Shown here in pieces: positions 1 through 64,000 of a stretch of DNA of 64,000 nucleotides. Origin of the DNA: Pristiophorus japonicus (taxonomy: Eukaryota); assembly GCF_044704955.1 (NCBI RefSeq), contig NC_091979.1:47988001-48052000 (forward strand). The letters are read 5' to 3'. Numbering within the stretch: the first letter of the stretch is position 1; each line of letters starts with the position of its first letter. The position numbers were made by a program, and so were the translations under genes. Under the pieces are notes generated by a model. That model made no database searches. It saw only the letters and a program-made list of their open reading frames with translations, and was not told where the DNA came from.

Positions 1-97
1 GGTTAATTCTAGCATGAACAGCAGCTGATGGGAAGTTTGGAAGGATGTTACGACATGACCCACCCACAACTACATTAAAGTAGTCTTATATATATTG

Positions 98-650
98 TCA
101 TCATCATCATAGGCAGTCCCTCGAAGCGAGGATGACTTGCTCCATGCCAAAAAGGGATGAGTTCACAGATGTTTCAACGAAGGACCCAATATTCCAGATC
201 CTGAACTACATCTTGGAGGGTGGAAGATGCCTGTGCTTGGATTTTTTTAATGTGTGGTGGCTGTTGCACACCAGCCACCACACGGGCTTGACAGAGCTAG
301 GTCTTGGTCCAGTGGCAAGGATTACCGAAGACAACTGGAGACCAGCTCTGCTGCACGGACCGAGCGTGCACACATATAGCAGTGTGGGCTGGCCCGTGCT
401 GCCCCTGGGCCCTTGCCCCTTCTGGGCCCCAGACTCACGCCTCTCCTGGGCCCCGGTCACTTCTATTCTACAGACTCTTACGCTCCTTCTCCCCTCCTGC
501 TGTACCTGCCCGCACTGCAATCAGCGACCTGACTTCGCAGCCGTCGCCCTCCTGCAGTGGTATGCCGCCGCACGCTGCTCTCTCTGATGGCCCCGGCCTG
601 CTGATGGTCTTGCAGGCCGGAACCGCACCACCGCACGCTGCTCCCTCTAA
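98..650 (-). mobile_element. Short non-autonomous RTE derivative (RTE 5'UTR and ORF start fused directly to the RTE 3' tail)
   Basis: (ATG)n tail and the gagggactgcctatgatg end are shared with RTE copies. 200-345 aligns with the 5'UTR and first codons of the RTE at 56885-57060. Confidence 0.75.
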
Positions 651-1340
651 TGCAGCCTTTCAATCACAGTAAGTCCTCTTCAATTCATATAATGCACATC
701 AACAAATTAAGGCAGGGGCTACATTTAGTGTACGATGACCATGCTGTGGTTTGAATACAATTGCAAAATAAAACAAGATATTATTTTGCAACAATTTGTT
801 TGTGATTTTTTTGGGCGTATCTTAGCATTTGTGCTTCGATATCACCACAGAAGATCTATGAGCACAATAATCTCCTTCATACTGCTTCCAAAATATGTTC
901 ACATAGCAGCAAGCTGAAAAATCGGGGTAGTTTAACACCAAAACAAGTACTTATCAGTAATTACATAACAAATAATTACTAGCTGCGACTCAGTTCCAAG
1001 GGTCTCATTTAATGAAGAGGTTCTGCTGACATCACAAGCCACAAGATGGTATGATAATAGTCTTGAATTCCCTCCCTTGCATCCATCAGCTTAAATATCT
1101 CATGTTTTTTTGTTGAAAAGATTCTAATCGACTAATTGTGCATTTCTAGCACCTTCCCTCTATGCTTCACATTTCCAGGATTCAGCATTTCTTTCTTACA
1201 CGGTCTTAAAACTCGTGTTTCTTGCATTTGTTGGCAGATTCCCAGCATTTCAGTGCTGTTCGCTGTGATGCTCATTTTAGTACAGCAGTGTTGTGAGGGA
1301 GTCATTTGTCACAGGTTACTGGCTAATTCTGTATACAACG

Positions 1341-2067
1341 GGGCAGTGTTTCCACCAGGTTGTGCTAGTACCAGCACAATTCGCTCAAAATTGGCCAAAC
1401 CAGCGCAAAAACAAATTGAGGAATTTCAAGCGCACATTAGGTTCAACGCAAATTGAGTTTCCATGATCTTTTGTGCAGGTTTGAAAAAGGACATTGTGCT
1501 GGAAACCGGCTCCGCCCACAAAACTGGCCAAACCCCCGATTAAATTAATCACCATGGCGAGTTTCCGCTACTTCTGCACATTTGAAGGCCTGTGAGGAGG
1601 CTCTAAAAAGTAAGGTTTTTTTTTAGGCGCAGGGGCACTAACAGGCACCTTTTAAATATTAAAAATATTTAATTTACTGAGCAACTACTGTACCCCAAGG
1701 AAACTATTAAATGGTTCTGTATAGTTTTATTTAAAAGTCATTTTCAGTGATTTAAAAAAATCAGGTTACCCACAGGTGGTGGATTAGACAGTCTGATTAA
1801 AAATGCTGATAAACCCATTTTCAGCTGTATTAATCAAACTGCATCAGGTTACCACTCTTAAATATATCAAGGAATATTTTTGAATGCAAGAAAACAATGA
1901 ACAATTACGTTCTAAAGCACTGCACGATTGCGCTGGTTCATGGAAGATTTAATGTTCAGCAATATGCAAATGAGTTTGAGCAGAAACTTCAGCAAAAAAT
2001 TCTACTCGGAAAACGAGCACAATTTGCGCCCAGGTTGCTGGCTGCCCCTCAAGTGGAAACTCTACCC
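1341..2067. mobile_element. Harbinger-type MITE
   Basis: Imperfect TIR gggcagtgtttccac ... gtggaaactctaccc; AT-rich core; flanks acg/tcg. Confidence 0.65.
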
Positions 2068-2082
2068 TCGTGTACAAAGGAC

Positions 2083-3190
2083 CATAGAATCATAAAAATG
2101 TACACTATGGAAGGAGGCCATTTCAGACCATCGTGTCCATGCTGGCTGACAAAGAGCTATCCAGTCTAAGCTCACTTTCCAGCTCTTGGTCCGTAGCCAT
2201 GTAGGTTACAGCACTTTAAGTCCATATCTAAGTACTTTTTAAATGTGATAAGGGTTTCTGCCTCTATCACCCTTTCAGGCAGTGAGTTCCACACCCCCAC
2301 CACCCACTGGGTGAAAACATTTACCCTCAAATCCCCTCTAAACCCCTACCAATTACTTTAAATCTATGCCCCCTGGTTGTTGATCCCTCTGCTAAGGGAA
2401 ATAGGTTCTTCCTACCCACTCTATCGAGTGGATCGGAACATTTTATACAGCTCAATAAGGTCTCCACTCAGTCTCCTCTGTTCCAAAGAAAACAAACCCA
2501 GACTATCCAATCTTCCCTCATAGCTAAAATTCTTCAGTCCAAGCAACAATCCTTGTAGATCTCCTCTGTACTCTCTCTATTGCAATCGCATCTTTCCTGT
2601 AATGTGGTGCCCAGAACTGCATGCTGTACTCTAGCTGTGACCTAACTAGTATTTTATACAGTTCAAGCATAACCTCCCTGCTCTTGTATTCTATGCATCG
2701 GCTAATAAAGGCAAGTATTCTGTATGCCTTTTTAACCACCTTATCTACCTGTCCTGCTACCTTCAGGGATCTGTGGACATACACTCCAAAGTCCCTTTGT
2801 TCTCTACACTTTTCAGTGTCCTACCATTTAATGTATATTCCCTGCCTTGATATCCCTCCCCAAATGCATTACCTCACATTTCACTGGATTGAATGCAATT
2901 TGCCACTATTCTCCCCACCTGACTAGTTCATTCATATCTTCCTGCAGTCTACAGCTTTCTTCTTCATTAGCACAACTCATTTTTGTATCATCTGCAAACT
3001 TCTTAATCATACTCCCTACATGTATACCACAAAAAGCAAGGGACCTAGTACTGAGCCCTGCGGAACCCCACTGGAAACAGCCTTCCAGTCACAAAAACAC
3101 CCATCAACCATTACCCTTTGCTTCCTGCCTCTGAGCCAATTTTGGATCCAACTTGCCACTTTGCCTCGGATCCCATGGGCTTTTAACACA
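2083..3190 (-). mobile_element. CR1 LINE, 5'-truncated (RT C-terminus and 3'UTR)
   Basis: Minus ORF VVKKAYRILAFISRCIEYKSREVMLELYKILVRSQLEYSMQFW; catagaatcata tail. Confidence 0.9.
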
Positions 3191-3504
3191 ATCAATTCTC
3201 ATTCAATATATGTTGCAGCCACAAGACAAAGAGAATATGTGACATTGTTATATTGTTAATGTATACCACGAACAACCTTGAAGGTTTTATAAAGAACAGT
3301 TCATCAGTACAGAGAGCTTTGTGATATTTTCCCCCCATCAATTCTGAAAGAGCCGTAACTCAAGACATTGCAAGTAACATCTCAGTCTTACTTACAGGTG
3401 TCTTCCCAGTTCTATCTAGCCTTAAGCTGGTTAGATGTAACCTTGAACAGACATTTTTGTGCAGAATCTGTCCTCCAAATGAATTTTTTTTCTTTACCTT
3501 CCAT

Positions 3505-3805
3505 CAAGGTAAATAAATACAAGATAGTCACCAATAAATCAAATAGGGAATTCAGGAGGAACTTCTTTACCCAGAGAGTGGTTAGAATGTGGAACTTGCT
3601 ACCACAATGAGTAGTTGAGGCGAATAGTATAGATGCATTTAAGGGAAAGCTAGATAAACACATGAGGGAGAAAAGAATAGGTTATGCTGATAGGCTTAGA
3701 TGAAGAGGGGTGGGAGGAGGCTTGTGTGGAGCATAAACACACGTATGGACCAGTTGGGCCAAATAGTCTGTTTCTGTGCTGTATATTCTACGTAATTCTA
3801 TGTAA
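3505..3805 (+). mobile_element. CR1 LINE 3' fragment
   Basis: RRNFFTQRVVRMWN motif and attctatg tail. Confidence 0.85.
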
Positions 3806-3936
3806 CTTGTCTGTCCAGAGGCAAGCGCAGGGCAAGGAATTCATCTCATAGCCTGGGTCAAAAGTCACTAAACTCACTAACTTGTGAGAAGTTTCTTCAA
3901 ATGACATGCTGCTCTTGACATCAAGGCAACATTCTT

Positions 3937-4105
3937 CAACAACAACAACTTTTATTTATATAGCGCCTTTAATGTAATGAAATGTCCCAAGGTGCTTCAC
4001 AGCAGTGTTATAAGACAAAACAGATAAATTTGACACTGAGCCATATAAGAAGGAATGACGGCAGATGATCAAAAGAGGTTGTTTTTAAGGAGCATCTTAA
4101 AGGAC
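3937..4105 (-). mobile_element. L2-type 3' tail fragment
   Basis: (caa)n ... atttatatagcgcc tail, shared with 16145-16300 and (inverted) 22600-22680. Confidence 0.65.
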
Positions 4106-5236
4106 ACGAAGGAACTCTAGCAAATTTGAGCTCAATGGTGATAATGAGGAATACCCTTCGGTGGTTAGGATCACACTGCCCATTACTCTAGGGTCATCCT
4201 GGAGACCCAAGTTTATCCAGATTTCGTTTTTCCACTACCACCTTAAAGCTCTCTCCATGCCCCTCCACCCTCACCTCCAACAGTAAGTGCGAGGAGCTCA
4301 TGGACTTTTTTGTGACTAAGATTAAGACTGGCTGTTCAGCAGCTTCCCTCACTTTCCCCTTGCTCCCTCCTTCCCTAGCCTAATCCCGGGTTTCTCTCCC
4401 ATCTCCCCTCATGCCCTCACCAAGTTCAATGTCAGATGGCATGGAAGCTGGAAGAGAAATTTGGTGGTTAGGATTTTAATGGGAATGGGTCTGAAGGAGC
4501 AGGGGGTGAGTCGAATTGACAAGTGGAGCTCACAGAGAGCATGGAAGGGTTGAGAGAAAACTGAAATTATTGGGGTTCAGGGCTAGGGTGGAGGTTTGAC
4601 TGTTAGCAAGGAAAAGGGGGAAAAAAGCAAAGACAGATGAATGCACCATCTCTATCTCAGTGAGAAAGAAAGAAGTCAATGAGTCCCTCGCACACATTAT
4701 TTGAACTACAGGGGAGTCAAGGGTTATGGAAAACAGGCAAGAAAGTGGAGTTGAGGCCAAGATCAGATCCGCCATGATCTTACTGAATGGTGGAGCAGGC
4801 TCAAAGGGCTGTACGGCTTTCTCCTGCTCTTATTTCTTATGTTCTTATGTTGCTTACAAGACACCTCCTATTCCTTGAACCCATTCCCACTAAACTGCTG
4901 ACCACCCAACTTCCCTTCTTGGCCCCCATGCTAACAGACATCGTAAACAATGCCCTCTGCTCAGGTGCTAATCCCGTCCCTTTCAAATCCACAGACATCA
5001 CCCCTTTCCTCAAAAGGCCCACACTCAATCTATCCACCTTTGTAAACTACTGCCCATTTCAAAACTCCCTTTCCTCTCCAAAATCCTTGAACATGTTGTC
5101 ATGGCCAAAATCTGTGCCCATCTTTCTAGCAACTCCATGTTTCAACCTTTCCGATCAGCTTTCCGCCCATGCCACTGCACAAAAATAGCCCCAATCAAGA
5201 TCACAAATGTCATCCGGTATACCTATGGCCATGGTG

Positions 5237-6895
5237 TGTTAGCAAATGGCATGTTAGCCTTTATTACAAAGGGACTGGAGTACAAGAGTAAAGCAGTCTT
5301 ACTACAATTAGAAAGGGCCTTGGAGAGACCAGACCTGGAACACTGTGTACAGTTTTGGTCTCCTTACTTGAGGAAGTATATGCTTGCCTTGGAGGGAGTT
5401 CAACGAAGGTTCACTAGACTGATTCCTGCGATGAGGGGATTGTCCCATAGAGGAGAGATTGAGTAGACTAGCCTGTATTCCTTAGAGTTTAGAAGAATGA
5501 GAGGTGATCTCATAAAACATATAAAATTCTTACAGGGCTTGACAAGATATATGCTGGGAGGAGGTTTCCCCTGGCTGGGGAGTCTAGAACTAGGATTCGC
5601 AGTCTCAGAATAAGGGAACAGCTTTTTAGGACTGAGATAAGGAGAAATTTGTGCTGGGACCCCAACTATTTACAATCTATATTAACGACTTGGACGAAGG
5701 GACCAAGTGTAATATAGGCAAGTTTGCTGACGATACAAAGATGGGAGGAAAAGCAATGTGACAGGAGGACACAAAAAACCTGCAAAAGGACATAGACAGG
5801 CTAAGTGAGTGAGTGGGCAAAAATTTAGCAGATGGAGTATAATGTTGGAAAATGTGAGGTTATGTATTTTGGCAGAAAAAAAAAATCAAAGAGCAAATTA
5901 TTATTTAAATGGCGAAAAATTGCAAAGTGCTGAAGTACAGCGGGACCTGGGGGTACTTGTGCATGAAACACAAAAGAATAATATGCAGGTACAGCAAGTG
6001 ATCAGGAAGGCCATTGGAATCTTGGCCTTTATTGCAAAGGGGATGAAGTATAAAAGCAGGGAAGTCTTGCTACAGATTTACAGGGTATTGGTGAGGTCAC
6101 AGCTGGAATACTGCGTGCAGTTTTGGTTTCCATAATCAAGAAAGGATATACTTGCTTTGGAGGCAGTTCAGAGAAGGTTCACTAGGTTGCTTCCAGAGAT
6201 GAGGGGGTTGACAGATTAGGAAAGGTTGAGTAGGTTGGAATTCTACTCATTGGAATTCAGAAGAATGAGAGGTGATCTTATCGAAACGTTTAAGATTATG
6301 AGGGGGCTTGACAAGGTGGATGCAGAGAGGATGTTTCCACTGATAGGGGGGACTACAACTGGAGCCATAATCTTAGAATAAGGGGCCACCCATTTAGAAC
6401 TGAGATGAGGAGGAATTTTTTCTCTCAGAGGGTTGTAAATCTGTGAAATTCGCTGCCTCAGAGAGCTGTGGAAGCTGGGACGTTGAATAAATTTAAGACA
6501 GACAGAGATAGACAGTTTCTTAACCGATAAGGGAATAAGGGGTTATGGGGAGCGGGCAGGGAAGTGGAGCTGAGTCCATGATCAGATCAGCCATGATCGT
6601 ATTAAAAGGTGGAGCCGGCTCGAGGTGCCGTATGGCCTACTCCTGCTCCTATTTCTTATGTTCTTCACTCAAAGGGTTGTGAATCTTTAAATTTCTCTAC
6701 CCCACAGAGCTGTGGATGCTCAGTTATTGAATTTATTCAAGAGAGAGATCGATAGATTTTTGGATTCTAAGGGAATCAAGAAATATGGGGATAGTGTGGG
6801 AAGGTGGAGTTGCCATGATCTTATTAAATGGCGGAGCGGCTCGAATGGTTGAATGGCCTACTCCTGCTCCTATTTCATATGTTTTTATATTCTTA
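5237..6895 (+). mobile_element. CR1 3' fragment (outer) split by a second CR1
   Basis: ANGMLAFITKGLEYKSK...; ggagaaattt|cttcactc is continuous across 5650/6665. Confidence 0.85.
5650..6665 (+). mobile_element. CR1 3' fragment (inner, nested)
   Basis: [14 protein letters not shown]...KFADDTK through the tail ttcttatgttctt. Confidence 0.9.
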
Positions 6896-7782
6896 TGGTG
6901 CTTTCCCTCCTCATACTCCTCAATCTCTCCATAGCCTTTGGCACACTATTCACCTTCAATGCATCTCCTCCATTGTCCATTACGGTAGGATTTCTCTTGT
7001 TCAGTTACATTCTTACATGGTATGACCAGAGTATATCCAGCAATGGTTTTGGTTCCTGCCCCACACCACTACCTCCGGAGTCCCCCAAGAATCTAACCAT
7101 GGGCCCCTCCTCTTCCTCATTTACATGCTGCCCCTTGGTGGCATCATCTGCATGGGATCAGTTTCCACATGCATGTTGACAACACCCAGCTCTCTCTTTC
7201 TCTACGCCACCTTTACTACCTCTGTAATGCCAGACAGCTTATTCAACATCCAGACCTGAGCAGCTTTTTCCTCCAGCTTAAACTGGGGAAACTAAAACCA
7301 TCAATTTCAATCCACTCCCATTGTCTCAGACTGATTCCATACCCCAGGACCAACAGTTCAAATTTAACATTCTCATCTGATCTCAGTACACCAATGGCTC
7401 ATATTTTAATTTCTCATCCTCTTGTTTAATTCCCTTTGAGGACCTCTCCCTATCTCTGTAACCTCCTACAGTCTACAAATTCCTTCCTCGAACACTCTGT
7501 TCCTCTGACTCTGGCAGCACCATTGGCAGCCGTGACTTCAGCCATCTAGGCCCCACACTCTGGAATTTCTTCCATAAACCCCCCTGGTTCTTTACGCCGT
7601 CTCCTCCTTTAACAGCCTCCTTCCAACCTACCTCTTTGACCAAGCTTTTTGGTTAACCTGCCAATATCTTTCCTGGTTTGGTATCTAGTTTTGTCTGATT
7701 AGGTCTCTGTGAAGAAGGCATTTTCTACATTAAAGTTGTTATATAAATACATTGTTATTGCTGCTGTTGTTAACACACAAGA

Positions 7783-9118
7783 AAAGAAAGACTTGCATTT
7801 ATATATCGTCTTTTACAATCACCGGACGTCTCAAAGCGCTTTAAAGCCAATGCAGTAATTTTGGACTGTAGTCACTGTTGTAATGTGGGAAATGCGGCAG
7901 CCAATTTGCGCACAGCCAGCTCCCACAAACAGAAATGCGAAAATGACCAGATAATCTGTTTTTGTTATGTTGATTGAGGAATAAATATTGGCCAGGATAA
8001 CGGGGATAGCTGCCCTGCTCTCCTTCGAAATAGTGCCATGGGATATTTTACATTCACCTGAGATCATCATCATAGGCAGTCCCTCGGAATCAAGGAAGAC
8101 TTGCTTCCACTCTTAAAATGAGTCCTTAGGTGGCTGAACAGTCCAATACGAGAACCAGTCCCTGTCACAGGTGGGACAGATAGTCGTTGAGGGAAAGGTT
8201 TGTCGCACGCACTTTCTGCTGCCTGCGCTTGATTTCTGCATGCTTTCGGCGATTAGACTCGAGGTGCTCAGCGCGCTCCCGGATGCACTTCCTCCACTTA
8301 GGGCGGTCTTTGGCCAGGGACTCCCAGGTGTCAGTGGGGATGTTGCACTTTTTCAGGGAAGCTTTGAGGGTGTCCTTGTAGCGTTTCCGCTGCCCACCTT
8401 TGGCTCATTTGCCGTGAAGGAATTTCGAGTAGAGTGCTTGCTTTGGGAGTCTTGTGCCTGGCATGCGAACTATGTGGCCTGCCCAGTGGATCTGATCAAG
8501 TGTGGTCAGTGCTTCAATGCTGGGGATGTTGGCCTAGTCGAGGACGCTAACGTTGGTGCATTGGTCCTCCCAGGTGATTTGTAGGATCTTGCAGAGGGAT
8601 CATTGGTTGAATTTCTCCAGCGACTTAAGGGGTCTACAGTACATGATCCATGTCTCTGAGCCATACAGGAGGGCCTCACAGTCAACAAGCTCCCCGCTGG
8701 AGTGGAAGGAACTAAACTACAGAACCAGTGGGAACCTGTTCAACCTTCGCTGTGTCCAGGCCAGGTCTAAGACCACCCCAACCTCTCATCAAGCTACAGT
8801 ATGTGGACAACGTCTGCGTCTACAGAGGCTGAACTCCAGGACATAGTCGACATATTTACTGAGGCGTACGAAAGCAGGGATCTTACGTTAAACATCTGTA
8901 AGACAAAGGTCCACCACCAGCCTGTCCTCAACGCACAACACTGCCCCCCTTGGTTTAACGTCACATCCTAAAGACGGTACCTCCGACAGTGCAACACTCC
9001 CTCAGCACTGCACTGGAGCATCAACATAGATTTATGTGCTCAAGTCTCTGGAGTAGGATTTCAACCCACAACCTTCTGACTCAGGTAAGTGTGCCACCCA
9101 CTGAGCCACAGCTGACAC
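7783..9118 (-). mobile_element. tRNA-headed Deu-type SINE split by an RTE insertion
   Basis: Collinear with intact copy 15350-15787; head gtcagctgtggctcagtgggt; interrupted at 8063-8950. Confidence 0.75.
8063..8950 (-). mobile_element. RTE LINE 3' fragment with 5' inversion
   Basis: Minus-strand tail and RT end at 8063-8674; upstream RT segment in plus orientation at 8675-8950. Confidence 0.85.
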
Positions 9119-10113
9119 TACAAGAAAGAACACAAGGAAGAAAAATGAAAGACAGACAGCAGGCAGAAAGACAGAAAAGAAATACTTATACATATATGTC
9201 TCATCCAAAAGAGATGAAAATGTGCATGGTTTGGTTGCTGGAGACCAATCTTTGCAGCCCCAGGGTGTTGTTGCAGGAGCTCTTCAGGCCCAGCATTGTT
9301 TGCTGCTTCATCTAGCATAAGGTCAGGAGTGGGGCTGTTCACTGACAATCCTAATTCTGCTGTGTTCAGCTCCATTCACAACTCCTCCGATAATGGAAGC
9401 AGCCTATAGCAGCTGCCCCATTTTAGGATGTGTTGACAATTTTTCCACAGTAAGGAGATGGGAGAAAAAAAGTTGCATTTTAAACAAAAGTGTATTTGCC
9501 CAAGTTTTTAAAAAAGCACCGAGATAGAGATGAAAGATGTTTAAAATGCAAATGAGCTAGACTTTGAAGTTGTTTCCCCACAGACTATGAACAATAAGCA
9601 ATTCATTCGTCTGTCTTGGTAATTGATAAACACTTCACACCCATTGTGGTGAGAGCTCCCTGGTCTCAGGCGTTTGGTAGGAGTTGTCTGGTGTCCGCCC
9701 TCCTCTCGGGTTGTGGACACAGGGAAATAAAAACAGAGAGAGATGCAGTCAGTCACTCAGATTTCGAAGCAGAAAGCTGCAAGGACAAGTTTTAGCCAGA
9801 CTCAAGGATACAGGATACTAATTATTGGTTATGTTGTTCAAATCATGCAAGGTGACTCACTGAGGTCATAAAATGGAGCATGTTCATTACTTTATATTAC
9901 ATGGAGAAAAGTGGTTCTGATTAAATTAAGTAAATTCGATAATAAACACAGAGAAACAATTACTTGTTGTGTAACAAAGCAGCGGAATGATTCATATCAG
10001 ACAGTGTCTTCCAAAAGATTGGAGGCACATGTGTGAAAAACATGAATATCCAATTCAGATCACAAGGGGGTACAGTTGTTGTATGCTTGGATTATGCTAT
10101 TGCATAGATAAAT

Positions 10114-10260
10114 ATCATCATCATCATAGGCAGTCCCTCAGAATTGAGAAAGACTTGCTTCCACTCCTAAAGTGAGTTCTTTGGTGGTTGAACAGTCCAA
10201 TACGAGAGTCACAGACTGTGTCACAGGTGGGACAGATAGTCGTTGAGGGAAGGGGTGGAG
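10114..10260 (-). mobile_element. RTE 3' end fragment
   Basis: (cat)n-aggcagtccct tail and CPTCD zinc-knuckle remnant. Confidence 0.8.
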
Positions 10261-10293
10261 CAGCATAGGCATATCCGACACACAAGACACTTA

Positions 10294-10782
10294 GGGGCCG
10301 AAATTGCCCCCCGACTTAAAAGTGGCGCACCTGTTTTTTTTCTTTTTACTCTGTGGTGGCTGTGGGGCGGAAGAGGCACATCGCGCTGACGCTACCAAGA
10401 GGAGGTACCGGGGCTGCCTGTTGGTGGCCGGGCCGAATCCATGGGCGCCACTGGCGGGCCAACCTTGGAGTCCGCCGACAATGAAAATAAAATGCCGGTT
10501 GCGGCAGAGTGCCCTCCCCTTTAAGGACGGACACGTCGCCCAGGCACCTTCCCACAGGGGAAAGCTGTCGGGGGCACAGAGTGGCGGCTGCACCGCTCCC
10601 GGGACATGCCCGATGGAGCAGCTACATGGTTGGTGCGGTGACAATCACCGCAGGCAAAAACATGGAGGGCAATTTCATCAATGTCGGTGACTCCACGCTG
10701 ACTAGGTGGTGAGTCCTTACCAACCCTTGGCCATCTCTTTCAAGCAGTCACAGCTCTTATAGAAAGGGGCAATTTCAGTCCC
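10294..10782. mobile_element. Harbinger-type MITE
   Basis: TIR ggggccgaaattgcccc ... ggggcaatttcagtccc; flanks tta/tca. Confidence 0.75.
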
Positions 10783-10784
10783 TC

Positions 10785-12500
10785 AGACTGGAGCGACTAG
10801 CACAGATGTACTCAAGAGAATAGTTAAGCCAAGGACCGTAAATTTGTAACGCCAGGACTTGGATAACATTCAGGCTTGGGTTGACAAGTGGGAGCCAACA
10901 TTTACGCCACATAAATGCTAAACAACGACCGTCTCCAACAAGGGAAAGCCGAACCACCTCCCACAATGACAACATCATTGCTGAGCTCTCTACCATCTTG
11001 GGGATCACCACAGCCCAAAAGCTTAACTGGACCAACCATATCAACACCATGGCTACAAAAATTACAAAGTGCTGTAATACAGAGGGACCTGGGGGTCCTT
11101 GTGCATGAAACACAAAATGTTAGTATGCAGGTTCAGCAAGTAATCAGGAAGGCACATGGAATGTTGGCCTTTATTGCAAGGGGGTTAGAGTATAAAAGCA
11201 GAGCAGTCCTGCTACAAATGTACAGGGTATTAGTGAGGCTAGACCTGGAATATTGTGTACAGTTTTGGCCTCCGTATTTAAGGAAGGATCACCATCATCG
11301 TCATCATCATAGGCCGTCCCTCGGAATTGAGGAAGATTTGTTTCCACTCTCAACAGGAGTTCTTAGGTGGCTGAACAGTCCAATACGAGAACCACAGTCT
11401 CGGTCACAGGGGGGACCGATAGTCATTGAGGGAAGGGGTGGGTGGGATTGGTTTGCCGCACGCTCTTTCCGCTGTCTGCGCTTGATTTCTGTTTGCTCTC
11501 AGCGCAGAGACTCAAGAAGCATATACTTGCATTGGAGGCTGTTCAGAGAAGGTTCACTGGGTTGATTCCAGAGATGAGGGGGTTGACTTATGAAAATAGG
11601 TTGAGTAGGTTGGGCCTCTACTCATTGGAGTTCAGAAGAATGAGAGGTGATCTTATCGAAACTTATAAGATAATGAGGGGGGCTCGACAAGGTGGATGCA
11701 GAGAGGATATTTCCATTCAAAGGGGAAACTAAAACTAGGGGACATAACCTTAGAATAAGGGGTTGCCCATTTAAAATTGAGAAATTTGTTCTCTCAGATG
11801 GTTGTAAATCTATGAAATTCTCTGCCCCAGAGAGCTGTGAAGGCTGGGTCATTGAATATGTTTAAGGCGGAGATAGACAGAATTTTGAGCGATAAGGGAA
11901 TAAAGGGTTATGGGGAGCCGCTAGAGAAATGGAGCTGAGTCCATGATCAGATCAGCCATGATCTTACTGAATGGCAGAGCAGGCTCGAGGGGCCAAATGG
12001 CCTACTCCTGCTCCTATTTCTTATGTTCTTACAAGAGCAGGGCAGAGCTTGGGTACTCTGCAATGAGTGGCTCACCTCCTGAGCCCTCAGAGCATTTCCA
12101 CCATCTACAAGTCTCAAGTCAAGAGAGTGTGATGGAATAGTCACCACTCTCCTGCCAGTGGATTCAATATCCTTCTTCTTAACCACTAGAGCATTGTGGC
12201 CACAGTATGCACTATCTACAGGATGTACTGCAGCAACTCACCCAGATTGCTTTGACAGAGCACTTCCTAGCCTCTACTACCAAAAAGGACAAGAGCAACA
12301 ATATCATAGGAGCACCATCATCACAAGTCCCACAGCATCGTGACTTGGACAAATATCAATGTTTCTTCCTCAATGCAGGGAAAAATCCTGAGATTTCCCA
12401 CCTAATACCATCGCCACAAGGACAACAGTGCTTCAGAAAGGCCCATTGTTGCCTACTCACATCGGCAACTCAGGATGAAAAATAAATTCAGCCTTGAAGT
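10785..12500 (+). mobile_element. Old CR1/L2-group LINE fragment hosting a CR1 (11060-12030) that itself hosts an RTE fragment (11289-11515, minus)
   Basis: ILGITTAQKLNWTNHINTMATK continues after 12030 (agagcagggcagagc...). CR1 RT motifs lie in between; RTE (cat)n tail at 11289. Confidence 0.75.
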
Positions 12501-12699
12501 TTTGGCCTCATCCAATAAACAAATTGGCAGGAGTGCCAATTACCTGAACTGCTTTGTCTGGATGGTGTTGAACTACTTGACAGTTGTTGCTACTACATTC
12601 ATCCAGGTGAGTGGTGACTAGTCAGCACTGAAATGTTTAAAACAAAAATGCATAGAACAAAGAAATGCCACGAAGCTCATCAAGTCCATCCCTCTCTTT

Positions 12700-14126
12700 G
12701 GGCTCAAAATGGCGGGGCTCAAAATGGCCCATGCCAATTTTTGGCGCACTCACCCGAGTTGCGCAGCTTTTCTACGTTTCCAAGCGTGCCGATAAAAGAC
12801 GTCCTGACTTTGGCCGCCGTCAGGCCTCTCCCAGGTCATCGTGCAGCGTGGCCAGTCGAGTCGGGGGCGGAGCCAGTGTCCCGCACTGAAAACAGTGCCC
12901 GGACGTCTGCACATGCGCATTGCAGTGTGCGCGCATGCGCAGTAGCTCCTCGCCCCCAGCATCTCTGTGTGCGTCCCACCCCTATCCCAGGCTGCGTGGC
13001 CAAATATTAAACCGACCCAACTCTCCTGCTTCGTCACGGGCTTTTACCCTCATGATATCGAAGTCACCCTCCTGAGAAATCGGAAGCCGATCACCGACAC
13101 GGAATCCAGTGGCATCCTGCCCAACCACGACGGAACCTACCAGCTGACGAGATGGGCTAAGATCGGTGGCTGGGAGCCACCTATTTCTGTCAGTATGAGC
13201 AGAGTGACAACACAGGAGTGAAGAACCGAGACTGGGACGGGACATTCCGAGTGACTCCAGGATCTCTAAAGGGAACAAATCTCAGTTTGATCGTTGGAAT
13301 TGTGATTGCTGCCATCACCTGATTGCTCTGGTCATCGGTGGCATTATGTGGAAGAAGAGAGGAGGAGAGAAGAAATCTGGTTACAGCCCAGCAAACCCTG
13401 CTGAAAAAGGAGAATCATCCTCAAACTCATCAGCCGAGGCCTGAGGCTGGTCCCGAAGTGAAGGTCCTTGGGACTGGAATCTGGACTTGCTGCGTCGCTG
13501 GGAGGATTCATTCAGAAGCAATCCCCATTCTGGATCTTCATTTGGTTTGATTGATTGTCACTGGCTGCTTTTAGTGTTTATAGTAATCTGTAATGTTCCT
13601 GGGCTGAAGATGAAGGTAGGGTAGGACTTGCATCTATTTTTTATTAGGATATTTTGAAAAAAAATTATGTAAATATGTTTTGTCTCTTTACTTCTTTTAT
13701 TTTTGTAGTTTAAGCTTCCATGAATGCTTCTGTTGTATAGTAAATTAACTTTGTGAAGTTTGTCATATGATGTCCTGTATAACTGTTTGATCCTATTCAC
13801 ATTCTTTAGTCAAGTCATTAAGTTTTGCTGGCCTCCGATGTACCTACCTGCGCTGATTTCTTAACTCTCCCCACCGGTTTTCACAAGCGGCCACATACGC
13901 TGGCCTAAGTTAGTTTGGCGTAACTATTAGCTGGCCAAAGTGGCTAAATGGCCAAAACAGGCGTAGGTAGCTGGTAAAGCCCCCTTTTGAAAAAAAAATG
14001 AAACTAAAAAAATCCTAACTAACTCACTTACACTGACGCAAATTGAATGTGCAAAATGTAGATTTTTAAAATACTCCAGAAAAATCAAGTTGCTCCAAAA
14101 AAAAAATCCTGGGCAATTTTGAGCCC
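12700..14126. mobile_element. Non-autonomous PIF/Harbinger element enclosing the MHC class I fragment
   Basis: TIRs gggctcaaaatggc(cc) at 12700/12714 and gggcaattttgagccc at 14111-14126. The reverse complement of the right arm aligns with the left end of the Harbinger at 54909. Confidence 0.85.
13002..13444 (+). pseudogene. Processed (intronless), 5'-truncated MHC class I heavy-chain pseudogene fragment: alpha3 Ig-C1, TM, cytoplasmic tail
   Basis: LSCFVTGFYPHDIEVTLLRN...GILPNHDGTYQL..W, frameshift, ATYFCQYEQ...WDG...LIVGIVIAAI, frameshift, LIALVIGGIMWKKRGGEKKSGYSPANPAEKGESSSNSSAEA*. No introns between the domains; frameshifts at ~13170 and ~13318. Confidence 0.9.
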
Positions 14127-15349
14127 ATAGTAACTGACATGAATGGGACAGCAGGCATTTGCTCACTACCACAGCTGCTATTGTGAGGTTGCAAATAGTT
14201 ATGATTATGAAATGCTCTGTTTATTTTGTACTGTCAGGTGTGTTTGGAGGAAGATAAATGACTGAATTCATTACACACATTTAACACTTCAATCATGCTG
14301 GCTTATAGTCGTGTGCAGCCACAGGAAATCTGTATTCTCAAACTGTCCATCCATTTATTGGCTTTATCTAGTAATCGCAAAAAGGAATTGCTCATTATTT
14401 GCAGTTATTAACACTGCACACAATACCAAAAATTTCAGAAAGAATCTTTGCTATTCTCACTTAATTTGAGCTTTCCCTTACTGAAGGTCATTAAATCTTT
14501 GCAAAATCGGGATGATGCGGGCCGGGTATCCTCTGTGTGATTAAAGCTTGAATTGTTCATCATACACTTACTTGGTGCAGGTAGTGGGACCAGTTTGGCT
14601 TTGGATTCTTTCAAAATGGAAGCCACGTGGATGTACCTCAATGGCAAGGTCAGGAATATTATGACCTGCAGCACAACACTCTGTGGCGCACCGTGCTGGA
14701 GTAGCGATATGTTGCGAAACCCACTCTGCTTTTTTAAAATTATGTTGAACTCATAAATAATTAATAACAGCCAGCAAAAACACAAATCCAATCTGTGTGT
14801 GGAATAAATTCATCAGATCTGTGTGAATCACATCAAATAAATCAGTTGTGACTGCTCACCCCATTAGTTATGCAGCCTGACACCACTCGGTGGATTGTTT
14901 TCCATAAATTACCATCGCCCAAAGCCTTTCCGTTTTATTATGGTGTATGGAATTTTTGTGCGCCACACTAAATTACTTTTCATTAGTACACTTATTCATT
15001 GAATGCAGTGATCTAACTGGGCACGAATGGTAAGGCTCATCCGCATGTAATGACCATTTCAGTTTTTTTTGGTAACATTATCTTTCTTCAACGGCAACTT
15101 TAATGTACATTTAAGGCAAGTTCCTTCGTCACTCAATGGAACAGAATATTCTGTTTTGTTCGAAAATGACAATTTTTAACTATGGCGCATTAGCTAATGG
15201 TAATAATGTTCGCTAGGAGTTACATTCTGGCTTAAATTATAAATTGTCAGGAAGCAACAATTCTCCTGTTTCTCTCTCTCCCCCCCAATAGGTTATTGGA
15301 ATAACTGCGGATTGACAAAGTGCATTTGCTTTGTTTACAATTGATATTG

Positions 15350-15787
15350 AAAGACTTACATTTCTGTAGCGCCTTTCACGACCACTGTACGTCCCAAAGC
15401 GCTTTAAAGCCAATTAAGTACTTTTGAAGTGTAGTCACTGTTGCAATGTGGAAAATGTGGCAGCTTATTTGCATACAGCAAGCTCCCACAAACAGCAATG
15501 CGATAATGACCATATAAACTGTTTTTGTTATGTGTGTTGATTGAGGGATAAATATTGGCCAGGACCCCGGGGATAACTGCCCTGCTCTTCTTCCAAATAG
15601 CATCATGGGATCTTTAACATCCACCTGAGTGAACAGACGGGACCTCGGTTTAATGTCTCTTCCAAAAGGCAATGCAGCACTCCCTCAGCACTGCACATTC
15701 CAGATTTATGTGCTCTGGAATGGGACGTGAACCTACAACCTCCTGACCCAGAGGTGAGTATGCTACCCACTGAGCCACAGCTGTCAC
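15350..15787 (-). mobile_element. Deu-type tRNA SINE, near intact
   Basis: tRNA-like head at ~15700-15787, conserved core, LINE-like tail aaagacttacattt; three other copies in the window. Confidence 0.75.
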
Positions 15788-16144
15788 TTTTATCCACAAC
15801 CCAGTGTGAAACTAAGCCATACAGAAAATGCAAGTGTACAGATTCTGGGGGAGAACAGCGTAGGACTTGGCTGTGACACTTCCACAGATGATTAGCTTGC
15901 CAACTCTAAGGGGAAATTTTACAATCCATGCTTGTCCAGCATTCACCCACAACCAATTGTCAGAAAATCATGAGCTGTGTGTGCCTGAATTTCCAATATG
16001 TACTACCCAGAGAGCAAGGTTTCCCACTGGGAGCTGGAACTCAAGATTGCCTCGTTAACTACCGAGACTCACACATAAAGAATGGAACTTAGATAAAGTA
16101 CCAGAAGGTAGCTGGCACTAAAGGAGGTACATCCCAAGAGTCAG

Positions 16145-16600
16145 ACAACAACAACTTGTATTTATATAGTGCCGTTAACATAGTAAAATGTCCCAAGGCA
16201 CTTCACAAGTGTGTTATGAAACAAAATTTGACACCGAGCTACATAAGGAAAAATTAGGGCAGATGCTTGGTCAAAGAAGGCGGCTTTAAGGAGAGTCTTA
16301 AAAGGAAGAGAAGTAGAGAGGCGGAGAGGTTTAGGGAGGGAATTGCAGAGTTTGGGGCCAAGGCAGCTGAAGGCACGGTCACCGATGGTTGAGTGATTAA
16401 AATCAGGGATACTCAAGAGGCCAGAATTAGAGGAGTGCAGATATCCCGGGGGGTCGGACGGGGTGGATGTGGTGCTGGAGAAAATTACAGAGATAGGAAG
16501 GGGAGAGGCCATGGAGGGATTTGAAAACATGGATGAGAATTTTAAAATTGAGGCGTTACCTAACCAGGAGCCAATGTAGATCAGCGAGCAACAGGGGTAG
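16145..16600 (-). mobile_element. L2 LINE 3' fragment
   Basis: STIGDRAFSCLGPKLCNSLP motif plus (caa)n tail. Confidence 0.85.
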
Positions 16601-17269
16601 AGAGGAGAAAGCTGCAGGGTGGGGGGAGGAAAGAGTGGGAATCACATTGTCATTATACTAATAAACTTCTTTCCATCTAAACTATACAGCCATGCCTGCA
16701 TACTAATCACCTCCTGCCCTAACCAACATTTCAGCATTGACCAACACAACCAAAAAGATGGATTAAATGGACATTCACCTCATCGCCAATTGTGGGGGTC
16801 TTGCAGTATGCCTGTTGCAACAGACATTTTAACATATAGCAAGACCCCCCCCCCCCCCATGACACATAACAATCGATGCATTTAATTCATTCTTCCGCCA
16901 CTTTGAAACATTTCAGTGAGATAGGATCAGGTGTTATATAACTGCAAGTCCTTTTTCAACTTAAGATATCTGTCTTTACAAACCCAATACATAATCCTGT
17001 GTGAAGAAATATCGAGAATTTGGCTGCATTTCCAGTCAGTAAATAAATACATATTAAGGGGTACTGTTTGTGCAACAACTCACAAGACTTTGTGGACAGA
17101 ATCCTTACACACTCAGTCACAATCCCTTACATCCACCCGCTAACACAATGGCTCCTGTCAATTGCCAACTCAGGTTACCCATTTATTTATAATCCAGTTA
17201 AATGCACCGATGGAACAAAACTAAACTTGGGAGGTAAAGTTTCTGTAAAGAAGCTCCTTTCCTTTTTAA

Positions 17270-17890
17270 AGCCCACTATGGCGCTCTCTGAGGTGTCTGA
17301 ACACCAAAGCTTTTCCTATTTAACAGCAACAACAAAAAGCCGCCCCGATTATGGAGAGGAGAAGCGGTTTCCAGCGGCCCGGGGGAGAAGCCGAGGGAAG
17401 CGAATGGTTTATCCCCCAGCCCCCGGAGCTGACCGCGTCCATCAGCCGCCCTGGGTCGGTGCAAACTCCACATCAAATTCCTGCTTTCATTCCAAGAGTC
17501 GCCGCTCCTCCAAAACAGCCCGCATGTACATTACACTTGTTGCTTTCCCCGAGAAGGAATCGTGAATTTCATTTTGTTTTTGTCAATTTCAATCACAACA
17601 TATCGAAAACAAAAGCTTCAGCTCATCACCGCACCATGGGACAGTACGTCAACGCAAACACAAAGTGGACAGCAATTTACACACCACAACATTTTTATTT
17701 TAGAAAACGAAAGGGTTTTCTCTCTTTACCTGTCCGCTGGGTGGTAGGAGGGTCAGACACAAACAAACTTGAGATGATGCTATCTGGTTGAAAGGACAGC
17801 AGTGAATGGGCTCCCTGTTCTACACATTGGCTCCAAACAAACCAGGTATCTGATCCAGATCCCTCCACCCCTTTGGGGCGGGGTTAACTC
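17270..17890 (-). promoter_or_regulatory. Candidate promoter and non-coding first exon (probably LYPD6)
   Basis: Non-repeat CpG-rich patch at 17270-17530. On the minus strand: GC box ggggcgggg 17875-17883, CCAAT 17826-17830, then donor CAG|GTAAAG at 17730. Gene identity rests only on the known LYPD6B-LYPD6 tandem synteny. Confidence 0.4.
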
Positions 17891-18059
17891 GCATTACATC
17901 ATCTAATACTGGCTATCCGGGGTGAAGTGTGACAGGTAAATATCATTATCAGTCTTCAACTTTATGCTGGAAATTTGAGATTCCAGTAAATTTCAGTAAG
18001 TATGAAATATTACCCCACCTATTAGACTCGACCGCACAACATGTTTTTTGTTCTATTTT

Positions 18060-18970
18060 AGGCACCACTTGGCTGTGCGGGAGCACTCAGCTCTGAGTGA
18101 GGATGTCGTGGGTTCAAAGTCCAGGAGAGTTGCTTGAGCACTTCATCTAGGCTCGTCATCATCATCATAGGCAGTCCCTCGAAATCGAGGAAGACTTACT
18201 TCCACTATAAAAATGAGTTCTCAGGTCCAATACGGGAATTACAGTCTCTGTCACAGGTGGGACAGACAGTCGTTGAAGGAAAGGGTGGGTGGAACTGGTT
18301 TGCCGCACGCTCCTTCCGCTGCCTGCGTTTAATTTCTGCATGCTCTCGGCGACGAGACTCGAGGTGCTCAGCGCCCTCCCGGATGCGCATCCTCCACTTA
18401 GGGCGGTCTTTGGCCAGGGACTCCCAGGTGTTGTTGGGGATGTTTAATTTTATCAAGGAGGCTTTGAGGGTGTCCTTGAAACATTTCCTCTGCCCACCTT
18501 GAGCTCGCTTGCCATGTAGGAGTTCAGAGTAGAGCGCTTGCTTTGGGAGCCTTGTGTCAGGCATGCGAACAATGTGGCCTGCCCAGCGCAACTGGTCGAG
18601 TGTGATCAGTGCTTCGATGCTGGGGATGTTGGCCTGGTCAAGGATGCTAACGTTGGTGCGTCTGCCCTCCCAGGGGATTTGCAGGATCTTGCAGAGGCAT
18701 CATCTAGGCTAGCGCTGCAGTGTAGTACCTGCTTTCTCAGCTGGATTTAAAAGAAAGTCCCATGCTACTGTCCAATATTTAACCCACAACCAACATCACT
18801 AAAACAGATTTTCCAGTTATTAACTCATTGCTGTTTGTCAGGCATTGATGTTGCCAATTGTCTGCTGCATTTAACTACCAAACAATAACTACACTTCAAA
18901 AGGAATTTATTGGCTTTAAAATGCTTCAGGGCATAATGAGGACATGAAAGATGCTATATAAATACAAGTT
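18060..18970 (+). mobile_element. Deu-type SINE split by an RTE 3' fragment (18155-18700, minus)
   Basis: catctaggct occurs at both junctions; RTE ORF RWAGHIVRMPDTRLPKQALYSEL...CPTCDRDC. Confidence 0.75.
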
Positions 18971-19179
18971 CTCTATGTCTTCTCTTCTGACAGTGCTGAC
19001 TCATGCTTGTGCAATTCCACAGCCACTGACTGCCCTCTGGTACATTTCTCATGTTTATTCTTCATGTGAGAGCCGGCCTGGCAAGTGTTATCAGATGATT
19101 CAACTCTGGGGAGGCTATCATGTTGGGAGTCTCAGTCTGAACCTGAACTTATCTGATGGCCTACACAAACATATACATT

Positions 19180-19890
19180 TTCAACAATAAATGGGAATCT
19201 TAAACATTCACTCCCTCCACCACTGGCGCACCATGTCTGCAGTGTGTGCCATCTACAAGATGTACTGCAGCAACTCACCAAGGCTTCTTCGGCAGCATCT
19301 CCCAAACCCGCAACCTCTACCACCTAGAAGGACAAGGGCAGCAGGCGCATGGGAACACCATCACCTCCACTTTCCCTGCCAAGTCAAACAACATCCTGAC
19401 TTGGAAATGTATCGCTGTTCCTTCATCGTCGCTGGGTCACAATCCTAGAACTCCCTTCCTATCATCATCATAGGCAGTCCCTTGAAATCGAGGATTCTTG
19501 CTTCCACTCCAAAAGTGAGTTCTCAGGTGACCGAACAGTCCAATGCAGAATTACAATCTCTGTCACAGGTGGGACAGAGAGTCGTTGAAGGAACGGGTGG
19601 GTGGGACTTGCCACATGCTCCTTCCGCTGCCTTAGCTTGGTTTCTGCATGCTCTTGGCGACGAGACTCGAGGTGCTCAGTGCACTCCCGATAAACTTCCT
19701 CCACTTAGGGCAGTCTTTGGCCAGGGTCTCCCAGGTGTCAGTGGAGATGTTGCATTCATCAAGGATGCTTTGAAGGTGTCCTTGAAACGTTTCCTCTGTC
19801 CACGTTGGGCTCGTTTGCTGTGTAGGGGTTCCGAGTTGAGCATTTTGGGAGTCTTATGTCAGGCATGCGAACAATGTGGCCCACCCAGCA
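19180..19890. mobile_element. Old LINE 3' fragment (+, 19180-19460) abutting an RTE 3' fragment (-, 19460-19890)
   Basis: HSLHHWRT..AVCAIYKM motif related to 12190-12400; RTE (cat)n tail at 19460. Confidence 0.7.
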
Positions 19891-19934
19891 GATGGGAAAT
19901 AAATGCTGGCCTTGCCAGCAACACCCACATCCTA

Positions 19935-22680
19935 AGAATGATTTTTAAAAACCTCACTATTTTCCCCTTCTCCACCTGAGGACATTTATGCTAATTTATG
20001 AAACTCTCATCCATGCCGTTGTTACCTCTAAACTTGACTACTCCAACGCACTGCTGGCTGGCCTCCCACATTTTACACTATGTAAACTTGACATCATCCA
20101 AAACTCGGCAGCCCGTGTCCTAACTCGCATCAAGTCATGATCACCCATCATCCCTGTGCTCCCTGATAAAGTGCGACATCCCCACCGACACCTGGGAGTC
20201 CCTGGCCCAAGGCCGCCCAAAGTGAAGGAAGTGCATCCGGGAGGGCGCTGAGCACCTCGAGTCTCGTCGCCGAGAGCATGCAGAAATCAAGCGTAGGCAG
20301 CGGAAGGAGCGTGCGACAAACCAGTCCCACCCATCCCTTCCCTCAATGACTATCTGTCCCACCTGTGACAGAGTCTGTGGCTCTCGTATTGTTCAGCCAC
20401 CAAAGAACTCACTTCAGGAGTGGAAGCAAGTCTTCCTCGATTCCAAGGGACTGCCTATGATGATGATGATGATGATGCTCGCTGACCTACATTGGCTCCC
20501 AGTTAAACAACGCCTCGATCTCAAAATTCTCATCCTTGTTTACAAATCCCTCTGTGGCCTTGCCCTTCCCTATCTCTGTAATCTATTCAGCCTCACAACC
20601 CTCCAAGCAGCATTACAGATGGCAAAAGACTAAGGTCCAACAAAAAAAACAGGACCTAAAGAACAGGTGGTGGATGGAGAAAGCACAGGAGATACAGCAG
20701 CTGGCTGACAGCCATGATGTGCGAGGGTTCTTCATCTTTAAAAAAGGGGACAAGTCCGACAGCGGCAATTACAGAGGAATCTCCCTGCTATCAGCCACTG
20801 GGAAAGTCATCGCTAGGGTCCTCCTCACCCGTCTTCTCCCCGTGGCTGAGGTGCTCCTCCCGGAGTCACAGTGCGGATTTCGTCCCCTCCGGGGCACAAC
20901 GGACATGATTTTTGCAGCATAACAGCTGCAGGAAAAATGCAGGGAACAGCGCCAGTTCTTATACATGGCCTTCTTCGACCTTACAAAAGCGTTTGACACT
21001 GTCAACCGCGAGGGTCTATGGAGCGTCCTCCTCTGTTTTGGATGCCCCCAAAAGTACGTCACCATCCTCCGCCTGCTCTACGATGACATGCAGGCCATGA
21101 TCCTTACCAACAGATCCATCACAGACCCAATTCATGTCCTGCCCGGGGTCAAGCAGGGCTGCGTCATCGCCCCGACCCTCTTCTCAATCTTCCTCAATGC
21201 CATGCTCCACCTCACAGTTGACAAGCTCCCCACTGGAGTGGAACTAAACTACAGATCCAGTGGGAAGCTGTACAAGCTTAGCCGTCTCCAGGCCAGATCC
21301 AAGACCACTCCAACCTCTGTCGTTGAGCTACAGTACACGGACAACGCCTGCGTCTGTGCGCACACAGAGGGCTGAACTCCAGGACATAGTCGACGTATTT
21401 ACTGAGGCATATGAAAGTATGGGCCTTACGCTAAACATCAGTAAGACAAAGGTCCTCCACCTGCCTGTCTTCACCGCACAGCACTGCCCCCCAGACATCA
21501 AGATCCACGGCACGGCCCTGGACAACGTGGACCACGTCCCTTATCTCGGGAGTCTCCTATCAACAAGAGCAGGCATCGACGACGAGATCCAACACTGCCT
21601 CCACTGCGTCAGTGCAGCTTTCGGCCGTCTGAGGAAAAGATTGTTTAAAGACCAGGCCCTCAAAACTCTCACCAAGCTCATGGTCTACAGGGCTGTAGTA
21701 ATACCCGCCCTCCTGTATGGCTCAGAGACATGGACCATGTACAGTAGACACCTCAAATCACTGGAGAAATACCACCAATGATGTCTCCGCAAGATCCTAC
21801 AAATCCCCTGGGAGGACAGACGCACCAACATTAGCATCCTCGACCAGGCCAACATCCCCAGCATTGATGCACTGACCACACTTGATCAGCTCCGCTGGGC
21901 AGGCCACATAGTTCGCATGCCAGACACGAGACTCCCAAAGCAAGCGCTCTACTCGGAACTCGTCCACGGCAAACGAGTCAAAAGTGGGCAGAGGAAACGT
22001 TACAAGGACACCCTCAAAGCCTCCCTGAAAGTGCAACATCCCCACTAACACCTGGGAGTACCTGGCCCAAGACCGCCCTAAGTGGAGGAAGTGCATCCAG
22101 GAGGGTGCTGAGCACCTCGAGTCTTGTCGCCAAGAGCATGCAGAAATCAAGCGCAGGCAGCGGAAAGAGCATGCGGCAATCCAGTCCCACCCACTCCTTC
22201 CCTCAACGACTATCTGTCCCACCTGTGACAGAGATTGTGGTTCTTGTATTGGACTGTACAGCCACCTAAAAACTCATGCTAAGAGTGGAAGCAAGTCTTC
22301 CTCAATTCCGAGGGACTGCCTATGATGCTGAATCTATTTCAGCCTCACAATCCCACAAGATATCTGCGCTCCTCAATTCTGCCCTCTTGAGCATCCCTGA
22401 TTATAATCACTCAACCATTGGTGGCCGTGCCTTCAGCTGCTTGAGCCCTAAGCTCTGGAACTCCCTCCCTAAACCTCTCCCCCTCTCTACCTCTCTTTCC
22501 TCCTTTAAGATGCTCCTTAAAACCTACCTCTTTGACCAAGCTTTTGGTGATCTACCGTAATTTCATCTTATGTGGTTCGGTGTCAAATGTACCTGTTTTG
22601 TCTTGTAACACTGCTATTAAGCGCCTTGGGACATTTTACTACGTTAAAGGCACTATATAAATAGAATTAGTTGTTGTTGT
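19935..22680 (+). mobile_element. L2 3' fragment interrupted by two RTE insertions (20160-20477 and 20605-22330)
   Basis: HITPVLADLHWLPVKQR...GGRAFSCLSPKLWNSLP continues across both inserts. Confidence 0.8.
20605..22330 (+). mobile_element. RTE LINE, 5'-truncated, internally deleted and frameshifted RT
   Basis: NYRGISLLSATGKV, ESQCGFR, FFDLTKAFDTVNR, GVKQGCVIAPTLF, PALLYGSETW. Confidence 0.92.
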
Positions 22681-22934
22681 AGTTTTAATGCTAGAAAATA
22701 TCTTTGTTCCAAGAACTAAGATTGCAAAAATGAAATCACATTGAACAAGTTTGTGTTAAAAACAGAAAATGCCAGAAACCATCAGCTTCTGTGGAGAGAG
22801 AGAAATAGTTTTAACGTTTCAGCTCAAGGACTTTTAATCAGAACAAATTTGTGTCATGATAGCCGTATCGTTCAATCTGCTGTGAGTAAACTTGTCCCAA
22901 AACAAACATGGGATCGCTAATATTACAGCCTTGG

Positions 22935-24110
22935 AATCATAGAATGATACAGTACAGAAGGAGGCCATTCGGCCCATCCTGCCTGTGCCGGCTCTTTGCT
23001 GGAGCTATTCAATTAATCCCACTCCTTTTCTCTTTCCCTATGACCCTATAATTTTTTCCCTTCAAGTATTTATCCAATTCCCTTTTGAATGTTACTATTG
23101 AATCTGTTTCCATCACTCTTTCAGGCAGTGCATTTCAGATCACAACTCGCTGTGGACCTTGTCCCCACTAAAAGTCTAACACACACACTTATTTTATTAG
23201 AAGAACATCTCAAAACCAAAAATATAATATCGAATAATCAGCATGGATTTCAAAAGAGAAAGTCTTGCTTGACCAACCTCATTGAATTTTTTGAAGAGGT
23301 AACAGAGAGAGTAGACAATGGTAATGCAGTAGATGTAATTTATCTAGATTTTCAAAAGGCCTTCGATAAGGTGCCTCATAATAGACTGATGAACAAGGTC
23401 AGAGAATGCGGAGTCAGGGGACAAGTAACAGAATGGATAGCTAGCTGGCTTCAAGACAGAAAGCAGAGATTCACAGTGGCAGAAGGTGGGTAGTGGTGTT
23501 TCACAAGGATCAGTGCTGAGACCACTATTGTTCACAATTTATATTAACGATTTAGACTTTGAAAAAACACAATTTCTAAATTTGCGAATGACACCAAATT
23601 GAGGCGTGGGGGAGGGGGCTGAGGAGGACTGCAACAAATTAAAGGAAGACATTAATAATCTTACAGAATGGAATACAAAATTATGAAAGGTTTTTAGAAT
23701 GGATACAAAGAGAATTTTTCCACTTGTGGAGAAGAGCATAACTAGAGGCCGTCAATATAAGATAGTCACCAAGAAATCCAATAGGGAATTCAGAAGAAAC
23801 TTCTTTACCCAAAGAGTGGTGAGAATGTGGAACTCGTTACCACAGGGAGTGGTTGAAGCGAATAGTGTAGAGTGGAAGCAAGTCTTCCTCGATTCTGAGG
23901 GACTGCCTATGATGATGATGATAATGATGATGATGGAGATGTATTTAAGGGGAGGCTAGACAAGCATATGAGGGAGAAGGGATCAGAGTGTTAAGCAGAT
24001 AGATTTAGATGAGGAAAGACGGGAGGAGGCTCGAGTGATGCATAATCGCCGGCATGGACCGATTGGGTCGAATGGCCTGTTTCTGTGCCATATATCCTAT
24101 GTAATGCTTT
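22935..24110. mobile_element. CR1 fragments (minus tail 22935-23150; plus RT and tail 23195-24110) with a ~65-nt RTE tail insert at 23868-23935
   Basis: QHGFQKRKSCLTNLIEFFEEVT...YLDFQKAFDKVPH; RRNFFTQRVV. Confidence 0.85.
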
Positions 24111-25009
24111 GTAAACGTAAATTTAAGTTTTCCATTCCCTCCCTTAGCTGGAAAGGAAGGACTGTCTGCCCCATAGATGTCACCATGGTCATGCACAGTG
24201 ATGCACTGTGCTTAGTCAACCAGAGAATGACTAATCTTGATATGCTACTTCTGCTTCATTGTATAATGTTAGGACCAAAGAGTTATATAGAATGACACGT
24301 GCCATGCAATTAAGTGGTCTTCATTGAAATGAGTAAGAAACTAGTCCCACATCCCAACCATGTAGTTAAAACAGTTTAACATCTGCATTTTCTGCATAGT
24401 TTTTAAAAGACAGGTTTAAAAAAATTCTACAGCCACGGTTCACCGGTGGTGGAGGGAGTGATTGATCAAAATATCAAATCTTGAAACTATTAATTACATT
24501 GCTACATATTTCTCTGACTGAAGATTCTTAGCAAGGCATATCTAAGTTTGAATTTTACCTTTAGAAAGGGACACATCATAATGTTTGAATAATGCCATGG
24601 GATATACTCCAGATCTTCATGCTCCCTGCTCTCTTTTTTAAAATGAAATAGTCCACTACATTACAACAGTGACACTCCAAAAGTACTTCATTGGCTGTAA
24701 AGCACTTTGAGATATCCGGTGGTCGTGAAAGGCATTATATAAATCCAAGTCTTTCTTTTCTTTCTTTATTCTGATCCAATGGCTTAGCCAAAAGTTGGCA
24801 AAACAAGATTAGATATCAATGACGATGCTTTTGAATTTAGGTCATTCAAATAACAGGGCATCACTGTATCTCTGGAGCTGCCAGGTATCTGGGGAAGCCA
24901 GACCCTCAGTACATTTGGGTGATGCTTCCAACTTTTACACTGAACTTCTACTTGCCAGTAACATGTTCTAAAGGTGCTTCACAGAGGATGTCAAGCCGTA
25001 AGAGACTAA

Positions 25010-25705
25010 AAAGGAGGACTTGCATTTATATAGTGCTTTTCACAACCACCGGACGTCACAAAGTACTTTACAGCAAATTAAGTACTTTTTGGAGTGTAGT
25101 CACTGTTGTAAAGTGGGAAACGCGGCAGCCAATTTGCGCACAAGCAAGCTCCCACAAACAGCAATGCGATTATGACCAATCTGTTTGGAGGAAGTGCATC
25201 CGGGAGGATGCTGAGCACCTCGAGTTTCGTCGCCAAGAGCATGCAGAGACCAAGCACAGGCAGCGGAAGGAGCGTGCGGCAAACCAGTCCCACCCACCCT
25301 TTCCTTCAACGACTGTCTGTCCCACCTGTGACAGAGATTGTGGTTCTCGTATTGGACTGTACAGTCACCTGAGAACTCATTTTTAGAGTGGAGGCAAGTC
25401 TTCCTCGATTCCGAGGGACTGCCTATGATGATGATTGAGGGATAAATATTAGCCAAGGCACCGGGGATAACTCCCCTGCTCTTCTTCAAAATAGTGCCAT
25501 GGGATCTTTTACATCCACGAGAGCAGACGGAGCCTCGGTTTAACATCTCATCTGAAAGACGGCACCTCCAACAGTGCAGTGCTCCCTCAGTACTGCCCTG
25601 GAGTATCAACTTATGTTTTCTTTTGTGTTCAAGTCCCTGATGTGTGACTTGAGCCCACAACCTTCTGACTCAGAGATGAGGATGCTACCCACTGAGCCAC
25701 AGCTG
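25010..25705 (-). mobile_element. Deu-type SINE split by an RTE 3' fragment (25186-25433, plus)
   Basis: Collinear with 15350-15787 once the RTE insert is removed. Confidence 0.75.
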
Positions 25706-27889
25706 AGAGGTGACTGAAAGAATGCTCAATAGGATTTGAGGGGACTTTTAAAGACAGAGAGAAGCAAGGCAGAGGGGTATATATTAGTTACATACAAATG
25801 AACTTCAATGCAACAGTTATTGGTTACCTCAACTCTTGAAATTATTTTAAGAGCCACACAGAAATGGAATAGGAAGGGAGCAATCGCTCCCAGGAGAGGT
25901 AGAATTGATTTATTGTCTGTAGTACTGGTGACATTTTAACATGGAAATGTCAGCTGCTGAGTGGCCAGAAAGGCCTTTTATATGGTCACTGGTCTTTATC
26001 TTAATTTGCTTCTTTATGTTGTTTGGAAACCAAGAGGTATGAAACAAACCTTGGAGTTTAGTCCAGAATCCCAGTGAGAATAGGGTGCCATTTCTATACA
26101 GGAATAGAAGCAATGCCCAAGATTTGCTCCTGCATCCTGCATCCAGAATAATCATAAAAAAAAGGAAAATATAAGGTAACAGGAAAACGAAAACTGCCAG
26201 CCTGACCTTCTTTCCACCTCTGACGCCCCAGTCACAGCTCTGCACCAATGACAGGTCAGCAAATGTCCTCCTAACGTCCAGATATGTAATCTTAGACACT
26301 GTGAAATTGCCATGGCCTCCTGTTGCCTCTGGCAGGCGAGGAATTAACTTGCCAGGACAGTTTGTCTTCAGAAATCCATGCCGAGTTTAAATCCACCACT
26401 CAGTTTAAAACTGAAACAGATTAACCCTTTAGTACTGCATGAAAGAAGGCATGGTAGAGTGATAAAGAGCCAGCGTTGTCCATTTGGATGCAGCTGCCAA
26501 GATGCCACCAACCATTTCTGTGGGTCCTGGCAAACTCACTTGGGAATGACTGTGGTAACCTTGCCTTCTGAGAGTCTGGGTCAGCAGAGGGGAAGATGGC
26601 AAGCTATGTCACCTGATGCTGGGACACCAGCGTCCACCATGCAGCACGTGGCCTGACACTTGGCTCACCTCCTTGCAGGTATGCTGTAGTACTGAACTGT
26701 GTGCTGGTGCTGTAGGGTGGCACAGAGGTAAACCCTCCCCCCACTTCTCCTCCCCCCCCCGGCCCTTTAGTAATCGTCTATGGAGCACCACCTCAACTTC
26801 AGCAGTCATCAAAGAGGATGCCAAGTGCTGGGCTAGACCTGTCTACCGTCTCATGCCTGCACTTACAAGTCCTTTCCCCCCAAACTGACCCACCACTGCG
26901 GCCTTGGTAAAGATTACTGATGCCTTTCAGTGTTCTGCAAAAGCTTTCTAAATGTTTGTCCTTCTCTATATGACACTCCTCTTTAATTGTCCCCATCCCT
27001 TTAAATTTAATTTATACGTAATTTTTCTCTCCTACCAGTGGGACCATCATTAGGCCCACCTGAGTTCACACCTGGAGTTGTGAATAATTATGCAAATGAG
27101 CTAGACCAGAAAATTAAGTGCTATTAGCAATTGGGAATGTAGGTGGGTCATAAAGCAATGCAACCAATATTAGAACTGTTTTATATCTGAAGACAAAAAT
27201 TGTCCACAATGTTTTTAATTAAAGCATTAGCAGATTTCTCGTGGGAAGTTGGATCATACACTGTTCTATAAGGACAGGAGCATTATTGTGTGGATGATGT
27301 AAAACTGTCTCCTATTGAGACAAAGTCTAATTTATGTTAAGCAAGCAGAAGATATCAATTAAAGTCAATGTTTTTCCTTCGTGAGGGAAAATGGCAGTTT
27401 GAAAGCTTCTTGCAAAATTCTTGATGCATTTCAGAACAAAGTGTAACTTGTGATTACTGAGTTCAGTTAGAATCAACAGATCTGCCTCCTGTGTCACTAA
27501 GGTATTTTTAATTGCTGGGGGAAATTATCTGTACATTACAAATGATTGTCTTTATTTCTCTTTTCCTGAAGTGCAACATAGGAATTTGCAAATTGATGGG
27601 TACAATCAACAAAATGCACACATGCACATATATTATGTACACACTGTAGTGTATTTGCTTTATGGGTTCTTTGCTTAAGAATTCATAGCAACACATTGCT
27701 GTTAAGCGCTAGTTGGTTTATTAACAAAGGTTTAAATAATCACACTAAACATTACCAGTTCATCCACTGGGCTCACAACTGCATAGCTCATCGTGAATGA
27801 CCTAGACCCAACTGACTGAGGTTTTATAGAGTCTTGTGAACATCATGGGATTGGCTAAGTCACTCACAATGTAACAGCTCCACAACTAT

Positions 27890-28530
27890 TTTAATGTAAA
27901 ACCATAAATCAAGTGCCCCCTTATTAAAGAGGCACTAGAACTGACAAATTAACAAATTAAACTTTGGACATTAAACAAATCAAATTAGAATTTGGTTGCC
28001 GGGGGTGATGATGCACTCCAGTCCTTCCAGTGCCCACCTCTCATGGAAGGCCACGAGCGTACCAATGGACACCAAGTACTCCATCTCCAGGGACACCCTG
28101 GCGCGAACGTAACCACGGAAGAAAGGCAGGCAGTCGGGCTGAACGACCCCTCAAGCGCCCGTTGCATGGACCAGGCCAGGCCCAGGAGCAGTGCTACGAG
28201 GAGGCCTTCTGACCTGCCCGCTCCCCTCTGTACAGGGTGCCCAAAGATCAGGAGCGTGGGACTGAAGTGCAGCCAAAAATTGAGGAGCAGCCCCTTCAAA
28301 TAATGGAACAGGGGTTGCACCCTCCGCATTCAACATAAACATGGAACACGGAATCTTCTAGCCCGAGAAATTGCAGGCGGCCTGGGAGTCCGTGAACCTA
28401 CGTAAAAATCTATTGCACGGGACTGCCCCGTGCAACACTCTCCAGGCCAAGTCCCCAATAAATAAAGGGAGGGCTCCCATGTAGAGAGCACTCCATTGGG
28501 GACCCCCGCCTCCTCCAGATGGCAAGATGG
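27890..28530 (-). mobile_element. Tx1/L1-clade LINE 3' fragment (C-terminal CCHC region)
   Basis: DLAWRVLHGAVPCNRFL...AACNF...SVFHVYVEC.RVQPLF, resembling the zf-RVT region. Confidence 0.7.
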
Positions 28531-28906
28531 GCAACAGCTCTACAAATGTGTGAGCATAATCACAGGTACATAAATTACACACACACACATACACACATGC
28601 AGACCAAAACAAACACCCATAAATACATACACACACACACATTAACAAATTTCCATTTGTGCTGCTCAGGTTGAGTATGCAGATGCCTCATTCTATAAGG
28701 ACATGAACATTATATGGTGTTAATCACCATGTATTATTCTTCTCGAGTGCAGGTGAGTTTCCCTTTAAAGCCAGAAATCCAATTGCAGTTTTATAGGGGT
28801 GGTCAGGTCATATTCACGATGCAGGACACATCTCTACCGTGATCCCTGCCACAAAGACAGAGCCAACTACTGCTGTACAGCGAAGATCAACAACCCAATA
28901 CAACTC

Positions 28907-29103
28907 TGTTATGTATCTGTAAAGCATGCACTCCCATGTTCCGCCACCAGGGAGCACATCCCCTGAAGTCCCAGGGGATCCCAGCATCCCTTGGGAGCAC
29001 TGTGTACAAGCCGGCCCCAAAGGCCTGTTCCTCACTCTGGAGTGTCTTAATACTTTACGTTAACCTCCCTGTGTGCAGTCTCATCTGTATTAGAAACACA
29101 ATA
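28907..29103 (+). repeat. Gypsy 5' LTR
   Basis: tgttatgtatctgtaaagcatgc...acacaata; direct repeat of 41101-41310. Confidence 0.92.
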
Positions 29104-29135
29104 ACTGCCAACGAGTATACAAATCCAATGCAAAG

Positions 29136-29752
29136 ATGCAGCAAACTGTGGGCATCCTGGAGAAGTTCTAGGAGGGTGAGGACTGGGAAGCCTATGTCAA
29201 ACGGCTAACCAGTACTTTGTAGCCAACAAACCGGACGGAGAAGGAAGCGCTGCAAAAAAGAGAGCGGTCCTCCTCATGGTCCGCGGGGCACCGATCTATA
29301 GCCTCATGAAGAATCTTCTGGCTCTAGTGAAACCCACAGATAAGTCGTATGAGGAGCTGTGTACACTGGTTCGGGAGCATCTTAAACCGAGGGAGAGCGT
29401 GCTGATGGCGAGGTATCGGTTCTACATGTGCCAGCGATCTGAAGGTCAGGAAGTGGCAAGCTACGTTGCCGAGCTAAGGCGACTTGCAGGACAATGTGAG
29501 TTTGATGGCTACCTGGAGCAGATGCTCAGCGACTTTTTTGTACCGGCCACGAGACCATCCTACGAAAACTTTTGACTATAGAAACACCGACCCTCAGTAA
29601 GGGCATTGCGATAGCACAGGCGTTTATGTCCACCAGTGATAACATCAAACAAATCTCTCAGCAAACAAGTGCAAAAATGTTCATAAATTAACTGGAACTG
29701 TGTTTGCGAGCAGAAATGTACAGGGCAGAAACCACGAGTCTGCAACTGCCAG
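29136..29752 (+). pseudogene. Gypsy gag (N-terminal part, frameshifted)
   Basis: EDWEAYV...YFVAN...KSYEELCTLVREHL...RYRFYMCQRSEGQEVASYVAELRRLAGQCEF. Confidence 0.85.
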
Positions 29753-32700
29753 CATAGAAACATAGAAACATAGAAAATAGGTGCAGGAGTAGACCATTCG
29801 GCCCTTCGAGCCTGCACCACCATTCAATAAGATCATGGCTGATCATTCACCTCAATACCCCGTTCCTGCTTTCTCTCCATACCCCTTGGTCCCTTTAGCC
29901 ATAAGGGCCACATCTAACTCCCTCTTGAATATATCCAACAAACTGGCATCAACAACTCTGCGGTAGGGAATTCCACAGGTTAACAACTCTTGAGTGAAGA
30001 AGTTTCTCTTCATCTCAGTCCCAAATGGCTTACCCCTTATCGTTAGACTGTGACCCCTGGTTCTGGACTTCCCCAATATTGGGAACATTCTTCCTGCATC
30101 TAACCTGTCTAAATCCATCAGAATTTTAAACATTTCTATGAGATCCCCTCTCATTCTTCCGAACTCCAGTGAATACAAGCCCAGTTGATCCAGTCTTTCT
30201 TGATATGTCAGTCCCGCCATCCCGGGAATCAGTTTGGTGAACCTTCGCTGCACTCCCTCAATAGCAAGAATGTCCTTCCTCAAGTTAGGAGACCAAAACT
30301 GCACACAATACTCCAGGTGTGGCCTCACCAAGGCCCTGTACAACTGTAGTAACACCTCCCTGCCCCTGTACTCAAATCCCCTCGCTATGAAGGCCAACAT
30401 GCCATTTGCTTTCTTAACCGCCTGCTGTACCTGCATGCCAACCTTCAATGACTGATGTACCATGACACCCAGGTCTCGTTGCACCTCCCCTTTTCCTAAT
30501 CTGTCACCATTCAGATAATAGTCTCTCAGGGCCTTGGTGAGGCCACACCTGGAGTATTGTGTGCAGTTTTGGTCTCCTAACTTGAGGAAGGACATTCTTG
30601 CTATTGAGGGAGTGCAGCGAAGGTTCACCAAACTGATTCCCGGGATGGCGGGACTGACATATCAAGAAAGACTGGATCAACTGGGCTTGTATTCACTCTG
30701 TCTCTCTGTTTTTATCACCAAAGTGGATAACCTCACATTTATCCACATTATACTTCATCTGCCATGCATTTGCCCACTCATCTAACCTATCCAAGTTACT
30801 CTGCAGCCTCATAGCATCCTCCTCGCAGCTCACACTGCCACCCAACTTAGTGTCATCCGCAAATTTGGAGATACTACATTTAATCCCCTCGTCTAGATCA
30901 TTAATGTACAGTGTAAACAGCTGGGGCCCCAGCACAGAACCTTGCTACCCCACTAGTCACTGCCTTCTGAAAAGTATCCATTTACTCCTACTCTTTGCTT
31001 CCTGTCTGACAACCAGTTCTCAATCCACGTCAGCACACTACCCCCAATCCCATGTGCTTTAACTTTGCACAATTATCTCTTGTGTGGGACATTGTCGAAA
31101 GCCTTCTGAAAGTCCAAATACACCACATCAACTGGTTCTCCCTTGTCCACTCTACTGGAAACATCCTCAAAAAATTCCAGAAGATTTGTCAAGCATAATT
31201 TCCCTTTCACAAATCCATGCTGACTTGGACGTATCATATCACCTCTTTCCAAATGCGCTGCTATGACATCCTTAATAATTGATTCCATCATTTTACCCAC
31301 TACCAATATCAAGCTGACCGGTCTATAATTCCCTGTTTTCTCTCTCCCTCCTTTTTTAAAAAGTGGGGTTACATTGGCTACCCTCCACTCGATAGGAACT
31401 GATCCAGAGTCTATGGAATGTTGGAAAATGACTGTCAATGCATCTACTATTTTCAAGGCCACCTCCTCAAGTACTCTGGGATGCAGACCATCAGGCCCTG
31501 GGGATTTATCGGCCTTCAATCCCATCAATTTCCCCAACACAATTTCCCGACTAATAAGGATGTTCCTCAGTTCCTCCTTCTTACTAGACCCTCTGACCCC
31601 TTTTATATCCGGAAGTTTGTTTGTGTCCTCCTTCGTGAATACCGAACCAAAGTACTTGTTTAATTGGTCTGCTATTTCTTTGTTCCCGTTATGACTTCCC
31701 CTGATTCTGACTACAGAGGACCTACATTTGTCTTCACGAACCTTTTTCTCTTTACATATCTATAGAAACTTTTGCAGTCCGTCTTAATGTTCCCTGCAAG
31801 CTTCCTCTCGTACTCTATTTTCCCTGCCCTAATCAAACCCTTTGTCCTCCTCTGCTGAGTTCTAAATTTCTCCCAGTCCCCGGGTTCACTGCTATTTTTG
31901 GCCAATTTGTATGCCACTTCCTTGGCTTTAATACTATCCCTGATTTCCCTTGATAGCCACGGTTGAGCCACCTTCCCTTTTTTATTTTTACGCCAAACAG
32001 GGATGTACAATTGTTGTAGTTCATCCATGTGGTCTCTAAATGTCTGCCATTGCCCATCCACAGTCAACTCCTTAAGTATCATTCGCCAATCTATCCTAGC
32101 CAATTCATGCCTCATACCTTCAAAGTTACCCTTCTTTAAGTTCTGGACCATGGTCACTGAATTAATTGTTTCATTCTGCATCCTAATGTAAAATTCCACC
32201 ATATTATGGTCACTCTTTCCCAAGGGGCTTCGCACAACGAGATTGCTAATGAATCCTCTCTCATTACACAACACCCAGTCTAAGATGGCCTCCCCCCTAG
32301 TTGGTCTGGAAAACCATCCCTTATGCACTCCAGGAAATCCTCCTCCACCGTATTGCTTCCAGTTTGGTTAGCCAAATCTATATGCATATTAAAGTCACCC
32401 ATGATAACTGCTGCACCTTTATTGCATGCACCCCTAATTTCCTGTTTGATGCCCTCCCCAACATCACTGCTATTGTTTGGAGGTCTGTACACAACTCCCA
32501 CTAATGTTTTTTGCCCTTTGGTGTTCTGCAGCTCTACCCATATAGATTCCACATCATCCAAGCTAATGTCCTTCCTAACTATTGCATTAATTTCCTCTTT
32601 AACCAGCAATGCTACCCTACCTCCTTTTCCTTTTATTCTATCCTTCCTGAATGTTGAACACCAATGGATGTTGAGTTCCCAGCCCTGATCATCCTGGAGC

Positions 32701-34590
32701 CACGTCTCTGTAATCCCAATCACATCATATCTGCTAACATCTATTTGCACAGTTAATTCATCCACCTTATTATGGATACTCCTTGCATTAAGACACAAAG
32801 CCTTCATGCTTGTTTTTTTTACACCCTTTGTCCTTTTAGAATTATGATGTAGCATGACCCTTTTTGTTTCTTGCCTTTGTTTACTCGGCCTTCCACTATT
32901 GCTTTTTACCTTTCTACCATCTGTTTCTGACTGCATATTACTTCGCCCTATCTCGCTGCATTGGTTCCCATCCCCCTGCCATATTCGTTTAAACACTCCC
33001 GAACAGCATTAGCAAATGTTACCCCCAGGACATCAGTTCCAGTCCTGCCCAAGTGCAGACCGTCCCTTTTGTACAGGTCCCACTTCCTCCAGAACTAGTT
33101 CCAATGTCCCAGGAATTTGAATTCCTCCCTCTTGCACCACTGCTCAAGCCACGTATTTATTCTAACTATCCTGCTCCCTCAACTCTGATTAGCACGTGGC
33201 ACTGGTAGCAATCCAGAGATTACTACCTTTGAGGTCCTACTTTTTAATTTAACTTCTAGCTCCCTAAATTCAGCTTGTAGGACCTCTCCCCGCTTCTTAC
33301 CTATATCGTTGGTACCTACATGTACCACGACAACTGGCTGTTCACCCTCCCTCTCCAGAATGCTCTGCAGCCGCTCCGAGACATCATTGACCCTTGCACC
33401 AGGGAGGCAACATACCATCCTGGAGTCTCGGTTGCGGCCGCAGAAACTCCTATCTATTCCCCTTACAATAGAGTTCCCTATCACTATAGCTCTCCCACTC
33501 TTTTTCCCACCCTTTTGTGCAGCAGAGCCACCCATGGTGCCATGAACCTGGCTGTGGTGCCTTTCCCTGGTCAGTCATCTCCCCCAACATATCCAAAACG
33601 GTATATCTGTTTTGGAGGGAGATGACCGCAGGGGACTCCTGCACTGCCTTCCTGCTCTTGCCTTGTCTCTTGGTCACCCATTCACTATCTGTCCCAACCC
33701 TTACCTGCGGTGTGACCAGCTCACTAAATGTGCTATCCACAACATTCTCAGCATCACGCATGCTCCAGAGTGAGTCCATCCGCAGCTCCAGTGCCGTCAT
33801 GTGGTCTGTCAGGAGCTGCAGCTGGACGCACTTCCCGCACACATAGTTGTCAGGGACACTGGAAGCGTCCCTGACTTCCCACATAGCACAGGCAGAGCAT
33901 GACATGGGTCCGAGCTCTCCTGCCATGACTTAACCCTTAAATTAATTTACTTACTAAAATATACTTAAACACCAAACAGCTACTTAGTAGTTCGCTGCCA
34001 ATTAAGGCAATCTAAAAGTCAGTCTAAAAGAGAGTTATACTTACCAGTCAAACAGCCAACCACTTACCAGCTTGGCTGTGACATCACCTCTCGATTTCAC
34101 ACCCCTCTATCTTTGTCTGCAACTGGTTGGGCTGGTCTCTGGGCCTCCGTCTCCTATTCTCACACTCCTTATCAGCTGCACTGGTGGGAAAAACAAGACA
34201 AAACAGCACCAGTCACCCCCACTTGCCTGAACTCACCCACTTACCAAACTCACAAATGCCACTCTATGCTGTTGCACTCCATGCTCTGCACGAGCTGCCT
34301 CTTTTTAAACTGTATATAGGTCAGATGACTCACAACTGGTCAGTCGTTTACAGAACTGGTTTTAACTAGCTGCTAATTGCCTCCTACTGGAGAGTTACCT
34401 TGTTTTTCTCTGCCTAAACCTGAAAGATTCCCAACTATTTAACTTTTCCCCTTTAAATTAAACTGCTACTTACTTAGAAGCTACTGGCAATTGCCACTAA
34501 CAATTTACCCCAGCTTCCAAATGTTTAAAGAGAATAACCCTTAAAACTCACCCACTTATCAAACTCACAAATGCCACTCGATGCTGTTGC
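29753..34590 (-). mobile_element. Near full-length CR1 LINE: 5'UTR, ORF1 (Cys-rich N-terminus plus SGNH esterase), ORF2 (APE and RT), (TTCTATGT)n tail
   Basis: CSACAMWE..CGKC; VIGNSIVRGI...CCLPGA...VHVGTND; NARSIHNK, GITETW, MGDFN; YLDFQKAFD, KFADD. Confidence 0.93.
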
Positions 34591-35710
34591 TGCTGTGCTG
34601 ACGTGGATTGAGAACTGGTTGTCAGACAGGAAGCAAAGAGTAGGAGTAAATGGGTACTTTTCAGAATGGCAGGCAGTGACTAGTGGAGTACCGCAAGGCT
34701 CTTTACTGGGGCCCCAGCTGTTTACATTGTACATTAATGATTTAGACGAGGGGATTAAATGTAGTATCTCCAAATTTGCGGATGACACTAAGTTGGGTGG
34801 CAGTGTGAGCTACGAGGTAGATGCTATGAGGCTGCTGAGTGATTTGGATAGGTTAGGTGAGTGGGCAAAGGCATGGCAGATGAAGTATAATGTGGATAAA
34901 TGTGAGGTTATCCACTTTGGTGGTAAAAACAGAGAGACAGACTATTATCTGAATGGTGACAGATTAGGAAAAGGGGAGGTGCAAAGAGACTTGGGTGTCA
35001 TGGTACATCAGTCATTGAAGGTTGGCATGCAGGTACAGCAGGCGGTTAAGAAAGCAAAAGGCATGTTGCCCTTCATAGCGAAGGGATTTGAGTACAGGGG
35101 CAGGGAGGTGTTACTACAGTTGTACAGGGCCTTGGTGAGGCCACACCTGGAGTATTGTGTACAGTTTTGGTCTCCTAACTTGAGGAAGGACATTCTTGCT
35201 TTTGAGAGAGTGCAGCAAAGTTTCACCAGACTGATTCCCGGGATGGCGGGACTGACCTATCAAGAAAGACTGGATCAACTGGGCTTGTATTCACTGGAGT
35301 TCAGAAGAATGAGAGGGGATCTCATAGAAACATTTAAAATTCTGACGGGTTTAGACAGGTTAGATGCAGGAAGAATGTTCCCAATGTTGGGGAAGTCCAG
35401 AGCCAGGGGTCACAGTCTGAGGATAAGGGGTAAGCCATTTAGGACCGAGATGAGGAGAAACTTCTTCACCTAGAGAGTGGTGAACCTGTGGAATTCTCTA
35501 CCACAGAAAGTTGTTGAGGCCAATTCAATAAATATATTCAAAAAGGAGTTAGATGTAGTCCTTACTATTAGGGGAATCAAGGGGTATGGCGAGAAAGCAG
35601 GAATGGGGTACTGAGGTTGCATGTTCAGTCATGAACTCATTGAATGGCGATGCAGGCTCGAAGGGCCGAATGGCCTACTCCTGCACCTATTTACTATGTT
35701 TCTATGTTTC
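34590..35710 (+). mobile_element. CR1 3' portion (RT C-half and tail)
   Basis: 300-aa ORF with SGVPQGSLLGP..KFADDTK; tail ctatgtttctatgtttc. Confidence 0.93.
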
Positions 35711-37630
35711 TTCACATATCTATAGAAGCTTTTGCAGTCAGTCTTTACGTTCCCGGCAAACTTCCTCTCATACTCTATTTTCCCCCTCCTAATTAAACCC
35801 TTTGTCCTCCTCTGCTGAATTCTAAATTTCTCCCAGTCCTCAGGTTTGTTGCTTTTTCTGGCCAATTTATATGCCGCTTCCTTGGATCTAACACCATTCT
35901 TAATTTCCCTTGTTAGCCACGGTTGAGCCACCGTCCTTGTTTTATTTTTACTCCAGACAGGGATGTACAACTGTTGAAGTTCATCCATGTGATCTATAAA
36001 TGTTTGCCATTGCCTATCCACCGTTAACCCTTTAAGTATAATTTGCCAGTCTATTCTATCCAATTCACACCTCATGCCATCAAAGTTAGCTTTCCTTAAG
36101 TTCAGGACCCTAGTTTATGAATTAACTGTGTCACTCTCCAACTTAATAAAGAATTCTACCATATTATGGTCACTCTTCCCCAAGGGGCTTCGCACAACAA
36201 GATTGTTAATTAGTGCTTTCTCATTACACATCACCCAGTCTCGGATGGCCAGCTCTCCAGTTGGTTCCTCGACATATTGATCAAGAAAACTATCCCGAAT
36301 ACACTCCAGGAAATCCTCCTCCACCGCATTGCTACCAGTTTGGTTAGCCCAATGTATATGTAAATTAAAGTCGCCCTTGATAACTGCTGTACCTTTATTG
36401 CTTGTTTGATGCTGTCCCCAACCTCACTACTACTGTTTGGTGGCCTGTACACAACTCCCACCAGCGTTTTCTGCCCTTTGGTATTACTTAGCTCCACCCA
36501 TACTGATTCCACATCATCCAAGCCAATGTCCTTCCTTACTATTGCATTAATTTCCTCTTTAACCAGCAACGCCACCCCGCCTCCTTTTCCTTTCTGTCTA
36601 TCCTCCCTAAATGTTGAATACCCCTGGATGTTGACTTCACAGCCTTGGTCACCCTGGACCAATGTCTCTGTGATGCCAATTGCATCATATCCATTAACTG
36701 CTACCTGCGCAGTTAATTTGTCCACCTTATTGCAAATACTCGTCGCATTGAGGTACAGAGCCTTCAGGCTTGACTTTTTAACACACTTTGCCCCTTTAGA
36801 ATTTTGCTGTAATGTGACCCTTTTTGTTTTTTGCCTTTGGTTTCTCTGCCCTCCACTTTTACTATTCTCCTTTCTATCTTTTGCCTCTGTCTCCCTTTTA
36901 TTTCTCTCTGCCTCCCTGCATAGATTCCCTGCCATATTAGTTTAACTCCTTCCCAACAGCACTAGCAAACACTCTCCCCAGGACATTGGTTCCGGTCCTG
37001 CCCAGCTACAGACCGTCCGGTTTGTACTGGTCCCACCTCCCCCAGAACCGGTTCCAATGCCCCAGGAATTTGAATCCCTCCCTTCTGCACCACTCCTCAA
37101 GCCACGTATTCATCTGAGCTATCCTGCGATTCCTACTCTGACTAGCACGTGGCACTGGTAGCGATCCTGAGATTACTACTTTTGAGGTCCTACTTTTTAA
37201 TTTAGCTCATAGCTCCCTAAATTCGTCTCATAGGACCTCATCCCATTTTTTTACCTATATCGTTGGTACCTATATGCACCACGGCAACTGGCTTTTCACC
37301 CTCCCTTTTCAGAATGCCCTGCACCCGCTCCGAGACATCCTTGACCCTTGCACCAGGGAGGCAACATACCATCCTGGAGTCTTGGTTGCGGCCGCAGAAA
37401 CGCCTATCTATTCCCCTTACAATTGAATCCCCTATCACTATCGCTCTCCCACTCTTTTTCCTGCCCTCCTGTGCAGCAGAGCCACCCACAGTGCCATAAA
37501 CTTGGCTGCTTCTGCCTTCCCCTGATGACTCATCCTCCTCAACAGTACCCAAAGCGGTGTATCTGTTTTGCAGGGGGATGACCACAGGGAACCCCTGCAC
37601 TACCTCCCTTCCACTGCTCTTCCTGTTCCA
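35710..37630 (-). mobile_element. CR1 5' portion (ORF1 esterase and APE endonuclease), lacking its RT half
   Basis: VIGDSIVRGI..VHIGTND; GITET; GVVYRPP; LGKSDHN. Confidence 0.9.
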
Positions 37631-37739
37631 CTGCAAACTCTGCAAAACCTCCTAACCGCCACGTCGCAGAGGAAGATCGGTCCATGGTGGATAAAAGCAA
37701 TTTTGAGCCTCAGAAAGAGGAGGCAGATGCTCAAGTACT

Positions 37740-40700
37740 CGGGGTGCACACATTTTCGATGAAATGTCCATCTATAATGCTAAATATAAAATGGAATGGC
37801 TTACCCGTAGCCATGGAACTGGACACTGGCGCTAGCCAATCCATCATGGATGTTTGAGAGACTGTGGTGCAACAAGGCACTCAGACCAGCCCTGAGCCCC
37901 ATCCACATGAAACTGAGAACGTGCACCAAAGAGCTCATCACTGTCCTGGGTAGCACCATGGTCAAGGTCACCTACGAGGGCCCGGTGCACGAAATGCCAC
38001 TACGGATTGTCCCGGGCGATGGCCCCACACTGCTTGGAAGGATCTGGCTGGGCAAAATCCGCTGGAACTGGGATGACATCCGAGCGCTTTCACATGTCGA
38101 TGAGGCCTCATGTACCCAGGTTCTTAACAAATTTCCTTCCCTTTTTGAGCCAGGCATTGGAAACTTTTCCGGGGTGTAGGTACGGATCCACTTGATCCCG
38201 AGGCACGACCCACTCACCACAAGGCGGGACCAGTACCTCACATGATGAGGGAGAGAGTGGAAATCGAGCTGGAAAGGCTGCAACATGAGGGCATCATCTC
38301 CCCAGTGGAATTCAGCGAGTGGGCCAGCCCGATTGTTCCAGTACTCAAAAGTGAGGGCACGGTCAGGATTTGCGGCGATTATAAAGTAACTATTAATCCT
38401 TTCTCGCTACAGGACCAATACCCGCTACCTAAGGCAGACAACCTATTTGCGACACTGGCAGGAGGCAAGACGTTCACCAAGCTCGACCTGACTTCGGCCT
38501 ACATGACGCAGGAGCTGGAGGAGTCTTCGAAGGGCATCACCTGCATCAACATGCACAAGGGACTGTTCATCTACAACAGATGCCCATTTGGAATTCGGTC
38601 GGCTGCAGCGATCTGCCAAAGAAACATGGAGGGCCTACTCAAGTCGGTAACACGCAAGGTGGTTTTTCAGGATGACATATTGGTCATGGTTCGGGACACC
38701 GCCGAGCACCTACAAAACCTGGAGGAGGTCCTCCAGCGACTGGATCGCATAGGGCTGCGGCTGAAGAGGTCGAACTGCTTCTTCATGGCAACAGAAGGGG
38801 AGTTTTTGGGGAGAAAGATCGCGGCGGATGGCATTCGGCCCACAGACGCCAAGACAGAGGCTATCAGGAACGCGCCCAGGCCACAGAACGTCACGGAGCT
38901 GCAGTCGTTCCTGCGACTCAACTATTTTGGTAACTTCCCACCGGTGTTAAGCACCCTCTTAGAGCCCCTACATATGTTATTGCGTAAAGGTGAGAACTGT
39001 GTATGGGGGAAAAAAACAAGTACTTGCTTTTGAGAAAGCCAGAAACATTTTATGCTCCATCAAGCTGCTTGTATTGTATAACCCATGTGAAAGACTTGTG
39101 CTAGCATGTGATACGTCGTCGTACAGAGTCGGGTATTACAACAAGCTAACATTGTGGGGAAGTTGCAACCTGTCACCTATGCTTCCAGGAGCTTGTCTAA
39201 GGCCTACAGCATGATTGAGAAAGAGGCATTAGCGTGTGTGTTCGGGGTAAAGAAAATGCATCAGTGCCTGTTTGGCCTCAAATTTCAGCTGGAAACCGAT
39301 CACAAACCCCTCATGTCCCTGTTTTCTGAAAACAAGGGGGTAAAAACTATTGCCTCAGCCCGCATACAAAGGTGGGCACTCGCGCTATCAGCTTATAACT
39401 ATACCATCCGCCACAGGCCAGGCAGAAAGAACTGTGCGGATGCTCTCAGTTGGCTACCATTGCCCACCACGAGGGTGGAAATGGCGCAGCTTGCAAACTT
39501 GTTGATGGTGGCGCAGCCCGCAGACTTGTTGATGGTCATGGAAGCGCTTGAAAATGATAAATCACTTGTCACGGCCCGCCAGATTAGGACTTGGACCAGC
39601 CAAGATCCTCTGCTGTCCCTAGTAAGAATCTGTGTATTGCATGGGAGCTGGGCCAGCATCCCCGTTGAAATGCAAGAGCTAATCAAGCCGCTCCAGCGGC
39701 GAAAGGACGAGCTGTCCATTGAGGCAGACTGCCTGTTGTGGGATAATCCAAAAAGGGCAGTGAGACGTTCATCTCGGATCTCCACAGCACTCACCCGGGT
39801 ATAGTAATGATGAAAGCAATAGCCGGATCCCACGTGTGGTGGCCCGGTATCGACTCTGACTTCGAGTCCTGTATACGGCAATGTCGCGTGTGTGCTCAGT
39901 TGAGCAATGCACCCAGAGAGGCACCACTAAGTTTGTGGTCCTGGCCCTCCAGACCATGGTCGAGGATCCATATCGACTATGCATTTCTCGGTAAAATATT
40001 CCTGGTGGTGGAGGATGCTTTTTCAAAATGGATTGAATGTGAAATAATGTCGGGAAGCACCACCACAGCCACCATTAAAAGCCTGAGGGGCATGTTTGCC
40101 ACCCACGGCCTGCCTGACATACTGGTCAGTGACAACGGGCCATGTTTCACCAGTGTTGAATGTAAAAGGAGCAAGAGTCTCCTCTTTTTAATTGCTCTTT
40201 ATGTTTCTATAATGGGGTACTGAAGTTGCATGTTTAGCCATGAACTCATTGAATGGCGTTGCAGGCTAGAAGGGCCGAATGGCCTACTCCTGCACCTATT
40301 TTCTATGTTTCTATGTAAAGAATTCATGACCCGCAATGGGATCAAACATGTCACCTCGGCCCCGTTTAAACCAGCCTCCAATGGGCAGGCAGAGGGGGCA
40401 GTACAAACAATTAAACAGAGCCTTAAACGAGTCACAGAAGGCTCACTCCAAACCCACCTGTCCCGAGTACTGCTGAGCTACCACATGAGACCCCACTCGC
40501 TCACAGGGGTGCCCCCGGCTGAGCTGCTCATGAAAAGGACACTTAAAACCAGACTCTCGCTGGTTCACTCCAACCTGCATGATCAGGTAGAGAGCAGGCG
40601 GCAGCAACAAAATGTAAACGATGGTCGCACCACTATGTCACGGGAAATTGATCTGAATGACCCTGTGTACGTGCTAAACTACGGGCTTGGTCCCAAGTGG

Positions 40701-41066
40701 ATCGCGGGCACAGTGATAGCTGAAGAATGGAATAGGTTGTTTGTAGTCAAACTAGACAATGGATAAATTTGCAGAAAGCACCTGGACCAAACGAGGCTGC
40801 GGTTCACAGACTGCCCTGAACAACCCACAGCAGACACCACCTTTTTTGAGCCCACAACACACACCCAAAGGATCAACGACACCAAGCCGGACCAGGAAAT
40901 CGAACCCATCACGTCCAACAGCCCAGCAAGGCCAGGCTCACCCAGCAGCTCTGCAGGGCCAACAACACGCCAGCCCAGCGAGGGCACAGCCAAAACACCA
41001 GAACAGACATTTGTACCGATGCGGTCCACGAGGGAAAGAAAGGCTCCCGACCGCCTCACCTTGTAA
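37740..41066 (+). pseudogene. Gypsy pol (protease, RT, RNase H, integrase), frameshifted; CR1 tail insert at ~40165-40315
   Basis: MELDTGA protease; WASPIVPV..RICGDY, VVFQDDIL; ETDHKPL; LVSDNGPCF, PASNGQAE. Confidence 0.92.
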
Positions 41067-41100
41067 ATAGTTTTCACTTTGACTTTGGAGGGGGGAGTAA

Positions 41101-41310
41101 TGTTTTGTATCTGTAAAGCATGTACTCCCATGTTCCGCCACCAGGGAGCGCATCCCCTGAAGTCCCAAGGGATCCCAGCATCCCTTGGGAGCACTGTATA
41201 TAAGCCGGCCCCAAGGCCTGTTCCTCTCTCTGGAGTGTCTTAATAAAGTCTGAGGTGACTGTTACCTTAACCTCCCTGTGTGCAGTCTCATCTGTGTTCG
41301 GAACACAATA
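41101..41310 (+). repeat. Gypsy 3' LTR
   Basis: Preceded by a polypurine tract; contains tatataa and aataaa. Confidence 0.92.
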
Positions 41311-42914
41311 AACTCCACTTGATACCCGAGGACAGCATAAGAGCAGCCCAGCTCAGGTTAACTTTACTCAAGGCAATGCAATGCCTGTGAATGGCAGAGC
41401 ACCTTCAGGCCTTGCAAGATTGCACACATGCAGGCTGGACAAGAGCAGACCCCTGTCCCTACATGTACTGTGAAAGTTGGGCTGGAAAAGCTGAATGTCC
41501 ACACAAAATGTATTGCAACTGTCCCTTTTCATCTGTCACACATGAGATCGTTGAGCTAGTTTTCAGAGAAAAACAAACTGAATTGCAGAATGTGATCCCA
41601 AAACACCAATAAAAATCTGGAAATTTAATGTAAAAATAGAAGGATTTAACAGTCGGTTGTTTTGAAGCAATGGTCTGGTTTGTCAGTTGTGTGTTGTTTT
41701 TTTGAGTGGTCACCGTTTTTGGAAATGGATGGTCAGTTGTTGTGAGTTTTGTCGGTTGGAATGTGTCATTTTCCCAGGGGTAAGTAAGCAGTGAGTGGTT
41801 GATGGGTCAGCGGGGTGGGAAGCTGCAGAAGAAGAGAACAGGGGGTGGAAATGAGGAGCAGAATGAAGGTAGTGAGCCATCATTAATTGTTCTCCCCCTG
41901 AAGTTTTACGGAAGTGCATATTGTGGTCATATTGCAATTTTACATTGGCAAGTACAGTACAAGTGCAGAAAGAGGTTTAAGATTCCCCAGTCAGTGTTGA
42001 ATCCTATATGTCGGAAATTCCAGAAGCTGTGTAATTGCTGGTGGTGACCGAGGAAAGTCTTGAACATGTTTAAGTGCTTTTACTTTCATAGTTCAGCCAT
42101 GAACTCATTGAATGGCGGTGCAGGCTAGAAGGGCCGAATGGCCTACTCCTGCACCTATTTTCTATGTTTCTATGAATCAAGTGTTTCAACAACTTAAAAC
42201 TCTGTCACGGTCAGGCATATGGCGTTTGTAATTTCCTCAGTGCAGGTGAATAGATGGTCAGGGAGGGTGGGAAACAGGTGGGCAGTTGAATCAGGGAGGA
42301 CGGCTGCAGTGGGCATGGAGAGATGCGAGACCACTTCACTGCTCTGGGCAGCAGAGGGGGCAGCAGAGAATGGGCATGCAACATGCCTCCCCTTTACATG
42401 CCTCAGCTGGATGGCGCTGCAGCATCACGTGCCTTTTGTGACTGACAGAGACTGCGGTTCTCCTATTGGACTGTGCAGCCACCTAAGAACTCATGTTAAG
42501 TGGGAAAGCAAGTCTTCCTCGATTCCGAGGGACTGCCTATGATGATGATGATGATCACGTGACTTTAAGACAGTGCTGAGAGGACTCATTGAGAGGTAAG
42601 TACAATAAATTGGTGTTTAAACAGAACAGAAAGGAGTGACAGAATTATATCACAGAAGATAAGTATGACACTTGCAGGAAGTGCATGCTACGCACAAGAC
42701 TTTAAAAATCTTAGATAGCTAGATAGATCACGCTAAACACAAACATTGATTTAAGCATTTTAAGGTGGCACGGTCAGTGGTAATATCAATTCCTTCATAG
42801 CGCACTGAAAGTGCAGATCTAGAACAGGCCATCTGGAGGTGGCCTTCTAACCCAATGCACAGGAAAAGCATTTGTTCTTTTCTATAGCCCTCCCCCCTCC
42901 CCTCCCCCATATCT

Positions 42915-45632
42915 AGAAATTAGGAATATTCAGGAAGGGTGAACAGAAAGGAAAAGGAGGTGGTGTAGCGTTGCTGGTTAAAGAGGAGATTAACGCAATA
43001 GTAAGGAAGGACATTAACTTGGATGATGTGGAATCGGTATGGGTGGAGCTGCGGAACACCAAGGGACAGAAAATGCTAGTGGGAGTTGTGTACAGACCAC
43101 CAAACAGTAGTAGTGAGGTTGGGGACAGCATCAAACAAGAAATTAGGGATGCATGCAATAAAGGTACAGCAGTTATCATGGGCGACTTTAATTTACATAT
43201 TAATTGGGCTAACCAAACTGGTATAGTACGGTGGAGGAGGATTTCCTGGAGTGTATTAGGGATGGTTTTCTAGACCAATATGTTGAGGGACCAACTAGAG
43301 GGCTGGCCATTCTAGACTGGGTGATGTGTAATGAGAAAGGACAACGAAGCAATCTTGTTGTGCGACGCCCCTTGGGAAGAGTGACCATAATATGGTTGAA
43401 TTCTTCATTAAGATGGAGAGTGACACATTTAATTCAGAGACTAGGGTCCTGAACTTAAAGAATGATAACTTCAATGGTATGAGACGTGAATTGGCTAAGA
43501 AAGATTGGTGAATGATTCTTAAACTGTTGACGGTGGATCGGCAATGGCAGACATTTAAAGATCACATGGATGAACTTCAACAATTGTACATCCCTGTCTG
43601 GCGTAAAAATAAAACAGGGAAGGTGGCTCAACTGTGGCTAACAAGGGAAATTAGGGATAGTGTTAAATCCAAGGAACAGCCATATAAATTGGCCAGAAAA
43701 AGCAGCAAACTTGCAAGGAGAAATTTAGAATTCAGCAGAGGAGATCAAAGGCTTTAAGTAGGAGGGGGAAAATAGAGTTTGACAGTAAGCTTGCAGGGAA
43801 CATAAAAACTGACTGCAAAAGCTTCTATAGATATGTGAAGAGAAAAAGAATAGTGAATACAAATGTAGGTCACTTGCAGTCAGAATCAAGTGAATTTACA
43901 ATGGGGAACAAAGAAATGGCAGACCAATTGAACAAATACTTTGGTTCACTAAGGAAGACACAAATAACCTTCCAGATATACTAGGGGGCCGAGGGTCTAG
44001 TGAGAAGGAGGAACTGAAGGAAATCCTTATTAGTCAGGAAATTGTGTTAGGGAAATTGATGAGATTGAAGGCCGATAAATCCCCAGGGCCTGATAGTCTG
44101 CATCCCAGAGTACTTAAGGAAGTGGCCCTAGAAATAGTGGATGGATTGGTGGTCATTTTCGAACATTCTATAAACTCTGGATCAGTTCCTATGGATTGGA
44201 AGGTAGCTAATGTAACCCCACTTTTTAAAAAAGGAGGGAGAAAACAGGGATTTATAGACCGGTTAGCCTGACATCGGTAGTGGGGAAAATGTTGGAATCA
44301 ATTATTAAAGATGAAATAGCAGCGCATTTGGAAAGCAGTAACAGAATCAGTCCAAGTCAGCATGGATTTATGAAAGGGAAATCATGCTTGAAAAATCTTC
44401 TGGAATTTTTTGAGGATGTAATTAGCAGAGTAGACAAGGGAAAACCAGTGGATGTGGTCTATTTTGGACTTTCAAAAGGCTTTAGACCAGGTCCCACACA
44501 AGAGATTAGTGTGCAAGATTAAAGCACATGTTAATGGGGGTAATGTATTGACACAGATAGAGAACTGGTTGGCAGACAGGAAACAAATAGTAGGAATAAA
44601 CGGGTCCTTTTCAGAATGGCAGGCAGTGACTAGTGGTGTACCGCAAGGTTCAGTGCTGGGACCCCAGCTATTTACAATATACATTAATGATTTAGATGAA
44701 GGAATTGAATGTAATATCTCCAAGTTTGCAGATGGCATTAAGCTGGGTGGCAGTGTAAGCTGTGAGGAGGATGCTCAGAGGCTGCAGGGTGACTTGGACA
44801 GGTTAGGGGAGTGGGCAAATGCATGGCAGATGCAGTATAATGTAGATAAATGTGAGGTTATCCACTTTGGTGGCAAAACAGGAAGGCAGAATATTATCTG
44901 AATGGTGACAGATTAAGAAAAGGGGAGGTGCAACGAGACCTGGGTGTCATGGTACATCAGTCATTGAATGTTGGCATGCAGGTACAGCAGGCGTTGAAGG
45001 CAGCAAATGGCATGTTGGCCTTCATAGCCAGAGGATTTGAGTATAGGAGCAGGGAGGTCTTACTGCAGTTGTACAGGGCTTTGGTGAGGCCACACCTTAA
45101 ATATTGTGTGCAGTTTTGGTCTCCTAATCTCAGGAAGGACATTCTTGCTATTGAGGGAGTGCAGCGAAGTTTCACTAGACTGATTCCCAGGATGGCAGGA
45201 CTGACATATGAAGAAAGACTGGAATTTAGAAGAATGAGAGGGGATCTCATTGAAACATATAAAATTCTGACAGGATTGGACAGGTTAGATGCAGGAAGAT
45301 TGTTCCCGATGTTGGGGAAGTCCAGAACCAGGGGTCACAGTCTAAGGATAAGGGGTAAGCCATTTAGGACCGAGATGAGGAGGAACTTCTTCACTCAGAG
45401 AATTGTGAACCAGTGGAACTCTCTACCACAGAAAGTTGTTGAGGCCAGTTCGTTAGATATATTCAAAAGGGAGTTAGATGTGACCCTTACGGCTAAAGGG
45501 ATCAAGGGGTATGGAGAGAAAGCAGGAATGGGGTACTGTAGTTGCATGATCAGCTATGATCATATTGAATGGTGGTGCAGGCTCGAAGGGCCGAATGGCC
45601 GACTCCTGCACCTATTTTCTATGTTTCTATGA
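42915..45632 (+). mobile_element. CR1 LINE, 5'-truncated ORF2 (APE to RT) and tail
   Basis: Series of frameshifted ORFs with GVVYRPP, KSPGPD, QHGF, SGVPQGSVLGP. Confidence 0.93.
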
Positions 45633-46592
45633 ATCCAAGGAATAGCTTTTGTTACCAGTAGGCTTCTCAGTCAAATGCCCGTCATCAGTTACTGCTGCTT
45701 CCTACTTCTATTGTCTTGTTCAACAATATTCCTCCCTAGGATGGAAACTTCAATGGCCCAAAGAGAAAATCTCCATGTTTTAATCGGCACAGACTATAGG
45801 CATTTCCTTCTGTCATACCATTAGCTTTACTTGCACACAAGCTTGGCTCAATTGGTAGCACTGTTGTCTCTGGATTAGTAGTTAGCGGGATCAAGGCCCA
45901 CACCAGTACTTGCGTTAGATTGACGCTTCTGAGGGAGGGACTACCCGAATAGAAGTGCCATTGAATGAGATCGAGCCGATGTTAAAGATCTTGTGCCACT
46001 ATTTAAAGACAAGCAGCAAAAGAGTCCTGCTCAATATTCTTACCTCAAGCCAAAACACCAAGAGCACGTGGGATTTTGCTAGTGCAGGATGGTTGCTGCA
46101 TTTGTCCAAATAATAACACTCATTACGGTCCAAAAATTAATTTATTGTGTAAAATGCTTTTGGATGCGTTTTTCATTTTTTCTTTCTTTGATTTAAACAG
46201 GGGACTCCTATCCTCAGATACAGAGCATAACTTCAAAGCATAATTGCCCGTCATTACAATTTCATCTTCTGGTCACAAAGGAGTAGGACACCACCAGCCA
46301 GTGCTCTCATATTGTTTGCAAACATGCAAAATCTACCTTCAACCATGACATAGTAACAAAGAAATCCGTCTCAATTAAATAGTTATAAATGCTTTTGCGT
46401 TATGTTTTTATGGCTGACGATAGTTTTCCCTTTTTTTTGTCTTATTGCCAGCGGATATTTTACCTTGCGTAGAAGAAAATTATTTCTGACAACTACCATC
46501 CGCCATATTGTCACCATAGAAATAGCGTTACAACATAAATAGCAGTTTCAGGCAAAGAAGGGCGGGGGGAGGGGGATTGCGGGATATACATT

Positions 46593-47142
46593 GGGCCGGA
46601 TTTTTGAGAAGTTTGTGACCGGGTTTTCGCCGCGATTTGACCCTCCGCGGCGAAAACCCGATCGCATAGCCCAGGCGGGATCCTCGCGTACCTGTTTGCG
46701 GCGGCGCTTCCAAGTACTGCCGAGGAGAGGTGCGCCGATGCGCAATGACTCGGATTGTGTTTGCGCCCAAGTTTCGGCACTCTACTGACCCGTACGTCGC
46801 GCCCAGAATACCGACAGATCAAACTTGTCGGTGCAGTTCTGCCAGCAACGCTGAGTACGTAAACCTGCAAAAAAGGTAAGTTAAAGTTTTTATTTTTTTG
46901 CAGCGATTAGATAGTTATGGGTCTGGTAAATGTTTTTGGAATGTTTTTTTGAATTTTTTCCCCCCCCTCCCAAGCGCTCCCGGCCCCGGACTAAAGTTGC
47001 CAAAATTCACAGTATGCGCTGCGAATGCTAGTGCAACGGCTCCCTTACCGATCGCAAAGGCCGAAATTTCGGCCTAAAAATAGTAGCGCAGCGAAAACGG
47101 TAGCGATACACCGAAAAACCCTGAAAGCCGAGAATCTGGCTC
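46593..47142. mobile_element. Harbinger-type MITE with 3-bp TSD (ATT)
   Basis: TIR gggccggattt ... gaatctggctc, flanked by att on both sides. Confidence 0.7.
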
Positions 47143-47925
47143 ATTGTGATCAATTTTGAGGAAATTGTACAAAATGTTTGCAAAGTTACTTCTTAAAATG
47201 TGCATTTTTGCTCCTCTGACTTTATCCAGCGAATAGCTAATTCAAAAGTCCCAAAGATCCCAAGCTCAGTCTTTGGTCTTTCCTGAGTTAGTTGATTTCT
47301 GCCTCGGCCACGTTAGGGGAAGCTATAATAGGCCTCAGTACACCAGGGTTAAAAGAGGGAAAGGTTGGTCATGGTTTCTGCTCCAGATCACCGTCCAGTA
47401 ACTCCCGCTGGAAATGCACATGTGTGAAGACCAGGTAAGGATGGCTGTGATAGTCTATGGCCGAACAGCTTGCAGACATGCACTGCTGTGGTTTGTTCAT
47501 GAATTATAACCACTTAGGCTAGGTGCCAGAAGGCAACGGGGTGTCCATGACGCTAAACTTCGCAAATTGATCAACACTTTCAACAGAGGAACAGAGGGCA
47601 GAAAAATTGACTCAGAAAAAAAAAAGAAAATCTGTATTTATCTTCTATAAGAGTGCGGTGAATGTCCTGTGACTTTCCTTATTTGACCCTGAAGAGTCAC
47701 TGACCCGAGGGCAGCAGTCAGTTCCAACAGCACTTTTTTACATCAGATCAGATCCCAGTCCAGTCTTTGTGCACAAAATGACAGCATGCACCGATCACCG
47801 GCCGGTGCAGATATCTGGGAATATTTTTGAAGAAGACGCCTTTTTTTTCCAAAGTCTAAAGAAGGCCTTGGTCACTGTCGCTGATGCGTGTAAAGAATCG
47901 AACTAGCCTCCCACCAGCTGCAGTG

Positions 47926-48096
47926 TCATACCAGCAGAACAACGAGCAGCGCTGTGGTGATCCAGGTTATGCTCAGCACCCTACTGTTGGCAGATGAAGA
48001 GAACCTGTGGAGCTGTTTAGCCACAAATACTGCATTTGTGTGGTTTGTTGGCACTTCGATGTTGCAGATCATTCCTTCGCAACAGGAAATGCACTC
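47926..48096 (-). CDS. LYPD6B: LYPD6B terminal coding exon (end of LU/three-finger domain plus GPI-anchor signal)
   Basis: Translates ECISCCEGMICNIEVPTNHTNAVFVAKQLHRFSSSANSRVLSITWITTALLVVLLV*, matching the recalled LYPD6B motif CCEGMICNVELPTNHTNAVF. Acceptor is tttttgtttcAG, phase 0, 171 nt, with a hydrophobic C-terminus. Confidence 0.95.
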   Translation of the reverse strand, partial: ECISCCEGMICNIEVPTNHTNAVFVAKQLHRFSSSANSRVLSITWITTALLVVLLV

Positions 48097-49244
48097 CTGA
48101 AACAAAAACAAAATGCTTCCTGGTTAAACATTTCCACTGTAGTTGCATTCCCCTCCTTCCAGTGCGCACATAAGAGACATCTGTTCCCAGTGTCGTTCAC
48201 TCACTGCTTGAGGTCGCACAAGTCTATTGAGAAAACTGTCAGAGCCCAACTCATTTTGTTTCAATTGCTTCTATTCATAACTGGTCAAAGAGTTTGGCCA
48301 CATTTTTCAATATTAGATATAGAAAAGCCAGCTGATTAAGTCTGGAGCATGTTTTGAGAAAGGGGGCGGCACAGGGCATAGGCAGTGTCCTTTTGCCCTT
48401 CTGGCCTGGGTTTAAATCCAGCTAAGGCGAAAAGGAAGGAAATCATCTCTCGACATTGACTGTAAAAGTCCAACGTGAATTTGAGCAACTTCAAAACCTG
48501 TTTTTAAATGTGCACTGGGGTACAACAGGAAACTGTGGTACAACAGGAAATTGTGGTCTCTAATTTGGCAATCTTAGTCACAGGTACCTCAGGGATGGCT
48601 CGTGTGGGAAATAGGAAATGTCACAATGGTGCAAAAGGAAGGTTTTAAACCGAGTTCGGGTATGAAGTGGAAAGAACTTTATTTTACATCAAACTGTGCT
48701 TGATGTTGGTAATGGGTTCCCAAAATAGAAATCATTCCATTTCCAGGCACAAACGTCCTTTGATAAAGAGAAAAAAAATCATTATTCTCCGAATAGCCTC
48801 CTTCTGTGCCGTAAATTTCTATTATTCATGGGGCAAATTTTCCTCTCTAATTTTAGTGATAAAGTAGATGTGAGCATAAAGCAGTGTCCCCTGCTTTATA
48901 TTTACTTTTAAATCATGCTCGACTCCGAGGGACTGTCTTAGAGAGATATTTACTTTTACTTTTTGTGCTAAAATTTGCAAACGGAGACAAATATAGGCCA
49001 ATATTATACAGTTCGTGTGGCATCGCTCAGAGAGAACTATCCAGTTGGTCTCAGAGCATCAATCATATTGGATTACCATTAGGATTTGTTACAGTTAAGT
49101 ATGCTTGAAAGGGATGGGATTAGGAACATATCCCATATGTAAGTATCCATCTTACAGGTGACTAAACTATAAACAACCAGAGTTTTAAAACTAAACCTAC
49201 CAAGGTTATCAACAGCTGTTTTGCACCATTTCAAAAGTATTGAA

Positions 49245-49877
49245 GGGCTGGATTTTCATTACCATCTATTTCACGGCATTATTCATGGCGGGGCAGTAAT
49301 TATAGCGCCCGAAAAAGTTTGTGTCTCAGTCTGCAAAATTCACCAGCTGGGCCCTGAGGGTGGGGCGGAGCACTAAGGCAGGAATTACACACCTCTTTTA
49401 GGGCATATGCAACTGAATATCCATTGCTAAAGAGCCAGCCTCGGAGCGCCTTAAGAGAGGTTTCTGTGGCAATAAAAAATCGCAATTAAAAACACAACAA
49501 ACATTCCCAATACCTTAAACTCCCCATGATAAGCTACATCACAAAAATAAAATGAAACAAATCAATCAAACTTATCTAATTCACCAATTCCATCACTCCT
49601 GCCACCAGGACAGCTCTGGCCGCCTGGTTGTCCAGGCAGTCCCACTACGGGCCCTATCGGGTCAGCGCACAACAAGCTTTAATGCGCAGTCGAAACCGGT
49701 GGCGTTGCACGCCGGCTCGACACTCCCGGGTGGTGATGCTCTGTGCCCCCGCAAAACCAGCAACTAATTTGCCAGCGGGGCACGGGGAGCTGGCCGCCCG
49801 CCCGGAAAGCATTTCCTCCGCCATTACCGCTCCTCCGGGGCGTGAACAGAGGCGGCAACATAATGAAAATCCAGCCC
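49245..49877. mobile_element. Harbinger-type MITE in the LYPD6B last intron
   Basis: Perfect 17-bp TIR gggctggattttcatta / taatgaaaatccagccc; flanks gaa/gta. Confidence 0.85.
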
Positions 49878-50071
49878 GTAATATTTCTGTTCTGATGAAG
49901 ATGGAATTTATTTGTAATTTAATTTACTCATTGCATAACCAGGGCTTTAACAGGGAACACTGGCAGAACTGCCGACGAGTTAATACATGGTCACCTTTGG
50001 TATTATACTTGATCGAATCCTACAGAACAGAAGGCGGCCATTTGGTCCATCGTGCCTGTGCCAGTACTTAC

Positions 50072-50202
50072 TGTATGACCAAACTTCCTCATGTGATGGC
50101 AGCCAACAGAACGACATTCCTCCTTTGAAACACACCTCTTTGAGACTGATTCACTCCTGCCATGGCTTGTAAACCTGTGGACTGTAAGGCAATACTCTGT
50201 AT
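50072..50202 (-). CDS. LYPD6B: LYPD6B penultimate coding exon (LU domain)
   Basis: Translates (D)TEYCLTVHRFTSHGRSESVSKRCVSKEECRSVGCHHMRKFGHT, matching recalled LYPD6B TQYCLTVHHFTSHGRSTSITKKC...VGCHH. Acceptor ggcacAG, donor GTAAGT, 131 nt, phase-compatible with the terminal exon. Confidence 0.95.
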
Positions 50203-51096
50203 CTGTGCCATAAAAAGACAAAAATGAAGATTTAGGACTATTTTGCCATTTACAAACCACTCTTGAGCCATAAAAACAAGTCAACCAAAGTTTCTCAGGA
50301 TTTTTTTTTCTCTATATAGTACTATAATAAACATTACCCTGTCCATAAAAAAAAAACATTTAGTTGCTCATAAAGTGTAAATTCCTAATGTTGGTCCTCT
50401 TAGGCAAATAAAGAACAGCTTATTGCATGAATGGAATGACAATTACTATCCTAATACCTGGTTAAAGCTGTAACAATGTCTCCAGGTCACATACTTTTAC
50501 TCCTCGGTCATGACATTTTCTGCATTTTTCTCCATTAGGTTTTTATCTTACAAAAATGCTCACGACCTTTTGACAACTTTTCACGCTAGTTTATTCTCAG
50601 ATCTAAACCCACAGAGTAGGTTCCATTATGAGGTATTCCCTTTCCTGAGTTTCTGTAGGTGATATTGCTATAATGAAGCTTCTGTCAGGATCAGTTTGAA
50701 GTATTAACATTCCATGTTGCTTTATACATCATATGCAATTAAGTTATCACTGAAAGCATACACTAAATGATTCTTCTTCTCTCCTTTTTCTGTCAATTTT
50801 CTTTCCTTCCCTCTCAACGTCATTTACTACTTGCTAAGTTATGCTTTTGCAGGCAATAATTACCCACCAGTTCTTCTCCATTTTTTTATGAGCCTTGGCA
50901 GGGAGTGTTGGAATGCCGTTTGACTCTAAAGTTTCAGGTTGAACCTGAACCCATCTTCACCAGAAGCTTCCACATGCAGAGGGGTCTCTTGGCTGGTTTC
51001 CCCTTTGCCAAGGGGCACCGAGGCCATTTCTATCATAGAAACATACAGCACAGAAGGAGTTCATTCGGCCCATCATGCCTGTGCCAGCTCTTTTGA

Positions 51097-52245
51097 AAGA
51101 TTACTGCACAAGATAAAAGTTCACGGGGTTGGGGGTAATATATTAGCATGGATAGAGGGTTGGCTAACAAACAGAAAACAGCGAGTCGGGATAAATGGTT
51201 CATTCTCAGGTTGGCAATCAGTAACTAGTGGGGTGTCGCCGGGATCAGTGCTGGGACCCCAACTATTTACAATCTATATTAACGACTTGGAAGAAGGGAC
51301 CGAGTGTAGCATAGCCAAGTTTGCTGATGATACAAAGGTGAGAGGAAAAGCAATGTGTGAGGAGGACACAAAATATCTGCAAAAGGACATAGACAGGCTA
51401 AGTGAGTGGGCAAAAATTTGGCAGATGGAGTATAATGTTGGAAAATGTGAGGTCATGCACTTTGGCAGAAAAAATATCAAAGAGCAAGTTATTATTTAAA
51501 TGGAGAAAGATTGCAAAGTGCTGCAGTACAGCAGGACCTGGGAGTACTTGTGCATCAAACACAAAAGGTTAGTATGCAGGTACAGCAAGTGATTAGGAAG
51601 GCCAATGGAATCTTGGCCTTTATTGCAAAGGGGATGGAGTATAAAAGCAGGGAAGTCTTGCTACAGTTATACAGGGTATTGGTGAGGCCACATCTGGAAT
51701 ACCGCATGCAGTTTTGGTTTCCATATTTACGAAAGGATATACTTGCTTTGGAGTCAGTTCACAAAGTTGATTCCGGAGATGAGAGGGTTGACTTATGAGA
51801 AAAGGTTGAGTAGGTTGGGCCTCTACTCATTGGAATTCTGAAGAATGAGAGATGATCTTATCGAAACGTACAAGATTATGAGGGGGCTTGACAAGGTGGA
51901 TGCAGAGATGATGTTTCCACTGATAGAGGAGACTAGAACTAGAGGGCATAATCTTAGACTAAGGGGCTGCCCAATTAAAACTGAAATGAGGAGAAATTTC
52001 TTCTCTCAGAGGGTTGTGGATCTGTGGAATTTGCTGCCTTAAAGAGCTATGGAAGCTGGGACATTGAATAAATTTAAGACAGAAATAGACAGTTTCTTAA
52101 ACGATAAAGGAATAAGGGGTTATGGAGAGCGGGCAGGGAAGTGGACCTGAGTCCATAATCGGATCAGCCATGATTGTATTAAATGATGAAGCTGGCTCGA
52201 GGGACCATGTGACCTACTCCTGCTCCTATTTCTTATGTTCTTATT
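51097..52245 (+). mobile_element. CR1 3' fragment inserted into an inverted CR1 tail remnant (51033-52310)
   Basis: RT motifs SGVSPGSVLGP, KFADDTK; ttcttatgttctt tail. Confidence 0.9.
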
Positions 52246-52554
52246 TAACTATCCAATTAGACTCCCCCCTACCCCCCCACTCCCCCACTCCCTCCGCTCA
52301 TTCCCCATAAAACTGCCATGGTGGGATTTGACCTCACGCTCTCTGGATTAGTAGTCCAGCACCCCTTCTGGCATTCCAGCTGCCTTTAGCTAACTTAGCA
52401 CAAACCAGGGATCAAACCTGGGACCTCCTGATCCATATGACTGGGCTATGGGTCTCAACTTTGTTAAACTCACTCCAATCGATTATTCTTTATCTTTTAC
52501 AAAGCCAAAAAGTCATAGCAGTCAATTGCCTGAAAATACTGCTCCACAGACAAT

Positions 52555-53305
52555 GGGCTCAATTTTCCCCAATGCCGTTTTTTGCTGTATTGCCGGAGTT
52601 ACGTCCGTTTTTTTTGGCCCGATCTACTCCAAAAAAGTAGCAAGTTTCCCCGTTCTATTTTTTGAAATTGGCACCGCACAGCCTGTCCCTTAGCTTTGGC
52701 GGGCGGTTGGTGGAAGATTCAGAGGGGATTTGACGGGGGGGCTTCTTTACATAGAGGGTTGTGGGGATCTGGAACTTGCTGCGTGGTAGAGTAGTGGATG
52801 CAGTGAACCTCACCACATTTAAGAGATGGTTGGATGGGCACCTAAAGTGCCGTAAGCTGCAGGATTATGGACCTAAAGCTGGTCATGGGATTAGACTGGA
52901 CAACCTCTTATCGGCCGGCGCAGATATGATGGTAAGTACTGCAGGGAATCGAATACAGCCAGGGTGATCTCCTGGACTAATTTCGATCGCCTGGATGGGT
53001 CGGAGAGCAATTTTCCAAGATTTTTTTCCCCCAAATTGGCCTGGGTTTTTATCTGATTTTTGCCTCTCCCAGGAGATCACATGGCTCCGGTTGGGGTGGA
53101 GTGTAGAATGTTTCAGTGTAGCGGGTGTCGCAGTTGAGGCGGACTGGTTGGGCCGGGTGCTCTTTACCTTTCTGCCATTGTTCATAGGTTTATATGTAAC
53201 CTTTAGGGCTGCTGACCGAGGGCTGTGCGGCTCTTTGTCGGCCGGCGCGGACACGATGGGCCGAAATGGTCTCCTTCTGCGCTGTAAATTTCTATGTTTC
53301 TATTG
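52555..53305 (+). mobile_element. Harbinger MITE left arm (52555-52705) truncated by a CR1-type 3' fragment
   Basis: gggctcaattttcccc terminus, then FFT*RVVGIWN and tttctatgtttcta tail. Confidence 0.6.
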
Positions 53306-55804
53306 CCAGATGAGGCCTTGTAATGATTTTGTCCTCGAATGTTCAGTTGAAAAGGTGATGTATGTAAAAATAGTATTAGAATTTAAAAAAAAACATAGGC
53401 TGAGATAACTGGTCCCTGCCATCTTCATGGTATTTGCACAGTTACACACCTGGCCTCAGTTCCTTGCATCCTGTGCACTTATTGTAGTATGGGGTCATGG
53501 GAGCAGAGGTGTTGGTGACGAGACACCAAATTTCTGTCCTTAGGTTTGAACACATTAGGATGGAAATTATTGGTAGCAACGACATAAATACAAAGACTTA
53601 CTATGCTTGTATCAAATTCCTCTCTTCGCGGAGCCGTTTTAAAATATATGGATTAGTACCCGAGAGAGGAATGTGATACGATAGTGTTAAGCCGTTGTAC
53701 AATTACATCACCTTTAGTAAAGATGGGATCTTCGGGTGGGATGTTAGCTACCTCATGGTAAGTGTCCTATTATCAAATTAACTTCGAAATATTTGCTACT
53801 AAATTACACGCAAGACAGACTTCCTCTTTTCTGAACATTTATTCACTTCCTTTTTAGAAGCTATTTATGGATTCTGCTTCCACGGCTGTGTCTGGTAGTA
53901 CATTCTGAATGATTGGTATAGGTTTAACATTACCGCTCGGCATTGCGGAGATGGGTTTATTTGCATGGTTGGGCGGCCCACCAGCATTTACAGGGAGGCT
54001 TCATGGTGCCCATCCTGATCCGACTTTTTAAGGCCCACAACAATTCTACCAGAGAGCGACAAATTTTTTTAATATATAAAGAAGAATATCAACTCCAATG
54101 GGAGCCAGGACTCTAAAAAAAATAAGGTAATTAATCCTGTCTAGGATTGATTATCTTTGCCTGCCTAAATGTTTGTGGCCTGTCAAAAGGCCTCAGCAGA
54201 ACTCTCACCAGCTCTTAGCGAAATTCCTGGGTTAAGTACACGAGGGAGAAAGGAATAGAAAACAAAACAATCTGTACATTTTTTGAAAGAAAACTGGATT
54301 CCATGCTTTAGTACTGTCAGAGATCTGTTGATGGGGGAGATGAGGTGAATAGAGTGGGAGGAGGATCGAATAGAGCATAAACACCAACTAGTCAGTTCCT
54401 GTGCTGTAAATTCTATCTAATTCTATCTCAGGTACTCCCCAAGACAGGCTCCCTTGACATGGGGGAAGTTGGTGGGGGACAGAAGTTCCCCCACTTCCCC
54501 TATTGGAAAATGGTAAACAGCAAGAAAAACGAGGCAAAATCCTGGGGGGGAACCACTTTTGCACCAAATTCCGCCCACCTTTGGACACAGCTGTAATATC
54601 GGACCCATTGTCTCTGGCTTTCCCCGAGCCAGCTGTAATGTGGATCGTATGGTTAATCAGACATAATTTAATTCTGCGCCAAAGGAAAAACAAAACAATT
54701 TTTTACTAAAGAGCTGTGCATTGAAAACAAATATTCAAGTATTATTTAAATGAACACATCACAAACATTGGGCTGCATTTAGGCTGTTTTTGTTCTTTGC
54801 ATTTGATTGGTGCAGGCATTTGGAAAATGCAGTGGGTAAAGTATTTGAGAAGGTAATTTATGTGTGGATTTTACTATCACCTTTCTCAAAACTATGGAAA
54901 AATTCTATGGGCTCAGTTTCCCCCAGTTATCTGCACCGTTATTTTGGCGTAAATTAAAATAGCCAAGTTTCCCCAAAGTTTGTGTGCCAGTGTAACTCAG
55001 TTAGTTCCGATTTTATTTTAGGTTAGTATTTTTTTGCATCAGTTTTTCACATTTAAGCAAGTTTGGCCAAATTACATTTTTCCTAGGATGGCGCATGTGA
55101 CCACTCCCCCAAAAACCTTCTGGGTACTGAAGAAAAACATTATAAAATTGACGCAGAAAGACGCCATTGTTTTTAGATGAAGTTTTGGAGGGAGTCAAAA
55201 AGACAAAGGATATGCATCATGAAGCTTAATATTTTTCAAAGTCAAAAGTGAGAAAATGGAAGTCTAATGTAATTCTTTAACTTTAGATTTTGTTCAAAGT
55301 ACCACGCCACCACCGAACATCTCCTCACCGGGCTCGAGGGTCGAGCGTCGGCCGGCAGAATTGCTCCCTTGCCCGGATACAGGGGCTCGGCTTCAAAAGA
55401 GGCCCGGGATGGGGTGGGAGGGGAAGCCAAACTGAAGGGATGAGAACCCTTAGACATACAGCAACTTCAAAAGAAGTCCGGGGGGGGGGGGGGGGGGGGG
55501 AGCGGTGGACGCTGAGCCTCTGTGTCCGGGTGAGGGAGCGATTCTGCCGGCTGACCCTTGAGCCCGGTGAGGAGATGTTCGATCGGCAGTGGGGTGGTAC
55601 TTTGAAAAAATTCAAAAATTAAAGAATTGCATTAGACTTCGTTGCCCCAAATGTCTTCATTGAATGCCTAGCTTCCCGTTCTAAGCAAGCCTACTGCGCA
55701 TGCGCAGACCTGGGTGTGGTCCATACTAGGGCGTAGACCTCGGGGAGAGAGAGAGACAGGAAAGAAGTCCTGCTGTTTTGAGCTTCTTGCAAAGCTACAA
55801 CTAA

Positions 55805-58800
55805 ATGACGGGGGCAATATTGACAATGCCATACCTCGTGCAAGCTTTCTGCATGATGGTGCTGCGGAGGAGAAGATTGATTAGGCATCATCGCTTGAGG
55901 AACCTCAGAGCACGTAGGATGATGAGCAGGAGGCCTTACCCATGTCGGGTATATCGAAACAGGCATTTGTACCTGCAGCTGAGTGATGCAGACTGTGTGA
56001 GAAGGCTGCATTTCCGCAAATAAGTTGTAACCGAGATCTGTGAGTTAGTAAAAGCAGACCTAGAAGCATCAGAAGGACTGCTGTGTCATTTGAAGTAAAG
56101 GTTGGACAAGATGGCCGCCAGGGTGGCAGCTCCCTAGCGAGCTCCCCTGCTAATCAACTCCCATCTTCAACCATTGGCAACTTTCAACCCTCAACATCCC
56201 CCCTCCCACTGTCTAAACTTCCCTAATAGGGGGTCTTAATTACTTAAACCCAACCCCACAAGTTCGGGCCTCCCTTAGGCTTCCCACCACACCACCCATC
56301 GGCATGCAGCGGCAAAGACCGGGCCTCCTGCGGTGAAGACCGAGACTCCAGCGGCGACGAACTGGACCTGACGATCGGGCACTCCCACCCCCAGCGGCGA
56401 TTGAAACACCTCCAGCGGCAGCAGATGGGCCTCTCCTCCCTGACGATGGCTGGACCTCCTTCGGCGACAGGCGACCTCCTCCTCAACTACGACTGGGCCC
56501 TCCTCTTCTACGACGGCGGTTAGCCCCCCGCCCCGTCCACCTTCAGCGACGACTGGAGCTCTCCTGTCCCATCGGTGACCTAGCCTACTCTCTTCCTCCA
56601 ACACGTGGTGAGCATCATGGCCATGAACCCCAGTGGGCCACTGACCCTCTCAATGCCTGCCCTAAACCAAGCCTCAGACCACCTACATCAAGGGCTGAGT
56701 CTGCGGCCAACATCTCGCCGTAGGCAACTTGGCCCATGTAGGGGATAAGGGGTGAGGGGGAGCAGGCGGGGAAGTGGAGTTGAGTCCATGATCAGATCAG
56801 CCACGATCTTATTGAATGGTGGAGCAGGCTCGAGGGGCCATATGGCCTACTCCTGTTCCTATTTCTTATGTTCTTATAACAGTGCCTGGTCTCCAGTCAT
56901 CTTGGACCCCCTTGCCACTGGATCAAGACCTTGCTCACCTAAGCCTGTGTGGTAGTCGGTGTGCAATGACCACCCCACATTAAAAGAACTCACGCACAGG
57001 CATCTTCCACTCCTCTAACATGAAGTTCGGGACCTGGAACGTCAGGACCCTCATGGATAACTCCAACAGCGACAGGCCAGAACGCCGCACCGCCATAGTT
57101 GCCCAGGAACTTAGACGCTTTGACATCGCCATCGCCGCCCTAAGCGAGACCCGGCAGGGGAAAGCCAGCTCAAGGAACAAGGTGGAGGTTACACCTTCTT
57201 CTGGAAAGGGAAACCAGAGAAGAACGCCGCCTCCACGGAGTCGGTTTCGCCATCAAAAACAAGCTGGTTGACCGCCTCAAAGACTCCTCCTGCGGGGCTA
57301 ACGAACGCCTCATGACTCTTCGACTCACCCTATCCCGGAATCAATGCGCCACAGTCATCAGTGTGTACGTCCCAACACTCGATGCAACAGATGAGACAAA
57401 AGAAGGTTTTTATTCCAGTCTCAAAAAATCCCTGTCCCGCATCCCTGCGGACAACAAACTGATGCTCCTCAGTGACTTTAACGCCAGGGTCGGTAAGGAC
57501 ACAGCCCTCTGGGGAGGCGTGATTGGCAGAGAGGGGATAGGGAAAGCCAACTCCAGTGGTACCCTATCCTGACTAAATGTCTAGAACATGAACTTCTCAT
57601 CACCAACACCTTGTTCCACCAAAGGGACAAATACAAGGCATTGTGGTAAACACTGGCGCCCGCTCGACTATGTTATCATCCGAGCCAGGGATCACAAGGA
57701 TGTGCGCATCACCCGTGCCATGACAGGAGCTGACGACTGCTGGATGGACCACCGCCTAATCCGAACTATCATTGACATCAACATAGCCCCAAAGCGGAGG
57801 GGGCAGCAGAAGCAGTGTCACAAAAAAAGTCAATGCCGGGGCACTTAAGGACCCAGCTGAGAAAGCCCTATACAGTCCGCGCCTCACAGCTAACCTGGTG
57901 TGCCTTGATGACCCTGAGATGCAGAATGCCCACAGCGTTTGATCTGCCCTCCAGGCCTCCATAACCAGTGCCTGTGAAGAGACGCTCGGTCACTCAACCA
58001 GGAAACACCAGGACTGGTTTGATGAGAATGATCAGGAGATCCAAGAGCTAATAGATCGCAAGCGCAGGGCATTTCTGAGACTTAAACAACAACCCAACTC
58101 GGGAACAGCAAAGCAGCATTACAGACAGCTCAAGGCTGAGGTCCAACAAAAAACTCGGGACCTAAAGAACAGGGGTGGATGGAGAAAGCACAGGAGATAC
58201 GGCAGCTGGCCGACAGCCTTGATGTGCGAAGATTCTTCATCGCAGTCCAGGCCACCTACAATCCAAACATCCAAGGCCCCACCCCACTGCTGGCCAAGAA
58301 CGGGGAAACACTCATCAAAGACATTGAGGCAGTCAGGGCCCACTGGAAGGAGCACTTCGAAGATCTCCTCAATCAAGACTCTGCCTTTGACCCGAGTGTT
58401 CTCGATTCCATCCCGCAGCATGCTACCCGCTACCACCTTGGCAAAACCCCAACACTGCACGAGGTAGAAAAAGCCATAAGACAGCTTAAAAACAGCAACT
58501 CTACAGGAGCAACTCTGGAATCCCTACTGAGGCACTGAAGTATGGCGGAGAGGCGCTGCTGGCGCGAATACATGACCTCATCTCTCTCATCTGGAGGCAG
58601 GAGAGCATGCCGGGAGATCTCAGAGATGCAATGATCGTGACCATCTTTAAAAAGGGGACAAGTCCAACTGTGTCAACTACAGAGGAATCTCCCTGCTATC
58701 AGCCACTGGAAAAGTTGTCGCTAGAGTCCTCCTTAACCTGTGGCCGAGGAGCTCCTCCCGGAGTCGCAGTGCGGATTTCGTCCCCAACGGGGCACAACGG

Positions 58801-61050
58801 ACATGATTTTTGCAGCGTGACAACTGCAGGAAAAATGCAGGGTACAGCACTAGCCCTTATACATGGCCTTCTTCAACCTTACAAAGGCCTTTGACACTGT
58901 CAACTGCAAAGATCTATGGAGCGTCCTCCTCCGCTTCGGATGCCCCCAAAAGTTCGTCACCATCTTCCGCCTGCTCCACGATGACATCCAGGCCGTGATC
59001 CTTACCAACGGGTCCATTGCTGAACCAATCCACGTCCAGGGTCAAATAGGGCTGCGTCATCGCCCCAACCCTCTTCCCAATCTTCCTCGCTGCCATGCTA
59101 CACCTCACAGTCAACAAGCTCCCCGCTAGAGTGGAACTAAACTGCAGAAACAGTGGGAACCTGTTCAACCTTCGTCGTCTCCAGGCCAGGTCCAAGACCA
59201 CCTCAACCTCTGTCGTCGAGCTATAGTATACGGACGACGCCTGCATCAGGACTTAGTCGACGTATTTACTGAGGCGTATGATTGCATCCGTAAGACAAAT
59301 GTCCTCCACCAGCCTGTCCTCACCGCACAGCACTGCCCCCAAGACATCAAGATCCACGGCATGGCCCTGGACAACATGGACCATTTCCCATACCTCGCGA
59401 GCCTCTTATCAACAAGAGCAGGCATTGACGACGAGATTCAACACCGCCTCCAGTGCGTCAGTGCAGCCTTCGGCCGCCTGAGGAAAAGAGTGTTTGAAGA
59501 CCAGGCCCTCAATACTGCCAACAAGCTCATGGTCTACAGGGCTGTAGTAATACCCGCCCTCCTGTATGGCTCAGAAACATGGACCATGTAGATACCTCAA
59601 GTCACTGGAGAAATACCACGAACGATGTCTCCGCAAGATCCTACAAATTCCCTGGGAGGACAGACGCATCAACATTAGCGTCCTCGACCAGGCCAACATC
59701 CCCAGCATTGAAGCACTGACCACACGTGATCAGCTCCGCTGGGCGGGCCACAATGTTCACATGCCTAACACGAGACTCCCAAAGCAAGCGCTCTACTTGG
59801 AACTCCTTCATGGCAAACGAGCCAAAGGTGGACAGAGGAAACGTTACAAAGACACCCTCAAAGCCTCCCTGATAAAGTGCAATATCCCCACTGACACCTG
59901 GGAGTCCCTGGCCAAAGACCGCCCTAAGTGGAGGAAGTGCATCCGAGAGGGCACTGAGCACCTCGAGTCTCATCGCTGAGAGCATGCTGAAATCAAGCGC
60001 AGACAACGGAAGGAGTGTGGGGCAAACAAGTCCCACCCACCCCTTCCCTCAATGACTATCTGTCCCACCTGTGACAGAATCTGTGGTTCTCGTATTGGAC
60101 TGTTCAGCCACCTAAGAACTCAGTTTAAGCGTGTTAGCATGTCTTCCTCGATTCCGAGCGACTGCCTGTGATGACAGCTGCACTTTCATTTTATGCATCT
60201 GGATCATTCCAAGCCACAACTGTGGATGTGTATGCCATTTCTCAACATGCAACACATATCTGCATTCGGCTGGTGACTGCTGCACTATATGCCAAGAGGA
60301 ATGACTACATAAAGTTCCCCATGACCACCCAGGCATTGCATGAAAGGGCTGTGGGCTTCTCCAGGATTTCTGGCTTCCCAAAGGTACGGGGCTGCATTGA
60401 TTGAACTCACGTCCCCTTGCGAGCACCTTTGGAGGATACTGAGATATACAGGAAAAGTAAAGGCTTCCACTCCGTGAACGTGCAGCTCGTCTGTGACGAT
60501 ATGCATTGGTGGGAGCACTCATGATGCATTCATCCTACGTGAGAGCCATGTTTCAGCAGCAGCCAGAAGGGCAGAGCTGTTTGCTGGGAGACAAATGGTA
60601 TGACCTCGCCACCTGGTTCATGACGCCCCCTACGCGTAACCCAGACGAAAGCTGACTGGGAATACAACATGTCACACATTGCGATGCGCAGCATAATAGA
60701 GAGGACCATTAGAATCTTGAAGCAGCGTTTCCGATGCCTGGACCATTCTGGAGGCTACTTGCAATACTCCCGAGATTGTCGGTCAGTTCACTGTTGTGTG
60801 CTGCATGCTACATAACTTAGCCATCATGAGGCAGCAGCAGCTCGTTGTAGAAGACTCACTTGAGATGAGAATGGCTGATGATGAGGAGGAACACGCAGCT
60901 GGTGAAAAGGAGGAGGGCGACGAGGATGAGGAAGCCATGCAACTACCTGAACCTGGAGCATGGCAACGGAGGAGGGCGGGCCGTCGTGCCCCTTTAACGG
61001 TTGCTTGAGCCTTGCGCCAGCAACTCATCCGTGAACACTTTGCTGCCTGA
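55805..61050 (+). pseudogene. Harbinger DDE transposase (HARBI1-like), split at 56103/60174 by an RTE; stops and frameshifts
   Basis: DCVRRLHF...EVKV|TAALSFYASGSFQ...GFPKVRGCID*TH...KGFHSVNVQLVCD...LLGD...IERTIRILKQRFRCL...CCMLHN. Confidence 0.9.
56104..60173 (+). mobile_element. Near full-length RTE (BovB-like) LINE with long 5'UTR and frameshifted APE-RT ORF from 57020
   Basis: MKFGTWNVRTL...ALSETR, SDFNARVG, DHRL, RT motifs, CPTCD, gactgcctgtgatg tail. Confidence 0.92.
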
Positions 61051-61429
61051 AGGCTCAGAGGCAACTATTCCAAATGGACCATGTTTACTGTTTGGACATG
61101 TTCCATAATGTTGTGCTGTGTTAATGGAACAAATAATAGAAATTATTCTTTAGTTCAAAAAGTTATGTTAATAATGGAACAAATAATTGAAATGATTCAG
61201 TTATAATTTAAAATATATTCAAAAGTTTAATACTTGTTTGTACTTAACTTAAATTTAATAAAAATATTCTTGTATCAAACTTTAAAGTATTCACATCACG
61301 AACAAACTTTTAAAGTTGTAAATTTACATCACTTACAAAAAACTTTTTAATTTGGAACAATTACAACAGTAACAATAATAACAACAACAACAGCAGCAAA
61401 GAAAGGCTGCACCCATCTCTCCTCCACCT

Positions 61430-63172
61430 TATTCTAAGACCACCCGCTGCGCTTGGTCTTGGTGACGCCACCCCTGCCCGCAGGCGGTGGCACAGCGTTT
61501 CTCAGGTTGGTACCAAGCTAATTCTTTCGAACATTTCGGGAAATGCCCACTGCTTGATGGGAGGCGTGGTCAGGCGGTAATGTGGAGGGCCCGGCCTGGG
61601 CCTCTTCAGAAGCAGGTCTGGGGATTGGAGTGGGAGTGGCAATTGATTCCGTCAATGGCCACGGGATTTGGGCATGTTCCCTTATTGCAGCAGCTAACTC
61701 CGATATTCCCTCCCTCATGTGCCCCGACAGTGTCTCAACTGCTTGCAACATTCCCTCCCTCATGTTCACCGACAGTGTCTCAACTACCTGCGACATTCCC
61801 TCCCTCATGTGCACCGACATTGTTTCTGCTGACTGAGACATTCCCTCCCTCATATTCCCGGACAGTGTTCCCATTTCACGTGAGAGTGTTGTTACTTCTC
61901 CCGACAGTGCCGATACCTCATCACCCACCCCACTGATGGTGTCCAGGTGTGATCGCGTAAGGTCAATGCTCTCCGCACTCATTGCCTTCATCTGAACCAC
62001 ATCTGTTAGATCCTGCCCCTTAGGAGAGCGCTGTTCTCTCCAACCCCTCTTCACCCTGGGTGTGGCTCGCTGCATCCCACTGGAACCCGCAGCCTCGGAT
62101 GGTGGGGCCCTGGCTGTGCCTCGCTGCATCTCACTGGGAGCCGCAGCCTCGGACGGTGGAGCGCTGGGTGTGGCTCGCTGAATCCCACTGGAACCCGCAG
62201 CCTCGGACTGTGGGAAACCATGGAATGTACCAGCAACACTCGTACCATTCAGGAAAGGGGCTGGCACCTCAATGGGCGGCACCTGCACCTCCTCCGTGTC
62301 AGTACAACAGTGGGGGCTTCATCCTGCCCCTCCCTCTCACCCCCATGCTCTTGGTCTGGAAGGTCAGATTGGAAGATGTTCTCTTCAGGTTCATCCACAT
62401 CTGAATTTTCTTCTGCATCGTAAGGCTTGGCCTCAAGTTCTGCAAAATATAACAGAACAGACAAATGGTTAGCAGCAGAGGAGGGGGCAGGGTGGGTGGC
62501 ATGAGTAGACTCACACAGCGCAGGCAGCAGGCTCATTTGAAGGACTACAATGAATGATAGCACATTGCATCAACCGAAGCGTAGCTGATGGAGCCATCCG
62601 CATGAATCGAAGCATGGATAGCCCATGCAGTACTTAACATTTCGCAAAGCCAGACGATGGAATTTGCAGGACTTACCCTCTCCCTTGAGTGTGGACCCAG
62701 CTTGTGCAGTGGTAATTGCTTTTCTCCAGGCAGGACCCATCAAAGCAGTGACCCTGTCTTCCAAGTGTGTCAGTGTGTGGAGATTTGCCGGGCCTCCTCC
62801 TGTTCGAGTTCTCTCTCTTTTGTTTTGTCCACCTTCCCCTGAAAAGATGAAAATATAACTTTTAAGAGGTGTCTTTCTGCTGGGTGGGACGTACAAATGG
62901 TTACATTTAAAATTGCAATCCCATTGAATAAATGAAAATATTACTTACACTAACTACTTGACCAAGGTCCTGGCATTTCTTTATGCACTGGCCTCCAGAC
63001 ACCGGAGTGCACAGTAACCTGGAAGTTGATTCCAAAGTTTCTTCATTTCTTTTGGTGAAACTTTTATGTGACCTCTGCTGGTGTCCAGCTCGTGCCATCT
63101 GGCTTCAATTACAGTAACCAGTGCCTCCACTGTATCCTGTGAGACATTCTTTGTCCTTGAGCTGCGTTGCAC
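61430..63172 (-). pseudogene. Harbinger Myb/SANT DNA-binding partner gene, three exons (63172-62949, 62838-62677, 62439-~61430)
   Basis: NVSQDTVEALV...KKLW...QCIKKCQDL|GTAAGT; RTGGGP; canonical GT-AG introns. Confidence 0.8.
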
Positions 63173-63199
63173 TGAGAATTAAAGTTCCCACACAGCACT

Positions 63200-64000
63200 C
63201 AAAGTTCTGTGGGGAGGTCCCAGCAGATTGAAAAACTGCAAATGTAACGCCTCTATTTAAAAAAGGAGGCAGACAAAAAGCAAGAAACTATAGACCAGTT
63301 AGCCTAACATCTGTGGTTGGGAAAATATTGGAGTCCATTATTAAAGAAGCAGTAGCAGGACATTTGGTAAAGTAAAATTTGTTCAGGCAGAGTCAGCATG
63401 GATTTATGAAGGGGAAGTCACGTTTGACAAATTTGCTGGAGTTCTTTGGAGGATGTAACGAACAGGGTGGATAAAGGGGAACAAGTGGATGTGCTGTATT
63501 TGGATTTCCAGAAGGCATTTGACAAGGTGCCACATTAGTAGGGAAATTGGGTTGGGGAAATTGATGGGATTGAAGGCTGATAAATCCCCAGGGTCTGATG
63601 GTCTGCATCCCAGAGTATTTAAGGAGGTGGCCTTGGAAATAGCGGATGCATTGACAGTTATTTTCCAATATTCCACTGACTCTGGATCAGTTCCTATGGA
63701 GTGGAGGGTAGCCAATGTAACTCCACTTTTTAAAAAAGGAGGGAAGAACAAAACAGGGAATTATAGACCGGTCAGCCTGGCATCGGTAGTGGGTAAAATG
63801 ATGGAATCAATTATTAAGGATGTCATAGCAGCGCATTTGGAAAGAGGTGACATGATAGGTCCAAGTCAGCATGGATTTGTGAAAGAGAAATCATGCTTGA
63901 CAAATCTTCTGAAATTTTTTGAGGATGTTTCCAGTAGAGTGCACAAGGGAGAACCAGTTGATGTGATGTATTTGGACTTTCAGAAGGCTTTCGACAAGGT
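63200..64000 (+). mobile_element. Two CR1 RT fragments in tandem (63200-63532, 63533-end)
   Basis: The NYRPVSL..QHGF..YLDFQKAFDKV region appears twice. Confidence 0.85.

Follow-up and report, generated by a model that had tools for sequence, protein, structure and literature searches.

How does a piece of an MHC class I gene that has lost its introns come to lie between the arms of a repeated element, and did it arrive there by retrotransposition or by another route? The question is raised by positions 12700-14126 of the window, by which we mean the whole stretch of 64,000 nucleotides of Pristiophorus japonicus DNA that was analysed. That cut-and-paste transposons capture gene fragments is well documented for plants, and for animals such captures have been catalogued. 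A first-pass annotation had proposed a spliced class I fragment inside a repeat bounded by terminal inverted repeats (TIRs), and this holds up, with alpha3, transmembrane (TM), tail, and untranslated (UTR) sequence at 13003-13597 lying within 12700-14126.

Contigs of four same-species runs were aligned to 12000-14800 at 80% likeness. The depths quoted below are sums over contigs, not copy numbers, and are used only to place a stretch in the class of unique, moderately repeated, or very abundant sequence. Runs X5 and X6 behave like RNA (their kind is unrecorded), in that class I is very deeply covered in them and the unique flanks have no depth.

Ends and parts of the element

The right TIR, at 14091-14126 on the reverse strand, is the exact end of the repeat, as indicated both by the inverted match and by the drop in depth. 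The summed depth is about 140,000 in the bin 14068-14161 and falls to about 8 from 14162 onward, which is the unique right flank, and the locus's own exact, unique contig begins at 14098. The left TIR at 12715-12748 (+) pairs with 14091-14126 over 28 nt at 79%, extended by 11 nt at 91%, and with one indel the inverted match between these two intervals reaches about 34-36 nt. The left tip is present as a 15-nt tandem duplicate (12700-12714, +), in which GGGCTCAAAATGGC at 12700-12713 is repeated exactly at 12715-12728, and the reverse complement is found with 1 mismatch at 14113-14126. Taken alone, the TIR score is within the chance range, since with ungapped scoring over 12000-15000 the best inverted-repeat score was reached by 23 of 100 shuffles, and the best pair was another pair. 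What lends it credibility is that the right TIR falls exactly where a very high-copy repeat ends.

The left boundary is less secure, being placed by the TIR only, because the summed depth in the left end region is modest (650-2,500 over 12658-12845) and another repeat adjoins it at 12470-12657. That neighbor is moderately repeated, so the element adjoins or sits within it. Just to the left of the element there is also a 20-nt inverted repeat (90%) at 12135-12154 and 12604-12623.

Between the ends come a left arm, a slot, an AT-rich module, and a right arm. The left arm (12749-12989, +) is rich in GC and resembles a CpG island; it holds a GC box (12865) and a palindrome, GCGCATGCGC (12931). The DNA runs have 12846-12992 at very high copy, and the summed depth over 12846-12939 is about 92,000 in the contigs of the four runs. 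The slot motif, GGCTGCGTGGCC at 12990-13002 (+), stands directly 5' of the class I cargo and forms its left junction. On the far side of the cargo, the AT-rich internal module (13598-13828, +) belongs to the long form of the element, is high-copy in the DNA runs, and contains a splice-donor-like AAG|GTAGGG at 13614-13622. The right arm (13829-14090, +) has the greatest summed depth of the element's parts, and from 13598 to 14161 the summed depth ranges from 38,000 to 250,000. A second GGC-loop-GCC motif, GGCTAAATGGCC, is found in the right arm at 13939-13956, which is a family hot spot of 1-nt insertions and alignment breaks, 31-136 contigs having loose ends there. For the left arm, an internal duplication of 150 nt was considered and rejected, the recurrence being limited to a 12-nt motif.

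Looking more widely, self-BLAST gave trivial matches only and no second copy of the element in the 64-kb window, which has no Ns. Rfam recognised no family in 11500-15500, hence no tRNA- or SINE-type head, and a metagenome scan with the TIR tip gave 120 chance matches, none extending past 26 nt. We conclude that this is probably a single member of a very abundant family of non-autonomous TIR elements, composed of the parts just described. Its mobility at this particular site is something that we infer, given the absent target-site duplication (TSD) and the left boundary that is not sharp in depth.

Identity and decay of the class I cargo

The cargo, 13003-13597, is 595 nt long and runs in the sense orientation, which is also that of the GC-rich left arm, through class I alpha3, TM, tail, stop codon, and a further 153 nt of 3'UTR. 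The resemblance to class I sets in with residues N-I-K at position 13003, and the first part (13003-13235, +) is the equivalent of the alpha3 exon minus its first 13 or so codons. This alpha3 piece has a Pfam C1-set match (E = 5e-11), 47 of 54 residues identical by tblastn to the shark class I protein P0157, and a top solved-structure match to 6lup, titled 'MHC class I protein'. The second part (13236-13360, +) is the equivalent of the connecting-peptide/transmembrane exon as judged by protein alignment and isoform exon edges. The third (13361-13444, +) corresponds to two cytoplasmic exons and the stop, with 35/41 and 36/41 residues identical to P0157 and P0155, respectively. The fourth (13445-13597, +) is the 5' portion of a class I 3'UTR, cut short, to which class I contigs align up to 13597.

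Three frames translate to class I, 13009-13164, 13173-13316, and 13319-13441, followed by the stop codon at 13442-13444. When the three pieces are joined (13003-13441), the nearest proteins are classical-type class I chains of Pristiophorus japonicus (81% of residues), Heptranchias perlo, and Squalus acanthias; the alpha3 piece by itself is closest to predicted proteins of Heterodontus francisci in a representative library. Between the first two frames about 4 nt are absent at 13165-13172, where class I contigs have 4 extra letters, and between the second and third 1 nt is absent after 13317, behind which other contigs have an inserted C. Nowhere in the 64 kb is there a match to alpha1 or alpha2. 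What remains in the cargo is a dead pseudogene fragment and not a functional MHC class I gene, lacking alpha1, alpha2, and a start codon and having its reading frame broken by the two frameshifts. A protein alignment that appeared to extend the likeness leftward, of 12949-13002 to the start of alpha3, was rejected as chance, 12975-12992 being element sequence in empty forms.

Exon edges were taken from predicted horn-shark proteins, namely five splice isoforms of a single class I gene and two more proteins of that species. The horn-shark alpha3 runs from VAPQVF to ..DW; one isoform omits the TM block up to ..KRR, and another omits the next 12-13 residues, up to ..ANP. The cargo is continuous over the three corresponding edges, at about 13235/13236, 13360/13361, and 13399/13400, and because the isoform-defined blocks adjoin with no intervening bases, three exon-exon joints are fused. 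The claim that the insert has no introns is thereby borne out.

One of the related predicted proteins deserves a comment of its own. P0008 (XP_067865201.1, Heterodontus francisci) is a 214-aa predicted 'CD1d2-like' protein in which about 70 residues that Pfam does not recognise (..NVKGNPKAFFRHLNT) are fused to a class I alpha3-TM-tail. Those residues may resemble a LINE ORF, and P0008 may owe its gene model to a stray piece of class I.

The 3' end of the cargo and its relation to transcripts

Class I contigs of X5 and X6, 87-89% like the cargo, align continuously from 13072 or 13213 to 13593-13597. Past 13597 they continue for at least 134 nt that are unlike the locus, and in X6 the loose end has a median of 162 nt with an agreement of 0.93. 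Several DNA contigs (83-90% alike and unbroken over the exon joints) likewise cease to match at 13597 and then continue. Because class I contigs run past 13597, the cargo ends within the 3'UTR. Direct reading of the sequence finds no poly(A) or A-run at the 3' end of the cargo, as had been reported. A CR1-type tail is absent there too; real LINE ends elsewhere in the window have a hairpin, GGCCGAATGGCC, and then ATGTTTCT repeats.

The class I sequence has company in this genome. At least 4 other intronless class I copies are seen in DNA contigs of the species (13034-13597; 83-90% alike, continuous over the exon joints), and single cargo positions have 10-21 distinct variant contigs. The summed DNA depth over the cargo climbs in the 3' direction, from about 220 to 340-410 and then to 540-560, and from this rise class I retrocopies truncated at the 5' end seem to be numerous in the genome.

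Junctions and empty forms

What the element looks like without the cargo can be read from two empty forms, which are known solely as joints in short contigs at 80% likeness. In the short form, 2-5 letters are all that separate 12992-12994 from 13829-13832 in several DNA contigs, and in run X3 the left-arm end stands immediately before 13829 in 61 contigs. In the long form, 12991/12992 is joined to 13601/13604 with 37-39 letters between. The long form has the AT-rich module 13598-13828, which is missing from the short one.

The long empty forms define where the cargo begins and ends, as the annotation had proposed that they might. Compared with them, the element sequence in this copy reaches ..GTGGCC (13001), or ..CCAAAT (13005) in one variant, before the cargo starts, and it resumes at CC, 13598. 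About 27-30 nt of the empty forms, just after the GTGGCC motif, are absent here, so the cargo replaces element sequence and is not a simple insertion. By the end points of contig and protein alignments, element likeness stops at 13001-13005 and class I likeness starts at 13003, leaving 0-3 nt (AAT, 13003-13005) that may be assigned to either side; the right junction, judged likewise by alignment end points, has an overlap of 0-1 nt.

The slot motif directly precedes the cargo, and it is at the slot that variation in the family is concentrated. This copy has GGCTGCGTGGCC, versus GGCTGAGTGGCC as read by 25/25 other contigs that cover 12995. Some of the depth in the slot region could come from other repeats with a GGCC-loop-GGCC motif, such as CR1-like LINE tails. 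A fold calculation on the slot of this copy was uninformative (z = 0), and a bacterial promoter/terminator scan gave nothing useful.

Direct reading also agrees that a TSD is lacking, around the cargo and around the element alike; the element flanks are ..CTCTTT and ATAGTA.., with no direct repeat of 2-8 nt. The element's TSD may have been lost by decay.

Origin of the cargo

The objective is then to account for a spliced, doubly truncated class I piece that has taken the place of element sequence. We consider it probable that the cargo is a break-repair patch made from a spliced class I template and is not a product of LINE retrotransposition. Repair is favored because the cargo is truncated at both ends, has no poly(A), LINE tail, or TSD, and is accompanied by a microdeletion in the recipient and, by alignment end points, minimal overlap at the junctions. 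As a mechanism, a double-strand break or stalled fork would have occurred inside the element at the slot, the break arising from excision or from the hairpin. Repair would then have proceeded by a template switch to an ectopic template or by end-joining of a cDNA fragment, replacing about 27-30 nt of the element with a 595-nt patch cut short at both ends. The template would have been either RNA or cDNA of a spliced classical-type class I transcript or an intronless genomic copy. The annotation held that the insert came through mRNA. Ultimately that is so, the exon joints being fused, but the immediate template could equally have been an intronless genomic class I copy as RNA or cDNA.

There are precedents for repair filling of this kind. 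Deletion derivatives of Ac/Ds and Mutator contain filler DNA from abortive gap repair, with foreign sequence copied by template switching. In cut-and-paste deletion derivatives that filler is usually short and from nearby DNA, whereas here it would amount to 595 nt of spliced gene sequence.

Another likeness is offered by class 2 templated sequence insertions, described as patches of double-strand-break repair with no TSD, no poly(A), a microdeletion, and microhomology (Onozawa & Aplan, PMC5110952). The cargo resembles them in having neither TSD nor poly(A), in the microdeletion of its recipient, and in being an internal piece of a transcript, and by alignment end points its junctions would have little or no microhomology. 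It differs in where it is found, since class 2 insertions have been described at experimental breaks and as human polymorphisms, and here a transposon family's recurrent variable site is what received the patch. A patch in such a place may have been made mobile by its recipient.

Whether the loaded element has spread

That last point marks the difference between a patch at one locus and a multicopy element of Pack type, in which a single capture was followed by transposition of the loaded element and at least 2 loci share both junctions. The two differ only in mobilisation, and we give the multicopy version slightly better than an even chance. One indication of it is a 204-nt contig of X6, 91% like the locus, that aligns to 13427-13613 and thus passes 16 nt beyond the right junction into the element, in a run with no depth on the window's unique flanks; yet those 16 nt are fewer than the 31 aligned letters required for a bridging record. 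One or two DNA contigs of single-copy depth join 12993 to 13228, which would suit a second loaded locus, but the joint has a 28-31-nt side that looks like a polypyrimidine-CAG intron end and may derive from a real class I gene. None of the long DNA contigs listed for the cargo (83-90% alike) follows the locus beyond 13597, where it turns to element sequence, and they are therefore copies of other intronless kinds. Junction-spanning ORFs found no other copies in the protein database, a search limited by protein length in that short shark ORFs seem to be absent there.

LINE context and the retrocopy alternative

The surroundings of the LINE ORFs are rich in repeats, with no host gene recognised there. 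CR1-like LINE 3' tails are located at 11900-12040, 22963-22974 (-), 29792-29803 (-), 35664-35675, 40273-40284, 42132-42143, and 45589-45600. They share a conserved stretch whose last part is the hairpin GGCCGAATGGCC; after it comes ..CTCCTGCACCTATTTTCTATGTTTCTATG, and 8-nt repeats close the tail. The tail motif has 12 matches in the window versus 3.2 expected, and tails occur at least 5 times in the window. The greatest summed depth of the aligned stretch, 1.6 million, is at 12000-12093. ORF fragments of LINE endonuclease and reverse transcriptase (Pfam Exo_endo_phos, RVT_1) are at 32283-32996 (-), 34571-35470 (+), 36234-36935 (-), and 38242-39030 (+).

With such machinery and so many CR1-type tails in the window, an obvious alternative is that a CR1-type LINE retrotransposed class I mRNA once into a resident element and that the 3' end and TSD were lost by later deletion. 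The cargo does share intron loss, 5' truncation, and frameshift decay with LINE-mediated processed pseudogenes; truncation inside alpha3 is typical of LINE-made copies, and the increase in cargo depth toward the 3' end fits a genome with many 5'-truncated class I retrocopies. It is unlike a processed pseudogene in that the mRNA 3' end is missing, the cargo stopping inside a UTR that in transcripts continues for at least 134 nt, in that neither junction has poly(A), a CR1 tail, or a TSD, and in that recipient sequence is replaced. Those about 27-30 nt of element are missing exactly at the cargo, and the left junction is the recurrent variable site of the family, so that retrotransposition would need an extra and precisely placed deletion. 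The annotation's alternative of a classical LINE retrocopy does not survive this, and even the version with later deletion we regard as unlikely.

A possible promoter, slot, and donor reading

The base composition of the left arm suggests a functional reading of the family, which we mention as a doubtful one. The GC content is 62% over 12700-13002, with CpG observed/expected of 0.86, and 65% over 12780-13002 with the same CpG ratio; the flanks have 0.25-0.42. The cargo lies in sense between this CpG-rich arm and the donor-like motif, which comes just after it. On these motifs one could picture the family as a putative mobile cassette of promoter, cargo slot, and splice donor, in which the CpG-island-like arm would drive transcription through a hairpin-marked slot that would repeatedly take up sense pieces of host mRNA immediately upstream of the donor, with the loaded copies transposing. 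The motifs are present and the function is putative. If the cassette reading were true, exon sequence of class I and of other genes would be scattered genome-wide, making new first exons or decoy transcripts. Contigs over the element arms are present in the RNA-like runs.

In the short empty form the slot is GGCCGAATGGCCT, 13 nt that also make up the hairpin in the tails of the CR1-like LINE. Judging by these shared letters, the uptake of cargo could be linked to the LINE reverse transcriptase.

Least of all do we favor coincidence or artefact, with a class I retro-fragment lying between unrelated repeat pieces or an assembly chimera in repeats, as might be argued from the TIR score being within shuffle range, the left boundary not being sharp in depth, and the element interior having no listed exact contig, because the left-arm end at 12991-12994 recurs in other contigs, joined there to the right parts found here (13601-13604, 13829-13832), the repeat end coincides with the right TIR, and 67-70% of the 31-mers sampled from 12400-14400 are found in four DNA runs (which may share the assembly's sample), all of which makes this very improbable.

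Relation to known transposon classes

Returning to the break-repair patch as the probable origin of the cargo, we ask how the composite would be classified. The annotation called the element a Harbinger. PIF/Harbinger elements have a 3-bp TSD of the form TWA, and no matching TWA is present, the left flank being TTT and the right flank ATA; each of these is one change away from TTA, which amounts to no evidence. Such elements also have their TIRs in common with an autonomous relative coding for a DDE transposase and a Myb-like protein, and among the ORFs of the window Pfam recognises LINE domains only. Membership in Harbinger is therefore not established.

The nearest class by anatomy is the Pack-TIR, of the Pack-MULE type, a non-autonomous TIR element with a non-functional host gene fragment between its arms. 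TIRs of a repeated family are found at both ends (the left one assigned from the TIR), and the host gene exists elsewhere, as expressed class I contigs of the same species that are 87-89% alike. Unlike a Pack-TIR, the cargo is spliced and the element is without a visible flanking TSD. With these exceptions, the element qualifies as a Pack-TIR-like chimera.

For Pack-TIRs, gap filling or fork switching, with short stretches of microhomology, has been proposed as the source of the captured gene fragments (Tan et al. 2021, PMC8277862), an origin that the features of the cargo also suit. Their survey by design discarded intronless captures of multi-exon parents (PMC8277862), and the cargo, with its three fused exon joints, fails that operational filter. 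Because the animal catalogue excluded intronless captures, spliced ones would go unreported, and for animals the class of spliced captures is unsampled. The literature searched gave no account of MHC fragments within transposons of sharks.

Significance

An RNA-derived patch at the recurrent variable site of a vertebrate TIR element would show that break repair templated by RNA or cDNA can load transposons with exon sequence, and if loaded copies move, this would be a route for exon shuffling. There is also a practical consequence for shark annotation. Isolated alpha3-TM-tail fragments can be mistaken for MHC or CD1-like genes, and they raise the apparent number of class I copies outside the MHC.
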